DNA of 64,000 bases, from NCBI GenBank assembly GCA_963724765.1, contig CAVRVY010000004.1, positions 1,688,474-1,752,473 of the forward strand. Direction: 5' to 3'. This document shows, piece after piece, positions 1 to 64,000 of the stretch. A program made the translations under genes and the position numbers. Positions within the stretch are counted from its first letter, which is position 1; every line of letters starts with the position of its first letter. The notes beneath the pieces were generated by a model. It was given only the letters and a program-made list of their open reading frames with translations, did no database searches and was not told the origin of the DNA. This stretch comes from an uncultured delta proteobacterium (GTDB taxonomy: Bacteria > Desulfobacterota > Binatia > Binatales > Binataceae).

Positions 1-296
1 CGTACATTGCCAGAAGGAGGAAAACTGCACACGGCATGTCGACGAAAGAACGGTGGATGAGCCTTTCGGCCGGAAGTGGGACCTTCCGGAGGAAATGGCC
101 GAAGCGACCGAAACGTCGCGTGATGAGTACGTAAACCTTTTCGGAGCGGGGCGCTGGCGAAGAGGAGCCTCCGTTTGCGCCCGATTTGGAAACGAGCAGG
201 CGAAGACGCCGTGGAAGGCCGCGCAAGGGATCTGCTACCCAAGGGCCAAATGACCAGAGGCGGGTGAGGTGACTCCAAAGGCGCCACGGTCAATCT

Positions 297-1040
297 ATGA
301 GAGTCGTATCCAAGGCTAATTCACGAACCGCAAAAAGGCGGCCACTTGAGCGCAACAACCGCTCACCCGCCGGACTGGTTCAAGCGCTTGGAGGAAAATT
401 CTCGCGGCAGCTGGGAATACATCTCGCCAGCCGCAAATCATCTGAAATTTTCAAATGGTTTCTGGCCTCGATATTGTTTGGCGCGAGGATTTCGGAGACC
501 ATCGCCGTCCACACATACAGAAAATTTGAAAATGAGGGACTCGTCGACCCGAGGCAGATCGTTGATCGGGGATGGGACGGGCTGACGGTGGTTCTGGATA
601 GGGGAGGCTACGTCCGCTATGACTTCAAAACCGCTACCAAGCTGCTCGACGTCAGCCGCGCACTGCTGGAAAAATATGGCGGCAATCTGAACACTCTGCA
701 CGCTACAGCTCCGGACGCGCGCGACCTCGAAAGAAGACTTAAGGCGCTGGGTAAAGGCATCGGCGACGTGACCATTAACATCTTCCTGAGAGAACTACGG
801 GGCATCTGGCCCAAGGCCGAGCCTTTACCCTCTGAGCTCGTGTTGACAGCGGCCAAGAATCTGGGACTGATTCCGAGGGCAAGCGATGAGCGTGCCGCCC
901 TTCAGTTGCTTAAGGAAGAATGGAGACGCGATGGTAACGACCCGAGGGGATTTGCCGATTTCGAAGCGGCTCTCGTGAGGAGGGGCCTCGCTTTGCGCAA
1001 GGAGAGCCGCTCTCAAGGCGCGAGCAGGAAATCTCACTGA
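297..1040 (+). CDS. HhH-GPD/endonuclease III-like helix-hairpin-helix protein
   Basis: FKWFLASILFGARI, LDRGGYVRYD and HhH-like LGKGIGDVTINIFLRE motifs; start uncertain. Confidence 0.7.
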   Translation: MRVVSKANSRTAKRRPLERNNRSPAGLVQALGGKFSRQLGIHLASRKSSEIFKWFLASILFGARISETIAVHTYRKFENEGLVDPRQIVDRGWDGLTVVLDRGGYVRYDFKTATKLLDVSRALLEKYGGNLNTLHATAPDARDLERRLKALGKGIGDVTINIFLRELRGIWPKAEPLPSELVLTAAKNLGLIPRASDERAALQLLKEEWRRDGNDPRGFADFEAALVRRGLALRKESRSQGASRKSH

Positions 1041-1181
1041 AGACGGGTGTTGCTAGTCGGACTCGACTCCGAGCGCCGGGCTCGACGCCTCTGCTGGCCT
1101 GAGCGTGCGGAAGGGTGGCCCTCATAGATTCGAAGTCGAGGCATCCAGAGGGAACAAGTGCGGGTCGCAGCAAAAGCGCTT

Positions 1182-2192
1182 CTACACGCCCGGGATTTCC
1201 AGCGTTGCCCGCGCATCGAGCCAGCGCGAGCGAGTTCCGAGGCGTTCGCACAGCCGCCTCATTTTGAGCGCGATCACCCTTGCTCTCTCGCCTTGCGCCA
1301 TCCTCGCCTGACAGCCGGTGATCACCGTGGGTAGCAGAGTCATGCGCGTCATCCGGGCGCCGTCCATCTCGAGCATGAAGATGAACGATTCATCGTTGCG
1401 GTCAACCTCGTCGACCGCGTAGTCGTCAATGAAATTGCCCGTGCAGTACATGATCGGGCGACCCTTGTATAGCTCGATTCCTTGAGAAACATGCCCGGAA
1501 TGGCCGAATACGATGTCCGTGCCGGCTTCGATCAGCGCATGGCCGAAGCGCACGTGCGCGGCGAGCGGTTCGTGGCCCCAGTTCGGGCCCCAGTGCGCGG
1601 AAACGACAACCAAATTGTTCCGTTTGCGCGTCTCGCGCACCGTCTCGAACAGTCTCCCAGCGCGCTCGTCGCTGACGTCGATTGGCAGATAGAAGAGGCC
1701 AGGACTCTGCGGGCCCGCCTCCCATTCCGGTTCGTTGTCGGTGAACGCGATCAGCCCTATCGATGTGCCCTTTACAACAGAGACCCCGGGTCGGACCGCC
1801 TCGGCTGGATTGGTTCCCGCCCCTGCGTGCTGGATTCCGGCACGGTCGAGCAGCTTCAGCATGTCGAGCATAGCATCGTACCCGAAATCCAGCGCATGGT
1901 TGTTGGCCAGCGAAACCGCATCGATTCCAGCCGCCCTTAGGACCGCGACATTCTTGGCGTCCGAGCGAAAATGGAACTCTTTGGGAGTTCTCGACCACGG
2001 CCGGCCGCGGTCGGAAATCACGCATTCGAGATTGCAGGCGCGCCAATCCGCTGCTTGAAGCTGAGTCCTAGTGTCGCCCCACGGGTAATCGGCATCAACC
2101 CGCCGGAGAAGGTCATTGACCATCCTGCCCAGCATTACATCGCCAACGAACAAGAGTCTCATGCGGCCGGCGGCGTCGGATTTCATAGCCAA
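1182..2192 (-). CDS. CapA-family (PGA_cap) metallophosphoesterase
   Basis: GDVMLGR, NLECVI, SLANNHALDFG, HWG, GHSGH motifs. Confidence 0.9.
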   Translation of the reverse strand: MAMKSDAAGRMRLLFVGDVMLGRMVNDLLRRVDADYPWGDTRTQLQAADWRACNLECVISDRGRPWSRTPKEFHFRSDAKNVAVLRAAGIDAVSLANNHALDFGYDAMLDMLKLLDRAGIQHAGAGTNPAEAVRPGVSVVKGTSIGLIAFTDNEPEWEAGPQSPGLFYLPIDVSDERAGRLFETVRETRKRNNLVVVSAHWGPNWGHEPLAAHVRFGHALIEAGTDIVFGHSGHVSQGIELYKGRPIMYCTGNFIDDYAVDEVDRNDESFIFMLEMDGARMTRMTLLPTVITGCQARMAQGERARVIALKMRRLCERLGTRSRWLDARATLEIPGV

Positions 2193-2234
2193 GCGAGAGG
2201 TCAGTTTGATCGGTGGAGCCGATCGTCCAGCGAT

Positions 2235-2442
2235 TCATCCGTTTCCTTCTGAAACGATAGTCTCATCGGGAAAGAGAAAGGTCGTACCTCCGTCATGGAA
2301 GCGGACGAGAAACATTCGGCGACCGAGATTCTCAATCTTTCTCAGAATCTCTGGCGCTTCACCAAACCACATGTCCCTCGCGATCCCGAATCGGCTTGAC
2401 TAGCGAGCAATCTTTACGACTGCTTCTTAGACACGCTTCCAT
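2235..2442 (-). pseudogene. small hypothetical protein, frameshifted
   Basis: MEACLRSSRKDCSLVKPIRDREGHV continues in another frame as FGEAPEILRKIENLGRRMFLVRFHDGGTTFLFPDETIVSEGNG*. Confidence 0.4.
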
Positions 2443-2668
2443 AGCGGTTCTCCAAGTTTCTGAACGATGACACATTCCACCGAGGCAACCCGCGTGCCAG
2501 ACCACATCAAACGTGTTCGCAGATTCGCGCCACAGTCACGGGCCGCGATCGGTAAGCATGCGAAAATTCTGGTAACGCCTGGGGTAATTGGAAGTCTCCA
2601 CGCCGCCCCACTGGGACATTGATGCCCCAATTCTGCTCCCGTGAGGGAAAATTTCTTTCGCTCTGCGG

Positions 2669-3139
2669 CTAAGCGGCTCCCGCAGCATAGCCGATCGGTA
2701 GCAGGGCTATTGGTCGCCAATCCGGCTTGATTTCTTTCCGAAAGATGCTTCGCACGGCTTCTTCGTCGAACGCGCCCACCCAGCACGCGCCCAATCCTGA
2801 CTCGACTGCCTGAATCCACGCAAAGCTCGCGGCGATGGTTGCATCCTGAATCGAGAAGAGCCTCCTGCCTCGTTCGCCGTATTTCGCCCCTGATCGTGAC
2901 TCAACGGCCCAGAAGACCAGCACTGCCGGCGCTTGGGCGATGAATTCCTGGCCGAAGGCCGCGTTGACAAGCTGCTCCCTCGTTTCGTCTTCGATGACGA
3001 CAAAGACCTCCCGCGCTTTCAGACCGCCGGCAGACGGCGCGGAGTTGATGGCGTCAAGGATCTTGCGGAGTTGTTCACGGCTTGGCTTGCGTTCCAGGAA
3101 GCTCCTGACGGAATGACGTTTGTTGAGTACGTCTAGCAT
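2669..3139 (-). CDS. nitroreductase family protein
   Basis: RHSVRSF, APSAGG, QDATIAA, GLGACWVGAFDE, LPIGY. Confidence 0.9.
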   Translation of the reverse strand: MLDVLNKRHSVRSFLERKPSREQLRKILDAINSAPSAGGLKAREVFVVIEDETREQLVNAAFGQEFIAQAPAVLVFWAVESRSGAKYGERGRRLFSIQDATIAASFAWIQAVESGLGACWVGAFDEEAVRSIFRKEIKPDWRPIALLPIGYAAGAA

Positions 3140-3372
3140 CGCAACTCGCACGCTCAAAATAACTGAACGCTTTCTCGTCTGACACGACAACGCCGCCGTA
3201 TCGGTGCTTTTAACAAGCAAGCCCCGCGCCGATCGTGCGTTTCCTTAAGGCAGCGTCTCTGTATCCATTCGCGCCAGCTTACAATTCGGATGGCTCGATC
3301 GGAGCCAGACACGGAACCTGTGGCTTCGTGCAAGGCGTGCCGAGCATAAAAGACAAGGGCCAACCGTCGCGG

Positions 3373-3388
3373 CGGCATGTTTCATGCT
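3373..3388 (+). promoter_or_regulatory. sigma54 -24/-12 promoter
   Basis: CGGCATGTTTCATGCT = GG-N10-GC, 13 bp before the ATG at 3401. Confidence 0.55.
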
Positions 3389-3400
3389 CGAGTTTTGAGC

Positions 3401-3949
3401 ATGAAAATCTGGGAATTGATGGAGCGCGATGTAGCATCGTGCGCCCGGACCGACTCGTTGAACGTTGCAGCGCGCATCATGTGGGAGCGCGATTGCGGAT
3501 GCGTTCCGGTGGTCGATCGAAATAATGTTGTCGTGGGAATGGTCACCGATCGCGACATCTGCATGGGTGCATATACCCAGGGGCGATCGTTGCACCTGAT
3601 CCAAGTGCAGGACGTGATGGCGAGGCCGGCGGTTTCGTGCGAGCCGGAGGACGACTTGGTCACAGTGGAGAGCCTGATGCGTGACAACAAGATCCGCCGG
3701 CTTCCCGTATGTGATGTGGACGGCAAGCTGGTCGGCATGATCTCGCTCAGTGATATCGCGGTCGAGAGTGAGCGCGAACGGCGGGCGGGCAGGGACCGCT
3801 CGATACGCAGCACAGAGGTCGCGGATATCCTGGGCGCGGTTTCCCAGCCTCGCTCGCATGCGGTCGCGCCAATTCCGTTCGCGCCCGAGGCGGGAGAGGT
3901 GGAATTCACGCCCAAGCCGCCGATCAAGCGAGGGCAAACCTACAGATAG
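3401..3949 (+). CDS. CBS-domain protein (Hrp1-like)
   Basis: two CBS repeats: MWERDCGCVPVVD, GMVTDRDI, IRRLPV, GMISLSDI. Confidence 0.9.
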   Translation: MKIWELMERDVASCARTDSLNVAARIMWERDCGCVPVVDRNNVVVGMVTDRDICMGAYTQGRSLHLIQVQDVMARPAVSCEPEDDLVTVESLMRDNKIRRLPVCDVDGKLVGMISLSDIAVESERERRAGRDRSIRSTEVADILGAVSQPRSHAVAPIPFAPEAGEVEFTPKPPIKRGQTYR

Positions 3950-4249
3950 CGCAGGTGAGCCATGGAAGAGGAAAAATTCTCCGGTCGGTCGCCGAGCAAT
4001 TGGGCGTTGATCAAGAATGCGCTTGGGCAATCATTTCTGCTGTCTTTCGTGAATTGTATGATCGTTTAACCCCAAAAGAGGCCGCCGATGCCGGTGCGCA
4101 GATGCCGCAGCGGTGAAAAGTCCTATGGGCGTCGTTCGAATCCCCGGGAAGGGAAGTCAAACGCATCCACAAGGCGGAGTTCGTCAGAAAGGTCTCCGAG
4201 CTCGCAGAGATCCCGGAGAGTGAAGCTGCGCACGCGGTTAGAGGAAGTT

Positions 4250-4801
4250 ATGCAACGGCCTTTGAAAATAACCTCGCGCGATTTCTCACTCAGCGAAGCC
4301 GTCGAGACCGAGATTCGCGAGAAAGCAAGCGCACTCGAGAACTATTACGAACGGCTAAGCGGCTGCGAAGTGACAGTGCAGGCGCCTGCCATCAAGCATC
4401 ATCGCAAGGGCGGTCCGTTCCTCGTAGGAATCCGCCTGACGGTTCCCGGAAAAGAGCTGGCTGTAGATCGCCAGGCCGAAGAGGAGCTGTCGCAGGCAAT
4501 CCGTGAAGCATTCGATGCCGCGCGTCGGCAGTTGGAAGACTATGTTCGGGAACTGCGCGGCGCGGTAAAGACGCACGAAGCTGCAGCGCTCGGCCGCGTC
4601 GCTCGCCTCGAACCCGAACTCGACTACGGCATTATCGAGACCCCCGACAACCGCGAGATTTACTTCCATCGCAATAGCGTGCTCGGCGCTGACTTCGACA
4701 AGTTGGAGATAGGGGCGGAGGTCCGCTTTGTCGAGGAGGAAGGCGAGCAAGGTCCTCAGGCCAGCACCGTGGTCGTGAGGAAGATGGCATCGCATCGTTG
4801 A
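4250..4801 (+). CDS. HPF/RaiA ribosome-hibernation domain fused to a cold-shock domain
   Basis: HHRKGGPFLVGIRLTVPG, AIREAFDAARRQLEDY, then YGIIET..EIYFHRNSV..GPQASTV; GAGGAA RBS. Confidence 0.85.
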   Translation: MQRPLKITSRDFSLSEAVETEIREKASALENYYERLSGCEVTVQAPAIKHHRKGGPFLVGIRLTVPGKELAVDRQAEEELSQAIREAFDAARRQLEDYVRELRGAVKTHEAAALGRVARLEPELDYGIIETPDNREIYFHRNSVLGADFDKLEIGAEVRFVEEEGEQGPQASTVVVRKMASHR

Positions 4802-4977
4802 TGATATCCATCGTTCGGGCAATCGCGTATATGTAGCGGCCAGGCAGCGGCTCCTGGTCTTCGTGCTGGTCGAAATCACTCGGTGCGATGCAGCGCTGGC
4901 AAGCCAAGCTTGGAACATAACGATCGTGCAGCAGGGGCGGAGCCCAACTAGCGATCACGATCGAGCCTAGCCGCCTG

Positions 4978-5493
4978 ATGTGCATCGCGCTCACGCAGCG
5001 CGGAGCTATGAAAAGAATATCGTTGATCTCAGAGGCCGCCGCTATACTTAGACCTCGACGAGTGGCCGAGCGACAGCTCGAAGGCGCTTTGAATATACTC
5101 GGCTCTCAGTCCGTGCCCATTGAGACCGCTATTGATTACGGTCCCAGCATTTCCGCCGGAACTTCGCTATGCATCGTGGCAGAGTTCGAGCACACAGTTA
5201 TCGGTATGGATAACCTCGGGGCAAGAAGCAAGCTGGCAGAGACCGTTGGCAAGGAAGCGGCTATTGTTTTCTCCCGAGAACTTCAATCGATGGCCTGCGT
5301 CGATCGACAGATGGCGGATCAGATTCTTCCGTACCTGGCGCTTGCGGGTGATGGCAGTCGCGTCACAGTGTCGGAAATAACCAGCCACTGCCGCACGAAT
5401 ATGTGGGTAATCGAGCAGTTTCTCGACGGCAGGTTTGAGGTAAACGGTAACCTAATTTGTTGGGCTAAACGGTCGACGGTGTCTAGTTGCTGA
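4978..5493 (+). pseudogene. rtcA: RNA 3'-terminal phosphate cyclase, C-terminal fragment
   Basis: AETVGKEAA..VDRQMADQILPYLALA..ITSHCRTNMWVIEQFL; N-terminal half absent. Confidence 0.75.
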
Positions 5494-5895
5494 CGTTGTT
5501 TGAGCGATCTTATCGGACGCCCTGGATGAGGCTGCGGTACTCGGGCTCGTAAACTTGCGATTCGATGAAAAAACCGGAGTTTCCTTAGGCTCCCACGCGC
5601 TGAGCGTCTGTCCTGGACGCGATCCGTAACGATAAGCGGTCAACCCCCTTGAGCCGAAGCTGATGCGCTGTCAGGAAGATTTCACGTACCGCCTGCGGGC
5701 TTGCATCGGCTGGAAGATTCACCGTTTTCGAAACGGCGGCGTCGACGTGTTCCTGGAAGGCAGCCTGCATCCGTAGGTGAAGTTGCGGTTCGATCTCGTG
5801 CGCGACCGGAAACCGACGTTTGACCTCCTTGAGTATCGCGGCTTCACTAATCGAGCCGCTCCGGCGCACCAATGTCATCGCTTCATCGTACAGTG
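5490..5895 (-). pseudogene. nrdJ: class II (AdoCbl) ribonucleotide reductase, C-terminal fragment, frameshifted
   Basis: HLRMQAAFQEHVDAAVSKTVNLP..LKGV, then frameshift to TAYRYGSRPGQTL. Confidence 0.8.
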
Positions 5896-6236
5896 CCTTG
5901 CGCAATAATTGGAATCCCAACGGCCAACGACCGCTAACCTGGCTCGCGGGTTATCTGCGCAATCGTGGTATCGAAGAGATTTTTCTCTGCGGTCTAGCGC
6001 GCGACTTCTGCGTCAAATGGACTGCGGAGGACGTCGTTCAAGAAGGTTTCAGCGTCTGCGTATTGTGGGACCTCTGTCGGTCGATCGAGCCTTCGTCGGA
6101 CCAAGCTCTACATGAGAGTCTAATCGCTCGCGGTGTCGAGATCATCGAAACGCCCCAACTTTACCGTTCAGTTTTCGGATTCGTGGCGAACGCATCGCGC
6201 AAATCCGCGTTGAGCTATTTCTGCTCGGAGGAGTAG
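5890..6236 (+). pseudogene. pncA: nicotinamidase/isochorismatase, C-terminal fragment
   Basis: LAGYLRNRGIEEIFLCGLARDFCVKWTAED; N-terminus missing. Confidence 0.75.
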
Positions 6237-6303
6237 CACCCAACGTCGGTACGCAACCAGATACTTACGAAGGAGTCTAATCCTTGAGGCTTGTCGGACC
6301 TGA

Positions 6304-6320
6304 TGGCACGCAAATCGCAT
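6304..6320 (+). promoter_or_regulatory. sigma54 -24/-12 promoter
   Basis: TGGCACGCAAATCGCAT = GG-N10-GC upstream of the USP-CBS gene. Confidence 0.7.
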
Positions 6321-6389
6321 TGTTCTAAATGAAGCCAGCGCCAGCGACAATGCCCGGACACGCTTCGGGTTTAGAGCCGGAGGTTTGCG

Positions 6390-7193
6390 ATGGGCCCGAT
6401 GTTCTCTACGATTCTTTGCGCAGTCGACCTCGACGACAACTCCCTCATGGCGCTGGACGTCGCCAGAAAGATTGCACAGCGAGACACCGCGCGGTTGGTC
6501 GTTCTGCACGTGCTGCCAACCAAATTGTCTCCTACCAGGAAACTAAACCTCGACCTTTTCCTGGTTAAGGAAGGCGAGGATCGGAGGTTCTTGGAAGGAT
6601 TGATGCGCGACCGCTTCGGGGATCTTCCATTCGAGGTGCTCACTCGCTCCGGGTATCCGGAGGTCGCAATCCTTCATGTCGCTGACGAGGTTCACGCAGA
6701 ATTGCTTGTGATGGCCACTCATACGCGCGGCGTTATATCCCATCAATTCGTGGGCAGCGTGGCGGAGAAAGTCGTTCGCCAATCGAAATGTCCGGTGCTG
6801 ATGGTTCCGGCGCCAGTGCGCGGAAATGTCGAGATGGTCAGTGCATGGATGACGGCTAACCCGGCTACGACAAGTCCAGAGAACACCTTGGCAGAGGCTT
6901 ACGCGAGAATGCGCGAGGGTGGCTTTCGCTGCATCCCCGTTGTCGAAAGCGGCGAACTGGTGGGGATGATTACCGATCGCGATATCCGAAATCGCGCCGG
7001 CGAACTGGAAGACTTCGAGGTTAGGCAGGCGATGACCGCTGAGGTGGTTACGGTTGCGCCGACAACGTCGGTTCAGGAGGCCGCGCGCCTGCTGCTCGAA
7101 TGCAAGGTCGGCGGTTTGCCGGTGCTGGAGGACGGACGGGTGATCGGAATCATTACGGTCGAAGACGTGATCAAGTTCATGCTCAACGAGTAA
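6390..7193 (+). CDS. universal stress protein fused to a CBS pair
   Basis: ILCAVD..LLVMATHTRG..GSVAEKVVRQSKCPVL followed by two CBS repeats. Confidence 0.9.
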   Translation: MGPMFSTILCAVDLDDNSLMALDVARKIAQRDTARLVVLHVLPTKLSPTRKLNLDLFLVKEGEDRRFLEGLMRDRFGDLPFEVLTRSGYPEVAILHVADEVHAELLVMATHTRGVISHQFVGSVAEKVVRQSKCPVLMVPAPVRGNVEMVSAWMTANPATTSPENTLAEAYARMREGGFRCIPVVESGELVGMITDRDIRNRAGELEDFEVRQAMTAEVVTVAPTTSVQEAARLLLECKVGGLPVLEDGRVIGIITVEDVIKFMLNE

Positions 7194-7197
7194 GTAC

Positions 7198-7539
7198 ATG
7201 CTCATCACCCATAACGGTAAGCTAAGAGGGATTTTCACCGAGCACGACGTACTGATGAAGATCGTGGACACGGGGATCAATCTCGCGCGTACGGCAGTTA
7301 GCTCTTACATGACGCCCGATCCAGTTACACTGCCGGTCGACGCAGGGGTCGCGTACGCGCTGAACAAGATGGTCGTGGATGGCTTACACCGCCTCCCGCT
7401 GATCGATTCAGAGGGCGATCCGGTAGGGGTGGTGTCGATGCGCAATATCATTGGATATTTGTCCGGCTTCTTTCCAAAGGATGTGCTCAATCTGCCCCCT
7501 GATCCGACGAAAATTTTTCGCCGGCGCGAAGGCGCATAG
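7198..7539 (+). CDS. CBS-domain protein (probably N-terminally truncated)
   Basis: GIFTEHDV..YMTPDPVTL..HRLPLID..GVVSMRNII. Confidence 0.7.
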   Translation: MLITHNGKLRGIFTEHDVLMKIVDTGINLARTAVSSYMTPDPVTLPVDAGVAYALNKMVVDGLHRLPLIDSEGDPVGVVSMRNIIGYLSGFFPKDVLNLPPDPTKIFRRREGA

Positions 7540-7619
7540 CACCGACATTCGATAGGCGGTCCTGATGCGCTGTGAAACGATCTGAACCGATGCGGCAATT
7601 TCGCGCGCTGGACTATTCA

Positions 7620-8096
7620 ATGGCTCTCAAGCTTACTTCTTCGGCCTTTGCATATGGTGAGCAAATTCCAGCGGTTCATACATGTGACGGGAAAGATCGT
7701 TCCCCAGCACTGAGGTGGTCGAATATTCCGGAAGGAACCCGAAGTCTTGCTTTGATCGTGGACGATCCGGACGCGCCCGATCCGGCTGCGCCGAAAACGA
7801 TATGGGTGCACTGGGTACTCTACAATCTTCCGGCTGACGCTGTGGGCTTACTCGAAGCGGTAACCCCGGCAAAGTTGCCGGCCGGGACTTTGGAGGGAGT
7901 CAACGACTGGAAGCGTACTGGTTATGGGGGGCCGTGCCCACCAATCGGGCGGCACCGATATTTCTTCAAGCTCTACGCACTGGACACAGTCTTGCCCGAT
8001 TTGCATCGGCCAACCAACTCGAAGCTCGAAAAAGCGATGAAAGACCATATTCTGGCTCAGGCGACGCTCATGGGGACTTATCAGCGTCATCGTTGA
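7620..8096 (+). CDS. YbhB/YbcL (PEBP) family protein
   Basis: DDPDAP, WVHWVLYNLP, GYGGPCPPIGRHRYFFKLYALD. Confidence 0.92.
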   Translation: MALKLTSSAFAYGEQIPAVHTCDGKDRSPALRWSNIPEGTRSLALIVDDPDAPDPAAPKTIWVHWVLYNLPADAVGLLEAVTPAKLPAGTLEGVNDWKRTGYGGPCPPIGRHRYFFKLYALDTVLPDLHRPTNSKLEKAMKDHILAQATLMGTYQRHR

Positions 8097-8168
8097 ATTG
8101 GCGCCGATGGCGCCAGATTTCGTCGGCGGCGTCGGTATCGGCGTGGAATCAGCGACGCGTACGAAATC

Positions 8169-9619
8169 TTAGCGGAAGGCCGGCTCGTCGAAGCCCCGAA
8201 GCTTGCGCGAGTGAAGACGCTCTACGCCTTGCTCACGCAGAAGCCGCATGGTCTCGATGCCGACCCGCAGGTGCTGGCTGACGCGTTCCCGATAGAATGA
8301 ATTGGCCATACCGCGAAGCTTTAGCTCCCCGTGAAGTGGTTTATCTGACACGCACAGGAACGTGCCGTAGGGTACGCGGAAACGGAAGCCGTTGGCTGCC
8401 ACCGTCGCCGACTCCATGTCGACCGCTATGGCACGGCTGAGATTGAGTTCTCCGAACAACTCGTTGAAGCGAAGTTCCCAGTTACGGTTATCAGTGGTGG
8501 CAACCGTGCCGGTGCGCATCCGCGTCTTTAGGTCCTGGCCACGCAGGCCGGTCACCTTCGCAGTCGCTTCCTGGAGAGCCACCTGCACCTCGGCAATCGG
8601 CGGCACCGGCACCCAGGAGGGAAGGTCCTGATCGAGGACATGATCGTCGCGCACGTAGCCATGTGCAAGCACGTAATCGCCTAGCAGTTGGCTTCGCCGC
8701 AATCCCGCACAGTGGCCAAGCATCAACCAGCAATTCGGTCGCAGGACTGCGATGTGGTCGGTAATTGTCTTGGCGTTGCTTGGGCCAACCCCAATGTTGA
8801 CAAGGGTGATGCCGTCACCGTCCTCTCGCTTGAGATGGTAGGCAGGCATCTGCGGCATCTGCGGCACTTGCGACTCGCGTGAGGCGCGGCCCGGAGTCGT
8901 CGCGCTTCCCGGCTCGACGAAGCCTACGTACTCTGCTTGTGCACTGACCTGTGCCCGTCCCAAGGCAACAAACTCGTCCACGTAGCGCTGGTAGTTTGTC
9001 AGGAGCACAAAGTTCTGAAAGTGCTCGGCGGATGTGCCGGTATAGTGGTGAAGGCGCGCCAGTGAGTAATCGACCCGTTCTCCGGTGAAGAGCGCAAGCG
9101 GCCGGGGACTGCCAGGCTCCGGGCGGTGTGTGCCGTTGGCGATGGAGTCGTCGGTTGCACTCATGTCCGGCAGCGCAAAATGCTCCTGGAGAGCCCGGAT
9201 GTCGGTTTCGCCGACGTCGGTAACCGCCTCCTCGACGACGAATGGCAACGGGATTTGTCTTTTGCTTACGCCCACGACAACCGGGACTCGGTGGTGTCGG
9301 AGCAGCAGATCGATCTGTTCGCGATAATAGCGGCCGAAGAGATCAGGGCATGTTAGCGTCGTTCCGTAAACGCCTGGTTCGAGAAGCACGCCATAGGACA
9401 GGCGCGCGTCCACATGCAGATGAGCGCGGCCGATGCAATTCCGAGATAAGGGTAGGCAGCGTCGACCGGGCGCGCGAACCTACCCCCAGCAAACGCGGCA
9501 AAGGTCTCGCGGATGGTGCGCACGCTGGCGGTGTAAATTTCAACGATGCGTTCGACTGCCGCATCCGCATCATGGAACTCAACAAGATCGCGGGCAGCGT
9601 TGTGCTGGGCTGGTGTCAC
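8169..9619 (-). pseudogene. amn: AMP nucleosidase, frameshifted near 9415
   Basis: N-terminus in ORF 9353-9619 (..AAYPYLGI); body 8169-9413 with RVDYSLARLHHYTGT, NIGVGPSNAKTITDH, DMESAT, CVSDKPLHGELK. Confidence 0.85.
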
Positions 9620-9637
9620 GGCACTTTTGCCAACCTT

Positions 9638-10265
9638 TCAGCCCTTGATGACCAAAAAGGGCTTGAGTCTGGCAACTCTCTGCATCACCCGCGCGGCCTC
9701 GAGCACTTCAACGACGTCAGCGACATCCTTGTAGGATTCCGGCATCTCCTCGGCTACGCCCGCCCGACTCTGTGCGCGAACCGTCACGCCTATGGCTGCA
9801 AGTTCAGCAAAGACATCGCGCCCGCGCGACTCGCGCATTGCCTGGGCGCGGCTCATCAAGCGTCCCGCGCCGTGGCATGACGAGCCGAACGTTTCGCGCA
9901 TCGCCCCCTCCAGCCCGATGAGCACGAAAGAATAACGTCCCATGTCACCCGGGATTAGAACGGGTTGGCCGAGGCGCCGGTACGCCTTGGGGAGCTCCGG
10001 ATGGCCCGGGCCGAACGCACGAGTCGCACCTTTTCGATGGACGCACAGTACCCGCTTCACTCCGTCGACGACATGGTCTTCGAACTTTGCAATGTTGTGG
10101 CAGACATCGTAGATGAGCGTAAGGCCCGGGTCGCGCGGGCTAATCCCGAGCGCCTCTATGAAGGCGTTGGTCGCGAGATGCATCATGATCTGACGATTGC
10201 ACCATGCGAAGTTGGCCGCCGCCGCCATCGCGCCCAGGTAATCCTGTCCCTCTGGAGAGTGATCG
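9638..10265 (-). pseudogene. rtcB: RtcB RNA ligase, C-terminal half
   Basis: AAANFAWCNRQ, YDVCHNIAK, VHRKGATRAF, PGDMG, SSCHGAGR, EEMPESYK; N-terminal half missing. Confidence 0.85.
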
Positions 10266-10364
10266 GCACGGCTGCAAGCTGGCGGTCGGGAAGGACAATT
10301 TCGTATTTTGCCATCGCGGAGCCGATCGTCTTCAGGTGATCCTCGCAGGTCTGATGGCCGAACT

Positions 10365-11590
10365 CGTTCCCTACCTACGGCTACGGAATCGCGCACCCCG
10401 GGTACCCGGTTTAGAACCAGTTCCACGTCCTCTGGGAATACCTTGAGACCTTCGGGCGTGACGATCATCTCATTCTTGCGTCCGCGTACGATGAGATAAC
10501 CGTCCTCGTCGATTGCTCCAATGTCTCCTGTGTGGAACCAGTCGCTCTCGAAAGCCTCGGAGGCTTCGGCAGGCGCGCTGAAATAACCAGGGGTCACGCA
10601 GTCGCCCCGAACCAGAATTTCACCGTCGGTCGCGATGCTGACGCTGACACCTCGAAGCGGCTTCCTCGCGGTCCCGGGTTTAAGATGGAACGGGTGATTG
10701 AAGCTCACAATGGGCGCGGTCTCGGTAAGCCCGTACCCTTGTATAACCATAAAACCCAGACTGCGCCAGAACTCCTCGAGCCGGGGGTCGAGGGGCGCGC
10801 CGCCGACTACAAAGCCGAAGAACTTCAGATGCCGAACAGCCGATGGACCTTGCGATAGCGCCAGCGGCGGATGAACCAATGCGAACTATGTTCCGTAACC
10901 CGGGCGAGTTCGGGTACCTGTCTCACCATGTATTGGCGAAGGACCTCAAGCATCTTCGGCACTCCCACCAGGAACGAGACGCGCCGCCTATGGATTCGAC
11001 TGATTACCTCATGCGGAGCGTAACTGTGCATGAAGACGACGACACCACGTAGCATTGGCGGAAAAAACGTGGCGAGCGCCTGCCCGAACATGTGACTGAG
11101 CGGCAAAAGGTTGAGGAATCGGAGCGGATGCAGAGGCCGCACCCAAGGGCCGTATTTCTCAACCTCCCCCTCGATTGGGGCAAGGTCGGCGACGATGTTG
11201 CGATGGGTGATAATCACGCCCTTGGGACTCGCCGTCGAGCCTGAAGTAAAGACGACCTCAGCGACGTCATCCGGACTGACCTCAACCGTTGACACGGGGT
11301 ACGATTGCGCGGAGATGCCGATGTCGGCGAGACGACAAACCGGTATTCCATCGCCGAGAACGGACTGTTTGACCTCTTCTCCCACCAGAATCACCCGGGC
11401 ACGGACAACTTGCTGTATGTTGTTGCGCAGCGCATCCGCAGAGGCGCGGTAGTCCACCGGAACTACAATCACACCCTGCAGGAGACATCCCCAGAAAGCT
11501 GCAAGCCATTCCGGACGGTTCTCAGACCAAAATAGGATTTTCTCGCCCTTGGTGATCGATTCGTCGCGAAGCCGTGCCGAAAAAGCCTGT
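10365..11590 (-). pseudogene. long-chain acyl-CoA synthetase (AMP-binding), truncated and frameshifted
   Basis: SENRPEW, VFTSGSTASPKG, LPLSHMF, QGYGLTET, WFHTGDIG; frameshift near 10830. Confidence 0.85.
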
Positions 11591-11984
11591 GCAGCTGTCG
11601 CGATCTGACGATAGGAGTATCTCCACCGCCTGTCCCTTATATGGACCCAGCCCCGAGCGCAAAGCCGTTTGCCGGAGTGAGGGTGAAGCCGGTTGCAGCC
11701 ATATATTCGGCCTCTTTAAGGAGCTTCATTTTACGCTCCGGGCCTTGATGGAAATCCGCGCGCCTTCTCCTGGTCAACTAAACGGCCTCGAGGGCCTAGG
11801 GACAGGACAGGTTATGAAAGCGCCGGTCCGACCGGTTACTCATCACCGACAAAACGACCTCCGCAACCATGGCGAGACGTGTTCCTCCCTTATATGCGCT
11901 TGATTAGGATGCTTTCGGCCACCGCCCTCCTAACCGACGTTGGAGGGCGATGGCCGAAAGCAGCCGTCCACTCGGCTTTGCTGG

Positions 11985-12290
11985 ATCGCTGCTGCCCGAT
12001 AGTTTTCGCCGCGCGTAAGCAACGCCCAGATGATACGGGCATTCTTGTTCGCTAGCGCCACCGCCGCCACATTGAATCCGCGCGCGAGCTTAAGCTTGCT
12101 CGCCCATATGCTGCGGCGGTGGCGACGGCGCTGGTAGCCGCGGTTGGTAATGCGAACGAATTCAAGAGCGGTCGCGAACTCTCGGCGTGGCTGGGGCTGG
12201 TGCCGCGTCAGGACTCCAGTGGCAATCGTAATGTGCTGCTTGGGATCAGCAAGCGCGGCGATCGCTACTTGCGCACGCTGCTTATCCACA
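11985..12290. mobile_element. IS110-family transposase remnants in two opposite orientations
   Basis: + strand FKSGRELSAWLGLVPRQDSSG..GISKRGDRYLRTLLIH; - strand NVAAVALANKNARIIWALL. Confidence 0.75.
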
Positions 12291-12757
12291 GGGCACAGCT
12301 TCAATAGCTCGCCGTGGATGCGCGGCGCACCCGACAGTGCGTTGGCTCTGTTCATCTGCCGGATCAGATCACGAACTTCGCGATCTACTAACGGCCGTCC
12401 AGATCTTGAGCGCCAACGCCAATAGAGCCGGAAGCCTTGACGGTGCCACTGGACCACGGTGGCCGGCTTCACCAAGACCAAGATGTTCAGGCACGGTGGC
12501 CAAACCCGGTAAAGCCAGGTCCAAAGTAATCTATCGAGCGCGGAGAGCCGGGTGCGGCCGGGACGCTGGCGACGTAGGACTGCCAGTTGGTCGCGGAGCG
12601 CAAAAATGACCTCGAGTTCCAATTCCGCGCGGCTGCGAAACCGACCAGCGAGCCACGAAAGAAGCTCTGAGATGAATGCGACCATGCCCGTGACACTATG
12701 GTCGGGCAAGATAAATCGCTAGACTTTTCGATACTTTCCGAGTTTTAAGTAGGGACA
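12290..12757 (-). mobile_element. truncated IS481-like (rve) element
   Basis: LRDQLAVLRRQRPGR..VKPATVVQWHRQGFRLYWRW..GAPRIHGELLKL; end TGTCCCTACTTAAAAC. Confidence 0.8.
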
Positions 12758-12764
12758 GGTAATC

Positions 12765-12998
12765 ATGTCGGTGGCGCACCTCAATGCCGGACTGCTATCC
12801 GCGATCGCGTTGCTGATAATTTTTCTGCTCGGGCTTTCCGCTTTTCAGAATTGGGACGCTAGAAAGCATCATGCCGGTTCGATATTCGTGAGCAAGGCGG
12901 CGCCCATCGCCAGATGGCTATTGGGACTCCTCATCGTGGCCTACGTTCTCTTCATCGCCTTCCAAATGCAGTATCAGTTCGCGCCCGCTATGAGATGA
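12765..12998 (+). CDS. small two-TM membrane protein
   Basis: two hydrophobic stretches. Confidence 0.45.
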   Translation: MSVAHLNAGLLSAIALLIIFLLGLSAFQNWDARKHHAGSIFVSKAAPIARWLLGLLIVAYVLFIAFQMQYQFAPAMR

Positions 12999-13066
12999 GT
13001 GGGCCTGGCGGTCATCCGGTATACGGCCGCGCCGGCAAATAGTATCGTGAGCGCGGGACACGACTG

Positions 13067-13486
13067 ATGGCCTCGATGCGCAAATGGACCGTTGCACTGG
13101 CTGGACTCCTGTTGATGTTCGGCACCGCCGCAAGCGCGGGGGCCGACGACGTTGCGCAAGGGCGGCAAATGTATCTTGAGTATTGCGGTTCGTGCCATGG
13201 ACTCACCGGTGAGGGTGACGGTCCCGTGGCGCCCGCGTTGACCACGCCGCCGGCCAATCTGCGCAGGCTTTCGGAGCGTTTCGGGAGTCCGCTGCCCGAG
13301 GACCAGGTCGCCCGCTTCATCGACGGCCGCGCCGAGGTTAAGCCTCACGGCCCGCGCGACATGCCGGTATGGGGCGCACGTTTCTACGCCGAGACGCATA
13401 ACGAGAGCGCGGTCCGGGCGCGGATCGCCAAGCTGGTCGCCTATCTGCAATCGATCCAGACCGGCGCTCGCCACGCGCAAAAGTAA
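13067..13486 (+). CDS. exported monoheme c-type cytochrome
   Basis: signal peptide, CGSCH heme motif, HGPRDMPVWG distal Met. Confidence 0.9.
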   Translation: MASMRKWTVALAGLLLMFGTAASAGADDVAQGRQMYLEYCGSCHGLTGEGDGPVAPALTTPPANLRRLSERFGSPLPEDQVARFIDGRAEVKPHGPRDMPVWGARFYAETHNESAVRARIAKLVAYLQSIQTGARHAQK

Positions 13487-13722
13487 GGCGCCGCGAGAGA
13501 TTGATTACGCGCGCCAGCGGCCAATCGGGGCCGCTTGCACTTGGCCGCAACCATCAACCGATCGTCCTCCACCTGCATATCGATCGAGCCATCTTTGAGC
13601 CCGGGCATATCGACGTAGAAAAGATAGGTATCCTTGTCCTCGATCACGTCCGCCCGGGGCGCCCTATGGTCGCCGGCTGCTCCGTCGATGTCTCGTCGAA
13701 ACCTGTTCAACCTATCGAACAT
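13441..13722 (-). pseudogene. Hsp20/alpha-crystallin fragment
   Basis: APRADVIEDKDTYLFYVDMPGLKDGSIDMQVEDDRLMV; C-terminus lost. Confidence 0.7.
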
Positions 13723-13746
13723 GCATTGGTCGCCGTTCCATCCGGT

Positions 13747-14199
13747 TCAACCACGCGCCTTCTTGCCGAGTCGAGCTCGAGCTGGCCGCGCCCTGGGTCT
13801 TACGGTAAGAACAGGGCATGGTGCCTCCCGCATAACGCCTTCGGCGACGCTTCCGAGGAGGAGACGACGAAGTCCTTTCCAGCCGTGAGTCGCCATTACA
13901 ATCATATTGGCACGCAAACGCGTCGCCATCAGGAGGATCTCCACGTCCGGATTGCCATTCGTAACATGAACTCTATACCGCACCGCTTCGCCGAGTCTCT
14001 TCCTAGCCAATCGCTCAAGCTTGCGTTTGGCAATGGCTTCGAGCTTTTCGAAAGATGATGCATCGGACGGTATCCCCACGACATGAAATATATGGAGGAA
14101 CCCTTTGCTCGAGCGCGTCAGCTCCGAGGCGACGCGGAGCGCCAGAAGCGAGTTTCGGTCGAAGTCGACTGCGCATAGGATGTTGTTGAACGAGATCAC
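13747..14199 (-). CDS. universal stress protein
   Basis: ILCAVDFD..IVMATHG..LLGSVAEGVMREAPCPVL; GTG start with GAGGAA RBS. Confidence 0.9.
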   Translation of the reverse strand: MISFNNILCAVDFDRNSLLALRVASELTRSSKGFLHIFHVVGIPSDASSFEKLEAIAKRKLERLARKRLGEAVRYRVHVTNGNPDVEILLMATRLRANMIVMATHGWKGLRRLLLGSVAEGVMREAPCPVLTVRPRARPARARLGKKARG

Positions 14200-14561
14200 T
14201 AAGCTTTCCTCAAACCAGTGGAGAGATCCTGAAATCCTTCCGCCCAGCGCATGGCTCGTTTCGGCCTGCGTCGCGGCGACGACGTGCGGGAAGACGTGCG
14301 ACAATTTTGCGGGTCAGAATATAGCGCCTCAGAGAACCTGACGGGTAACGCGGCAGCATCTCCGGTGAGCGGCATCACACCTTCGATTCGGCTTACTGCT
14401 TGGGCACCGCCGCACTGTATCCCTATGAGGTAACCGCGCCGGCGCGTCGCTCAAAACCACCTCCATTTGCTTCGCTTCCGCTCACTCGCAGCCGGATGTA
14501 AGCGCACGCGTCCGTGGTGATCGCCAAGTGCACCTACAGCACCAGATTTCTCAACTGGTCT

Positions 14562-15605
14562 CTATTCATCGCGTTGTGCTAACCAGCTGTTGATTTGAGG
14601 CCAGAGCTTGGAATGTGCCTCGGCGCTCGCGGCTATTCCGATGTGTCCGGTAGGAAAAACCAGATTGGTCTTGTCCACGCTGCCAACAAGATCGATCAGC
14701 GGAAGGCTAGACTTGGGGTGCACGATCACGTCTGCCGCCGCGACCACGTTTAGCAACGAAGCATCGATGTGCCCAAGGTTTACGACTTTGCCGCCTACGG
14801 TCATCTGGCCGCGAACCAGCAGATTCTTCTTGAACACGTCAACAACCAGCTCGCGGAACAGTCGCCCGGCAAGGGGCACGTCACTGGCAAGCCAGTTTCT
14901 GAAGGCAGGCGACACCTTCGCATAGAGGTCCCGCTCGCTCTCCTGGCAAAGGCCGAAGTACTGGCCGAAACGGTAGGTTGCTGACAGCCCGGCGAAGACG
15001 TTTTGTAGCAGCCAGGCCGGGCAGTTGCCGTACGCGGCCGTGACGAAACTTACCGCGCTCTCGTCCAGCCAGTCAGTCAGTTGATAGGCGGGAGGTTCAC
15101 GCACGCTTGTATCGAGCGGCAGGGTCAGAGTCACGAGGTTCCTGACGTGCCGGGGATGAAGCGCGGCGTAGATTACGCTGAGCAAGGCGCCCAGACAGTA
15201 GCCGAGGACGGTGACCTGCTCGACGCCCTGATGGACACGTACAGCGTGCACCGCGTTGGCGAGATCCTGATTGACATAAGCATCAAAACCGCGCCAGCTA
15301 TCGGCCGCGTTGGGCGGAAGCCAGTCTATCAGAAACACCTCGAAGCCTTGCCGGGTAAGGCCTTCTACCACGCTTCGTCCGGGCTCCAGGTCGAGCACAA
15401 ACGGCCGCTTGATGAGCGCGTACACGAGAACGATCGGGATCCGACACCGCGGTTCGACTGCCCTGTAATGGCGTACACTCGCCTTTCCGCTTCGATAGAT
15501 GACGCGATAAGGGGTCAGAGATGGCGGATCGATGGATGCCCCATGGGTCAGGTCGAGCGTGGGAATCGTGCTTCCCATCCAGCTGTTCGCGACGTCTGTC
15601 CGCAT
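14562..15605 (-). CDS. phaC: class III-type polyhydroxyalkanoate synthase
   Basis: LVYALIKRPFVLDL, lipase box GYCLG, catalytic Asp (ADVIV) and His (TGHIG). Confidence 0.85.
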   Translation of the reverse strand: MRTDVANSWMGSTIPTLDLTHGASIDPPSLTPYRVIYRSGKASVRHYRAVEPRCRIPIVLVYALIKRPFVLDLEPGRSVVEGLTRQGFEVFLIDWLPPNAADSWRGFDAYVNQDLANAVHAVRVHQGVEQVTVLGYCLGALLSVIYAALHPRHVRNLVTLTLPLDTSVREPPAYQLTDWLDESAVSFVTAAYGNCPAWLLQNVFAGLSATYRFGQYFGLCQESERDLYAKVSPAFRNWLASDVPLAGRLFRELVVDVFKKNLLVRGQMTVGGKVVNLGHIDASLLNVVAAADVIVHPKSSLPLIDLVGSVDKTNLVFPTGHIGIAASAEAHSKLWPQINSWLAQRDE

Positions 15606-15726
15606 TGGATTGCCTCATGCGGGCGAACCCGAACACCGATACGGCAACGAATTGCACAGGAGGTGCTGGTGGAGGATTCGGATTCAGCCGTGGGGGCTTC
15701 AACCTCAATGATCTGCTTCCTTGTCA

Positions 15727-15742
15727 CGCATAAACGATGCCG
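15727..15742 (-). promoter_or_regulatory. sigma54 -24/-12 promoter
   Basis: CGGCATCGTTTATGCG = GG-N10-GC upstream of phaC. Confidence 0.55.
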
Positions 15743-16556
15743 AGCCTTGCCAAGCAAGGGGGAACCGATGCAGCAGACATAGATCGTTCAAATGAACCTC
15801 AAAGTCGTGACTTTCAGGGATCAACGCACAGTTTCACGTCTGGTTTTTGCCAGGGACTCGATTCGAGGCTTGTGACTCCAGAGGAGACAACTAATGATTG
15901 TGATTGTTCCCTTTTGACATAACGCAGGCCAATCCTTCGGCGGATCGCAGTTTACCGCGTCGCCCGCGGCTCGCAAACTCGGTTACGCTCGCGCAGCTCT
16001 TTGAGCTCGACTACCCGTTGGCAACCCTAGCGGTTGCTGGAGGGTAGTAAAAGTTCAAATCCCCCTTGTATGTAACGGATGTAGTAGGACCATCGACAGA
16101 CGTGGCGTGGCAGGCCGATGCAGCCTTGGGGCCAAGACCCCGTCTAGCAGCGAAGGTCGCCGCGCCTTCACAGAACCGCAGACATCCAAAGCACCAATCA
16201 ATCCACACGGATTAGGTTTTGAGGAGCCACAGGCTCGCGATCGAGTCGGCGGACGGAACTGGACGATCCGGCGCGGTACGCGCGTCAAGCTGAACGATGT
16301 CACTGAGCAGCGGTGCACATTCGATGACCGCCTTTACTTCAATGCAGGCCCGGCGCGCATTCCCAGCCACTATCAAGCGCAGCTCGCCGTGGATCCGGGG
16401 CGCGGCCCAGAGCGGATTGGCGCTGCTTCATCTCACGAATCAGCTTGCTAATTTCGCGATCCACTGACGGCCGTCCTGATCTCGAACGCCAGTGCCTCGG
16501 CAACGGCGCTCTCTAACGCTGGCGAGTTTTCAATTACACAACTTCACGTTCGGGAG

Positions 16557-16584
16557 TTGACATCGCCCTTCAGCGGAGTATCTT
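16557..16584 (+). promoter_or_regulatory. sigma70-like promoter
   Basis: TTGACA-N16-TATCTT upstream of the ORF at 16672. Confidence 0.5.
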
Positions 16585-16671
16585 GATACCTCCATGCACA
16601 CTATGCTTTTCACAGCATAGCGACACAACCAACAGCCTTCTCCAACAACACTGCTAGCACTTCAGCCTAGC

Positions 16672-16911
16672 ATGACAACAGGGGTATGTATCGTGGCAGA
16701 GCAACCAACCTACTCAGCAGAGCGACCAATCTGCACAATGGAACGGCCTATACCATGCGAGGGTTGTGGGCAAGTGTTCACACTAAACCGCATGCGGCAG
16801 GTGATTCTTGGGTTGAATGGTGATGAGATCCGGTTCGAGACCCCTTACTTTTGCGCGACATGTTACGATTCACTAACGATCATTCCGCGTGCACTTCCGA
16901 TGCAAGATTAA
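16672..16911 (+). CDS. small putative zinc-ribbon protein
   Basis: CEGC..CATC; flanked by a promoter and a terminator. Confidence 0.55.
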   Translation: MTTGVCIVAEQPTYSAERPICTMERPIPCEGCGQVFTLNRMRQVILGLNGDEIRFETPYFCATCYDSLTIIPRALPMQD

Positions 16912-16936
16912 CTGTCATCTACGTCTCACAACTCTG

Positions 16937-16971
16937 GCCCGTCAGGCTCTAACGCTGGCGGGCTCTTTTTT
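16937..16971 (+). terminator. intrinsic terminator
   Basis: GCCCGTCAG/CTGGCGGGC stem followed by TCTTTTTT. Confidence 0.7.
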
Positions 16972-17423
16972 GGTACCAATTTTTAAACGATGGGATTAGA
17001 CGATTGCCTTGGTCACAAGATGTCGCTCTTGCGTCAGGAACTACTAATCCAGTCTGTCTGGGGATGCGTGTCTCTTAAAGCCTCTCGGTATCGACTAACA
17101 CAATTGATTTGACTTTTGAATATTCTTAATATTTATTTCGAGAGTCAGATTGAAGTACGAATCAAGTCTGATTTTGATCCAGCCTGACGGTGGTCCTTTC
17201 TCTCGCCTTTGACCACTCTCTACTAGACCAACGCAAAGCGATAGAAACGAAGGCCCGCGGAGGCCGCCTTGTCTCCGTTCAAACCGGAACGTACTCCGAC
17301 GGCTTCGAGATTCTACTTTCAGCGCACGAGCGTGCTTGAAGTTGGTTTCGACAAGTTGCAAGTGAGCGCAGTGCGCTCCACGGGCGTAGGCAGATTAGAC
17401 AAACAAACAGGAGGATAAAGACA

Positions 17424-17779
17424 ATGGGATTTCTCGAATAATGGAACAAGCCAAGGGAGCTATATAGATTCCACAGCGAGGTTGAGGACTTGCTCGGACT
17501 ATTCGAGCTTGACCGCAATTGGTTCGGCCGGTTTCCGTTCGACCGCGAGATCTCCGGCTCCCGGGAATCGAGAGCAACGCGGCCTGCAATCGAGTCGAGC
17601 GGGAAGACGGGAAGTTCATCGTTCGTACCGATCTTCCTGGTGTCGACGCAAAGAATGTCGATATCAAGGTCGTAGGCGATGTCCTGACGATCAGGGGTTC
17701 GCGAGAGGAGAAGCGCGAGACGAAGAAAGCCGAAATTGCGTTCATCCTCAAAACGACCGCAAAAATTCGATTCGCGTGA
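17424..17779 (+). pseudogene. Hsp20 family pseudogene
   Basis: GGAGGA RBS, early TAA, RPAIES then frameshift to FIVRTDLPGVDAKNVDIKVVGDVLTIRGSR. Confidence 0.8.
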
Positions 17780-18081
17780 AAATTCGTTCGTGCGCGAGAA
17801 CTCAGCTTAACGCCTAGCCAGGAATCTCGTTCTGTATAGCGTGTATATCGCCCAGTCGACGGTAGCCCAAATTCGTGACCAGGCGTCGGCAGTGAACGTC
17901 ACAGAAAATTTGGCTCGATACTCGCCGAAAATTTCGCCCAATGACAGAAGTTCGAGTCCGGTATGTGCCAACGTCAAGCGGAACGCCTAGAACCTGACCG
18001 ACACCAATACACCGCTCGCCTTGCAGTCGTATCGACTTGCCGCAGGGTCTTAAGTACTCGAGTGAGCTGCGGCAGCGAGGC

Positions 18082-18456
18082 TTACTTGGCCGACCGTGCC
18101 TCACCGTTCGCAATAGAGTTCTCAGGTTCAGGGGTTATCAGCTTCTGGATTCGGGTCTCAGGCACTCGAAGCAACGAAACAGGCACATGGTGCGGTCTAT
18201 CGTCGCCTTTGGCTCCCAGGTCACGGTGCTCCAGGAAACGCATTCGCGTAGTACTGATTCCCACAAAGACCGCAGCCGGGTGGGAGTTACGGCGCTCAGG
18301 CGCCCGGCCTTCGAAACGGACGGTGACGTGTGGAAAACCCTCAATCACCCTGGACGCCTGGACCGTGCCGGGCCACCATCTCCCCTTGCCCAAACGCACG
18401 ATCCACACCCATACCGGCGCGCCAGCCGAAAGCTCAACTACCTCTGATGGCTCCAT
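18082..18456 (-). CDS. hypothetical protein
   Basis: AAGGAAG RBS, directly downstream of pckG; beta-rich VWVWIVRLGKGRWWPGTV. Confidence 0.6.
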   Translation of the reverse strand: MEPSEVVELSAGAPVWVWIVRLGKGRWWPGTVQASRVIEGFPHVTVRFEGRAPERRNSHPAAVFVGISTTRMRFLEHRDLGAKGDDRPHHVPVSLLRVPETRIQKLITPEPENSIANGEARSAK

Positions 18457-18510
18457 TTCTTCCTTTGACCGATCCCCCCACGCGCTCGTCGGTCGGCAAG
18501 CCTCCTTCGC

Positions 18511-20289
18511 TCACAATTCGAATGCTGCGGCGAGAGTTTCGTGCTGGACTTCGATTTCGCGAGGGAGCTCGCAGTCTAGCCGGTAGAAAAATTCATCCTG
18601 GGATCGAAGCTCGGCGCTCCAGTCGTCGCGCTCGATGGCCATTGCGGCGCGCAAACGCTCGCTGGCCATTTCAAGTCCTTCAAGGTTGATGTCTGAGGTG
18701 CGTGGTACCAGCCCAACGGGCTTGTCCTCCGCCCCGGCCCGCCCGTCAACACGGTCCACGATCCATTTCAGGACGCGAAGATTTTCTCCGTATCCGGGCC
18801 ACAGAAACGATCCGGCGGCGTCCTTCTTGAACCAATTGACCATGAAGATTTTGGGCGAGCGCTTGAGCCGGGGGCCCATGGCGAGCCAGTGCGCGAAGTA
18901 ATCTGCGATGTGGTAGCCACAAAACGGCAGCATCGCCATCGGATCTCTGCGCACCAGCCCCACTTGTCCGGTCGCCGCCGCGGTGGTTTCGGAACCCATG
19001 GTCGCGCCCAGATAGACTCCGTGTTTCCAATCGAATGCTTCCATCACGAGCGGAACGGTGGTCGCGCGACGGCCGCCAAAGATGATCGCCGAAATTGGCA
19101 CGCCCTGCGGATCGCCGGCGTGCGGCGACAGCACGGGGTTGTTCGTCATCGGAGTGGTGAAGCGGCTGTTCGGATGCGCGGCCGGGTGCCCCGAATGCGG
19201 AACCCAGGGTGTCCCCTGCCAGTCCAGCGTTCCGCGTTGAGGATCAAGTCCGATCCCCTCCCACCACACGTCGCCGTCCGGGGTCAGCGCCACGTTGGTG
19301 AAGATCGTATCGTGCTCGACCATGCGCATCGCGTTGGGATTGGAGCGCGCATTGGTGCCCGGCGCGACGCCGAAGTATCCTGCCTCCGGGTTGACCGCCC
19401 ATAACCGCCCGTCCGACCCAACGCGCAGCCATGCGATGTCGTCGCCGACCGTGAATACGCGCCAGCCGTCGAGCGAGCGTGGCGGCGTGAGCATCGCCAG
19501 GTTGGTCTTGCCGCAGGCGCTCGGGAAGGCCGCGGCCACGTACGTCGTCGCGCCTTGCGGGCTCTGCAACCCTAGAATGAGCATGTGCTCGGCAAGCCAG
19601 CCTTCCCTTCGCCCAAACCAACTGGCGATGCGCAGGGCGAAGCACTTCTTGCTCAGGAGGGCGTTGCCGCCGTAACCGCTCCCCACCGACCAGACCGCGT
19701 TGTCCTGCGGAAAGTGGCAGATGAGCCGACGCTGCGGGCTCAGGTCGAGCGTGCAATGAAGTCCCCGATTGAACCCCGCCGCGTCACCCTGCGCGTCGAG
19801 TGCGGGGCGCCCCATCCGCGTCATGATGCGCATGTTGAGCGCGACGTAAATGCTGTCGGTGAGCTCGACACCCACGCGCGCGAATTCCGACCCCGGCGGC
19901 CCCATCAGGTACGGCACCACGTACATCGTCCGCCCGCGCATCGAGCCTTGCAGCCAGTGTCTGAGTCTCTGATAAGTCTCCTCGGGCGCCATCCAGTTGT
20001 TGGTCGGACCCGCCTGCTCGCGAGTGGGCGTGCAGATGAAAGTGGCGTCCTCAGTCCGCGCGACGTCGCTTGGATGGGAACGGTGCAGGTAACACCCCGG
20101 ACGCTGGCGGTCATTCAACGGGATTAGAATGCGCTCGCGGACCGCCCGCTCTGTCAGGCGCGCTCTCTCATCCTCCGAACCATCGCACCAGAACACCCGA
20201 GTCGGCCTTGTGAGACGGGCCACTTCTTCAACCCAGGCCGTAACAGAATTTGAAGCCGTGGCCGCCGGAAGGAAAACACTCATTGCCAT
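18511..20289 (-). CDS. pckG: phosphoenolpyruvate carboxykinase (GTP)
   Basis: SGYGGNALLSKKCFALR, AAFPSACGKTNLAM, GDDIAW, AAHPNSRF, DPMAMLPFCGY. Confidence 0.95.
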   Translation of the reverse strand: MAMSVFLPAATASNSVTAWVEEVARLTRPTRVFWCDGSEDERARLTERAVRERILIPLNDRQRPGCYLHRSHPSDVARTEDATFICTPTREQAGPTNNWMAPEETYQRLRHWLQGSMRGRTMYVVPYLMGPPGSEFARVGVELTDSIYVALNMRIMTRMGRPALDAQGDAAGFNRGLHCTLDLSPQRRLICHFPQDNAVWSVGSGYGGNALLSKKCFALRIASWFGRREGWLAEHMLILGLQSPQGATTYVAAAFPSACGKTNLAMLTPPRSLDGWRVFTVGDDIAWLRVGSDGRLWAVNPEAGYFGVAPGTNARSNPNAMRMVEHDTIFTNVALTPDGDVWWEGIGLDPQRGTLDWQGTPWVPHSGHPAAHPNSRFTTPMTNNPVLSPHAGDPQGVPISAIIFGGRRATTVPLVMEAFDWKHGVYLGATMGSETTAAATGQVGLVRRDPMAMLPFCGYHIADYFAHWLAMGPRLKRSPKIFMVNWFKKDAAGSFLWPGYGENLRVLKWIVDRVDGRAGAEDKPVGLVPRTSDINLEGLEMASERLRAAMAIERDDWSAELRSQDEFFYRLDCELPREIEVQHETLAAAFEL

Positions 20290-20299
20290 GAGTTCCAGC

Positions 20300-21052
20300 T
20301 CAATTGCTGCTCTGAGAGGGGAACAGCGTCCGCTCCGCGCGGGAGAGGGAATCGAAGATTGCCTCGGCATTCGGCGCCGCAATCAATTGCGCAGTCGCCT
20401 CGGGGCGCCCGAACAACTGCGCAAGCTTGGCCAGCCACGGAAGGTGAAGCTCGTGGAATTTAAGTCCGAGGACAAAGAACAGATGCGTCGAATTGCCGTC
20501 CAGCGAGTCGAAATCAACCCCCTCGTGCGAGCGACCAAGAACCATGAAGGGTCGAACCACCTGCTCGGGATGGCGATACATCGTGTGCAGAAAGGCGACA
20601 CCGTTGCCGACTGCACTCGGCATGATGTTCTCACGCTCGATGAGCGCACCGACGAACCAGTTCTTGTCGCGCACCAGGCCCAGCCGATTGGAGAGATCTG
20701 CGAGTTCCTCGATGACTCCAATCTTGGTAGATGCTTCCAGTTCCGGGACGATGTGGCTGGGTTGAAAGCAACTCGCAAAATCAAGCATCCGGCGCGGTGC
20801 GCGATTTCGACTCTCGAGTTCGAGGTGCTTCGGCACCACGCCCAGCATCTGATCATCCAGCCATGCGTCCAGCATGGCTTTGCGAAAGCGCCATTGATTT
20901 CCGATTTTCACGCCAGGCAGCGCACCCTCGGATACGAGCTTGATGACCGTGCGCTCGTTCACGTTCAGATACGCGGCGACTTGACGGGCAGTCATCAGGC
21001 GATCCGCCGTTTCGACTGATTTCGTCGTAGTCTTCCGTAGAATGTCTGACAT
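20300..21052 (-). CDS. excisionase-type HTH fused to a PTS EIIA (Ntr/Fru-type) domain
   Basis: MTARQVAAYLNV..LPGVKIGNQWRF plus IERENIMPSAVGNGVAFLH..VDFDSLDG. Confidence 0.85.
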   Translation of the reverse strand: MSDILRKTTTKSVETADRLMTARQVAAYLNVNERTVIKLVSEGALPGVKIGNQWRFRKAMLDAWLDDQMLGVVPKHLELESRNRAPRRMLDFASCFQPSHIVPELEASTKIGVIEELADLSNRLGLVRDKNWFVGALIERENIMPSAVGNGVAFLHTMYRHPEQVVRPFMVLGRSHEGVDFDSLDGNSTHLFFVLGLKFHELHLPWLAKLAQLFGRPEATAQLIAAPNAEAIFDSLSRAERTLFPSQSSN

Positions 21053-21177
21053 GATCGCTAGATTACGGAAAAATACTCCAAAGTGCAATCAATTGCCGTA
21101 TTGGCGAAGAAAATACCAAGTCGACGATAGCGACCGACGCGACCAGTGCGGCGAAACTCGCTGCTCCGGCCAACTGC

Positions 21178-21559
21178 ATGCCGTCTTCACTGCCACACGA
21201 GAAGCGTCCTTTGGGGGCGCAGACGTTCCGAGACTGTGAACTGAACAGGATCGATTTCTCGAATGCAGATCTCAGGGAAACCCAGTTCCTGAACACCTCG
21301 CTCAGCGGAGAGCGATTTTTCGGGCGCCGATCTGCGTGGAGCCAGGTTTATCGCCTGTGACTTGCGCGGCGCCAATTTCGCCGGATCGGTGTTCGGCTGG
21401 ACACGCTTCGATGAAAGTTGGCTCATCGGTGCGCGTGGTCTTTCGACCCGACTAATCGATTACGCCAGGAGGAACGGCGGCCTGGTAATGGCTGTCGTGA
21501 AGTCTCGAACCGCCGCGCTGCGCGGCTTCACTGAGCCAGTGAACTTGTACTTCGCCTAG
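21178..21559 (+). pseudogene. pentapeptide-repeat protein, frameshifted
   Basis: FSNADLRETQF / ACDLRGANFAGS repeats split across frames. Confidence 0.65.
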
Positions 21560-21724
21560 TTTAACAGCTGCTCGACTTCCGTGGTGCACCACGGCGTCTC
21601 GCCTGCAACGCGATGTCAGCGTCTGCACCGCGGCAACCTTGGGCGAATCTCCTCGAATGCTTGATCGGCAATATCCCGCTGCCCGATTCCGAGCGCTCTA
21701 GCTTCCGACGGCTCATAGGTCCGG

Positions 21725-22152
21725 CTACTTTGTCACGTCGATCTCGCCGATCATGTTGTCCTTCTCATGCGGCATGCAGACGTAGACGTACTTGCCCGGC
21801 ACGGTAAATGTCGGGGTGAACGTGCCTCCGGGAGGCATGAATCCGGAGTCGAACGGTTTTGCTCCCTCAGGGAGCAAAACGTCGGACTTGTTCTGAGCCT
21901 TTTCCGGATCAGTGGTCACGGCGTGCAACGTGGCTCCGGTATTTTTTCCATTCCACAGCCGTACCGACCTTGATGGTCAACTTTGGTGGATCGAATTTGG
22001 GCGGCGTATCCGTCATGGTGACGACGACTGGCGTATCGGCGCTAACTGACAGCGTTCCAAACAGCCGCAAGCTGACGGTGAATGTCGCCGCGAAAATCGA
22101 AAGAACGGAAATCAAGGTGAGGTGAGGTGAGGTGATTCCAGCGTGATGTCAT
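21725..22152 (-). pseudogene. plastocyanin/azurin-like cupredoxin, two frameshifts
   Basis: AAGGAG RBS; KFDPPKLTIKVGTAVEW; HAVT; YVCMPHEKDNMIG type-1 Cu motif. Confidence 0.8.
22116..22135 (+). repeat. (GGTGA)x4 simple sequence repeat
   Basis: GGTGAGGTGAGGTGAGGTGA within the 5' end of the cupredoxin gene. Confidence 0.9.
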
Positions 22153-22199
22153 ATGTGACTCCTTCTTTTTGATTGCAGCCACGAAACCGAACGCTTGGT

Positions 22200-22391
22200 T
22201 CATCTGTTTAACGGCATCAGATCGTCTATCCACTGCTCGGCATCTGCTTCTCGCGCAAAATCAACCGGCTGCCTTGTTTCCTTCCAGAAAATTTCCCACC
22301 TGCCAGTCTCGAGATTTAATCTGATGGTGTAACCCTGATATTCGCTCACGTCTCCCTGCCTCCACGCCGTTGGCCCTTCGCAATTGAGCAA
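22200..22391 (-). CDS. small hypothetical protein
   Basis: protein-like EYQGYTIRLNLETGRWEIFWK..DAEQWIDD; start may be the internal GTG. Confidence 0.5.
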   Translation of the reverse strand: MLNCEGPTAWRQGDVSEYQGYTIRLNLETGRWEIFWKETRQPVDFAREADAEQWIDDLMPLNR

Positions 22392-22651
22392 GAAGGAAGC
22401 CAGCTGTACTGAATGTATGCCTTCATTTTGCTCCGCCAGGCCAACGAACTTTGATCCTCCTCTCTTCTTCCGTGCGCGGATCTGTATCCACAGGGATCAC
22501 ATTCAGGTGAGGCGAGTGCGCCATCGGGGAGCAAACGGAGACATCATGACGGCAGGAGGCATCTGATCGTTCCAACCAGGGCCGAGGAAAACATTTGGTT
22601 AGACGCGAACTTTTGGCCTCTGTCGAAGCTTTTCGCCCGGTCTTTTCGCTT

Positions 22652-22667
22652 CGGCACGATGTTCGCT
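22652..22667 (+). promoter_or_regulatory. sigma54 -24/-12 promoter
   Basis: CGGCACGATGTTCGCT = GG-N10-GC upstream of the hydrolase-LLM-cox operon. Confidence 0.7.
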
Positions 22668-22752
22668 CTACCGGGAGCTTCGACATGTTCTGAGAGCAAC
22701 AGCGACCAAGCCGCAGGCGCGCGGCAATCAGCGAGGAGACGAAAACTGCTGC

Positions 22753-23535
22753 ATGGGGACGCAGAGAATAGACGAGTTCAGTGCGGGGGGCGAGCAGCTG
22801 CTTGCGGTTAAGGGCGGGAGTGGAAAGCCGCTACTGGTGCTCCACGAAGAATTGGGTCATCCCGGCTGGCTCGGATGGCATGAGACACTGAGCCGCCGGC
22901 GAACGTTGCTAGTTCCACTTCATCCCGGTTTCGGCCAGACGCCGCGGATCGAGTGGATGACGAACGTACGCGACCTGGCGTGTTTCTACGCGCGATTTCT
23001 GCGAGAGCAGCGCTTGGCTCCGATCGACGTGATTGGATTTTCCTTTGGCGGGTGGCTGGCGGCCGAAATGGCCGTTAACGATCCACATCTCTTCTGCAGA
23101 ATGGCGCTGGTCGCGCCAATGGGTATCCGTCCACCCAAGGGTGAGATCATGGATATGTTCACCGTGACCGCGCGCGCCTACCTACAGAAAACGGTGTTGG
23201 ACCCCGCACACACGCCTGAATTTTCGCACCTGTACGGCGGAGCCGAATCGCCGGAGCAGTTCGAAGCGTTTGAGGACGCACGGGCGGAGGCGGCGCGAAT
23301 TGGCTGGCAGCCCTACATGTTCAATCCCAGTTTGCCTCACCTGCTGGAGGGAGTCTCGGAAGTGCCTGCGCTCCTGATGTGGGGCCGGCAGGACGCTGTG
23401 GTGCCGGTGTCAGCGGCAGACGTTTACCATCGGGCCCTTCGGGATTCCAGGCTGGTGATCTTCGATCGAAGCGGCCATCGGCCGGAGATCGAAAAGTCGG
23501 CCGAGTTCATCAACCAGATTGAAGCGTTTCTGTAA
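22753..23535 (+). CDS. alpha/beta hydrolase
   Basis: GFSFGG nucleophile elbow, WGRQD, SGHRPEIE. Confidence 0.9.
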   Translation: MGTQRIDEFSAGGEQLLAVKGGSGKPLLVLHEELGHPGWLGWHETLSRRRTLLVPLHPGFGQTPRIEWMTNVRDLACFYARFLREQRLAPIDVIGFSFGGWLAAEMAVNDPHLFCRMALVAPMGIRPPKGEIMDMFTVTARAYLQKTVLDPAHTPEFSHLYGGAESPEQFEAFEDARAEAARIGWQPYMFNPSLPHLLEGVSEVPALLMWGRQDAVVPVSAADVYHRALRDSRLVIFDRSGHRPEIEKSAEFINQIEAFL

Positions 23536-23556
23536 GGGAATGGGTGAGGTATCGCC

Positions 23557-24879
23557 ATGCACATAATGTGGTTTACCGAGCGCTCGTACAGCATTCACTT
23601 GTCCGAAGATGAGGTTCTGAGAAACCGCAGTTTCTTCGGCATATCGAATAAATATTTCGATCCGCCCAAGGGCGCCAAACTACTCAATCAGTACCTCGAC
23701 GAAAAGATCTATTCGGAGGAGCTGGGATTCGATGGGGTAATGCTCAACGAGCATCATGGCACACCCTTTTGCCTCGGCGCAGTCATGGACGTTGAGGCTG
23801 CGATCCTGGCCAGGACTACCAAAAAAGTGAAGATCGTGCTGCTCGGCAATCCGACGCCGACGGTTTCCAATCCGCTTCGGCTCGGTGAAGAGCTTGCAAT
23901 GATAGACCTGATATCCGGAGGTCGCCTAGTTCCAGGATGGGTCCGCGGGGCTGGCAGCGAGCAGCTGGCGAACAATTCAAACCCGGCCTACAACCGCGAA
24001 TATTTCGACGAAGCGCACGACCTTATCCTGAAGTCATGGACCACGCCCGGACCATTTCGCTGGGAAGGCAAACACTTTCACTTTCGTTTCGTCAATCCAT
24101 GGGTGCTTCCGCTGCAGAAGCCGCACCCACCGATTTGGATTCCCGGCCTAGTGAGCCCGGAAACCGTTGTCTGGTCGGCGCGCCATCGCTATCCGTACGT
24201 CGCGCTAGCGACCTACCTGCAACCCACGACTGAGTTATGGAACATGTATACAGCGGCGGCCGCGCAGGAGGGCTACCAAGCCGGGCCCGAGAACTTTGGC
24301 TACCTGCAGCCGATCTTCGTCGCGAGCAACCAAGCCAAGGCCGAGGAAATGGGCAAACGTTTTCTGTTCGGCGGCGGCTTTTCCAATTTTGCCCGGCCCG
24401 AATGGATGTTCCCGTCAGGATACAACTCAAAGGAAGCGACCCGACGGCTGGCTCGTCAGTTCGCGAATCCGAATCAGCCCGGTAAAACGATCATGCCGGC
24501 GGACCAGAACGCTTCGGGCGAGACGGTCGACATACAGGCGGCCAAAAAAGCGCTCTATGCCGACTACGATCAGTGGCAAAAGAACTACCAGATGATTGCC
24601 GGCACGCCGAAGAACGTGATCCCTAAGCTGCGCAAGGTCCTGGAAGTATTGCGCCCCGGCATCTTCTCGTTTTGGCTCGACGGCCCCATTCCGAAAGCCG
24701 ACCGAATCTCGTGCCTGAAATTGCTGGCAGAAGAAGTGGTCCCGGCTTTACGCGAGATTGGAAAAGAACTCGAGCTGCTGGATCCGTTCCAGCGCAAGCC
24801 GGGATCGCGCTCACTTCCGGCGAGCGGCAGACCGGAGATGGTGGCGCGGCCCGAAGCGTTGGCGGCGCTCAGCGCGTAA
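23557..24879 (+). CDS. LLM-class flavin-dependent oxidoreductase
   Basis: GFDGVMLNEHH, PLRLGEELAMIDLISGGR, PLQKPHPPIW. Confidence 0.92.
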   Translation: MHIMWFTERSYSIHLSEDEVLRNRSFFGISNKYFDPPKGAKLLNQYLDEKIYSEELGFDGVMLNEHHGTPFCLGAVMDVEAAILARTTKKVKIVLLGNPTPTVSNPLRLGEELAMIDLISGGRLVPGWVRGAGSEQLANNSNPAYNREYFDEAHDLILKSWTTPGPFRWEGKHFHFRFVNPWVLPLQKPHPPIWIPGLVSPETVVWSARHRYPYVALATYLQPTTELWNMYTAAAAQEGYQAGPENFGYLQPIFVASNQAKAEEMGKRFLFGGGFSNFARPEWMFPSGYNSKEATRRLARQFANPNQPGKTIMPADQNASGETVDIQAAKKALYADYDQWQKNYQMIAGTPKNVIPKLRKVLEVLRPGIFSFWLDGPIPKADRISCLKLLAEEVVPALREIGKELELLDPFQRKPGSRSLPASGRPEMVARPEALAALSA

Positions 24880-24991
24880 AGGGAGATCAACCCCAGGCCG
24901 GCGCTGGTCCTGATCTCGGCACCAGCGCCGGCCTGCGAGTCGCGGCCGTATGCGCCTGTCTGCGCTATTCGACCGGCCGTAGCGATTGCAA

Positions 24992-25708
24992 ATGCTGATG
25001 CACTGGCTCCCGCTTGACGTTTCGACCTTCGGTCCGAGCGTTGACTACGTCTTTCGCTTGATTCTTTACGTGGTCGGCGCGTGGTTCATCGTGGCCGAGG
25101 GCGCAATACTCTATTTCGCCTTCCGGTTTCGTCAGCGACCAGGCCGAGCTGCCGCCCACCTTCGCGGCGACAATTTCAAGCAGCTCGCCTGGATTCTGGT
25201 TCCAGCTCTGGTCGTAGTGATGTTCGATTTTGGTATCGACGTAGCGGCTGGACACGCATGGGAAGAAATCAAGCTCGAATCGCCTCCGCCTGCCTTGAAC
25301 GTCAGCGTAACTGCCGAGCGGTTTGCGTGGATTTTCGACTACCCCGGCCCGGATGGAAAATACGGGACACCCGATGACTATTGGTCGATGGCCAAGCTCT
25401 ATGTTCCGGTTAACCAGATAGTACGCCTGAATATGCGCTCGATGGACGTGATTCACAGTTTTGCGGTGCCGAATTTGCGCCTGCGACAGGATGTAGTTCC
25501 CGGCCGCACGATCTCCGCCTGGTTCAAAGCGACCAAACCCGGCAGCTACGAGATCGAGTGCACTGAGTTGTGCGGGTTCGACCATTACAGGATGCAGGGT
25601 TCCCTGGTAGTGCTGAACGAGACTGAGTATACCCGATGGCAGCATGAGCACTGGCCATCCATCGCCGCAAAGCCGGCTTCCGCTGATAACACTGGAGTGA
25701 AGCAATGA
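24992..25708 (+). CDS. coxB: cytochrome c oxidase subunit II
   Basis: DVIHSF and CuA motif CTELCGFDHYRM; two TMs. Confidence 0.92.
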   Translation: MLMHWLPLDVSTFGPSVDYVFRLILYVVGAWFIVAEGAILYFAFRFRQRPGRAAAHLRGDNFKQLAWILVPALVVVMFDFGIDVAAGHAWEEIKLESPPPALNVSVTAERFAWIFDYPGPDGKYGTPDDYWSMAKLYVPVNQIVRLNMRSMDVIHSFAVPNLRLRQDVVPGRTISAWFKATKPGSYEIECTELCGFDHYRMQGSLVVLNETEYTRWQHEHWPSIAAKPASADNTGVKQ

Positions 25709-27429
25709 GCCAGGCCACGGTACATCGAAAGAGCGCCGACTTTGAACATCTCGAAGAGCTGAGCTTTGTTCGGAAATATGTATTCTCTAGCGATCATAAG
25801 ACGATCGCGAAACAGTATCTTGGCATAAGCCTCTTCATGGCGATGGTCGGGGGTTTTACTGCCTACGCGATACGCTGGCAGCTCGCGTGGCCCTCTGCTC
25901 ATATTCCGGGAATGGGCGTCATTACTCCTGACGCTTACAACACGCTGGTAACCATGCATGGCACCATCATGGTTTTCTTCGTGGCAATGCCACTGTTACT
26001 GGGCGTGTTTGGCAACTTCTGTATTCCGCTGATGGTAGGGGCGGGCGACATGGCTTTCCCCCGGCTCAACATGGTGTCGGTGTGGACGCTTTTCGTTGGC
26101 GCCCTGATACTTTTTGCCAGCTTCTTCGTGCCCGGCGGCGCGGCGGCCGCGGGATGGACCGCGTACGCGCCGCTTTCAGCTAATCCTAGCCTAACTCCCG
26201 CGGTGCTAGGTCAGGACATGTGGATTCTGGCGCTCGCGCTTGAATTCTCCTCGTTTCTAATGGGCGGAGTGAATTTCGTCACCACCGCGCTGAACATGCG
26301 CGCGCCTGGGATGGGACTGTGGCGGCTGCCGTTGCTGGTCTGGTACGAGATCACGGCAAGCGTGCTGTTTTTGCTCTCTGTGGGGCCGCTGATCGGTGGT
26401 GCGGTGATGCTGTTGCTCGATCGTTTGGTTGGCGCGGGGTTCTTTCTGCCGGCCAAGGGCGGAGATCCGTTGCTGTGGGAGCATCTGTTCTGGTTCTTCG
26501 GGCATCCCGAGGTCTACGTGGTAGCGTTGCCCGGCTTCGGAATCATGCTTGAAATTTTGCCGGTCTTCGCACGCAAGCCAGTCTTCGCTTATCGCGCACT
26601 GGTGTACTGCGCGCTGACGACGACAGGTCTCAGTCTAATCGTCTGGGCGCATCACATGTTCATCAGCGGAATGGACCCGAGACTGGCGACTCCGTTCACC
26701 GTTACGACGATTCTGATCTCGGTGCCGTTCGCGGTGATTGTATTCGCGATGATCGCAACGCTGTGGGGCGGCGCCATCAGGTTCGACACACCGATGCTGT
26801 TCGCACTAGGTGGCCTTACGAGCTTTCTGCTCGGCGGCGTGACCGGCATTTTCCTCGGTTCGGCCGCGACCGACATATACCTGCACGGAACCTACTTTGT
26901 CGTGGCGCACTTCCATTACACCCTCTTCCCGGTCACGTTCTTCGCCGGGTTTGCAGGACTCTACTATTGGTACCCAAAGATATTCGGGCGCATGATGAAC
27001 GAGACATTGGGCAAGGTACACTTCTGGGTGACAATGCTCACGTTTCAGGGTGTGTTCCTTCCGCTGTTTCTCTCCGGAATCGCCGGAACACCGCGCCGCG
27101 TATTCGCTCCCAATGAATACCCGCTGTTCCATTCAATTCAGCCGCTCCAGGTGCACTCGACCATCTTAGCGGTCGTCTTACTGCTGGGGCAGATTCCATT
27201 CGTTGTAAATTTCTTCTGGAGTCTCGCACGTGGCAAGCAGGCCGAGGAGAATCCGTGGCTCGCCAACACGCTCGAGTGGAGCGTGGCTTCTCCGCCGCCT
27301 CACGAAAATTTCGGGAGGACACCGCGCGTGAGTCGCTGGCCTTACGAGTATAGTGCGCCCGGCGCCAAGCTTGACTGGAAGCCGCAGGCCGAACAGGTCG
27401 ATATGACTCTTCCCGCGGCCGGCCGGTAA
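25705..27429 (+). CDS. coxA: cytochrome c oxidase subunit I (A1-type)
   Basis: TMHG, WFFGHPEVY, WAHHMF, VVAHFHY. Confidence 0.97.
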   Translation: MSQATVHRKSADFEHLEELSFVRKYVFSSDHKTIAKQYLGISLFMAMVGGFTAYAIRWQLAWPSAHIPGMGVITPDAYNTLVTMHGTIMVFFVAMPLLLGVFGNFCIPLMVGAGDMAFPRLNMVSVWTLFVGALILFASFFVPGGAAAAGWTAYAPLSANPSLTPAVLGQDMWILALALEFSSFLMGGVNFVTTALNMRAPGMGLWRLPLLVWYEITASVLFLLSVGPLIGGAVMLLLDRLVGAGFFLPAKGGDPLLWEHLFWFFGHPEVYVVALPGFGIMLEILPVFARKPVFAYRALVYCALTTTGLSLIVWAHHMFISGMDPRLATPFTVTTILISVPFAVIVFAMIATLWGGAIRFDTPMLFALGGLTSFLLGGVTGIFLGSAATDIYLHGTYFVVAHFHYTLFPVTFFAGFAGLYYWYPKIFGRMMNETLGKVHFWVTMLTFQGVFLPLFLSGIAGTPRRVFAPNEYPLFHSIQPLQVHSTILAVVLLLGQIPFVVNFFWSLARGKQAEENPWLANTLEWSVASPPPHENFGRTPRVSRWPYEYSAPGAKLDWKPQAEQVDMTLPAAGR

Positions 27430-27490
27430 TCGGGAGCGACGATCGTGTTGACGTGCTCAGCGCGCATCAACGAAGGGTTGAAGCTATAAG

Positions 27491-28096
27491 ATGGAAGCGA
27501 CGACTAACCTCCAGGTTGCTACGAGGCTTGGCGGCGGCGACTCGATTCGAAGCATTCCGGCCGCCCGGCTCGCGCTCTGGTTGTTTCTTGCCTCCGAGAT
27601 AATGATTTTTGGGGGCCTGATATCGTGTTTCATTCTTCTTCGCATAGCGCATGGAGGTTGGAACGCCGAGGCGGCGCACGTCCACTGGCGCATCGGCGCC
27701 TTCAACACGCTTGTTCTCCTTACCAGCAGTCTCACGATGGCCCTGGCATGCACCGGCGCCAAAGAGGGAATGACCCGCCGGGTGAGAACCTGCCTCGCTC
27801 TCACGATTGTGCTTGGGATGACGTTCCTGGGCGTCAAAGCCTACGAATATTCTCTCGAAGTCTCCAAGGGTCTGACGCCGGGAGCTGGGCCGTTCTGGGC
27901 GTTCTACTACACATTGACCGGCCTGCACTCATTACACGTGCTAGCGGGGATCATCCTGAACACCACACTCTGGATCGCCGCGGGACGGACACAAATGTGG
28001 TCTTTGGTGCAACGCCGGATTGAATACGCTGGTCTCTACTGGCACTTCGTCGACGTTGTGTGGATCTTTCTTTTCCCTCTCGTTTACCTGAGCTGA
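27491..28096 (+). CDS. coxC: cytochrome c oxidase subunit III-like
   Basis: WLFLASE, NTLVLLTSS, TGLHSLHV, GLYWHFVDVVWIFLFPLVY. Confidence 0.9.
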   Translation: MEATTNLQVATRLGGGDSIRSIPAARLALWLFLASEIMIFGGLISCFILLRIAHGGWNAEAAHVHWRIGAFNTLVLLTSSLTMALACTGAKEGMTRRVRTCLALTIVLGMTFLGVKAYEYSLEVSKGLTPGAGPFWAFYYTLTGLHSLHVLAGIILNTTLWIAAGRTQMWSLVQRRIEYAGLYWHFVDVVWIFLFPLVYLS

Positions 28097-28107
28097 GGAG
28101 GCGGCGC

Positions 28108-28410
28108 ATGGTTAGTTCGATACGAGAGCAATCGGTACACGCCGGAGGAACGGCGCTGGACCTTCGAATCTGGGCGTGGTTGGTGGGGCTGCTAATCGCG
28201 GGGTTGACGGTGTTCGTCATGCCTATCCCGAAGATCGCGGCGATCGGACTCGTATTCGCGGCGGCGATCATAAAGGCCGCATTGGTGGTGCGTAAGTACA
28301 TGCATCTCGAAGCGGCACACTGGCTACTGTACGTGATCGCACTCGTTCCGGTGTTCCTGATCATAGCCATGGCGGTCGCATTGCTACCGGATATCGCTCT
28401 CAGACAATGA
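28108..28410 (+). CDS. cytochrome c oxidase subunit IV-like
   Basis: three TMs, IIKAALVVRKYMHL; GAGGAGG RBS. Confidence 0.75.
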   Translation: MVSSIREQSVHAGGTALDLRIWAWLVGLLIAGLTVFVMPIPKIAAIGLVFAAAIIKAALVVRKYMHLEAAHWLLYVIALVPVFLIIAMAVALLPDIALRQ

Positions 28411-29054
28411 GACTGGCGCTGCGATCCCAGACTTCTGTCGACGCACTCGCGACTGCGCAAGTTTTGCAGCCCGTCGAAAGCGAGGAAGAGATCGGCGGGG
28501 CGAGCCCGATTGCGAGCAACGTGCTTGCGGTCGCCATCTTCATCGCTTCTGAAGTCATGCTCTTCGGCGGGCTGCTGAGCTCCTTCATGATTTTGCGCGC
28601 CGAGAATTCCCAATGGCCGCCCGTCGGTCAGCCGCGCCTCCCGCTCCAGGTTACGACGCTCAACAGCCTTATCCTGTTTGCTAGCTGCTGGACCGTCATC
28701 CGCGCGGTAGGAGCAGCAAGAAACGGTCAACGCGACGCATTAATCAATCGGCTTTCGTGGACGCTGCTGCTCGGCGCAGTATTTCTTTTGGTTCAGGGTT
28801 CCGAATGGGTTCGGCTGATTCATTTCGGCCTTACCGTGAGCTCGAGCGTCTATGGCGGCCTCTTCTACACGTTGGTCGGCATACATGCGGTCCACGTGAT
28901 AGGCGCGGTGGTGGCTCTGTGTGTCGTGCTCCGGCTCGCGCGACAGGGCCGTTACTTGCCCGGTGATTACAGCGGCGTGGTCGCCTGCTCATTGTACTGG
29001 TGTTTCGTCGTGCTGCTCTGGGGGGTGATCTATGTCACTGTCTATCTCGGTTAG
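28407..29054 (+). CDS. second cytochrome c oxidase subunit III-like protein
   Basis: IFIASEVMLFGG, WPP, VGIHAVHV, LYWCFVVLLW. Confidence 0.85.
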   Translation: MRLALRSQTSVDALATAQVLQPVESEEEIGGASPIASNVLAVAIFIASEVMLFGGLLSSFMILRAENSQWPPVGQPRLPLQVTTLNSLILFASCWTVIRAVGAARNGQRDALINRLSWTLLLGAVFLLVQGSEWVRLIHFGLTVSSSVYGGLFYTLVGIHAVHVIGAVVALCVVLRLARQGRYLPGDYSGVVACSLYWCFVVLLWGVIYVTVYLG

Positions 29055-29055
29055 G

Positions 29056-29307
29056 ATGGCCCGGTTGCTGGCGGCGGAGATTGGCGTATCGCTGATACCG
29101 ACGACTGTTCTCGCGTGTCCCTTCTGCTACGCAGCCAGCAATCCACGCACGCTGCATGCCTTTTACGTCAGCACGGCCGCGCTGACGCTTATGCCGCTCA
29201 TGTTGATAGCTGGCTTCGCTATATGGATTTCACGAGCTTACAACAATCCCAAAATCCGCCGCGGCCAGTCCACGGCGGCGACGACGACATCATCGGTCGA
29301 ACGATGA
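29056..29307 (+). CDS. small membrane protein with a CPFC motif
   Basis: VLACPFCY then one TM; ATGA overlap with the next gene. Confidence 0.6.
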   Translation: MARLLAAEIGVSLIPTTVLACPFCYAASNPRTLHAFYVSTAALTLMPLMLIAGFAIWISRAYNNPKIRRGQSTAATTTSSVER

Positions 29308-29855
29308 GTGCTCCAGTTTCCGAAGAAAGTATGTCGGCGTTTGCTGAACGTCGTCGCTCGCTCCTGAACTTTTATTGGGAGATCGAAATCCAAGGTCTTC
29401 GGCTTGTCTTCGCGATGCTGAGGCAACTCGAGGACGAGGATTCACTGGCCAATCTCACCCGACTGGCCGCCGACGAGGCGCGGCATGTATGGCTGTTAAG
29501 TAAAAAGATCGTCGATCTTGGCGGCACGCCGATGCCTGATAGCCGGGCCCATCGGACGCGCAGGGCCCAGATGGTGAGAATTCCGAAGGACGCGGCCGAG
29601 TTGCTGGCCGTGGTGGTGGCGGCGAAAGAGCGAGCTTACAACCGCTACACGATGGAGTCCTCCCCCGAAGATCTGACGCTCGCCGAATTGCGCCGAACGA
29701 TCGGCGAGGACGAAAAATCGCATTTGGCCTGGCTCAAGCAGAAGCTCGCGCGCGTCAGCGGCGAACAGCATTCGCTGGGCCGCGTCGAGAGTTACCTGGC
29801 AGCGGAACAGGCAGTATATGCTGCCTTCACCACAGCACAGCCGCACTCCTGGTAA
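29304..29855 (+). CDS. ferritin-like domain protein
   Basis: YWEIE..DEARH..DEKSH paired ExxH motifs. Confidence 0.75.
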   Translation: MSAPVSEESMSAFAERRRSLLNFYWEIEIQGLRLVFAMLRQLEDEDSLANLTRLAADEARHVWLLSKKIVDLGGTPMPDSRAHRTRRAQMVRIPKDAAELLAVVVAAKERAYNRYTMESSPEDLTLAELRRTIGEDEKSHLAWLKQKLARVSGEQHSLGRVESYLAAEQAVYAAFTTAQPHSW

Positions 29856-29917
29856 AAACGCAAAGCCTTTTGTGACTATATTTTGTCCGGGGCGTGAGCG
29901 TTTAATAGTGCTGTGGG

Positions 29918-31447
29918 ATGATGACGAAGAAAGCCGATTCTCCGCGCGAGACGCGCCACGAGGCCGGGCCTCCGTACTTTGATCTTCTTTGGGATAGCGA
30001 TCTCAACGAGTTGATCCCGCTCCTCAACGCCATCGCGCATAGCCGCCAGCAGGTACTTGAACGCTGGCACGATCTCTACCTCCTTTATTTCGGCGATAGG
30101 CGGGCACTGTCCCGCGCCGACTTCTTTCGAATATACGGTGCGGACCTCGATGCGACTGTGAAGGGCTTTCGCGAGAAAGCGATGGACCGCTTCGTTGACG
30201 AGATCAGCCGGATCGGTGAGCTACTGGTTGTAAACAATGTCCCTTTTTCAGAAGTTGTAGTCTCGATGCATCTGTTCGAGGAAAGCGCGAGCGCCACCTT
30301 TCCGCCTGACGCGCCATCCGACGTCTACCGTCTGTTCGACAAGATCAGCCATTGCCGCACGGTGATCCTGGCCGAGACATATTTCCGCTCTCGGAAGGCG
30401 ACTTCGGCCGTGCGTATTCGGCAGTTGGAGAAGGAAGCGGGTCAACTGCCTACTGGGATTAGGGCGCGCTTTCATGGTCTGGTCGGAGCAAGTTCGCCTA
30501 TGCGGCGTCTGTACGAGCTGATTGAAGCCGCGGCCGGTGTGCGCAGCACGGTCTTGCTCGTTGGGGAGACTGGCAGCGGCAAGGAACTTGTCGCGCGCGC
30601 ACTCCACGAGTGCTCGGCCGCCGCGCGCGGTCCCTTCGTGGCGCTCAATTGCGCCGCGGTTCCGCGTGATCTCATCGAGAGCGAACTGTTCGGTCACAAG
30701 CGAGGCGCGTTCAGCGGCGCGACCGGCGACTATGCAGGACTGTTTCGTGCGGCAGAGGGCGGAACGCTTTTTCTCGATGAGATCACCGAGATGAGCGCCG
30801 AGACCCAGAGCAAGCTTCTGCGTGCGATACAAGAGCGCACCGTGCGGCCCGTGGGCGCAACCAGCGAAGTGTCGGTCAATGCCAGGCTGGTAGCCTCGAC
30901 CAACCGCGACCCGCAAGTCGCCACCCAGGAGGGACGCCTGCGCGAGGACCTCTATTATCGGCTCCATGTCAACGTTCTGCGTGTGCCATCTCTGCGCGAG
31001 CGGCTCGACGACATTCCCCTGCTGGTTGATCATTTTGTCCAGCTCTTTAACGAACGGCTGGAGCGAAGAATTCCGATCATGGAGGTTGAGCCAGAGGCGC
31101 TGGAAGCCTTGCAGCGCCACCTCTGGCCGGGGAACGTTCGCGAACTGGCGAATATCATCGAGGCGGCGTTTACTTTCAATTCCTCAGAGTCGATCGGACT
31201 CAAAGATTTGCCGGAAGCGATCAGCGATCGCGTTCATACGGCACCGCCTAACAGCTTAAAGGCCGGCACCGCTCTCAACCTGGCTGAGACTGAGCGTGAT
31301 GTGATCTCTCGCGCGCTCGAAAGCGCGAAGGGTAACAAATGCCGCGCGGCCGAATTGTTGGGAATCTCGAGGAAGATGCTTTACGCACGGATTGCAAAAT
31401 ATCGTCTTGCTTCGCCACGGTACTCGAAGCAACGCAAGCGGGTTTAA
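29918..31447 (+). CDS. sigma54-dependent activator (bEBP) with a helical N-terminal sensor domain
   Basis: [37 protein letters not shown], Fis-type HTH; no receiver domain evident. Confidence 0.92.
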
Positions 31448-31636
31448 GCCACTTTTCGCAACTCGATCTGGTCCTCGCGGGCGCAATCGCTCTCGATCGT
31501 TTGGTCCATACGGGCACAATGCGAACCGCGATGCTTGTTGGACGCGCTGCCCGAGAAGGAGTCGTCCGGCGATACATCGTTGATAACGGGACGTTCTGTC
31601 TGTTACCCGGCGCACAGCGACTCCCCTGCCCCAAAG

Positions 31637-31652
31637 CGGCACGATTGATGCT
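31637..31652 (+). promoter_or_regulatory. sigma54 -24/-12 promoter
   Basis: CGGCACGATTGATGCT = GG-N10-GC upstream of the LLM gene. Confidence 0.7.
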
Positions 31653-31707
31653 GTCTCATAAACAGGCCGCGGGTCTATCCCAAACAGGCCGAAGAGAGGA
31701 CGCCAGA

Positions 31708-32781
31708 ATGAAATTCGGCATGCTTCATCTTTTCGAAAACCCCATCGACAAGACGGAACACCAGATCGTAAAGGAGCAACTCGACCTCATGCGGGCCGCG
31801 GAGGATTTTGGCTTCGATTCGGTCTGGCCAGCGGAGCATCATTTCACCGAGTATGGCTATTGCGCCTCGCCGGCAGTCACGCTGGCCGCGATAGCGGCCG
31901 TGACCAAACGGATTCGCCTCGGCACCGGCGTCGTGGTGCTGCCCTTTCACAATCCGATCCGTGTGGCCGAGGACTTCGCGATGCTCGACCTGATGAGCGA
32001 CGGGCGGGTCGACTTCGGCGTCGGCCGCGGCTACCAGCCAGTCGAGTACCGGGGTTTCCAGGTTGAGCAGGAAAAATCGCGCGGCATCTTCAACGAGGCC
32101 CTTGAAATGATCATACAGGCGTGGACCCAAGAACGGGTCAATTTCAGGGGGGCTCACTACAACATCGTCGACCAGCCGGTCCGTCCCAAGCCGCTCCAGA
32201 AGCCGCATCCGCCGATATGGGTCGCTGGCATCACCGATGCGACCTTTGCGCTGGTCGGAAGGCTCGGTTGCAACCTGCTATGCGCGCCGGTCTTTGGCTT
32301 TCAGGGCAAGAGCGCGGAAAAGCTGCTTGACGACTACCGGACGGCGCTGCGCGAGGGAGGCCACGACCCAGCGAGCAAGGAAATCGCCGCCCTGACCATG
32401 GTTTACTGCGGCGAGACCACCGAGCAGGCGCGGCGCGACTTCGGCGAGCGCGTAATGTGGTACTACCGCACGATCGCGAAGTATGTCGCCCCGCCCTCGG
32501 GCGAGCGGCCGGTGAAGACCTACGAGCTTTACGCCAAAACCCGCGAACTGGCGGAGACGATCACGTGGGGGAAGCTTCTGGAGGCCGGCGCGGTCATCTG
32601 TGGCGACCGGGATCACTGCATTGAACAGCTGGCCAAGATCCAAAAGGCCTACGGAGTGACACAGATCCTGTGCTGGACGCGGCTCGGCGGGCTCGATAGT
32701 CGCAAGGTCACCCGGAGCATGGAGTTGATGCAAAAGTACGTAATGCCGCATTTCCAGCACGGCGAGAAGCGAGCCGCCTAG
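31708..32781 (+). CDS. LLM-class flavin-dependent oxidoreductase
   Basis: GFDSVWPAEHHF, PIRVAEDFAMLDLMSDGRVDFGVGRGY, PKPLQKPHPPIW. Confidence 0.93.
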   Translation: MKFGMLHLFENPIDKTEHQIVKEQLDLMRAAEDFGFDSVWPAEHHFTEYGYCASPAVTLAAIAAVTKRIRLGTGVVVLPFHNPIRVAEDFAMLDLMSDGRVDFGVGRGYQPVEYRGFQVEQEKSRGIFNEALEMIIQAWTQERVNFRGAHYNIVDQPVRPKPLQKPHPPIWVAGITDATFALVGRLGCNLLCAPVFGFQGKSAEKLLDDYRTALREGGHDPASKEIAALTMVYCGETTEQARRDFGERVMWYYRTIAKYVAPPSGERPVKTYELYAKTRELAETITWGKLLEAGAVICGDRDHCIEQLAKIQKAYGVTQILCWTRLGGLDSRKVTRSMELMQKYVMPHFQHGEKRAA

Positions 32782-32889
32782 AGCCCGCGAGGGCTCCTCC
32801 GGCTCCGGCGCGTGGAGGATGCAGGTCGAGGCAGGAGCTTAAAGGGGCAGACGACAAAGCTTTCCCTTTGGCAAATGCGTGAGCTCCTG

Positions 32890-33716
32890 TTATCTCTCCG
32901 AGCCGGGTGCGCTCTTCTCGGATTGATGGAGCAGCGCGAGTTTTGCTGCGCGCTGTTTAAGCGTCGCCTCGTCCGCGACCTTGTAGCGCCGATAAATCGA
33001 TTCCGTGCGGTGGCCGACCATCGCCATAGCGGCCGAGCGCGGGACGCCCGCCCGTTCGAGATTGCGAACTGCGGTGCGGCGAAAGTCGTGGGGCACCTTT
33101 CCTACTACGCCGGCACGCTCGCAGGCCAACGCCCAAGCTTTCCTGAAGTCCTTAATCGGCTTCCCGTTATGATGGAATAGCCACGGAATGCTCCGGTTGG
33201 TTTTGCGCTCAAGTTCGTTTACCTTTTCGAGCTGTCGCTCTAGTAGTTCGCGCATTCCCGGCGTGAGTGACGCCTCAAGGCTGCTAGTTCCCGATTGATC
33301 GTCGCGCTAGCCGCACGTTGCTCCTGTCGCCAGCTAATGTAGCTCGGGATGCGATCGTTCATGATCTTGACCGCGACGCTGCCGCCGAAAAATCCGCGCA
33401 GATGACCCAACGCGTCCTCCACGCGTTCAAGGCTACGGCGTGCGTTAGCCTGATAGTCGTCGAGCAGAATCCGGGCAAGGTCCTCGAACGTCGCCCTGCC
33501 CCTCCTCGGGCCTACGGGATTGCCTTGCGCTGCCGCCTCTAATCGCTGCTGAAGAACCCTTTTAGCCTCCGCTCGATTGCGGGAACCGGAGTCGCGAAAT
33601 CGCGTGCCCCGGATAGAGTACTGAACCCACCAGGTGGAGGCTGCCTTCCGCTCGCCGGTGTTTTTGTCGACGTATGTAGGCCGATATACCAGCCCCGTTC
33701 CACGACTCTTCTTCAC
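32890..33716 (-). pseudogene. tyrosine integrase with an internal deletion
   Basis: arm/core domain ..ATINRELAALRR joined out of frame to PHDFRRTAVRNL..GHRTESIYRRY; first catalytic Arg region missing. Confidence 0.85.
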
Positions 33717-33838
33717 CAGGTTCTCGCCGATCCGCTCGTCCAGGCGTATTTACGGAAGTCTTCCTCCAGAGACGCACGTCGCCGCGGCCTGAGGTCAATT
33801 CCTAGCGCAAATGCGCCCCAGCCCAAAAGCGCGCAGCG

Positions 33839-33891
33839 CTCAAAATCCTCCGTGCGCAAGCACATGCGGGTTCAAGTCCCGCCCTCGGCCA
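33839..33891 (+). repeat. 3' half of tRNA-Leu(CAA), putative att site
   Basis: CTCAAAA anticodon loop, long variable arm, GCGGGTTCAAGTCCCGC T-arm, CCTCGGC acceptor strand; 5' half absent. Confidence 0.8.
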
Positions 33892-33952
33892 ACGACGCCG
33901 TAGCGGCCGATTCGGCTTTTTGAAAGGGAAATCTCTAGAGACAGTGACTCGT

Positions 33953-33983
33953 TGGCGGAGAGAGAGGGGAATTTGAACTCGCG
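33953..33983 (-). repeat. degenerate tRNA-Ser-like 3' fragment, putative att site
   Basis: GAGTTCAAATTCCCCTCTCTCTCCGCCA resembles the tRNA-Ser end GGTTCGAATCCCTCTCTCTCCGCCA. Confidence 0.6.
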
Positions 33984-34248
33984 ACCCCCACTATCGGTTG
34001 TGTTCGGGAAATTGTCGGCGACTTTGGCCCAGTATCTAGCTGAGAGAAAAGCAAGCAGTGCTGGAGAGAATCTCATCGCCGGAAATTCGCCTCTCATTTC
34101 TGAACCTCTTTGCGCGTTCAGCTCCTGTTGAGAACCTGGATGATTTGGCCACACTTGGCGCTGATTTCTAAGCGGCAGGACTGGCTTCATAGGCGAAGCA
34201 GAGCAATGTGTGTGTCTGTCCGCGGAGGCGGAGGAGAGTGGACAGCCC

Positions 34249-34731
34249 ATGAAAAGCAAAATCTTCATAGGCGATAGAGCAACTCTGCCGAATGAAATCG
34301 CCATCTTAGCTGAAGCAACCCCAGCAGATCTCAAAAGCCGCTGGCGTGTGCTCTACGGTACTGAGCCGCCGCCGCGCATCAGCCGTGACCTGCTAACTCG
34401 CGCAGTCGCATATCGGATTCAGGAGGAGGCGCTCGGCGGCCTGAAACCGTCGAAGCTCCGATTGCTGGCGAAACTTGCTGCCGATGCCTCGGCGCGACGG
34501 CCCATCCAGGTGACGCCTGCGCCGATTCTCACCCCCGGAACCGTACTGCTGCGCGACTGGCACGGCACCCAACATCAAGTGATCGTCCGTAAGCACGGCG
34601 TGGAGTTTCAGGGCAAGCATTACAAGTCTCTGTCTCAAGTCGCGCGCCGGATTACCGGCAGCAACTGGTCCGGTCCGTTGTTCTTCGGTCTGAAGGCCAA
34701 GCCTCGGGAGCACGCCGATGGATCATTCTAA
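34249..34731 (+). CDS. DUF2924-domain protein
   Basis: ISRDLLTRAVAYRIQEEALGGL, PGTVLLRDWHG, YKSLSQVARRITGSNWSGPLFFGL. Confidence 0.85.
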   Translation: MKSKIFIGDRATLPNEIAILAEATPADLKSRWRVLYGTEPPPRISRDLLTRAVAYRIQEEALGGLKPSKLRLLAKLAADASARRPIQVTPAPILTPGTVLLRDWHGTQHQVIVRKHGVEFQGKHYKSLSQVARRITGSNWSGPLFFGLKAKPREHADGSF

Positions 34732-36398
34732 ATCTCGAGCCCGCCGCTGCGCGATCTACACCCGTAAAAGTTCGGAGGAGGGCCTCGACCACGACTTCAA
34801 CTCCCTGCAAGCCCAGCGCGAAGCCTGCGAGGCGTTCATCAAGAGCCAGGCGAGCGAGGGCTGGAAACTCATCAAGACCGCGTACGACGATGGTCGAATA
34901 TCAGGCGGTACCATGGAGCGACCGGCGCTACAACGGCTGCTCGCAGATATCGGCGAGGGTCTGGTCGATGTAGTGGTGGTCTACAAGGTCGATCGGCTCA
35001 CGCGCTCGCTGGCCGACTTCGCCAAGATGGTCGAGATGTTCGATGCGCGCGGGGTATCGTTCGTGGCTGTGACTCAGCAGTTTAACACCACCACCTCGAT
35101 GGGCAGGCTGACGCTGAACGTTTTGCTCTCCTTCGCCCAGTTCGAGAGAGAGGTCACTGGCGAGCGCATCCGCGATAAAGCCTCCAAGCGCAAGGGCATG
35201 TGGATGGGCGGTGTCCCTCCGCTGGGATATGAAGTTCGCGAGCGTAGGCTGGTCGTCAATCCAACCGAAGCCAACACGGTCCGGTACATCTATGAGCGCT
35301 ACATGGAACTGGGCTGCGTCAGGCAGCTCAGCAGGGAACTCGACGAGCGTGGAATCTTATCGAAGGTCCGGATCTCGAAGAAGGGTATCAAGTCAGGAGG
35401 GTGCCGCTTCTCGCGCGGAGCCTTGTATGAACTGCTGGCGAACCCTGTCCATATGGGAGAGATCCGCCACAAGCAGGAGCGCTATCCGGGGCAGCACGAA
35501 GCGATTGTGCCGCGCGAGCTTTGGGAGAGAGTGCAGCAGCGATTGCGCGTGAATGGCTGCTCGCGGCCGGCAATCCTCGACCTGCGCGATTGCGAGTCCG
35601 CTGGCGGGAAAGATTTTCGATGCGGACGGTGAGCCGCTCTATGCCCAGGGGGCGGCAAAGGCGGGGCGGCGGTACCGTTACTACGTATCTCGAAGTCTGG
35701 TGAACGGTTCCTCAAGCGATGACAGAAAAGGCTGGCGACTCGCTGCACCGGAACTCGAGCGAGCGGTGGCGATTGCTACGCAGCACATCCTCAGCGATCG
35801 CGCCGGGATGCTGGAGGTGCTGGAACGGTCGGGGCTCCAATCGCTCGACGTAAGAGCCACTATTGAATCGACCTACGCTCTTTCCCGCCGATTGGAAAAC
35901 GAAGCCGATTCCAAGGAATGCATGGTCGAGCTCGTCAACCGGATCGAACTGTGCGACGATGGCGTACGGGTGACACTCAAGATCCGGGTTCCCTGTTCGC
36001 GCGCGGGAGTGCAGACCAGCAGCATTCTTGGTCTGTCCCGCTTCGTGCCACTCAAAATGAAGCGCCGCGGTGTGGAAACGCGGATCATCATCGCCGGGGG
36101 TAATGAGCCGCCGCGCGAAGTAGACTCGGCACTGCTCAAAGCCGTAGCACGTGCGAGGGTGTGGTTTGACGAACTGGCGTCCGGCCGGGTGCACTCGCTC
36201 GCCGAGATCGCGCGAAACGAAGGTATTGCCAAGCGCTACGTCGAGCGTCTCTCGCGCCTGGCGTTCGTAACACCCGCAATCGTGGAAGCGATCTGCCAGG
36301 GGCAACAACCCGCAGAGCTTAACGCCGAGACGCTGCTCAACCGCATCGATCTGCCGCTCGAATGGCCGGCGCAACTAAACGCTCTCGGTATCAACTGA
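34718..36398 (+). pseudogene. large serine recombinase, frameshifted near 35555
   Basis: CAIYTRKSSEEGL, VVVYKVDRLTRS, FAQFERE; C-terminus continues in ORF 35553-36398 (RYRYYVSR..LLKAVARA). Confidence 0.85.
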
Positions 36399-36896
36399 GT
36401 GCGGTCTTCACTTGCGTCGATCTGACGCGGTCATTCTCGGACGGTCAGACCTGATCGATTGAAAGTAAGCAATGGTCGGGCGAACGCCACCCAGCGCATT
36501 CAGACGCTGAAGCGAACGAAAGAACGCCACATCCCGCGCGGAGTCCTAGCCTTGACGCTTGAAGCAATAGACGCAAGTTCCTGCGTCACAACCTGCGCGG
36601 CCGTTATTTTACCGTCGGCCTCTACCTTTTTGGTTAGAAAGCCACAGTCGGACTGCGCCATCTAAAGGAGATGATACCGACTGTTGGCGGGTGATGGTCG
36701 GAACGGACCCGGAAGGCGACAGGCATGCACACGAACGAATCTACCTAGGGAATCCAAACCTTGGGGACGATCCGCTTGTCCGCCAATGTCGGTGAATTCA
36801 GAAGTGTCTTAATGACCTGTTGTCGACGACGCGGCGTTGGACTATCCCTCTGATGAAGCAATCTTAAAAGCGCTTCAAGGGAAGCGGAGGTAGTGT

Positions 36897-37712
36897 ATGT
36901 CACTATGGCCCGAAGGTGTCCGCTGTTGCGCCGTCTTGAGTTTCGATCTCGACGCTGATCTGTTCTGGAGCGTTTGGCTCAACGGGAAGCCGACCCTACT
37001 AGACCGCTCGCAGGGCGAGTACGGGCCCAGAGTCGGCCTACGCCGCATTCTCGCGATGCTCGCGCGCCATGACCTTGAGGCTACCTTCTTCGTGCCGGGG
37101 CGCATAGCCGAGCGATATCCGGACGCCGTGCGGGCAATTGCCGAAGCGGGTCACGAGATTGCGCATCATGGGTACAATCATGAGGACTTCTCAAAGCTCT
37201 CGGCTACCGAGCAGCGTGAGGTCCTGGCTAGAGGGGCACAGGCCCTACAGGCTGTGACGGGACGCGCGCCGCGCGGCACCCGTTTGATACCGGGTGAGGA
37301 CACAGCGGCCATTCTTCATGAAGCCGGCTACCTATATTCGAGCATCATGATGGACGCGGAAACGCCTTACCGTCACGTCATCGACGGTAAGGCCACCGAT
37401 CTTATCGAGCTGCCAACGACGTTCGCCCTGAATGACTCTTCCTGTTTCGCCTATAGCTTCGGTCTGGCGAAGCCGCTCCTCACTCCCGGAATCGTAGAGG
37501 CTATGTATCTTGAGGAGTTCGAAGCCGAATACGAGGAACGCGGCTTTTGCATGTTCATGTTACATCCTCAGCTTATCGGACGTCCCGGGCGGCTGCGCAT
37601 GCTGGAGCGCGTGGTTACTCACATGAAGTCATGCGGGGACGTGCTTTTCACAACGGCTGAAAAGGTAGCCGAACGGTGCCGGCAGGTACTACCCCGAGAT
37701 AGTGTGCAGTAG
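36897..37712 (+). CDS. polysaccharide deacetylase (NodB/PuuE-like)
   Basis: SFDLDAD, ATFFVPG, HEIAHHGYNHE, MLHPQLIGRPGR. Confidence 0.9.
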   Translation: MSLWPEGVRCCAVLSFDLDADLFWSVWLNGKPTLLDRSQGEYGPRVGLRRILAMLARHDLEATFFVPGRIAERYPDAVRAIAEAGHEIAHHGYNHEDFSKLSATEQREVLARGAQALQAVTGRAPRGTRLIPGEDTAAILHEAGYLYSSIMMDAETPYRHVIDGKATDLIELPTTFALNDSSCFAYSFGLAKPLLTPGIVEAMYLEEFEAEYEERGFCMFMLHPQLIGRPGRLRMLERVVTHMKSCGDVLFTTAEKVAERCRQVLPRDSVQ

Positions 37713-38048
37713 ACGTGCATCTTGGGTTGCGTGTTGCAGCCAACGTTCGGTCGCGCGTATTTTCCGGACCTAGGGCGTCGCCAACAGGACGCTCCGCCGC
37801 AGCAGCTCTTGGAGGCTCCTTCGAGGCGGGCCCGGCGCAGCTAAACGCTCGCGGTATCCAGTAAGGTGCCGGTTTTCAGCTGCGTCCTTCTCGGACACAC
37901 AGACCCGATCGATTGGAATTTAAGCCCCCGGTCTCCTGGAGCGGCGATGTTTGGACGAACCTGTCTGTGGCGAATTGCTGAATCTGGCAGAGAACACTTC
38001 AGCATCGCAATCTTGTGAATCCTTCACTTACCGTTAAAGTTCGCTTTC

Positions 38049-38465
38049 ATGCGAGAACTATTCATCTTGACCGCCCATCTGCTGGTGACCCTGGCAAAGC
38101 TTGGCACCCGGGGCGGTCTTGGCGCAGTGGCGGCAGAATCACTGGCGGTCAAACACCAGCTGCTCATCATGAAGCGTGCGCAGCGTCGTGCGCCGAATCT
38201 GACCTCATGGGATCGGCTGGTGCTGGGAGTTTGTGCGCTTTTGGTGTCAGCCAAACGCCTGAGCAAGATGGCTGTGATACTGAAGCCTTCCACCCTTCTG
38301 TGCTTTCACCACGCTCTGGTGAAGCGCAAGTATCGCCTGCTCTACAGCCCGAGAAAGCGCCTTCGCCCTGGACCCAAAGGCCCGTCAAAGGAACTCATTG
38401 GCGCGGTTATCGAGATGAAACGGCGAAACCCCCGCGAACTCTCCGCACCCGCCATCATCAGTTGA
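38049..38465 (+). mobile_element. truncated IS481-like transposase (N-terminus)
   Basis: ESLAVKHQLLIMKR..APNLTSWDRL..ILKPSTLLCFH..EMKRRNP. Confidence 0.7.
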
Positions 38466-38639
38466 TCGAGATGTGACCGCGGAATCTAGTGTCATGTCTC
38501 GTAAGATTCTGTAACAATGCGAACGGATTCCCCTCCGTTTGTCCCTTAAGGAGCGCGGCGTTTCGCCAGTTTAAGGTCTTCTCGTTCGCTCTAGATATTT
38601 GCGAAACACGACACTAGCCGGAGAGATCGCGCGCCCAAG

Positions 38640-38860
38640 AGGCACATCGAGCAGGCGGTAGATCAGTGTGAGTCCGGGACGGCCAAAACCATCAACTGAT
38701 CGCGGAAAGCGACGACTCGAGTTCCAGTTCGGTCCAGCTTCGCAAGCGGTACCGAGCAGGGAAAGCACCGCAGACATGAGCGCGAAGGTGCCAGCGATAC
38801 TATGGCGACCAGTTGACAAATTCTAGACTCTCCTCACATTTGGACTTTTGAGTAGGCATA
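38640..38860 (-). mobile_element. highly degenerate copy of the IS at 12290-12757
   Basis: end TGCCTACTCAAAAG, shared AGTCTAG..CCATAGT leader and RSWTELELE..FRDQLMVL remnant. Confidence 0.5.
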
Positions 38861-39019
38861 AGTGCGAGGCGTTGATGGATCGCCACCATGGACAGCAAAC
38901 CGACGTACTTGAGACCGTCATTAGAATCAAGCATCGAGCGGCACCGGATGAGACTGTAGCAATAGCAGCACCCGAAGTCCGGCGCATCCCTGACGTTAGG
39001 ATCGTCGTGAGATAGCTAG

Positions 39020-40042
39020 TCAGGCGCCGGCAAAGAAGTCATCGCGGAAAATGCGGTTCTCTGAAATTCCCTTCGCCAGAAGCAAGGTCGAAACCGATTC
39101 GCACATCTCGGGTTGACCGCAAATGTACGCATCGTACGCGCTGGCGTCGAGGATCTCGCGCTGCAAGACCTGAGTAACCCGGCCGACAGCGCCCAGCCAT
39201 TCATCGCTGGCGACCGGTGCGGATAGTGTGGGTTTGAAAGAAAAGCGCGGCATCCGTGCTTCAAGCTGATGAATCTCCTCCCGGAAAATCAAATCGCTCT
39301 CCCGTCGCGCCCCGTAATAGAACTGAAAGGATCGATCGACATTTTCGGCCGCGCAATAACGAAGTATTGACAGTAGCGGAGCGGCGCCGGCGCCGGTCGC
39401 CACAAGCAGAACCGGCCGATTGCCCGCGCGCAGATAGCTCATGCCATAGGGTCCGCGTATAGCCAGTTCGAAGCCGCGGACGAGGCGGTCAACTTGATCG
39501 GAGAACCCGCCGCCGGGGATCCGCTTCACAACGAGTTCGATACGATCGGCGTTGGCTGGTGAACTGGCTATTGAATAGCAGCGCCATTTTCCAGGCTGTC
39601 CGGGTGCTTCGATCTCAATGTACTGTCCGGCGTAAAATCTGATCGGATTGACCACATCAAGCTGGAGGTGCCATAAAGATGCGCTCAACTGATCAACCGC
39701 CGCGATTTGTACGGTATGATCCTGTGGAGTTATGATAGCGGCGTCGTCGCGATCGGAACTGTGCTGATCGCGGATCACGAGGTCGGATAACGCTCGCGCC
39801 TGGCATAGCAGCGCCCAACCTTCGTCCTTTTCATTGTCTGTCAAGCAGTAGGGTGAGGTCTTTCCGAAGTCGACCTCGCCGTCAATCAAGAAATATTTGC
39901 AACTGGAGCATCGTCCATTGCGGCAACCGTACTGAAGCACGATTCGCTGGCGCAGGGCGCAATTCAGTACCGAATCGCCCGGTTCGAGGGAAAATTCCCG
40001 ACCGCTGGGCTCGAGCCGAGCCTTGAAGATGTTGTCAACCAT
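39020..40042 (-). CDS. SDIMO reductase (2Fe-2S ferredoxin plus FAD/NAD domains)
   Basis: GCRNGRCSSCK..LLCQ, RCYSIAS, GPYG, ATGAGAAP, YICG. Confidence 0.93.
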   Translation of the reverse strand: MVDNIFKARLEPSGREFSLEPGDSVLNCALRQRIVLQYGCRNGRCSSCKYFLIDGEVDFGKTSPYCLTDNEKDEGWALLCQARALSDLVIRDQHSSDRDDAAIITPQDHTVQIAAVDQLSASLWHLQLDVVNPIRFYAGQYIEIEAPGQPGKWRCYSIASSPANADRIELVVKRIPGGGFSDQVDRLVRGFELAIRGPYGMSYLRAGNRPVLLVATGAGAAPLLSILRYCAAENVDRSFQFYYGARRESDLIFREEIHQLEARMPRFSFKPTLSAPVASDEWLGAVGRVTQVLQREILDASAYDAYICGQPEMCESVSTLLLAKGISENRIFRDDFFAGA

Positions 40043-40052
40043 TCGACCGCGA

Positions 40053-40373
40053 TTAAAGCGTTGACGGATCGAGTTCCAGCATCTGAGAAGTGATTCGGAA
40101 CACCCTCTCTTCGACCTCTACCCGACCGACATAAGTCGCCATTGTGGTTAGCCACTGACCGAGGTCGATCTTGCGCCCCAACTCTTCTCCGACGCGCGTC
40201 AGATCAATGACCAGTTCATCCTGGGCGCCGATTTGCCAAAACGTACCGTGCTCTTCGATCGTCGCTCCCGGTTGATCGCGACGAATCGCGCTGATTGTCG
40301 CATCCGCCTCGTCACCCTTCATAAGCACCACGAGGACGGACCGACCTTTGGGTTTCGTATCTTGAGAGTCCAT
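40053..40373 (-). CDS. SDIMO coupling/effector protein (MmoB/DmpM family)
   Basis: VVLMKGDEADA..ELGRKID..MATYVGRV; size and position. Confidence 0.88.
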   Translation of the reverse strand: MDSQDTKPKGRSVLVVLMKGDEADATISAIRRDQPGATIEEHGTFWQIGAQDELVIDLTRVGEELGRKIDLGQWLTTMATYVGRVEVEERVFRITSQMLELDPSTL

Positions 40374-40378
40374 CGAAC

Positions 40379-41410
40379 TCACCGACCACCATCGCGGCCA
40401 ATGCCGAGATCGTTGAGCGTTTTCGCTTGCGCGCTGCATGCGATGGCCAGGTCTTCATCGATCCGCCGGCAGCGGGAAGGCAGGCGATCATAGACCGAGG
40501 CGAAGGCTTTGGCGGCGGCGGTCGCCAGTGGAGTCCAACGCTCAATCCAACTCCGCAAAACTATTCGATTGTTCTCGGCCGAGGGCAAACCGGTAGCGGT
40601 CGTCATCCGCACCAGCTCTTCGGTCCAGGCCTGGTTGCGTCGCCGGTCGCGCTCGGTTGTCAAAATGATCATTGCTGTAGTCGGGTCGCCATGAACCGGC
40701 GCGTGATGGCGGATCAAACGGCTGATTCCAACCTCCGTCGTGATGGGGTCGATTACCAGATTTACCGCGAACGCGATCTCGGCCCAGTCATCGGTCACCA
40801 TTAGTATTTCAACGAGCCGGCGCAGCGGCTGGTAAATCGGATCGCCGAGCCAATGATCCTTACTCGCATGGTCCTTGAAGCCGTCAACCTGCGCTTCGAG
40901 CTCCATCAGATAGAGCACCGTCGCTTGCGCATGCCTGATCCGATCGACGGCCTCAAAACAAAGCGCGTTGCCGAGAGTGTCGGAAAGTGCCTCCCGTTGT
41001 GCACGTGAAAATGCGCGGAAAAGCCCGTATTCGAAAAACGACCACACCCTGTAGTGGATGCCAATCATTTCGTTCAGCCACACCGAATCGAATTCGCGCA
41101 ATATGCCCGCGATGGCTGCGTCCTCGACGCTTCGTTCGATCGATCGTTCCTGCTCCGCCTGCAGTTTCACATAGTAACGCTGCCACAGACCTGATGGGTC
41201 GCGGAAATCAAACCAATGCGGGTGATGCAGGCGGGTCGATTCCGGGCGCCAGGCCGCGCGGCCCTCGGCGGTCAGCAGGTACCAGCCCTGACGATCGAAT
41301 ACCTTCGGGTCTGGCTGCGTATAGCAACTGACCGCCTCATATTCGGAAAGCCGCCGTTTGCGTGGTTTTATATAATTAAAATCGCGCGGAGCTTGGGCAA
41401 TCGTATCCAT
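40379..41410 (-). CDS. SDIMO hydroxylase beta subunit
   Basis: KPRKRRLSEYEAV..QP, WFDFRDPSGLWQRYY, DRIRHAQ, YQPLRRLVE. Confidence 0.92.
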   Translation of the reverse strand: MDTIAQAPRDFNYIKPRKRRLSEYEAVSCYTQPDPKVFDRQGWYLLTAEGRAAWRPESTRLHHPHWFDFRDPSGLWQRYYVKLQAEQERSIERSVEDAAIAGILREFDSVWLNEMIGIHYRVWSFFEYGLFRAFSRAQREALSDTLGNALCFEAVDRIRHAQATVLYLMELEAQVDGFKDHASKDHWLGDPIYQPLRRLVEILMVTDDWAEIAFAVNLVIDPITTEVGISRLIRHHAPVHGDPTTAMIILTTERDRRRNQAWTEELVRMTTATGLPSAENNRIVLRSWIERWTPLATAAAKAFASVYDRLPSRCRRIDEDLAIACSAQAKTLNDLGIGRDGGR

Positions 41411-42915
41411 TACTGATTCCTCAAGGGATCGCGGATCTCGTAGCGCGCCGCCCTGATGTCATCGATCGTCCACATCCGTTCCTGATTGAGCCAGGGTTGC
41501 GCGATCAGAGTCTTGCCGTCAGCTCTGAGCAATCCATTTTCGACGATGAAATCCGCCAGATCATAACCATCGAATAGTTCGTAAAAGCTCGTATATCCGA
41601 GATACCTTTGCGGTTCCTGATCGAAGAACATTTCACAGGAAGCCGAGCAGAACGCATGTCGCTTTCCAGCGAACTCTTTAGTTCGGCAGGTTGAAATGTC
41701 AATTCGCGGGAACACACACGGCATCTGGCACACGCGGCAGAGCGGCGGCAGGCTGGAGAACAAGGAAAGCGCCAACTCTCCATTGCGAGGGTCGCACCGT
41801 CTCCGGTATTCCTCCCAGAATTTGCCGTAATAGCCATACCAGCCGGGATATTTCAGCTCGAACCAGTCCATATCCCTAGCCGTCATAGGATCGAACCGCC
41901 AGAATTGGAGAGGCCAGGCGCCAAATGCGACCATCGCAGCCGTATGCCCCAGCCATGGAACGCGCTCGCGCGCCGCCTCATAACCGCTCGGAACCTTGAG
42001 TCCAAATGGCGCTAGGCGCTCAATATAAGATCCGATCCAATCCGCATCGATCCATTCACGCCATTTCTCGAGGTAACAGGTGGTGCGGTTGGTCTGAAAA
42101 TAATCCCACACAGCCGCAACGAAGGGGTCGATAAAGGCGTGCTGGCGCCAGAATGCGCGGTCGAAATCAATCTGAAGTGCGGGCAGATTGTCGGGATTGG
42201 AAACCACTGCCGCCAGGGTCGAGTAGCCATTTGCCATGTGCCGGGATTCATCGGACTGAATACTCAGAAATACCGACGGAGTTACCTGGTCGCCATTTGA
42301 GGCGGCGATTTCGGTCAGCGCGACGAAGATCGGATTCGTATATGCAGTCTCGGCGACTACCTGAAGATTGAGCGCGCCTTCGATCGGATCGCCAACGAAA
42401 AAAGTTTCGAAGGCTGCTCTTCCCGCGCGATTGAAGAGATTGGTACCTCTCAGCTTGAATCCCTGCGCGAAGCCTTCTGGGTCGGAAGCGTGTTTGGCGA
42501 AGTAACGCGCGAGGTAAGCTTCCTGGTGTGTGTGCCGCACTTCGTCGAGCATCTGTGCCAGATAGCCCTGGCGGAGTTCTGCGTTGGCGATAGTTTCGAT
42601 CAGTTGTCCGGTGGATTTCATGGCGGCATATTCACCGAAATTGATGATCGGCAGCACCGCCTTCATGATCTCCATCCAGCGGGGCTCAGCCTTGGACGAG
42701 GCCTGTCCGCGGGCGAGCGCATCTTCCATCGAGCCGTACTGGCGATTGTCTTTTTCCTCCTCCATCGATAGGTAATCACGGACGAGGTGACGGAAAGGGT
42801 CTTTGGTCTTGGTGGGAATCTTATATTTGGTGGGGTACCAAAGTGGCTTCTCAACGTACGAGGGTTCCCAGTCGAAATCCTTCACTCGATTGTGCGCTTC
42901 AATGAGGTTTCGCAT
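41410..42915 (-). CDS. SDIMO hydroxylase alpha subunit (group-6 propane monooxygenase-like)
   Basis: di-iron ligands NFGEY, DEVRH, VAETAYTN, SDESRHMANG; WFELKYPGW; LCRVCQMPC. Confidence 0.95.
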   Translation of the reverse strand: MRNLIEAHNRVKDFDWEPSYVEKPLWYPTKYKIPTKTKDPFRHLVRDYLSMEEEKDNRQYGSMEDALARGQASSKAEPRWMEIMKAVLPIINFGEYAAMKSTGQLIETIANAELRQGYLAQMLDEVRHTHQEAYLARYFAKHASDPEGFAQGFKLRGTNLFNRAGRAAFETFFVGDPIEGALNLQVVAETAYTNPIFVALTEIAASNGDQVTPSVFLSIQSDESRHMANGYSTLAAVVSNPDNLPALQIDFDRAFWRQHAFIDPFVAAVWDYFQTNRTTCYLEKWREWIDADWIGSYIERLAPFGLKVPSGYEAARERVPWLGHTAAMVAFGAWPLQFWRFDPMTARDMDWFELKYPGWYGYYGKFWEEYRRRCDPRNGELALSLFSSLPPLCRVCQMPCVFPRIDISTCRTKEFAGKRHAFCSASCEMFFDQEPQRYLGYTSFYELFDGYDLADFIVENGLLRADGKTLIAQPWLNQERMWTIDDIRAARYEIRDPLRNQ

Positions 42916-43175
42916 TCTTTTTCACCCCCGAGTTTGTGGGCTTTGTTCGGTACGGCAAGCCATGTCGACTTCAGAGCAAGCATATCTGCCGAGGCTATCG
43001 CGATGTCAAACGATGCCACCGCCTACGTCGCGGGTTGGCTCAAGAAGCTTCCTGAGACACGCCGCGGCCCAGGCGCGGCACGCTGCTGATTACATGCTTC
43101 GCGCCTCGCACACGGTCTGAAAATCGGCGGCGCCTGCGATGCGCGGGCGCCGCCTTTGAAAACATAAACCCGCAG

Positions 43176-44321
43176 TCATCGTATCAGCCTGAAGCAGTTG
43201 CGAACCTCGTGGATGAATGTCTCGGGCTGCTCGAACGCGGCGAAGTGTCCGCCCTTGGTGAGCTCATTGAAGTACGCGACCTCGGCGAACCTCTTCTCGG
43301 CCCATCGCCGCGACGTGCGGAATATCTCTTTAGGGAAAATCGAGCAGCCGACCGGAACGGTCACAGGATCGGACAGCGCCAGCGCGCCCCGAAAGCTTTC
43401 CCAGTACAGGCGCGCAGAGGACGCGGCGTTTGCAGGGAGCCAATACAGCATTACGTTGTCGAGCAATTCATCGCGGGTAAGCACATTCTCCGGATGGCCG
43501 TCGCTGTCGGTCCAGGACCAGAACTTTTCCAATATCCAGGTGAGTTGCCCGGCCGGAGAGTCGGTGAGCCCGTAGCTAACCGTTTGTGGCCGCGTACTCT
43601 GCTGCTTGGAGTAGCCTGAGTCCCAATCATTGTAGTGCTGCATGCCGGCGATCGCCGATTTCTCCTTGTCGGTGAGATCATTCATGGTCGCTGGATCGGG
43701 CAATGCGATTGGCATGTTCAGGTGGATGCCGATGCAGTTGCCGGGGTCCTGGACTCCAATGCAGGTGGTAATGATCGAGCCCCAATCGCCGCCTTGTGCG
43801 GCATATCGCTTGTAGCCAAGGCGAGGCATCAGCTCCGCCCATGCTCGCGCGATGCGCTGGACATTCCAGCCGTTGCGGGTGGGCTTGTCGGAGAAACCGT
43901 AGCCCGGAAGAGACGGGCAAACGACGTGAAACGCATCGGCAGCATCGCCGCCATGAGCGGTCGGATTCGTGAGCGGCTCGATTACCTTTTGAAACTCGAC
44001 GATCGACCCCGGCCATCCGTGGGTCATCACGAGCGGTAGCGCGTCGACGTGAGGCGAGCGAACATGCACAAAGTGTATCCCAAGCCCGTCAATCGTCGTC
44101 TTGAATTGCGCGAAGCGGTTGAGGCGAGCCTCCCGTGCGCGCCAGTCGTACTTCTCCAGCCAATAAGCGGCGACCTCCTGCGCATATGCGAGCGGCAGCC
44201 CCTGCGACCAGTCATCCACGCACTCGCGCTCGGGCCATCGCGTCTCGCGCAATCGGCGCTTCAGGTCGTCGAGTTGGGAGTCAGTCGCTGCGATGCGGAA
44301 AGGTTGGATATCGTTGCTCAT
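43176..44321 (-). CDS. epoxide hydrolase (EHN plus alpha/beta fold)
   Basis: YDWRAREARLN, HGWPGSIVEF, QGGDWGS, SSARLYWE, GGHFAAFEQP. Confidence 0.95.
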   Translation of the reverse strand: MSNDIQPFRIAATDSQLDDLKRRLRETRWPERECVDDWSQGLPLAYAQEVAAYWLEKYDWRAREARLNRFAQFKTTIDGLGIHFVHVRSPHVDALPLVMTHGWPGSIVEFQKVIEPLTNPTAHGGDAADAFHVVCPSLPGYGFSDKPTRNGWNVQRIARAWAELMPRLGYKRYAAQGGDWGSIITTCIGVQDPGNCIGIHLNMPIALPDPATMNDLTDKEKSAIAGMQHYNDWDSGYSKQQSTRPQTVSYGLTDSPAGQLTWILEKFWSWTDSDGHPENVLTRDELLDNVMLYWLPANAASSARLYWESFRGALALSDPVTVPVGCSIFPKEIFRTSRRWAEKRFAEVAYFNELTKGGHFAAFEQPETFIHEVRNCFRLIR

Positions 44322-44468
44322 CGGTGTTCTAGCCTCCGGAGATAATTCCAAATCGTGGCTCATAACCAGCCAAGTCACGCGGCCGGCCTTGACGATCCGC
44401 CACCCAGTCCGCACCAGCGCTTCGACCCCGAAGCCGAGCTCACGGTATTCGAAAGGTCCTTGGCCAGA

Positions 44469-44786
44469 TCACTTTCGTGTGGAGCGTCCCATCTGCTTAG
44501 GCCCCTTCAGTTTCGCGCGCAACTGCGCCATCGAAATCGCCGGCAGGGTGACGATTTTGACGGTGCCGCGTGAGCCGAGGTCGACCGATAGATGAGCAAC
44601 GGTCTAGTTGTCGGCGGCTTGTATGACGGTGATAAAGTCATAAAAGCCGAGCACCGCATATTGGGCGACCACTTCGCAGCCGAAGTCAGTAATCTCCTGG
44701 TTTACCTCGTCCAAGCGGTCTGGGTCGCTGTGCAACGTCCGGCGTCCCTCGGGCGTCAGCGTGCTCAACAAAATATACGTTGGCAT
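44469..44786 (-). pseudogene. GYD-domain protein with an in-frame TAG
   Basis: MPTYILLSTLTPEG..QYAVLGFYDF..DN*TVAHLSVDLGSRGTVKIVTLPA; TAG at 44604-44606. Confidence 0.8.
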
Positions 44787-44987
44787 CGCGCCTTCCTCCT
44801 TCGCCGATCAGTCGTGCAAGGCCACGGATCTGTTTCCGACTTCGCGTTGGGAGTACGTTCAAACCTCTCCGCTTCTGGCAAACCAACGTCAAGTCGCACG
44901 GTTTACGCGCCGCTAGCGGGTCGAAAGTTTCGACGTTGGCCTAATTAGGGCAATAACACAGTTGACTCACCTGCGGAGGTTCGTTAA

Positions 44988-45845
44988 ATGTCTTCCGCAG
45001 GGGTCAATTATGGATTTGCGCTACCCGACCGTCGCAACCTGTTGTCGTTTATTCAACCGGGTCCCGGAAATCGCGAGCGCCTGATCGTGGTATTCGCCTA
45101 TATCGACGATACGGGCACGCACGATCCTACCGGCCAGCTACCTGGTTCCGAGGTTGCTGGAGCCGTTGGTTATATCAGTCGAATGAATCGGTGGGCCAAA
45201 CTGGATTGGGCTTGGCGCAAAGCCTTAGAGCGTCATCACGTGACAGTTTTTCACGCCTTCGATCTTCGCTGGCGAAAGGGCGAATACGCCGATTGGGATG
45301 AGTTGCAAGAAAGGGCGCTGATCGATGATTTAACGCAGCTTGCGAATCGGTACACCATGTTTGGCGTGGGCGGTCTGTTGTCGGTCAAGGACTATATGAC
45401 GCTGGCGCAGTCGTTTAGGGATGAGGTTAAAGATCCATATTTCATAGGACTCCAGAACCTTTTCAATGAGATTTTGAAAGGGCCATGCGCGCCTGAAATA
45501 CGAGGCCAAACGGTCAACTTTGTATTCGATAGGCAAAATCGATTGGAGCCCGGCACTGTGGAAATGTTTGAAGGTTTTCGTGCGCGAAAAGCAAAAGATA
45601 TTTTCGGCACCATAACATTCGGCGATAAAGAGAAACTCATTCCGCTTCAATGCGCAGATTTACTAGCCTACAACGTTCGGGCAGAACTAGCGCGCCTTGT
45701 CTATAAGCCGCATTTGGAAATCCTGCCCACGATGAAGACCCTATTGAAGCCCCACCGTGTGGACATAGCATATTCCGATTTTGCCGCTCTGAAAAACTTA
45801 TTTTTTCAGCGAGTCATACAAAAGGCGAGTTCTGGATTAGCATAA
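44988..45845 (+). CDS. DUF3800-like (RNase H-fold) passenger protein
   Basis: AYIDDTGTHD, FHAFD, FVFDR, PLQCADLLAY motifs; true start may be the GTG near 45087. Confidence 0.75.
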   Translation: MSSAGVNYGFALPDRRNLLSFIQPGPGNRERLIVVFAYIDDTGTHDPTGQLPGSEVAGAVGYISRMNRWAKLDWAWRKALERHHVTVFHAFDLRWRKGEYADWDELQERALIDDLTQLANRYTMFGVGGLLSVKDYMTLAQSFRDEVKDPYFIGLQNLFNEILKGPCAPEIRGQTVNFVFDRQNRLEPGTVEMFEGFRARKAKDIFGTITFGDKEKLIPLQCADLLAYNVRAELARLVYKPHLEILPTMKTLLKPHRVDIAYSDFAALKNLFFQRVIQKASSGLA

Positions 45846-45862
45846 AGGAAGGACACTTTATT

Positions 45863-46108
45863 ATGAACGCAGCCGACCCAAAATCGATAGAAACTTGTAT
45901 TCACGCTTTGCAGACATTCCGGCGCACGATGCTAGACGACTATACGGGATCAACTCACCCAAGCAGGGATACTTTCGATGAACTCGCGGGCCTTCTCTCG
46001 GAATCGCGCCACATCCTCGTCAGTGGTGGGCGTGCTGTCGATGACTCGAATGAGTTCATCCTTAAGTTGCGGTTGCCGCCCGATAATCGCGGCGAGAAAG
46101 GCAGATAG
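45863..46108 (+). CDS. small hypothetical protein (IS passenger)
   Basis: AAAGGAAGG RBS right after the DUF3800 stop; overlaps a minus-strand ORF. Confidence 0.4.
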   Translation: MNAADPKSIETCIHALQTFRRTMLDDYTGSTHPSRDTFDELAGLLSESRHILVSGGRAVDDSNEFILKLRLPPDNRGEKGR

Positions 46109-46192
46109 GACGATATTGAGGACATTCGTCTGCTCAAATGCATGTTGGACCATCATTAATAACGCTTGAGCTTGAGGATTTTCATTTGCCAT
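45950..46192 (-). CDS. small helical hypothetical protein (IS passenger)
   Basis: MANENPQAQALL..; start overlaps the stop of the upstream small ORF; GGAG RBS. Confidence 0.45.
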   Translation of the reverse strand: MANENPQAQALLMMVQHAFEQTNVLNIVLSAFLAAIIGRQPQLKDELIRVIDSTPTTDEDVARFREKAREFIESIPAWVS

Positions 46193-46337
46193 GAGACAGG
46201 CTCCGTTTGACTGTGGGTTTTGGAGGGTTTTTTGATTTTGCCTTTGGGACAGAAAATACGTGCCGCACAAGATTAATAAACCGCTCGCGCGACGTGTCGC
46301 CCGGCACGGGCGGGAATTTCATTTTCGCTTTCGACAT
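46182..46337 (-). CDS. 51-aa basic ORF downstream of the IS1595 transposase
   Basis: MSKAKMKFPPVPGDTSRERFINLVRHVFSVPKAKSKNPPKPTVKRSLSHGK; AGAGGG RBS; not in the ORF track (<60 aa). Confidence 0.55.
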   Translation of the reverse strand: MSKAKMKFPPVPGDTSRERFINLVRHVFSVPKAKSKNPPKPTVKRSLSHGK

Positions 46338-46364
46338 TTCCCTCTGCCTTGGCGAGGCTTTGCG

Positions 46365-47318
46365 TCACGTCGCAGACACGGCATCTTTGCCGGTCAATTC
46401 CTTGTATGTCAGTCGCCGTCCGAACACGGAACCTATGGCTTCAACAAAGCGATCCGCGTCGCTACCTTTGCGTTCGTTATAACGAAAAGCCTGTTCATCC
46501 AGATAGCGGAACAGGTGGAACGGCTCGACGCTGACGTAGGTTCCTTTCAGGCCGCGCTTGAGCAGCGACCAAAAGTTCTCAATACCGTTGGTATGCACGT
46601 TGCCTTCGACGTACTTCTCCGCATGATTCACGAACTGATGAACATAATCCTTCTCAAGGCAGGTGTAGGACGCCAGCTCATCAGTGAATACTTCGGAGCC
46701 TGCTGCGACGTTAGCGCGCACTTCCTCTTGCAGGGTACGGCGCTTGCGATTGGTGACGTGCTTCACGCGAACCTTGCCAGTCTCGCGATCCAACAAACCC
46801 ATTACCAACTCCTTGCCCGCACCGCCGGTTCCGGTGATCTTGGCCTTCTTATCCTTGTGCATGAAACGGGCGAGTCCGCCGATCATAGTTTCATCGGCTT
46901 CGACCGGACCGGCTCCGCCGAACTTCTCGAAACTGCCACGCTGCATCGCTTTGCGGATGCGATGGAGCATGAACCATGCGGTTTGCTGGGTGACGCGCAA
47001 ATCGCGCGCCACTTCGTAGGAACTGACACCGTTTTTGCAGTTGACTATAAGCCACATAGCGACAAGCCACTTGTCGAGCGGCAGCGGGCTATCCTCGAAG
47101 ATCGAGCCAACCTTGATCGAGAATTGTCTGCGGTCGTGCTTCTGACTGCATTTCCACAGTCGCCGCGTGGAGAGAAAACTTACTTTCTTGCTTCCGCAAT
47201 ACGGACACACGACGCCACCGGGCCAACGCAATTGGCTAAGCAGCGCAAGAGAACGATTAGGATCGGCGAAGTACAGAACCGCCTCAATCAGGGTTTTGGG
47301 CCACGCGATTTCGTCCAT
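46365..47318 (-). CDS. IS1595-family transposase
   Basis: CPYC zinc ribbon, TAWFMLHRIR, VEADET, VFTDE, HTNGIENFWSLLKR, YLDEQAFRYN. Confidence 0.95.
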   Translation of the reverse strand: MDEIAWPKTLIEAVLYFADPNRSLALLSQLRWPGGVVCPYCGSKKVSFLSTRRLWKCSQKHDRRQFSIKVGSIFEDSPLPLDKWLVAMWLIVNCKNGVSSYEVARDLRVTQQTAWFMLHRIRKAMQRGSFEKFGGAGPVEADETMIGGLARFMHKDKKAKITGTGGAGKELVMGLLDRETGKVRVKHVTNRKRRTLQEEVRANVAAGSEVFTDELASYTCLEKDYVHQFVNHAEKYVEGNVHTNGIENFWSLLKRGLKGTYVSVEPFHLFRYLDEQAFRYNERKGSDADRFVEAIGSVFGRRLTYKELTGKDAVSAT

Positions 47319-47516
47319 GGCCTTAATCTAGCAGAGGAACGCAGGTGAGTCAACTGTGTTATTGCCCTAATTAGGCCAGCCAGTTCACCAAACCGGGCAT
47401 GGACCAGTCCTCATTACGTGGGCGGCGGTTCGAACGAAACCGAAGGCGGGACTCACTTAGAATTCTTACTACCGATTGATCGTGGTCGAGCATGCTGGCA
47501 TGGCATGATTGCGGCC

Positions 47517-47625
47517 ATGACGCGGCGCGGCCACGACCCGATCGCGAAATTCATCCGCTCGCTCGAGGACGCGCAGCGCGCGAGAATTCCGAACTATGAA
47601 GCGATGGCGCTTGCGACGGCGGTGC
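47517..47625 (+). pseudogene. pyridoxamine 5'-phosphate oxidase N-terminal stub
   Basis: DPIAKFIRSLEDAQRARIPNYEAMALATA, then truncated. Confidence 0.5.
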
Positions 47626-47719
47626 GCCGTTGGAGTCAAGTCCGGCATACTCACCCTCGTTCTGGTTTGCCGGGTTGCTATCCATGTAATACGAGATCGA
47701 TTTCTGATCGATGGTGAGC

Positions 47720-48260
47720 ATACGCGCGCCCGCGCTTACTTGGTGCGCAATCCACGCTGCCGTGGGATGCTGCGTAACATCGAACCGCACAATCCTTCTG
47801 CGACCGTGAGTCAGGATGATCATGACGTAGAGCAATCGAAACGAGGTCGACACGGCGACCAACTGTCGATGGCAGCGATGCCGATTGCTTCGTTGTGCAG
47901 GAAGCTACGCCACGTCGGCCAAGGCGTTCCGACTCGCCGCACCATGTAGTTTGCGACCGTGGCTTGGCTGACCTCAAGGCCGAGCTTCAAGAGCTCGCCG
48001 TGGATGCGGGGCGCACCCCAGAGTGGGTTAGCGCTGTTCATCTGCCGGATCAGATCACGAACTTCGCGATCTACTGACGGCCGTCCAGACCTTGAACGCC
48101 AGCGCCAATAGAGCCGGAAGCCTTGGCGGTGCCAGTGGACCACGGTGGCCGGTTTCACCAACACCATGATGTTCAGGCACCCCGGCCAGATACTTCACTT
48201 CGATAGCAATTCTCGCGAGCTGCTCAAATCCCGGTTCTCATGGAGTTTTTGGTAGGGACA
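47720..48260 (-). mobile_element. internally deleted IS481-like element
   Basis: near-identical to 12290-12490; WGAPRIHGELLKLG..WRSFLHN; end TGTCCCTACCAAAAAC. Confidence 0.8.
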
Positions 48261-49149
48261 GGCTCAAGGAGAGCCCTGATAACCATTCTCGGGTTGCTCT
48301 TCCGATACGAAGTCCATCGCGGCAAGGGGCTTCGCCATGCTTGCGGCCGCGCCTCCTCGAGACAGTCGCGTTAATGCAGAGTCGGGCCAGATTTCATCAC
48401 GCCAGTCGAATGCCGCTCCACTTTCGATCTCATCTCCGAGAGGGTTTTTGGCTCATCTTAACCGCGCAAGGAGCGCCATTCTGTCCAACTTGTGCTGACG
48501 GGGAACAGCCGGCTGCATCATGCACCTGCAGCCATAACTTCAACTCAGATGGACCAGAAATTTATTGCTAACTTGTCCGAAGGGTCTGACGACATACACC
48601 GCGCGATTCACAAGTGATTCATGCCGAAGTCGTCGTGGGAGCACCAGTAGACGCGGACTCGCAGGATAGCCGAGCCGTTCCGACGAGGGTCGAGAGGGCA
48701 TAGTTATTCCTTTCTTGCCGGGCAGCGATGGTGTCACTGCTATCGATGGATTCCGCGGACCGGACACGTTGCTTTATCGCTCAGGCCGCATCAGCGCACC
48801 CTGATTGTTCCGACTCTAGAGAGACTCCGCTTGCGAGTGTCTCGAAACGAAGCACGGAAGGTGTGTCCAAACTGCCCATCTGGGCGCACGAAGACTGTCG
48901 GGCAGTCGCCCAGTGGCAAACCGCTGGTCGCCTTTGTTGGCCAAAAAGCCAGTGAAGGGCCGTTGCCAGCACCTGCATGCGGGACGTGATCGGGTGGTAC
49001 CTGAGCTTCAAAAGCGAAGCCGGCACGGTCGGCCCTCCCGGGTCTAGGTCATGCATATAGGTGACGACTTGGCGCCTTTTCGGGCGGAGCCGAACGGGAG
49101 CCCCGAGTTAACGTCCAGTGCGTGCAGGCGTGATCGCTGGTGACCTCAG

Positions 49150-50301
49150 ATGCAGAGGCGCATCGACGTTGTTCCAACTATGAATCAAAAGAAGCCGGTA
49201 CAAGATAGACCTCTGTCACCGCCGAGAGTTCGGAGAGCTCTGAGCGTCACGAATGCGGGCTTGGCACAACTAACGGTGGGCATTGTTCTTCTCGCGAGTG
49301 TAGTCGCATGCCTGGCGCAGGAGTGGTCGCGAGTGCCGGCTCCGACGGCGCCTGTTCCGCTTTTCTCGCCACGGCAACTCGATCAAATGCTAGCGCCGAT
49401 TGCACTCTATCCAGATCCTCTGATCGCCCAGATTCTCACGGCCGCGACCTACCCGCTCGAGGTGGTCGAGGCAGATCGCTGGCTCCAGGTTCCCGCCAAT
49501 GCAGCGCTCAAGGGTGACCATTTGGCAGCGGCGCTCGAGCTTCAGCCATGGGATCCGAGCATAAAGTCGCTCGTTTCTTTCCCTCGGATCCTGAAGATGA
49601 TGGACGACAACCTCGAATGGACAGAGAAGCTGGGCGATGCCTTCCTGGCCCAGCAGGCTGACGTAATGGATTCAGTGCAACGCCTGCGCAGCAGGGCCAA
49701 AGCTGCGGGAGCTCTCGCATCGAGCGCTCAACAAGTCGTGTCAGCCCAGGACAACATCATTACGGTGGTGCCGGCGGTCCCGGGAACCGTATATGTTCCC
49801 ATTTACAATCCGACCCTGGTCTACGGCGTCTGGCCTTGGCCTGAGTACCCGCCTTTTTACTTTTGGCCCTGGCCGGGTTTCGTCATCGGGTTTGGGATCG
49901 GCATTCCGATCATCTACCCGCTATGGGGCTGGTATCACTGGGATTGGTATCGCCATCGACTGCACATCAACGTCGCCAGGTTCAACGAGCTCAACGTTCA
50001 TCGTCCGCCAGTCACGTCCGATATCTGGCAGCACGACCCGCTCCACCGCGACGGCGTCCCCTATCGTGACGCCGCAACCCGGGCTCGTTTCCAAGGTCCC
50101 GTTTCTCGTGAAGCCAGTCTCAGATCGCGTGGCTATCCGGTCGGCGCTCCATCACGCGGCGCGGTGCATGCGCCGCCGGTCTTCGAGTCCTTCGGGCCAG
50201 GAGCCGAGGTTCGGGCCCATGCGGCCCGCGGAGCCAGCTCTATGGGAGGGTTTCGCGCAGGCGGCGCAGGCTTCGGCGGACGCGGTGGGGCTCGACGTTA
50301 G
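49150..50301 (+). CDS. DUF3300-domain exported protein
   Basis: QLDQMLAPIALYPDPLIAQILTAATYPLEV, WDPSIKSL, VYVPIYNP, WQHDP.HR.GVPY. Confidence 0.88.
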   Translation: MQRRIDVVPTMNQKKPVQDRPLSPPRVRRALSVTNAGLAQLTVGIVLLASVVACLAQEWSRVPAPTAPVPLFSPRQLDQMLAPIALYPDPLIAQILTAATYPLEVVEADRWLQVPANAALKGDHLAAALELQPWDPSIKSLVSFPRILKMMDDNLEWTEKLGDAFLAQQADVMDSVQRLRSRAKAAGALASSAQQVVSAQDNIITVVPAVPGTVYVPIYNPTLVYGVWPWPEYPPFYFWPWPGFVIGFGIGIPIIYPLWGWYHWDWYRHRLHINVARFNELNVHRPPVTSDIWQHDPLHRDGVPYRDAATRARFQGPVSREASLRSRGYPVGAPSRGAVHAPPVFESFGPGAEVRAHAARGASSMGGFRAGGAGFGGRGGARR

Positions 50302-50317
50302 GTGGAAAGGAATCACG

Positions 50318-51262
50318 ATGGGAACACGCAAGAACGGTCACAGAATGATGCGGCTAGGTGTCGCAGCGCTGAGCGTTGTCGCCACATTGTCGACCGCGAG
50401 AGCATGCGCGTTTGCTGCCGGCGCGCAGCAGGAGACCTTTTCCGCGCCCGAGAAGGCAGTGGATGCTCTCATTGCGGCAAACCGCAGTGGGAACTCAGCC
50501 GCACTTCTGAAGATCTTAGGACCCGAGTCGGAGAAGTTGATTAGTTCCGGCGATCCCGTGGCCGACAAGACAGCGAGGAAGCGTTTCGTTGCGGCATACG
50601 ACGTTTCGCACAGGCTCGAGAGCCGACGTCCGGACAACGTGGTCCTTATCGTCGGCAAGGAGCACTGGCCCTTGCCGATCCCGCTCGTACGGACAGGCAA
50701 CCTTTGGCACTTCGACACCAAGGCCGGTGAGAGGGAGATCCTTGATCGACGAATCGGCCGCAATGAGTTGAAGGTGATCGAGGTTTGCCGCATCTACGTC
50801 GAGGCTCAGCGCGAATACGCCAGCGAGGATCGTTTGGGTAGCGGGCACCTCGAATACGCCCAGCATCTCCTGAGCACCTCGGACAAGCACGATGGACTCT
50901 ATTGGCCTACGAGTGGCGCCGAAAAACAAAGCCCTTTGGGTCCGCTGATCGCCAAGGCACGCGCTGCCGGTTATTTCGCCAAGGACAACGAATCGAAGCC
51001 ATTTTACGGGTATTACTACGAGATCCTCACACGCCAAGGGCCGAACGCACCGGGCGGCGCCAAAGACTACGTCGTGGATGGCCACATGACCGGGGGCTTC
51101 GCGCTGATAGCCTTCCCTGCGAGGTATGGTGACTCCGGCGTCATGACATTCATCGTCAGTCAAAACGGCATCGTCTATCAAAAGGATCTTGGTCCCGAGA
51201 CCGCGTCGATCGCAGGGAATATGACGCGCTTAGACCCGGACGCGACATGGAAGACATCGTAA
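50318..51262 (+). CDS. DUF2950-domain exported protein
   Basis: WPLPIPLV, RRIGRNEL, HDGLYWP, PFYGYYY, YGDSGVMTFIV. Confidence 0.88.
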   Translation: MGTRKNGHRMMRLGVAALSVVATLSTARACAFAAGAQQETFSAPEKAVDALIAANRSGNSAALLKILGPESEKLISSGDPVADKTARKRFVAAYDVSHRLESRRPDNVVLIVGKEHWPLPIPLVRTGNLWHFDTKAGEREILDRRIGRNELKVIEVCRIYVEAQREYASEDRLGSGHLEYAQHLLSTSDKHDGLYWPTSGAEKQSPLGPLIAKARAAGYFAKDNESKPFYGYYYEILTRQGPNAPGGAKDYVVDGHMTGGFALIAFPARYGDSGVMTFIVSQNGIVYQKDLGPETASIAGNMTRLDPDATWKTS

Positions 51263-51486
51263 CCCGCCTGTCCAAGCGACCCACGCGCTTCTCATGTTCC
51301 AGCTGCCGCTTTGGAGGTCGCCGTGCTTAGTCCTTTTTCTCTACTCAGCCGCATTCCTAAATTCGAACTGAAGGAGATGGACCATTTCCACCGTGTGGGC
51401 TGTTCCCGCTTGGAGCCGGGCATGATCATAGCTCCCATATGGGTTACGGCCAGCCGCTGACCGAGCTAGACGCCCTCCGCAACCGT

Positions 51487-52582
51487 TGTTGCTACCGAAA
51501 ACCTCGTCCGGGATGACGGAGTGCGCTGGCTGTGCTAGTGGGAGGCGCGATGTTCGTGTTCCTGGCCAAGCTTCTACTCGCCGCACGATCCCGACTGAAG
51601 TCACGGGCGAGCCTCGAGGCTGAAAACCTGATTTTGCGTCGGCAGGTGATTGTTTTAAGCCGCAAGTCCCGCTCGCGAGTGCGGCTCCGGAACCCCGATC
51701 GGCTGATCTTCGTCTGGCTGTACCGATTCTTCCCGTCGATTCTGAATGCAATCGTCATAGTCAAGCCGGAGACGGTGATCCGCTGGCACCGGCGCGGCCT
51801 CCGTGCCTATTGGCGTTGGAAGTCTCGCCGGCGCGGCGGACGTCCGAGGATTGACGGTGAGATTCGGGACCTGATTCGGCGCATGAACCGAGATAACCCG
51901 TTATGGGGCGCGCCGCGGATTCACGCCGAACTGCTCATGCTTGGGATCGAGGTGGCCGAATCAACCGTCGGCAGGTACCTCCCGAGGCGGGGACGCCCAC
52001 CATCCCAAGGTTGGAGGACGTTCCTCTGCAATCACGCTGCCGGAATCGCGTCGATCGATCTGTTCGTCGTGCGCACGATATCGTTCAGGCTGCTCTATGG
52101 CTTAGTGATTTTGCGTCACGCTCGACGGCGGCTGGTTACTGTCAGCGTGACCTCCAATCCGACCGCCGAGTGGATTGCGGGTCAGGTCACTGATGCTTTC
52201 CCCTGGGATGAAGCGCCAAGTCATCTGATTCGAGACCGCGACGCTGCATTCGGTCCAGCCTATACCCGCCGCATTCGTGCAATGGGAATCCGCGATCACC
52301 CTACGGCGCCACGCTCGCCATGGCAGAACGGCCACGTCGAGCGGCTCATCGGATCAATACGTCGCGAATGCCTCGATCACGTGGTCGTGTTCGGTGAGGC
52401 GCACCTGCGTCGTGTCCTGAAGACCTACGCTTCCTATTACAACAAGGTCCGGACACACCTCTCGTTGGATAAAAATGCGCCGGACTTCCGTCGTCCTCTA
52501 TGGGTGGGCGACATCGTGCCAATTCCCATCCTTGGTGGGCTGCATCATCAATATGTCCGGCACTAAGTTTTGACTAGGTACA
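51487..52582 (+). mobile_element. apparently complete IS481-like element; transposase 51532-52566
   Basis: TGT..ACA termini with imperfect IR (TGTTGCTACCGAAAAC / TGTACCTAGTCAAAAC); DDE motifs SIDLF, IRDRD, NGHVERLIGSIRRECLD. Confidence 0.88.
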
Positions 52583-52654
52583 ACTACTGAATCCTGTTTC
52601 TTAGGAGGAACCACAAGACTTGTAGACACTGATGCCGTCTCGTTGTGCGTACGC

Positions 52655-54265
52655 TTAGACTCGTACTACGTTCAGGGTCAGGGTGACATCGTCGCGCAAT
52701 AGCGCGCGAATATGACACCCGCGCTCGGCGACTTCGACCAACCGCTTGAGCTTATCCTCACCCTCCGGGGTGGAGATCCGCAATTCCAGATTGATCGCCT
52801 TAACGTGCCCGGTTTCGGTGCATCGGCCCGAAAGCGAGGCCGCAGCCAAATCAAAGTTGCGCGCCCGTGCCGCGACTCGCAGCGACATCAACAGACACGA
52901 GCCCAAGGCGCCCATGAACGATGTAACCGGGTCGGGCCCCTCATCCGGTTCAGCTGAATTGGTCCAGCCGATCGACCCGTGACGAACGCTGGTCCTAAGC
53001 CCATCGCCGCTGAACTCGACCGCAACCTCGCGCTTCGCAAACGCCAGTGCTGGTGCCGCCGCGGACACACCGGGAAACTCGGCGGCCTCAAGCAACTGCT
53101 TGACCTTGACGGTAAAGCGGGAGGCCGTCGCGCCATCGATGCCGCGATGGTCGTAGGCGACCGCTATCTGCATCGCAGCGCGCACCTCCGCCCGCCCATC
53201 GATCGCGAGCACTTCGTCGCAGACCGCGCCCGCAAATATGAGGGCCGCCTGGGGCGCGAAGATCACTGGTGTGCCGTTCTCGACGCCGAACGCGCCCAGA
53301 TTGGAGACCGTGAAGGTGGCGCCCTCTAGCTCCGCGGGCGCAAGTTTCTTGGCGCGTGCTCTCTCGGCCAACTGGTTGACGCGTGCGCTCAACTCCGCTG
53401 GCGTCATCAAGTGGGCGTCGTGCACTACCGGCACCACCAGGCCCTCGGGCGTATCAACTGCTACGCCAAGGTTCACTCGGTCGTAGATAAGCATCTCGCT
53501 TTCAGCGAAAGCGGCGTTGATGCGCGGATTGTCTGTCAAGGCTTTCGCGGCAGCGTAAAGAATCAAATCCGTCACTGACAGATGGCTGCCGGCGGCATTG
53601 AAGGCTTTGCGCGCCGCAAGCGCCCGGCTCATGTCCACTCGCACCATTTGCACGAAATGCGGAACGCTTTGCCAGCTCGCCACGAGGTTGCGGGCGCCGA
53701 TTTGCTGAATCCGGGTAAGCTTCTCGCGGCGTGCCGGCACCAGGGCGCCCGCAGCGGGTGGCGCGGATACGCCGGCCGATGGAGCGGCTGGCGCCGCCCT
53801 GAGCGCGCCAATTGCAGCGCGTACATCGTCTTCAGTCACTGCGCCGGCGCTACCATGACCGACGATACGCCCGAGGTCGATCCCATGCTCAGCGGCCAAC
53901 CGTCGGGCACGGGGCGAAGCGAGCGTGCGGCGTGCGGCCGGAGCGCCACCCTTAACAGGTGCTCCGGCGCGCGCCTGGGTGGGCGCCGGGGCCCCCGGCG
54001 AATCGCCAATCTGCACCGGTGATTCACCCGGGGTAAGCAATATCACTAGCATACCGCCGACCGCCACCGTGTCACCCTCGCGCGCGGCGTGTGGGCCCAT
54101 TACACCCGCAACCGGTGACTCGACTTCGACCTCGGTCTTGTCGGTCTCGATTGTGAGGATGGCCTCGCCCTCGCGGACTGGCTCACCGGGTTGTTTATGC
54201 CAGTGAATGACTTTGCCCTCGCTCATCGTATGTCCGAGCTTGGGCATCTGGATCGCTGTCGCCAT
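52655..54265 (-). CDS. 2-oxoacid/acetoin dehydrogenase E2 fused to a C-terminal OsmC-like domain
   Basis: lipoyl ETDKT, PSBD ASPRARRLA, catalytic DHRGIDG; then GPDPVTSFMGALGSCL..VAERGCHI. Confidence 0.88.
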   Translation of the reverse strand: MATAIQMPKLGHTMSEGKVIHWHKQPGEPVREGEAILTIETDKTEVEVESPVAGVMGPHAAREGDTVAVGGMLVILLTPGESPVQIGDSPGAPAPTQARAGAPVKGGAPAARRTLASPRARRLAAEHGIDLGRIVGHGSAGAVTEDDVRAAIGALRAAPAAPSAGVSAPPAAGALVPARREKLTRIQQIGARNLVASWQSVPHFVQMVRVDMSRALAARKAFNAAGSHLSVTDLILYAAAKALTDNPRINAAFAESEMLIYDRVNLGVAVDTPEGLVVPVVHDAHLMTPAELSARVNQLAERARAKKLAPAELEGATFTVSNLGAFGVENGTPVIFAPQAALIFAGAVCDEVLAIDGRAEVRAAMQIAVAYDHRGIDGATASRFTVKVKQLLEAAEFPGVSAAAPALAFAKREVAVEFSGDGLRTSVRHGSIGWTNSAEPDEGPDPVTSFMGALGSCLLMSLRVAARARNFDLAAASLSGRCTETGHVKAINLELRISTPEGEDKLKRLVEVAERGCHIRALLRDDVTLTLNVVRV

Positions 54266-54330
54266 TGGGTAGCCGGAAGTTTGTAGCGCTGGACGCCTTG
54301 GCGCCTGGCCAGCATAAATTAACTGTCAGT

Positions 54331-55305
54331 CTAGGCCAGTAGTTCGCGGCATGCGTCGTAAATCTTCTGCTCGTTCGGGAGCACGAACTTCTCGAGTACC
54401 GCGGAAGTTGGAATCGGCACGTCGGGCATCGCGACCCGGCGGAGCGGCCGTTCGAGGTAATCTAGCGCCTCCTCCATCAGCATCGCGCCGATCTCCGCAC
54501 CCACTCCGAGAGTTTTGTAGGCTTCCTCGGCAACAACGATCCTGCCGGTCTTCTTTACAGACTCGATTATCGTCGGACGGTCGAACGGGTTGAGCGAGCG
54601 CGGATCGATGACCTCTATGTTGTAGCCTTCCTGGGCCAGTCGCGCGGCCACCTTGAGCGCCTTAGGCACCATTGCGGAGAGCGCGACTAGCGTCAGCGCA
54701 TCACCTTCGCGACGGATCGCGGCCTTGCCCATCGGCACCAGCAGGTCGGGATCCTCAGACACCTCGCCTTTGGTCGCGTAGAGCAGTTTGTGTTCGAAGT
54801 ATAAGACCGGATCATCGCTGCGGATGGCGCTCTTGAGCAACCCCTTGGCGTCAGCAGGAGTGGCCGGCGACACGATACGCAGCCCGGGTGTGTGCATGAA
54901 GAAGGCTTCGGGGCACTGGCCGTGCTCTGGGCCTACCCCGGCCGCGCCCGACGGGCATCGAACGACCATTGGCACTGTAAACGCGCCGCCATGCACGTAG
55001 CGCCACATTCCTGCTTTAAGCACGATTTCGTCGGCGGCGGTGAACAGAAAGTCGGCGAACTGCAATTCCACTATCGGCCGCAGGCCCGTGATCGCGGCGC
55101 CGACCCCGGCGCCCACGATCGCATTTTCTGAAATCGGCGTGTCAAAAACACGTTCCTCACCGAACTCTTGCTTGAGGCCCGCGGTAATCTTGAAGATTCC
55201 GCCGAAGTTGGCGACGTCCTCGCCGTACAAGATCACGGAAGGATCGCGCCTCATCTCCTCGGCTATTGCCTCGTTGATCGCTCGCGCGTATGTGATTGTG
55301 CGCAT
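54331..55305 (-). CDS. TPP-dependent dehydrogenase E1 beta subunit
   Basis: GEDVA, RVFDTPISE, DAKGLLKSAI, EHKLLY. Confidence 0.93.
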   Translation of the reverse strand: MRTITYARAINEAIAEEMRRDPSVILYGEDVANFGGIFKITAGLKQEFGEERVFDTPISENAIVGAGVGAAITGLRPIVELQFADFLFTAADEIVLKAGMWRYVHGGAFTVPMVVRCPSGAAGVGPEHGQCPEAFFMHTPGLRIVSPATPADAKGLLKSAIRSDDPVLYFEHKLLYATKGEVSEDPDLLVPMGKAAIRREGDALTLVALSAMVPKALKVAARLAQEGYNIEVIDPRSLNPFDRPTIIESVKKTGRIVVAEEAYKTLGVGAEIGAMLMEEALDYLERPLRRVAMPDVPIPTSAVLEKFVLPNEQKIYDACRELLA

Positions 55306-55335
55306 CTTCGATACTTCCCGCCGTACGGCTTTGAC

Positions 55336-56295
55336 CTAATTGGCGTAGACATCATCCAGCGCTGACTCTGGCCGGAGGGACTGCGCCGCCTGCATAACAG
55401 CGACGGCCTGATCGATCTGTGCCCTGACCTCAGCATTGATTTTCGCAATCTCCGCCTCGTTCAGGATCTTCGCTTCCGTCAACTTGCGCTCATAAGCCGC
55501 AAGTGGATCACGCCGCCATTCCTTCTCGACTTCTTCGCGCGAGCGGTAGTCGTCGGGGTCGCCGATCCAGTGTCCCCACAGGCGATAGGTCTTGGCTTCA
55601 ATCAGCGAGGGACCTTCGCCGCGCCGGGCGCGCGCGACGGCCTCTGCTACGGCTTCATACACCTGGACGACGTCGTTGCCGTCCACCATCTTGCCCGGCA
55701 TGTTATAACCTTTGGCGCGATCCACGATGTCCGGATTCGCGGTGGACGTGGCTGTTGGCACGGAGACCGCCCAGCCGTTGTTCTCGCACAGGAAGATCAC
55801 AGGCAGCCTTCGCACCGCGCACAAGTTCGCGCTCTCGTGAAAGGTGCCGCGGTTCGACGTCCCGTCGCCAAAGAAGCAGAGCACGACCTTGTCCTGTTTT
55901 TTGATCTTGATCGAGAGCCCAGCGCCGGTAGCTATGGGAAAGCATCCGCCCAGCGTTCCGCTCTCGCCCAACACTCCGCGTGCCGGATCGACAACGTGCA
56001 TCACGCCGCCGCGGCCCTTGTTCGTACCACCTTCCTTGCCGGCGAGGTCGCACAGTATCCTATCGAGCGGGATCCCGCGCGCCACCCAGTAGGCGACCCC
56101 GCGATGCGCATACATCATGTAGTCATCCGGGCGTAGGGCAGCAATCGCCGCCACCTGGAGCGCCTCCTGGCCAACCCCCGGATGCATGAAGCCGCCCGCT
56201 TGTCCGCTCTTGATGAGCTCGGCGATGCGCTCTTCGAGCCGACGGCTCAAGATCATCTTGCGGTAGATGTCGAGTCTAAGCTTCTCATCCATCAT
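55336..56295 (-). CDS. TPP-dependent dehydrogenase E1 alpha subunit
   Basis: HPGVGQEA, GDGTSNRG..ENN TPP motif, TYRLWGH. Confidence 0.93.
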   Translation of the reverse strand: MMDEKLRLDIYRKMILSRRLEERIAELIKSGQAGGFMHPGVGQEALQVAAIAALRPDDYMMYAHRGVAYWVARGIPLDRILCDLAGKEGGTNKGRGGVMHVVDPARGVLGESGTLGGCFPIATGAGLSIKIKKQDKVVLCFFGDGTSNRGTFHESANLCAVRRLPVIFLCENNGWAVSVPTATSTANPDIVDRAKGYNMPGKMVDGNDVVQVYEAVAEAVARARRGEGPSLIEAKTYRLWGHWIGDPDDYRSREEVEKEWRRDPLAAYERKLTEAKILNEAEIAKINAEVRAQIDQAVAVMQAAQSLRPESALDDVYAN

Positions 56296-56353
56296 CGGAG
56301 TTTCTCCCATGCGGTCTGGAATCGCACGCGCACTTGCCTGAACCGATAGCGCA

Positions 56354-57139
56354 TCACGGCCGCAGTGGCGCGCGTCCCAGCACGATTCCGCCATCCACCG
56401 CCACCACCTGTCCGGTGATATTCGCGGCCCGATCCGAGCACAGAAACGCGACCGTGTTACCGATATCTTCAGGCGTCTGTTCCCGACCCAGCGGAGTCAG
56501 CGTGCGCACCGTCATGTCGAAAGTTCCGCGTGCCCGCTCGGCGCCACCTCCAATTGCCGCGCCCAGGTCTTCCCAGACCTTCGTGTAGATCAGGCCGGGT
56601 GCGACCGCATTGACCCGGATTCCCTTGGGGCCCACCTGCAGCGCCAGCGTGCGGGTATAGGAGATGACCGCGGCCTTCGCCGCCGCGTATGCGGCCAGAA
56701 ACGGCGTCGCCAGCATTCCCGCGATGGACGACGTATTGCATACCGCGCCGCCGGCGACCATCCGCGGCACAATCTCCCGGGACACGATGTAGACCGAGTT
56801 TAGATTCAGCTCGACATAACGCCGCCAGATCTCCACGCTGTGCCATTCGGCGTCCCGTCCGCTCTCGAACCATCCCAACTCTCCGCCACCTGCGTTGTTG
56901 CACAGCACGTCGGGATGCGGCCCGAACTTCGCCGCGATCGCTTCCATCACCGCATGGATCTGCGCCTCGTCGGTCACGTCGCCATTGAAGCCTTCGATTC
57001 GATCCGCCATGTCCGCCGGCACAGGCACAGGCGCACGATCGATCACCGCTATCCGATCCACCACCTTGTCGGCCAGCAGAGCACGCACGATTCCCAGACC
57101 GAGCCCGCGGGCACCGCCCGTCACAATCGCGTATTTCAT
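56354..57139 (-). CDS. SDR-family oxidoreductase
   Basis: TGGARGLG, NNAG, YAAAK, IRVNAVAPG. Confidence 0.93.
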   Translation of the reverse strand: MKYAIVTGGARGLGLGIVRALLADKVVDRIAVIDRAPVPVPADMADRIEGFNGDVTDEAQIHAVMEAIAAKFGPHPDVLCNNAGGGELGWFESGRDAEWHSVEIWRRYVELNLNSVYIVSREIVPRMVAGGAVCNTSSIAGMLATPFLAAYAAAKAAVISYTRTLALQVGPKGIRVNAVAPGLIYTKVWEDLGAAIGGGAERARGTFDMTVRTLTPLGREQTPEDIGNTVAFLCSDRAANITGQVVAVDGGIVLGRAPLRP

Positions 57140-57699
57140 GACGCCTCCTTACGCCTACGCTGTTACCCCGCGGTGCTTTGCGCGGCGCGGCCCAATTCAT
57201 CGCTTATCTAGCAAAAGGAATCGCTGATCAAAATCTGATCAGGGAAGTTCATTTCCCTGATGTGCCGTCGAAATTCCCTGTTCGTACTTCGGCTGCGGAT
57301 TTCTTCCGACAGCCTCCAAAGTTTCTCCTCGTTGTCCTTCGCGAATGAAGGGCCCAGTTGGTGCTCTGGGCCGGCGGCTGTTCGAATTCTCGCTCAATCC
57401 GGCGGCGGTCGCGTTCATCGGCCCCGGGCCTCGGTTTGCGGCCCCCAGGCGCAGCCAGATCTGCAACGTCGGCAACAAGTTTTCGCATTGCCCAAGCGAC
57501 CGGCAGCGCAACGACGGACCCGACGGAATTACTTGCGCTGGATAGACTTCACGTAATCAACGAGCCGAGCGATTTTGTCCTCGGCCTCTTGGGGAGTGCG
57601 CTCTGGTACAAAGGGTCCCCCAAGCGCACCCTGTCGGAACATGAACGCGTAGCCCAGATTGGCATCTCGCGCGTACCATGGGAATCAACGGTCCGCGTA

Positions 57700-57800
57700 C
57701 CTTGAGGAAGGCGATGAACTCGACGTGCCGATGACGTCTGAAGCAGCGCGCACGGACCTTGCCACTGGCCACCTCCAGGGCAGCAAACAAACAGCGTCGC
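57700..57800 (-). mobile_element. IS630-family transposase fragment
   Basis: LFAALEVASGKVRARCFRRHRHVEFIAFL. Confidence 0.65.
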
Positions 57801-57971
57801 GCTAATCACCGCCTGCTTCTTGGCCGCCGTGATTCGCCGCGGTCGGCCCGCGCTGCGCGATTCCGTTCTGGAAACTCTCGACGGGCGGGAAGTCTATTCT
57901 CATCGTAATCGCTTTACCGATGCCCGCGTCGACGCCTGAACCGTGGTATCGTAGGCGCGAAGACGACGAAT

Positions 57972-58462
57972 ATGACTACCGAAAAGAAGCCGTCAGCAAA
58001 CCGGGCTAAGTTCTCCGACAGGCGCAAGATCAGGAACCTCACCGAAGAACTGAGCCGTGAAGAATACGGGCCGGGGTTGCCCCTGCTCGACGCCGCCGTG
58101 GCAGGCGTCATTCTCGGCTTCAAGCCGTCGGATCGCGAGATGCGCGAGCAGGCGCAGCGCTGCTGGGAAATTCTGAAGCCGCAACTTAATCAGCATCTGT
58201 TGAGCGAAGATGAAACCGTGCTGCCCTGGGCGGAGGGTGCCGGCGGCCTTCCCTCTGAGGTCATGAATCGAATCAGAACAGCCACGGCGAAATGCGCTCG
58301 TTAATCAGCAAGCTTACTGGAGTGTCATTCGAAGAAAATCCGGACAAAATCGTCGCCGTGGCTGGCAAGGCTCTATGTGTGCTCGCGGTGAAGCTCGACG
58401 ATTCGATCGATAGTGAGGAAATGCGCCTGCTGCCAGCGCTCAGAAGGATGTTGTTCGCCTAG
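57972..58462 (+). pseudogene. hemerythrin-like protein, frameshifted near 58280
   Basis: QHLLSEDETVLPW, frameshift, HGEMR..DSIDSEEMRLLPAL. Confidence 0.55.
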
Positions 58463-58515
58463 GTCCGGACTAGCTCCTCGATGTTCGAGGGGACTGCTTC
58501 CCGACGTCTATTTCG

Positions 58516-59730
58516 ATGGACTTCGACTACACACCAGAGCAGCAGCAATTCCGCAGCCAAGTTCGCGCATGGTTGGAGACGACGGCCTCGGAACTTTTTG
58601 GCGATCTTGTCGACTCGTCGAGTGCGACTGTCGAAAGCCTGCTCTACAGCCACGACGACCAACTCTGGCAGAAGATACTCGCGTACCATCGGCGGCTCCA
58701 CGGCGCGGGGTACCTCGCTCTTCACTGGCCGAAGCAGTGGGGCGGGAGTGAAGCCGGCGTGGTCGAGCAGTCGATTTACCAGGACGAGGCTTAGCGCCTG
58801 GGGCTCCCTTTATACGGCGCGAACAATTTCGCGATCGATCGGATTGGTCCGACGATTATGCTGTTGGGCAGCGAGGAGCAAAAGAAACGGTTTCTAGCTC
58901 CGATGCTCACAGGTGAAGAAATTTGGTGCCAAGGATACTCCGAACCCAACGCAGGTTCCGATCTGGCGGGACTTCAAACGCGGGCGGTGCTCGAGGGCGA
59001 CTCGTTTGTGCTGAACGGCCAGAAGGTATGGACCAGCAATGCGCATCGCGCGCAGTACCAGGTCCTACTCGTTCGCACTGATCCAGCCGCGCCCAAGCAC
59101 AGAGGAATTTCGTATCTGCTTGTCGATCTGCGCAGTCCGGGAATTACGGTCCGGCCTCTCATGCAGATTACCGGCGAGATGGGATTCAACGAGGTCTTTT
59201 ACGACGGAGTGCGAGTGCCGAGGCAAAACCTGGTCGGCAAGCTGAACGAAGGGTGGCAAGTGTCGATCGCAACGCTGATGTTTCAGCGCGCCTCGGGCGG
59301 AGTGAGCCATCCGGTGGAACGCACGATGGGCGAATTGGTCACGCTTGCAAAGACAGTCGCCTTTGACGGCATGCCCGCGTCGGAGAATCCATACGTCCGC
59401 CAGAAGCTCGCGCAGTTTGCCGCGGAGGCGCGATGTATCCGGCTTGGCCGCTATCGCGCGATGAGCGCTCAGCTCAAGGGTCGACCGCCCGGGCCGGCGA
59501 GTTCGATTGGAAAACTATGCGCGACGGAACTCAACTTGCGCTTGGCAATGTTTGCCGACGAGATGCTCGGTCTTTACGCGAACCTCGAAAGCGAATCGAT
59601 TGGAACTGTCGAGTGCGGCAAATGGACCAACCGGATAATTGCTGCCCGGGAGTTTACGATCGCCGGCGGTACCAGCGAAATCCAGCGCAACATCATCGGC
59701 GAGCGCGTGCTGGGCTTACCTAAGGGCTGA
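58516..59730 (+). pseudogene. acyl-CoA dehydrogenase with an in-frame TAG at 58792
   Basis: WPKQWGG..QDEA*RLGLP..WCQGYSEPNAGSDLA, GQKVWTS, TIAGGTSEIQRNIIGERVLGLP. Confidence 0.88.
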
Positions 59731-60167
59731 CTCTCGAACGTCCAAGACACCTTTACGTTCTGGAGGGACGGATCCGGATCTTCCTGCGCGACCCCAAGGA
59801 GGATGTGCGCCTCGCGCCAGGCCAAACCTATTCGGTTCGACCACGCCGCCCCACACCTTGTCACCTACGGCGGTGAGACTGCGGCAACCTTTCTAGTTCT
59901 GCAAGGTATCGGCGAATACGACTTCGTTCCGCTCACATAAGTGCGTACGCCATTTCCGGTTCGACGGTTCGCGACTCGTCTACAGTCAAGTGAGGAGCTT
60001 CGAATCGGCTATGCGTTTAGTTCGTTGAGCAGCGCTCTGGAATCCGTGAGGTCGGCCGCCAAAGATTCGGCTTGCTCGTATTTTCATACAAATCCGGCTG
60101 GGGCGGATTTCCGCGAGGCTACCGCGCAGGGTTGCCGTGAGCGGGTTTGTCCAGCGTCGCCAGCGCG

Positions 60168-60360
60168 CTAAATGAACCCACCGGCTTTAGCGCACGCTTC
60201 GCACAGATAACTTTCCCCAAAGAATACGAAATCGTGCTTGACCCAGCCTTCAAGTGACGATCTTTCTATTTCGCTCCGACCCAGCTTCAGGCGCTTCGGA
60301 CGTAGGATGACAGAACACTCGGGCCGCCTTCGGCACAATCTGCACACGATTCTGCTACGA
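60168..60360 (-). CDS. small putative zinc-finger protein (N-terminus uncertain)
   Basis: CRLC..YLCEAC. Confidence 0.35.
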
Positions 60361-60399
60361 GGACCAAATTGAGGGAGATCTTGACGAAGCACCAGAAAC

Positions 60400-61092
60400 T
60401 CAGGGGACGGTGGCGAGGCCGAGCGAGTCGGCGTCCCGTCCTACGGCTACCGGTGGGTGACACTCCAGCTGCGTCGCAACGGCGTCACGGTAAACCACAA
60501 GAAGGCGATGAAGCTCATGCGCGAGCAGGCGCTCAGCGTGCGGCCGCGGCGCCGTTACATGAAGACGACCGACAGCGATCATGGCGGCCGTATCTTTTCC
60601 AACCTCGCCAGGGACATCGCACCGACCGGTCCCAACCAGCTCTTGGTTGCCGATCTGACCTACATCGCGATCGCGCGGAACTTCGCGTATCTCGCTGTCA
60701 TCCTGGATGCCTGGTCGCGACGCGTGGTTGGCTATGCGCTGGCGCGCTTCATGGCCTGACGCTGGCCGCTCTGAAGTCGGCGATTGAGAGTCGAAAGCCG
60801 CCAGCCGGATGTGTCCATCATTCAGATCGAGGATCCCAATACGCGGCCGAGGCATACCGCGAACTGCTCGCGGCCCACGGACTGCGGGGCTCGATGGGCC
60901 GGCGCGGCAACCCCTACGACAATGTCCAGGCCGAGAGCTTCATGAAGACGCTCAAGGTCGAGGCTGTCTACCGGGCGGAGTATGAGACGTTCATTGACCT
61001 GGTCGCCGACCTGCCGCACTTCATCGACAAGATCTACAACGCGACCCGGCTCCATTCCGCACTCGGCTATCGGAGCCCGATCGATTTCGAGG
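60400..61092 (+). mobile_element. IS3-family OrfB transposase pseudogene
   Basis: [23 protein letters not shown], frameshift, [33 protein letters not shown]. Confidence 0.88.
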
Positions 61093-61250
61093 TTCAACAT
61101 GGAGATAAGCGAGATTCCCGCGTGAGCGCGGCTCGCGGCAAAATCGACTCTCGGACCAACATACAGAAAGTGGTACAAACTCTGACAGCAGGCCGTACGT
61201 TTATCGAGGTATGACAAGGGCGACGATTTTCAGGGGTCGGAGGGCAGACC

Positions 61251-62480
61251 ATGGAATTTGTCGAATACGATCTGACGCTGAGCGATGAGCAGCGTGAGAT
61301 TCGGGACACCGCCCGCAAATTTGCGAGTGAGGTGCTGCGGCCGATCGGCATTGCGCTGGACAAAATGGCGTCCGAGGCTGTGACCGCTCCCGGTTCTCCT
61401 TTCTTCGGCGTGCTGCGCCACGCACATGAGCTGGGTTTCGACCGGATGTCGGGTGAACTCGACCAAGGTGGTTTGGGAGCATCGCCGCTAACGCAGCACA
61501 TCGTGCTCGAGGAGCTATCCTACGGAAACGCGGGACTGGCGGGTTCCATCCTGCTGTCGGCCTTTCCACCGGAGGCCGCGATGGCCACCGCCAACCCCGA
61601 ACTTATCGAAGAATTCGCGGCGCCGCATTATGCCGGGACGGGGGAGCAAAGGATCGGTGCTTGGGCGATCACCGAGCCCGATCACGGTTCCGACACGCTC
61701 GGTCTTGTGCGCCCGGAACTGCGGGTGAAAGGGCGGGGCCAGCTTATCGCGCGCCGGGACGGGGACTCGTGGATACTCAGCGGCCAGAAATCGTCGTGGG
61801 TATCCAACGGGCCAGTCGCCACCCACGCGGTGCTGTTCCTCCAGCTTGAACCCGAGCGCGGACTGGAGCGTGGCGGCGTATGTCTCCTGCCGCTGAACCT
61901 GCCCGGGATTTCGCGCGGCAAGCCGCTCGATAAGCACGGGCTGCGCGCGCTCCCCCAAGGCCCGATCTTCTTCGACGAGGTGCGTCTTCCGCGCCGCTAT
62001 ATGATCGTCGAAGCAGACGCATACCCGACATACCTGGACTTTACACTGACCGCCTTCAACGCCGGCGTCAGCGCGATGGGGGCCGGAATTGCGCGCGCCG
62101 CCTTCGAGTCCGCGCTCGTCTACACCAAGGGGCGGGTCCAGGGTGGACGAGTGACTTTTGAGCATCAAGCGGTGCGCGCACGGCTGTTCCACATGTTCTC
62201 GCTGGTGCAGGCGGCGGAATCGTTGTCGCGCAACGTTTACGTTTACAACCTCAGCCAGCTGCGCGACGGCCGTCCGGCGCCGCTCCATTACTCGATCGCG
62301 GCCAAGGTTTTTTGCACCGACGCGGCACTTGAAGTCGCCACGCTCGCCGTGCAGCTTCACGGCGGTAACGGGATGACCAAGGAGTATGTGGTCGAGATGC
62401 TGCTGAGGGATGCGACCGCCTGCACTATTGCAGACGGGGAAAACGCATTCCTGAGCCAGGTTGGCGCTTCGATGCTCTAA
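61251..62480 (+). CDS. acyl-CoA dehydrogenase
   Basis: WAITEPDHGSD, GQKSSWVSNG, QLHGGNG..EY..LRDA. Confidence 0.93.
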   Translation: MEFVEYDLTLSDEQREIRDTARKFASEVLRPIGIALDKMASEAVTAPGSPFFGVLRHAHELGFDRMSGELDQGGLGASPLTQHIVLEELSYGNAGLAGSILLSAFPPEAAMATANPELIEEFAAPHYAGTGEQRIGAWAITEPDHGSDTLGLVRPELRVKGRGQLIARRDGDSWILSGQKSSWVSNGPVATHAVLFLQLEPERGLERGGVCLLPLNLPGISRGKPLDKHGLRALPQGPIFFDEVRLPRRYMIVEADAYPTYLDFTLTAFNAGVSAMGAGIARAAFESALVYTKGRVQGGRVTFEHQAVRARLFHMFSLVQAAESLSRNVYVYNLSQLRDGRPAPLHYSIAAKVFCTDAALEVATLAVQLHGGNGMTKEYVVEMLLRDATACTIADGENAFLSQVGASML

Positions 62481-62619
62481 TCGGTTGATGGAGGAATCGT
62501 CCTCATCGAGGATGGTTGCAACGTTCACCGGCTTGGCGGTTTCGGCCGCAATGGTCTATCGTCTGTTACAGGAAGAGCAGACGGACGCAGCCCGGCGGGC
62601 GGGCAAAGGAGATGCTCAC

Positions 62620-63867
62620 ATGCGAGAAGTTTCAGTCATCGGCGCGGGTATGGTGAAGTTCGGCAAGTATCTGAACACGGGCATGAAAGTCCTCGCACGT
62701 GACGCGATTAACAATGCGCTTACGACCGCGGGACTCGAGCAGAGGCAGGTCCAGGCCGCCGTGGTCGGCAACGCGATGGCCGGCCTGATCACTGGCCAGG
62801 AATGCATCCGCGGCCAGGTGGTGTTGCGTGAGATGGGCATCGGCGGCATCCCCATCATCAATTGCGAGAACGCCTGCGCCAGCTCCGCGACCGCCTTTCA
62901 CCTGGCCTGGCTCTACGTTGCGTCGGGAATGTACGATGTGGTGCTGGCCCTGGGAATGGAAAAGCTCTACCACGCCGACAAGAGGAGATCCTTCGCAGCG
63001 ATCGGCTCGGCGGTGGACATCGAATTGATGGAGCAGATGATCGCCGAGATGAACGCGCAGCAGGCGAAGCTCAAGGCCGAGCGCGAGGCCCGCGGAGAAG
63101 CGCCGGCGCCCGGCGGGGCCGGCGAGTCGCGCTCGATGTTCATGGATTTCTACGCCGATTTCGCGCGCGCGCACATGCAACGCTACGGGACGACCAAGGA
63201 TCAGTTCGCACGGATCGCGGTCAAGAACCATCGCAACGGCAGCCTCAATCCTCACGCGCAATACCAGGACGTCTATACCCTCGAGGATATTCTGAACTCG
63301 CCGGTCGTGGCCGAGCCGCTGACCCGCCTGATGTGCTCTCCGATTGGCGACGGTGCGGCGGCCGCGATACTGTGCGCCTCGTCGATCGCTGAGCGCTACA
63401 CGAGCAAACCGGTCCGTGTGCTCGCTTCAACTTTGTCCTCCGGGGCCGACCATGGCCCGGACGAACCTGGGGTGGTGCCCCGCGTTGTAAAACAAGCGTA
63501 CGAAAGGGCAGGAGTGGGGCCGAAGGATCTCAGTGTTATCGAACTGCACGACGCCTCTGCGCCGGCCGAGTTGGTCCTTTACGAAGAGCTTGATCTGTGC
63601 GGGCCCGGTGAGGGCGGCAAGCTGATCGACGAGGGGGTGACCGAAATCACCGGCCGCATCCCTGTGAACCCGTCGGGCGGGCTCCTCTCCAAGGGTCATC
63701 CGGTGGGCGCGACGGGAGTCGCGCAAATCTGCGAAATTTTCTGGCAGCTGCGCGGCGAAGCTGGCAAGCGCCAAGTCGCAAATCCTAGGATCGGACTGAC
63801 CGAAAACGGCGGAGGCATGGTACGCGGGGAAGCGGCAGCGCTGTCTATCCACGTTTTCGGCATCTGA
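62620..63867 (+). CDS. thiolase-family (SCP-x-like) protein
   Basis: ENACASSA, KNHRNG, CSPIGDGAAA, ELHDA, SGGLLSKGHPVGATG. Confidence 0.93.
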   Translation: MREVSVIGAGMVKFGKYLNTGMKVLARDAINNALTTAGLEQRQVQAAVVGNAMAGLITGQECIRGQVVLREMGIGGIPIINCENACASSATAFHLAWLYVASGMYDVVLALGMEKLYHADKRRSFAAIGSAVDIELMEQMIAEMNAQQAKLKAEREARGEAPAPGGAGESRSMFMDFYADFARAHMQRYGTTKDQFARIAVKNHRNGSLNPHAQYQDVYTLEDILNSPVVAEPLTRLMCSPIGDGAAAAILCASSIAERYTSKPVRVLASTLSSGADHGPDEPGVVPRVVKQAYERAGVGPKDLSVIELHDASAPAELVLYEELDLCGPGEGGKLIDEGVTEITGRIPVNPSGGLLSKGHPVGATGVAQICEIFWQLRGEAGKRQVANPRIGLTENGGGMVRGEAAALSIHVFGI

Positions 63868-64000
63868 GATCGTTCGCGCTGCGGCAAGGCGCGGTTCGTC
63901 GAGCGGGTGAACAGAGCAATCGCGCGATTCGAGGGGTGGCGCTTTTCAAACGGTGAGCGGTAGATAGATTGCGGCTACACCGCTCGCAGACGGCTCCCGC

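What the first reader, a model, noticed from the sequence alone, without database searches (positions are those of the whole stretch)
52655..57139. E2 acyltransferase fused to a two-Cys OsmC-like domain in an E3-less dehydrogenase operon
Seen: SDR-E1a-E1b-E2 with no dihydrolipoamide dehydrogenase in the window, and E2 extends ~130 aa past DHRGIDG into an OsmC/Ohr-like domain that keeps both Cys (ALGSC..ERGC). Known: Ohr/OsmC peroxidases are reduced by dihydrolipoyl groups on E2 proteins. Inference: the fused domain reoxidises the lipoyl arm in place of E3, giving a self-contained 2-oxoacid/acyloin-driven peroxidase or an alternative electron exit.
Basis: partly seen in the sequence, partly recalled or inferred. 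Interest (0 to 1): 0.8.

Follow-up and report, generated by a model that had tools for sequence, protein, structure and literature searches.

The report
Lipoyl E2 enzyme fused to OsmC
The core enzyme of a 2-oxoacid-type dehydrogenase complex carries a built-in two-cysteine OsmC-like domain, a conserved design found in soil Binataceae-like bacteria and some salt-loving archaea that probably lets the enzyme's own lipoyl arm power a peroxide-detoxifying or related thiol-redox site.

Summary
Window 52655-57139 (minus strand) encodes SDR, E1alpha, E1beta and a 536-aa E2 with lipoyl, PSBD and catalytic domains plus a C-terminal OsmC-family domain. Lipoyl-Lys43, His373, Cys457 and Cys517 are invariant in 103 of 103 full-length relatives.

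The fusion is not an assembly artefact. It recurs in two families of the same class, down to about 37% identity and with the same SDR-E1-E1-E2 order. Sources also name it in haloarchaea (Halorubrum, Halovalidus).

The domain folds confidently as OsmC and is predicted to homodimerise. It lacks the canonical Ohr/OsmC glutamate, so it belongs to the poorly characterised "Ohr-like"/YhfA group.

"No E3 nearby" holds in all 19 fusion loci inspected (the window plus 18 others). It is uninformative here, because none of the genome's six E2 genes has an E3-like gene within about 99 kb and one bona fide lipoamide dehydrogenase stands alone.

Best reading (about 0.5): a thiol-redox module, most likely a hydroperoxide reductase, tethered to E2 and recharged by E2's own dihydrolipoyl arm, working beside E3 and not replacing it. 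Stand-alone homologues sit next to a GST or a DsbD-redoxin gene.

This is a new variant of the known lipoyl-dependent Ohr/OsmC system. Five literature searches found no description of it.

The parts
56354..57139 (-). Short-chain dehydrogenase/reductase (261 aa), first gene of the unit
   Evidence: Pfam adh_short_C2 166.8 bits. Below every NCBIfam equivalog cutoff. An SDR precedes E1alpha in 11 of 12 f4 loci and in L010.
55336..56394 (-). E1 alpha subunit (ThDP-binding); true start probably at 56310, 56295 or 56292
   Evidence: Pfam E1_dh 276.2 bits. Homologues align from about residue 28-35. Alternative ATGs. Nearest solved: 1um9 2-oxo acid DH alpha (2.2e-57) and human PDH E1alpha.
54331..55305 (-). 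E1 beta subunit (324 aa)
   Evidence: Pfam Transket_pyr plus Transketolase_C. NCBIfam NF006667 351.8 bits, over its subfamily cutoff of 321.
52655..54265 (-). E2 acyltransferase fused to an OsmC-like domain (536 aa plus stop)
   Evidence: Four Pfam domains. Full-length AF2 model shows four folded domains joined by low-pLDDT linkers.
54038..54256 (-). Lipoyl domain (residues 4-76); lipoyl-Lys43 codon at 54137-54139
   Evidence: Biotin_lipoyl 59.8 bits. ETDK Lys43 is invariant in 103/103 and in alignments A2 and A3.
53819..53923 (-). Peripheral-subunit-binding domain (residues 115-149)
   Evidence: E3_binding 43.9 bits. R113, A116, S117, P118, A120 and A124 are invariant in 66 sequences.
53081..53731 (-). 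Acyltransferase catalytic domain (residues 179-395); His373 codon at 53147-53149, Ser321 codon at 53303-53305
   Evidence: 2-oxoacid_dh 231.4 bits. D372, H373, R374, D377, G378 and S321 are invariant in 103/103.
53033..53080 (-). Short variable linker (residues 396-411)
   Evidence: pLDDT below 50 at residues 402-407. Low conservation except F397, 98/103.
52658..53032 (-). OsmC-family ('Ohr-like'/YhfA-type) two-Cys domain (residues 412-536); Cys457 codon at 52895-52897, Cys517 codon at 52715-52717
   Evidence: OsmC 51.9 bits. AF2 pLDDT 92.5. Foldseek 1lql, 1ml8 and 2onf at TM about 0.8. Both Cys invariant in 103/103 and in all four classes.

Best explanation
The operon encodes a heterotetrameric-E1 type 2-oxoacid or acyloin dehydrogenase system (SDR, E1alpha, E1beta, E2). 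Its E2 is a fully competent lipoyl acyltransferase that also carries a C-terminal dimerising two-Cys domain of the OsmC superfamily (Ohr-like/YhfA group), joined by a linker of about 10-15 residues.

Proposed mechanism:
1. The lipoyl arm on the same E2 assembly becomes reduced. This happens either through E1-driven reductive acylation followed by acyl transfer to CoA, or through NADH and the cell's unlinked lipoamide dehydrogenase running in reverse.
2. The dihydrolipoyl arm reduces the Cys457/Cys517 redox centre of the OsmC-like domain.
3. That centre in turn reduces a hydroperoxide, most likely an organic one.

The domain is thus an extra, on-board electron exit or protective site for the lipoyl arm. 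It works beside E3, not as a replacement for it.

Shown: the architecture, its conservation, the fold, and the conserved residues. Predicted: the dimer. Inferred: electron flow from lipoyl to Cys, and peroxide as the acceptor.
For: Conservation of the fusion
- Lys43, His373, Ser321, Cys457 and Cys517 are invariant in 103/103 full-length sequences.
- Lys43 and both Cys stay invariant in 23 representatives that are 16-38% identical to the first row; 22 are E2 fusions by Pfam.

Age and order
- 12/12 loci of a second family keep E1-E1-E2-OsmC. The SDR is seen in 11. The E2 core is 37-40% identical and the OsmC part 36-40%.
- A haloarchaeal-type locus keeps E1alpha-E1beta-E2-OsmC among SDR genes. 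Sources name Halorubrum sp. 48-1-W and Halovalidus salilacus.

Family hallmark
- The two Cys are 60 residues apart (PMC5384416 sec. 3.1, passages read).
- The fold has pLDDT 92.5 and matches OsmC-family structures at TM about 0.8.

Homodimer prediction
- Score 0.92, best of 3 controls 0.00.
- The mark was reached by 20 of 30 proteins solved as pairs of one chain and by 1 of 23 solved as single chains.
- The runs agree in at least 96% of contacts, and partner pLDDT is at least 91.
- Cys457 touches Pro446 of the other chain.
- Similar OsmC/Ohr dimers have been solved, so this pass may come from model memory.

Thiol-redox neighbours of stand-alone homologues
- In family f1, a GST lies 4 bp downstream, followed by a luciferase-like monooxygenase.
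- In family f4, a DsbD_TM-AhpC/TSA redoxin fusion and a glyoxalase-family gene lie directly upstream.

Literature (passages read)
- Ohr and OsmC disulfides need lipoylated proteins as electron source (PMC8945050 sec. 4.2).
- An Ohr-like protein of Trichomonas was reported active with H and L proteins (PMC5384416 discussion).

E3 elsewhere
- A bona fide E3 exists unlinked to any E2.
Against: - The domain lacks the catalytic Glu of Ohr/OsmC. That column is Val447, which is V in 101/103.
- No Arg is among the three commonest residues in the loops where Ohr or OsmC place theirs.
- It therefore falls in the 'Ohr-like' group, whose peroxidase activity is disputed. TvOsmC was inactive in the lipoamide assay of PMC5384416, and FTN_1133 is reported in its abstract to lack thiol peroxidase activity (PMC4069020, search listing only).
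- The motif after the second Cys is CH or CY. The usual CP is seen in 9wo1 and in Ohr.
- Eight proteins join a lipoyl-type domain directly to this OsmC module but have no Lys at the lipoylation column, 0/8. The module can therefore persist without a lipoyl arm in cis.
- Stand-alone descendants persist without E2.
- The module is patchy: 41/94 genomes of the own family, 0/10 sampled genomes of the own genus. Deletion remnants occur in L007, G792 and L014.
- There is no biochemical or firm expression evidence. The substrate of E1 is unknown.
Confidence: 0.5

Rival explanations
1. First reader's reading. The OsmC domain replaces E3 as the obligatory re-oxidant of the lipoyl arm. The complex is then a self-contained, NAD-independent 2-oxoacid (or acyloin):hydroperoxide oxidoreductase.
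For: No E3-like gene lies within the fetched flanks of any fusion locus examined:
- the window;
- 5/5 genome-contig loci, while the control locus L012 with an ordinary E2 has E3 1.3 kb downstream;
- 12/12 f4 loci, with no hit above 50 bits;
- 1/1 haloarchaeal-type locus, with only a 39-bit hit 6.6 kb away.

The fusion and both Cys are conserved.
Against: - E3-less operons are not specific to the fusion. All 6 E2 genes of this genome, including four other E1alpha-beta-E2 clusters, have their nearest E3-like gene 99-778 kb away.
- One lipoamide dehydrogenase over the TIGR01350 cutoff (524 bits) stands alone.
- The PSBD is retained and conserved, although it could serve E1 binding alone.
- The operon looks catabolic, and carbon flux limited by peroxide supply is physiologically unattractive (inference).
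- The domain lacks the canonical peroxidase Glu.
Confidence: 0.12
2. The domain is a thiol-disulfide module that is not a peroxidase. It could be a redox sensor or safety valve that drains or gates the lipoyl arm under oxidative stress. It could instead relay electrons from dihydrolipoyl groups to another acceptor, or guard the arm against over-oxidation or adducts.
For: - The two Cys are invariant but the catalytic Glu and Arg of proven peroxidases are missing.
- The closest structures are uncharacterised YhfA/MPN625/Ta0195-type proteins.
- Stand-alone homologues sit beside thiol-transfer proteins, not beside peroxide regulators: a GST and a DsbD-redoxin fusion.
- The Ohr-like group gave conflicting peroxidase assays (PMC5384416 discussion, passages read).
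Against: - No candidate downstream acceptor is conserved next to the fusion; neighbours vary.
- Every OsmC-superfamily member with an activity mentioned in the passages read (PMC5384416, PMC8945050) is a hydroperoxide reductase.
- The AhpC/TSA-type neighbour also fits a peroxide context.
Confidence: 0.2
3. The domain is mainly structural. As an obligate dimer placed about 10-15 residues after the last helix of the catalytic domain, it cross-links E2 trimers, or alters core assembly. The Cys pair would be an inherited feature of little functional weight.
For: - A strong homodimer is predicted: 0.92 against a best control of 0.00, with the mark reached by 20 of 30 homodimers and 1 of 23 monomers, at least 96% contact agreement between runs and partner pLDDT at least 91. 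This may reflect model memory of solved OsmC dimers.
- The linker is very short.
- E2 C-termini make the inter-trimer two-fold contacts in classical cores (recalled, not tested here).
Against: - Absolute conservation of both Cys, W434, D445, P446 and R469 across fused and stand-alone forms down to about 35% identity points to chemistry, not scaffolding.
- Stand-alone descendants keep the same residues.
Confidence: 0.05

Closest known systems
Lipoyl-dependent Ohr/OsmC peroxidase system (Xylella fastidiosa Ohr with lipoylated SucB/PDH proteins and Lpd). Cussiol 2010, as cited in PMC8945050 sec. 4.2 and PMC5384416 (passages read; the original was not read).
   Same: An OsmC-superfamily two-Cys protein whose disulfide is reduced by dihydrolipoyl groups on 2-oxoacid dehydrogenase E2 proteins.
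   Different: There the peroxidase is a separate protein acting in trans and carries the catalytic Arg and Glu. Here it is covalently fused to an E2, belongs to the Ohr-like/YhfA group, and has Val at the Glu position.
Trichomonas vaginalis OsmC with H and L proteins of an incomplete glycine cleavage system (Nyvltova 2016, as cited in PMC5384416). Also the GcvH-like gene beside osmC in Hyphomicrobium denitrificans (bioRxiv 10.64898/2026.10.01.755906, passages read).
   Same: An Ohr-like member lacking Arg and Glu that is linked to a dedicated lipoylated carrier protein.
   Different: The carrier is an H protein, not an E2. The link is gene neighbourhood or an in-trans partnership, not a fusion. 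Activity of TvOsmC was not reproduced in a lipoamide assay.
AhpD reduced by dihydrolipoamide succinyltransferase using NADH (PMC8945050 sec. 4.1, passage read). The full Mycobacterium AhpC-AhpD-DlaT-Lpd chain is recalled.
   Same: The E2 lipoyl arm serves as electron donor to an antioxidant thiol protein.
   Different: AhpD has an unrelated fold, is a separate protein, and passes electrons on to a peroxiredoxin.
Alpha/beta-hydrolase-OsmC fusions (PDB 9wo1, 400 aa, 'Osmotically inducible protein C'; representatives P0210 and P0235).
   Same: A closely related OsmC module sits at the C-terminus of an enzyme. 9wo1 is the second-best PDB profile hit at 1.9e-8 and shares the GPDP motif.
   Different: The partner is a hydrolase with no lipoyl arm. 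The second Cys motif there is CP.
Acetoin/2-oxoacid dehydrogenase operons whose E3 is encoded elsewhere (recalled).
   Same: E1alpha-E1beta-E2 with an adjacent dehydrogenase gene and no E3 in the operon.
   Different: Those E2s have no OsmC domain. The substrate here is unassigned: every NCBIfam equivalog scores below its cutoff.

Membership tests
2-oxoacid dehydrogenase E2 (dihydrolipoyl acyltransferase) | N-terminal lipoyl domain with a lipoylatable Lys in the E-T/S-D-K motif | tested here: met
   Biotin_lipoyl 59.8 bits. Lys43 in ETDK is invariant in 103/103.
2-oxoacid dehydrogenase E2 (dihydrolipoyl acyltransferase) | Peripheral-subunit-binding domain | tested here: met
   E3_binding 43.9 bits, cutoff 23.7. 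Present in 21 of 22 divergent fusions.
2-oxoacid dehydrogenase E2 (dihydrolipoyl acyltransferase) | Catalytic domain with DHRxxDG His and the conserved Ser | tested here: met
   2-oxoacid_dh 231.4 bits. D372, H373, R374, D377, G378 and S321 are invariant in 103/103.
2-oxoacid dehydrogenase E2 (dihydrolipoyl acyltransferase) | Assembly into a 24- or 60-mer core, and acyl transfer to CoA | not testable with these tools
   Needs biochemistry or cryo-EM. The C-terminal fusion could alter inter-trimer contacts (inference).
OsmC/Ohr superfamily (PF02566) | Profile match over the curated cutoff, and the OsmC fold | tested here: met
   51.9 bits against 27.5. AF2 pLDDT 92.5. Foldseek 1lql, 1ml8 and 2onf at E about 1e-9 and TM 0.81-0.84.
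OsmC/Ohr superfamily (PF02566) | Two catalytic Cys about 60 residues apart (PMC5384416 sec. 3.1) | tested here: met
   Cys457 and Cys517 are 60 apart and invariant in 103/103, in 43/43 of A1 and in 23/23 of A3.
OsmC/Ohr superfamily (PF02566) | Homodimer with the active site at the interface | tested here: inconclusive
   Prediction only: 0.92 against a best control of 0.00, the mark reached by 20 of 30 homodimers and 1 of 23 monomers, at least 96% contact agreement, pLDDT at least 91. Cys457 contacts Pro446 of the other chain. It may pass through likeness to solved dimers.
Ohr subfamily | Conserved catalytic Glu about 10 residues before the first Cys, and Arg in the beta1-beta2 loop (PMC5384416 sec. 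3.1) | tested here: not met
   In alignments to 4mh4 and 3eer, the Glu of their NPEQLF stretch falls on Val447, which is V in 101/103. That this Glu is the catalytic one is recalled. The beta1-beta2 loop (418-423) has no Arg among the top three residues. R424 is not kept in f4.
OsmC subfamily (sensu stricto) | Same Glu, plus Arg in the loop between beta3 and alpha1 (PMC5384416 sec. 3.1) | tested here: not met
   The Glu column is Val447. Loop 438-445 has no Arg among the three commonest residues at any position. E. coli OsmC structures match more weakly: 1qwi at E 0.025 and 1nye at TM 0.73.
'Ohr-like'/YhfA third group | The two Cys are kept but the Arg/Glu pair is absent; structural neighbours are YhfA, MPN625, Ta0195 and the like | tested here: met
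   Best PDB profile hits are 3cje (8.9e-9), 9wo1 and 2onf. Best folds are 1lql, 1ml8, 2onf and 2pn2. Thermoplasma, Jannaschia and 2PN2 proteins are listed as Ohr-like in the PMC5384416 Fig. 1C legend; that 3cje is the Jannaschia entry is recalled. Other invariant residues here are R412, W434, D445-P446 and R469.
Lipoyl-dependent hydroperoxide reductase system | Cys-dependent hydroperoxide reduction sustained by dihydrolipoyl groups | not testable with these tools
The support is only architectural and contextual.
Acetoin dehydrogenase (Aco) system | E1/E2 proteins reaching the Aco-specific equivalog models | tested here: not met
   NF011457 (AcoC) matches only the lipoyl region, 83.9 bits against a cutoff of 307. 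E1alpha and E2 fall below every equivalog cutoff. The substrate is left open.

The most novel reading that the evidence does not exclude
E1alpha-beta plus E2-OsmC forms a self-sufficient, NAD- and E3-independent machine. The lipoyl arm carries electrons from oxidation of a 2-oxoacid or acyloin straight to an on-board hydroperoxide-reducing site. The complex would then be a substrate:hydroperoxide oxidoreductase, conserved from soil Binataceae-like bacteria to haloarchaea. OsmC dimers might bridge E2 trimers at the two-fold axes of the core.
Probability: 0.13. Interest if true: 0.85.

Novelty: new variant of a known kind. Interest (0 to 1): 0.6.

Why it matters
Whether lipoylated E2 proteins are the physiological reductants of OsmC-superfamily proteins rests on in-trans biochemistry from a few organisms. 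What the large Ohr-like/YhfA group does at all remains unsettled. Here evolution has welded such a domain onto a complete E2 and kept lipoyl-Lys43, the acyltransferase His and both Cys invariant across two domains of life.

This offers three things:
- A direct handle on the lipoyl-to-OsmC electron path.
- A testable case for the function of an Ohr-like member. The fusion occurs in organisms that sources name at species or strain level (Halorubrum sp. 48-1-W, Halovalidus salilacus).
- A new kind of C-terminal decoration on an E2 core, which could change how these megacomplexes assemble or protect themselves from oxidative damage.

Current annotation calls these proteins simply '2-oxo acid dehydrogenase subunit E2'.

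Tried and rejected
- Substrate assignment failed. The E1alpha and E2 NCBIfam equivalogs are all below their cutoffs. The nearest solved E1alpha chains are a Thermus 2-oxo acid DH and human PDH at similar scores. The nearest solved SDR is a glucose 1-dehydrogenase. Neighbours vary between lineages.
- I first took the 8 lipoyl-type-OsmC proteins as Rosetta-stone proof of a lipoyl partner. I rejected that, because the lipoylation column holds E, Q, A, G, G, T, H, G, so 0/8 are Lys.
- I tried to show that all E2-fused OsmC modules form one clade. With midpoint rooting the smallest clade holding all but one of them is the whole 180-leaf tree, so the number of fusion events is undetermined. Only the nesting of the main f1 stand-alone group inside fused f1 sequences has support (0.86-0.90).
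- 'The IS displaced an E3' is rejected. Relatives without that IS also lack E3.
- Composite transposon: the two flanking transposase genes differ, and I did not pursue this.
- ESM Atlas: the best hit is a 138-aa OsmC cluster, commonest phylum Candidatus Binatota, at score 0.83. That is under 0.9, so it is a lead only.
- Expression. RNA-labelled run X19 holds 90-95%-alike contigs in 21 of 30 bins, including the OsmC part. DNA carry-over cannot be excluded, and no listed contig bridges the junction there. X17 is probably DNA. Holders with small shares are not used for habitat claims.
Supplementary files were not consulted; Table S1 of PMC5384416 might list fused forms.
- Two input slips were corrected: the frame (then 12) and a too-short search term (then 59).

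Full report
**What is there**

Four tightly spaced genes lie on the minus strand of the window:
- an SDR at 56354-57139;
- E1alpha at 55336-56394, with likely true starts at 56310, 56295 or 56292;
- E1beta at 54331-55305;
- a 536-aa E2 at 52655-54265.

Pfam places four domains on the E2: Biotin_lipoyl 4-76, E3_binding 115-149, 2-oxoacid_dh 179-395 and OsmC 441-531 (51.9 bits, cutoff 27.5). A full-length AlphaFold model (66-row alignment, mean pLDDT 77.6) shows four folded domains. They are joined by low-confidence linkers at 82-112, 157-173 and 402-407. The OsmC module therefore hangs on a very short tether after the last helix of the catalytic domain (378-394). A transposase gene (rve_3, 51532-52566, plus strand) follows the E2 stop.

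**Is the fusion real and conserved?**

A search scored on residues 396-536 alone returned 156 proteins at E <= 1e-3 among 2047 candidates. All 120 listed carry 2-oxoacid_dh together with OsmC. Sources call many of them Candidatus Binataceae.

I aligned the query with the 102 listed proteins of at least 500 aa. The following are invariant in 103/103:
- Lys43 of the ETDK lipoylation motif;
- D372, H373, R374, D377 and G378;
- Ser321;
- Cys457 and Cys517.

The other two Cys of the query are not conserved: Cys482 in 31/103 and Cys349 in 4/103.

Contigs of two DNA runs from two studies bridge the junction. X1 shows 0 differences over 52884-53518 and may be the source sample. X2 shows 23 differing letters over 52655-53250.

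**Distribution**

In a sample of 401 genomes of the same class, 96 have the OsmC module at E <= 1e-10:
- own family f1: 41/94;
- family f4: 53/55;
- family f123: 1/1;
- 17 other families: none.

These counts include two unpublished genomes, G600 and G731. No other claim rests on them. A phylum-wide sample gave 3/401.

None of 10 sampled same-genus genomes had the module. In a DNA search of 17 genus genomes:
- One (G792) shows a 93%-identical remnant in which the OsmC/E2 end (window 52616-53189) abuts the 5' part of E1alpha (55840-56337).
- Five genomes keep only the SDR, at 80-87% identity.

These are listed rows only; 270 further matches were not shown. The same deletion is seen in L007, and an independent one in L014. 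The module is thus accessory and sometimes lost.

In f4, 12/12 fetched loci have E1alpha-E1beta-E2-OsmC. The SDR is visible in 11; L061 is cut by the contig end. The E2 core is 37-40% identical and the OsmC part 36-40%. L067's E2 shows the same four Pfam domains.

An exhaustive profile search of 1.84 billion representatives found 701 proteins at E <= 1e-3 and 94 at <= 1e-10. Of the 23 listed representatives of at least 500 aa, 22 are lipoyl plus catalytic plus OsmC fusions, 21 of them with a PSBD. One is a hydrolase fusion. Lys43 and both Cys are invariant in their alignment.

Source names place two of these clusters in haloarchaea: Halorubrum sp. 48-1-W (605 aa) and Halovalidus salilacus/Natrialbaceae (578 aa). 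A word-indexed search found only 7 clusters around the Halorubrum form. A metagenome locus 94% identical to it again shows E1alpha-E1beta-E2-OsmC among six SDR-like hits.

**What kind of OsmC domain?**

The domain model, from a 43-row alignment of four classes, has pLDDT 92.5. Its best Foldseek matches are 1lql, 1ml8, 2onf and 2pn2 at TM 0.77-0.84. Entries named Ohr or OsmC score lower, at TM 0.66-0.77. Profile searches of PDB sequences rank 3cje, 9wo1 and 2onf first.

PMC5384416 (sec. 3.1, passages read) defines the family by two Cys about 60 residues apart, and here they are exactly 60 apart. It also says the Ohr and OsmC subfamilies have a conserved Arg and Glu that 'Ohr-like' proteins lack. 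In HMMER alignments to chains bearing the NPEQLF stretch (4mh4, 3eer), the Glu column is Val447 here. It is V in 101/103. That this Glu is the catalytic one is my recollection.

The loops where Ohr or OsmC carry their Arg show no Arg among the three commonest residues. The domain therefore belongs to the Ohr-like/YhfA group.

Across fused and stand-alone forms of both families the invariant residues are R412, W434, D445, P446, F450, L454, C457, A466, R469, G486, I491, A513, G516 and C517. The His after Cys517 becomes Tyr in f4.

A homodimer is predicted with score 0.92 against a best control of 0.00. The mark was reached by 20 of 30 proteins solved as pairs of one chain and by 1 of 23 solved as single chains. 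The runs agree in at least 96% of contacts, and partner pLDDT is at least 91. Cys457 touches Pro446 of the other chain, and residues 410-418 (including R412) lie in the interface. OsmC and Ohr dimers have been solved, so this pass may reflect likeness.

**The E3 question**

No E3-like gene lies in the window. None lies in the flanks of:
- 5/5 genome contigs fusion loci, whereas the control locus L012 with an ordinary E2 has E3 1.3 kb downstream;
- 12/12 f4 loci;
- the haloarchaeal-type locus.

This is not specific to the fusion. The window's genome has six E2 catalytic domains. For each, the nearest E3-like gene (over 80 bits by tblastn) is 99-778 kb away. One lipoamide dehydrogenase over the TIGR01350 cutoff (524 bits) stands alone at C4:1266008-1267399. 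The PSBD is retained. 'OsmC instead of E3' is therefore not supported, though it is not excluded.

**Context of stand-alone homologues**

Of 29 class loci examined, 12 are fused, 16 are stand-alone genes with no E2 within 1.5 kb, and 1 is a remnant.

In f1 the 145-aa gene is followed after 4 bp by a GST, then by a luciferase-like monooxygenase. My crude ORF picker called these in 7 and 9 of 12 loci.

In f4 the 144-aa gene follows a DsbD_TM-AhpC/TSA redoxin fusion (10 of 12 loci) and a glyoxalase-family gene (7 of 12).

In a FastTree of 180 modules, the main f1 stand-alone group nests within fused f1 sequences with support 0.86-0.90. This suggests fission from a fused ancestor.

Eight of the 150 best representatives join a lipoyl-type domain directly to the OsmC module, but none has Lys at the lipoylation column. 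These cannot be counted as evidence for a lipoyl partner.

**Interpretation**

Passages in PMC8945050 (sec. 4.2) state that Ohr and OsmC disulfides are not reduced by Trx or GSH systems and need lipoylated proteins. PMC5384416 discusses an Ohr-like Trichomonas protein reported active with H and L proteins. A 2026 preprint (10.64898/2026.10.01.755906) notes a GcvH-like gene beside osmC.

Against that background, a covalent E2-OsmC fusion with invariant Lys43 and invariant Cys pair is best read as a thiol-redox site served by the E2's own dihydrolipoyl arm. It is most likely a hydroperoxide reductase. The arm can be charged either by E1 turnover or by NADH through the shared E3. One speculative purpose (recalled chemistry, untested) is scavenging peroxides or peracids formed by side reactions of ThDP or flavin enzymes. 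Luciferase-like monooxygenases recur near both fused (f4) and stand-alone (f1) forms.

The missing Glu and Arg, the disputed activity of Ohr-like proteins, and the Lys-less fusions keep my confidence near 0.5.

**Novelty**

Five full-text searches returned no listed title or abstract that describes an E2-OsmC fusion. I read passages of four papers only, and supplements were closed. Automated annotations already show both domains ('E2 component/uncharacterized OsmC-like protein'), so the architecture is visible in databases but appears to be undiscussed. I rate it a new variant of the known lipoyl-dependent Ohr/OsmC system.

Noticed in passing
window 51484-52584 (ORF 51532-52566, +): IS element with an rve_3/HTH_32 transposase directly downstream of the E2 stop. 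At least a dozen further copies at 75-81% identity lie in the window's genome, and more in same-genus genomes.
   Followed up: partly
window 47736-48190: Repeat of about 455 bp present in many copies in the own genome (for example C3:1658196 at 99%, several at 90-93%) and in same-genus genomes. Its nature was not examined.
   Followed up: no
window 58516-59730 (+): Acyl-CoA dehydrogenase-like gene interrupted by a single in-frame TAG at 58792-58794. The reading continues as a normal ACAD, so this is a likely pseudogene or a base error.
   Followed up: partly
window 60369-61214 (+): A second, different transposase-like ORF (281 aa) upstream of the operon region. Together with the IS at 51.5 kb and the broken ACAD, it suggests a region in flux. 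Pfam was not run on it.
   Followed up: no
L007 9490-10519; G792:C5:430507-431579; L014 1501-2272: Two independent deletion remnants. An E1alpha fragment abuts the last 37-57 residues of the E2 catalytic domain plus an intact-looking OsmC module. This may be a snapshot of how stand-alone OsmC-like genes arise from the fusion.
   Followed up: partly
P0127, P0156, P0172, P0173, P0182, P0194, P0202, P0228: Proteins of 207-258 aa with a Biotin_lipoyl-type domain (6 of 8 over the Pfam cutoff) fused to the OsmC module. All lack Lys at the lipoylation position and both Cys are kept. One cluster is named Candidatus Binataceae. Function unknown.
   Followed up: partly
L045-L056 (f1) and L069-L080 (f4): Stand-alone homologues sit in conserved blocks. 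In f1: OsmC-like, GST, luciferase-like monooxygenase. In f4: DsbD_TM-AhpC/TSA fusion, glyoxalase-family gene, OsmC-like, unknown 254-aa protein, histidine phosphatase, APH-type kinase.
   Followed up: partly
L008/L017 and L020: Frame breaks inside E1beta and E2 of otherwise well-conserved operons in some assemblies. They look like assembly indel errors, not decay. Not verified.
   Followed up: no
P0192, P0207, P0210: Four of the 150 best representatives show two matches to my OsmC-module profile on one chain. P0192 is confirmed by Pfam as a double OsmC. P0210 is also an alpha/beta-hydrolase fusion.
   Followed up: no
window 49150-51262 (+): Two long overlapping ORFs of 383 aa and 489 aa in different frames. 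Which one is real was not examined.
   Followed up: no
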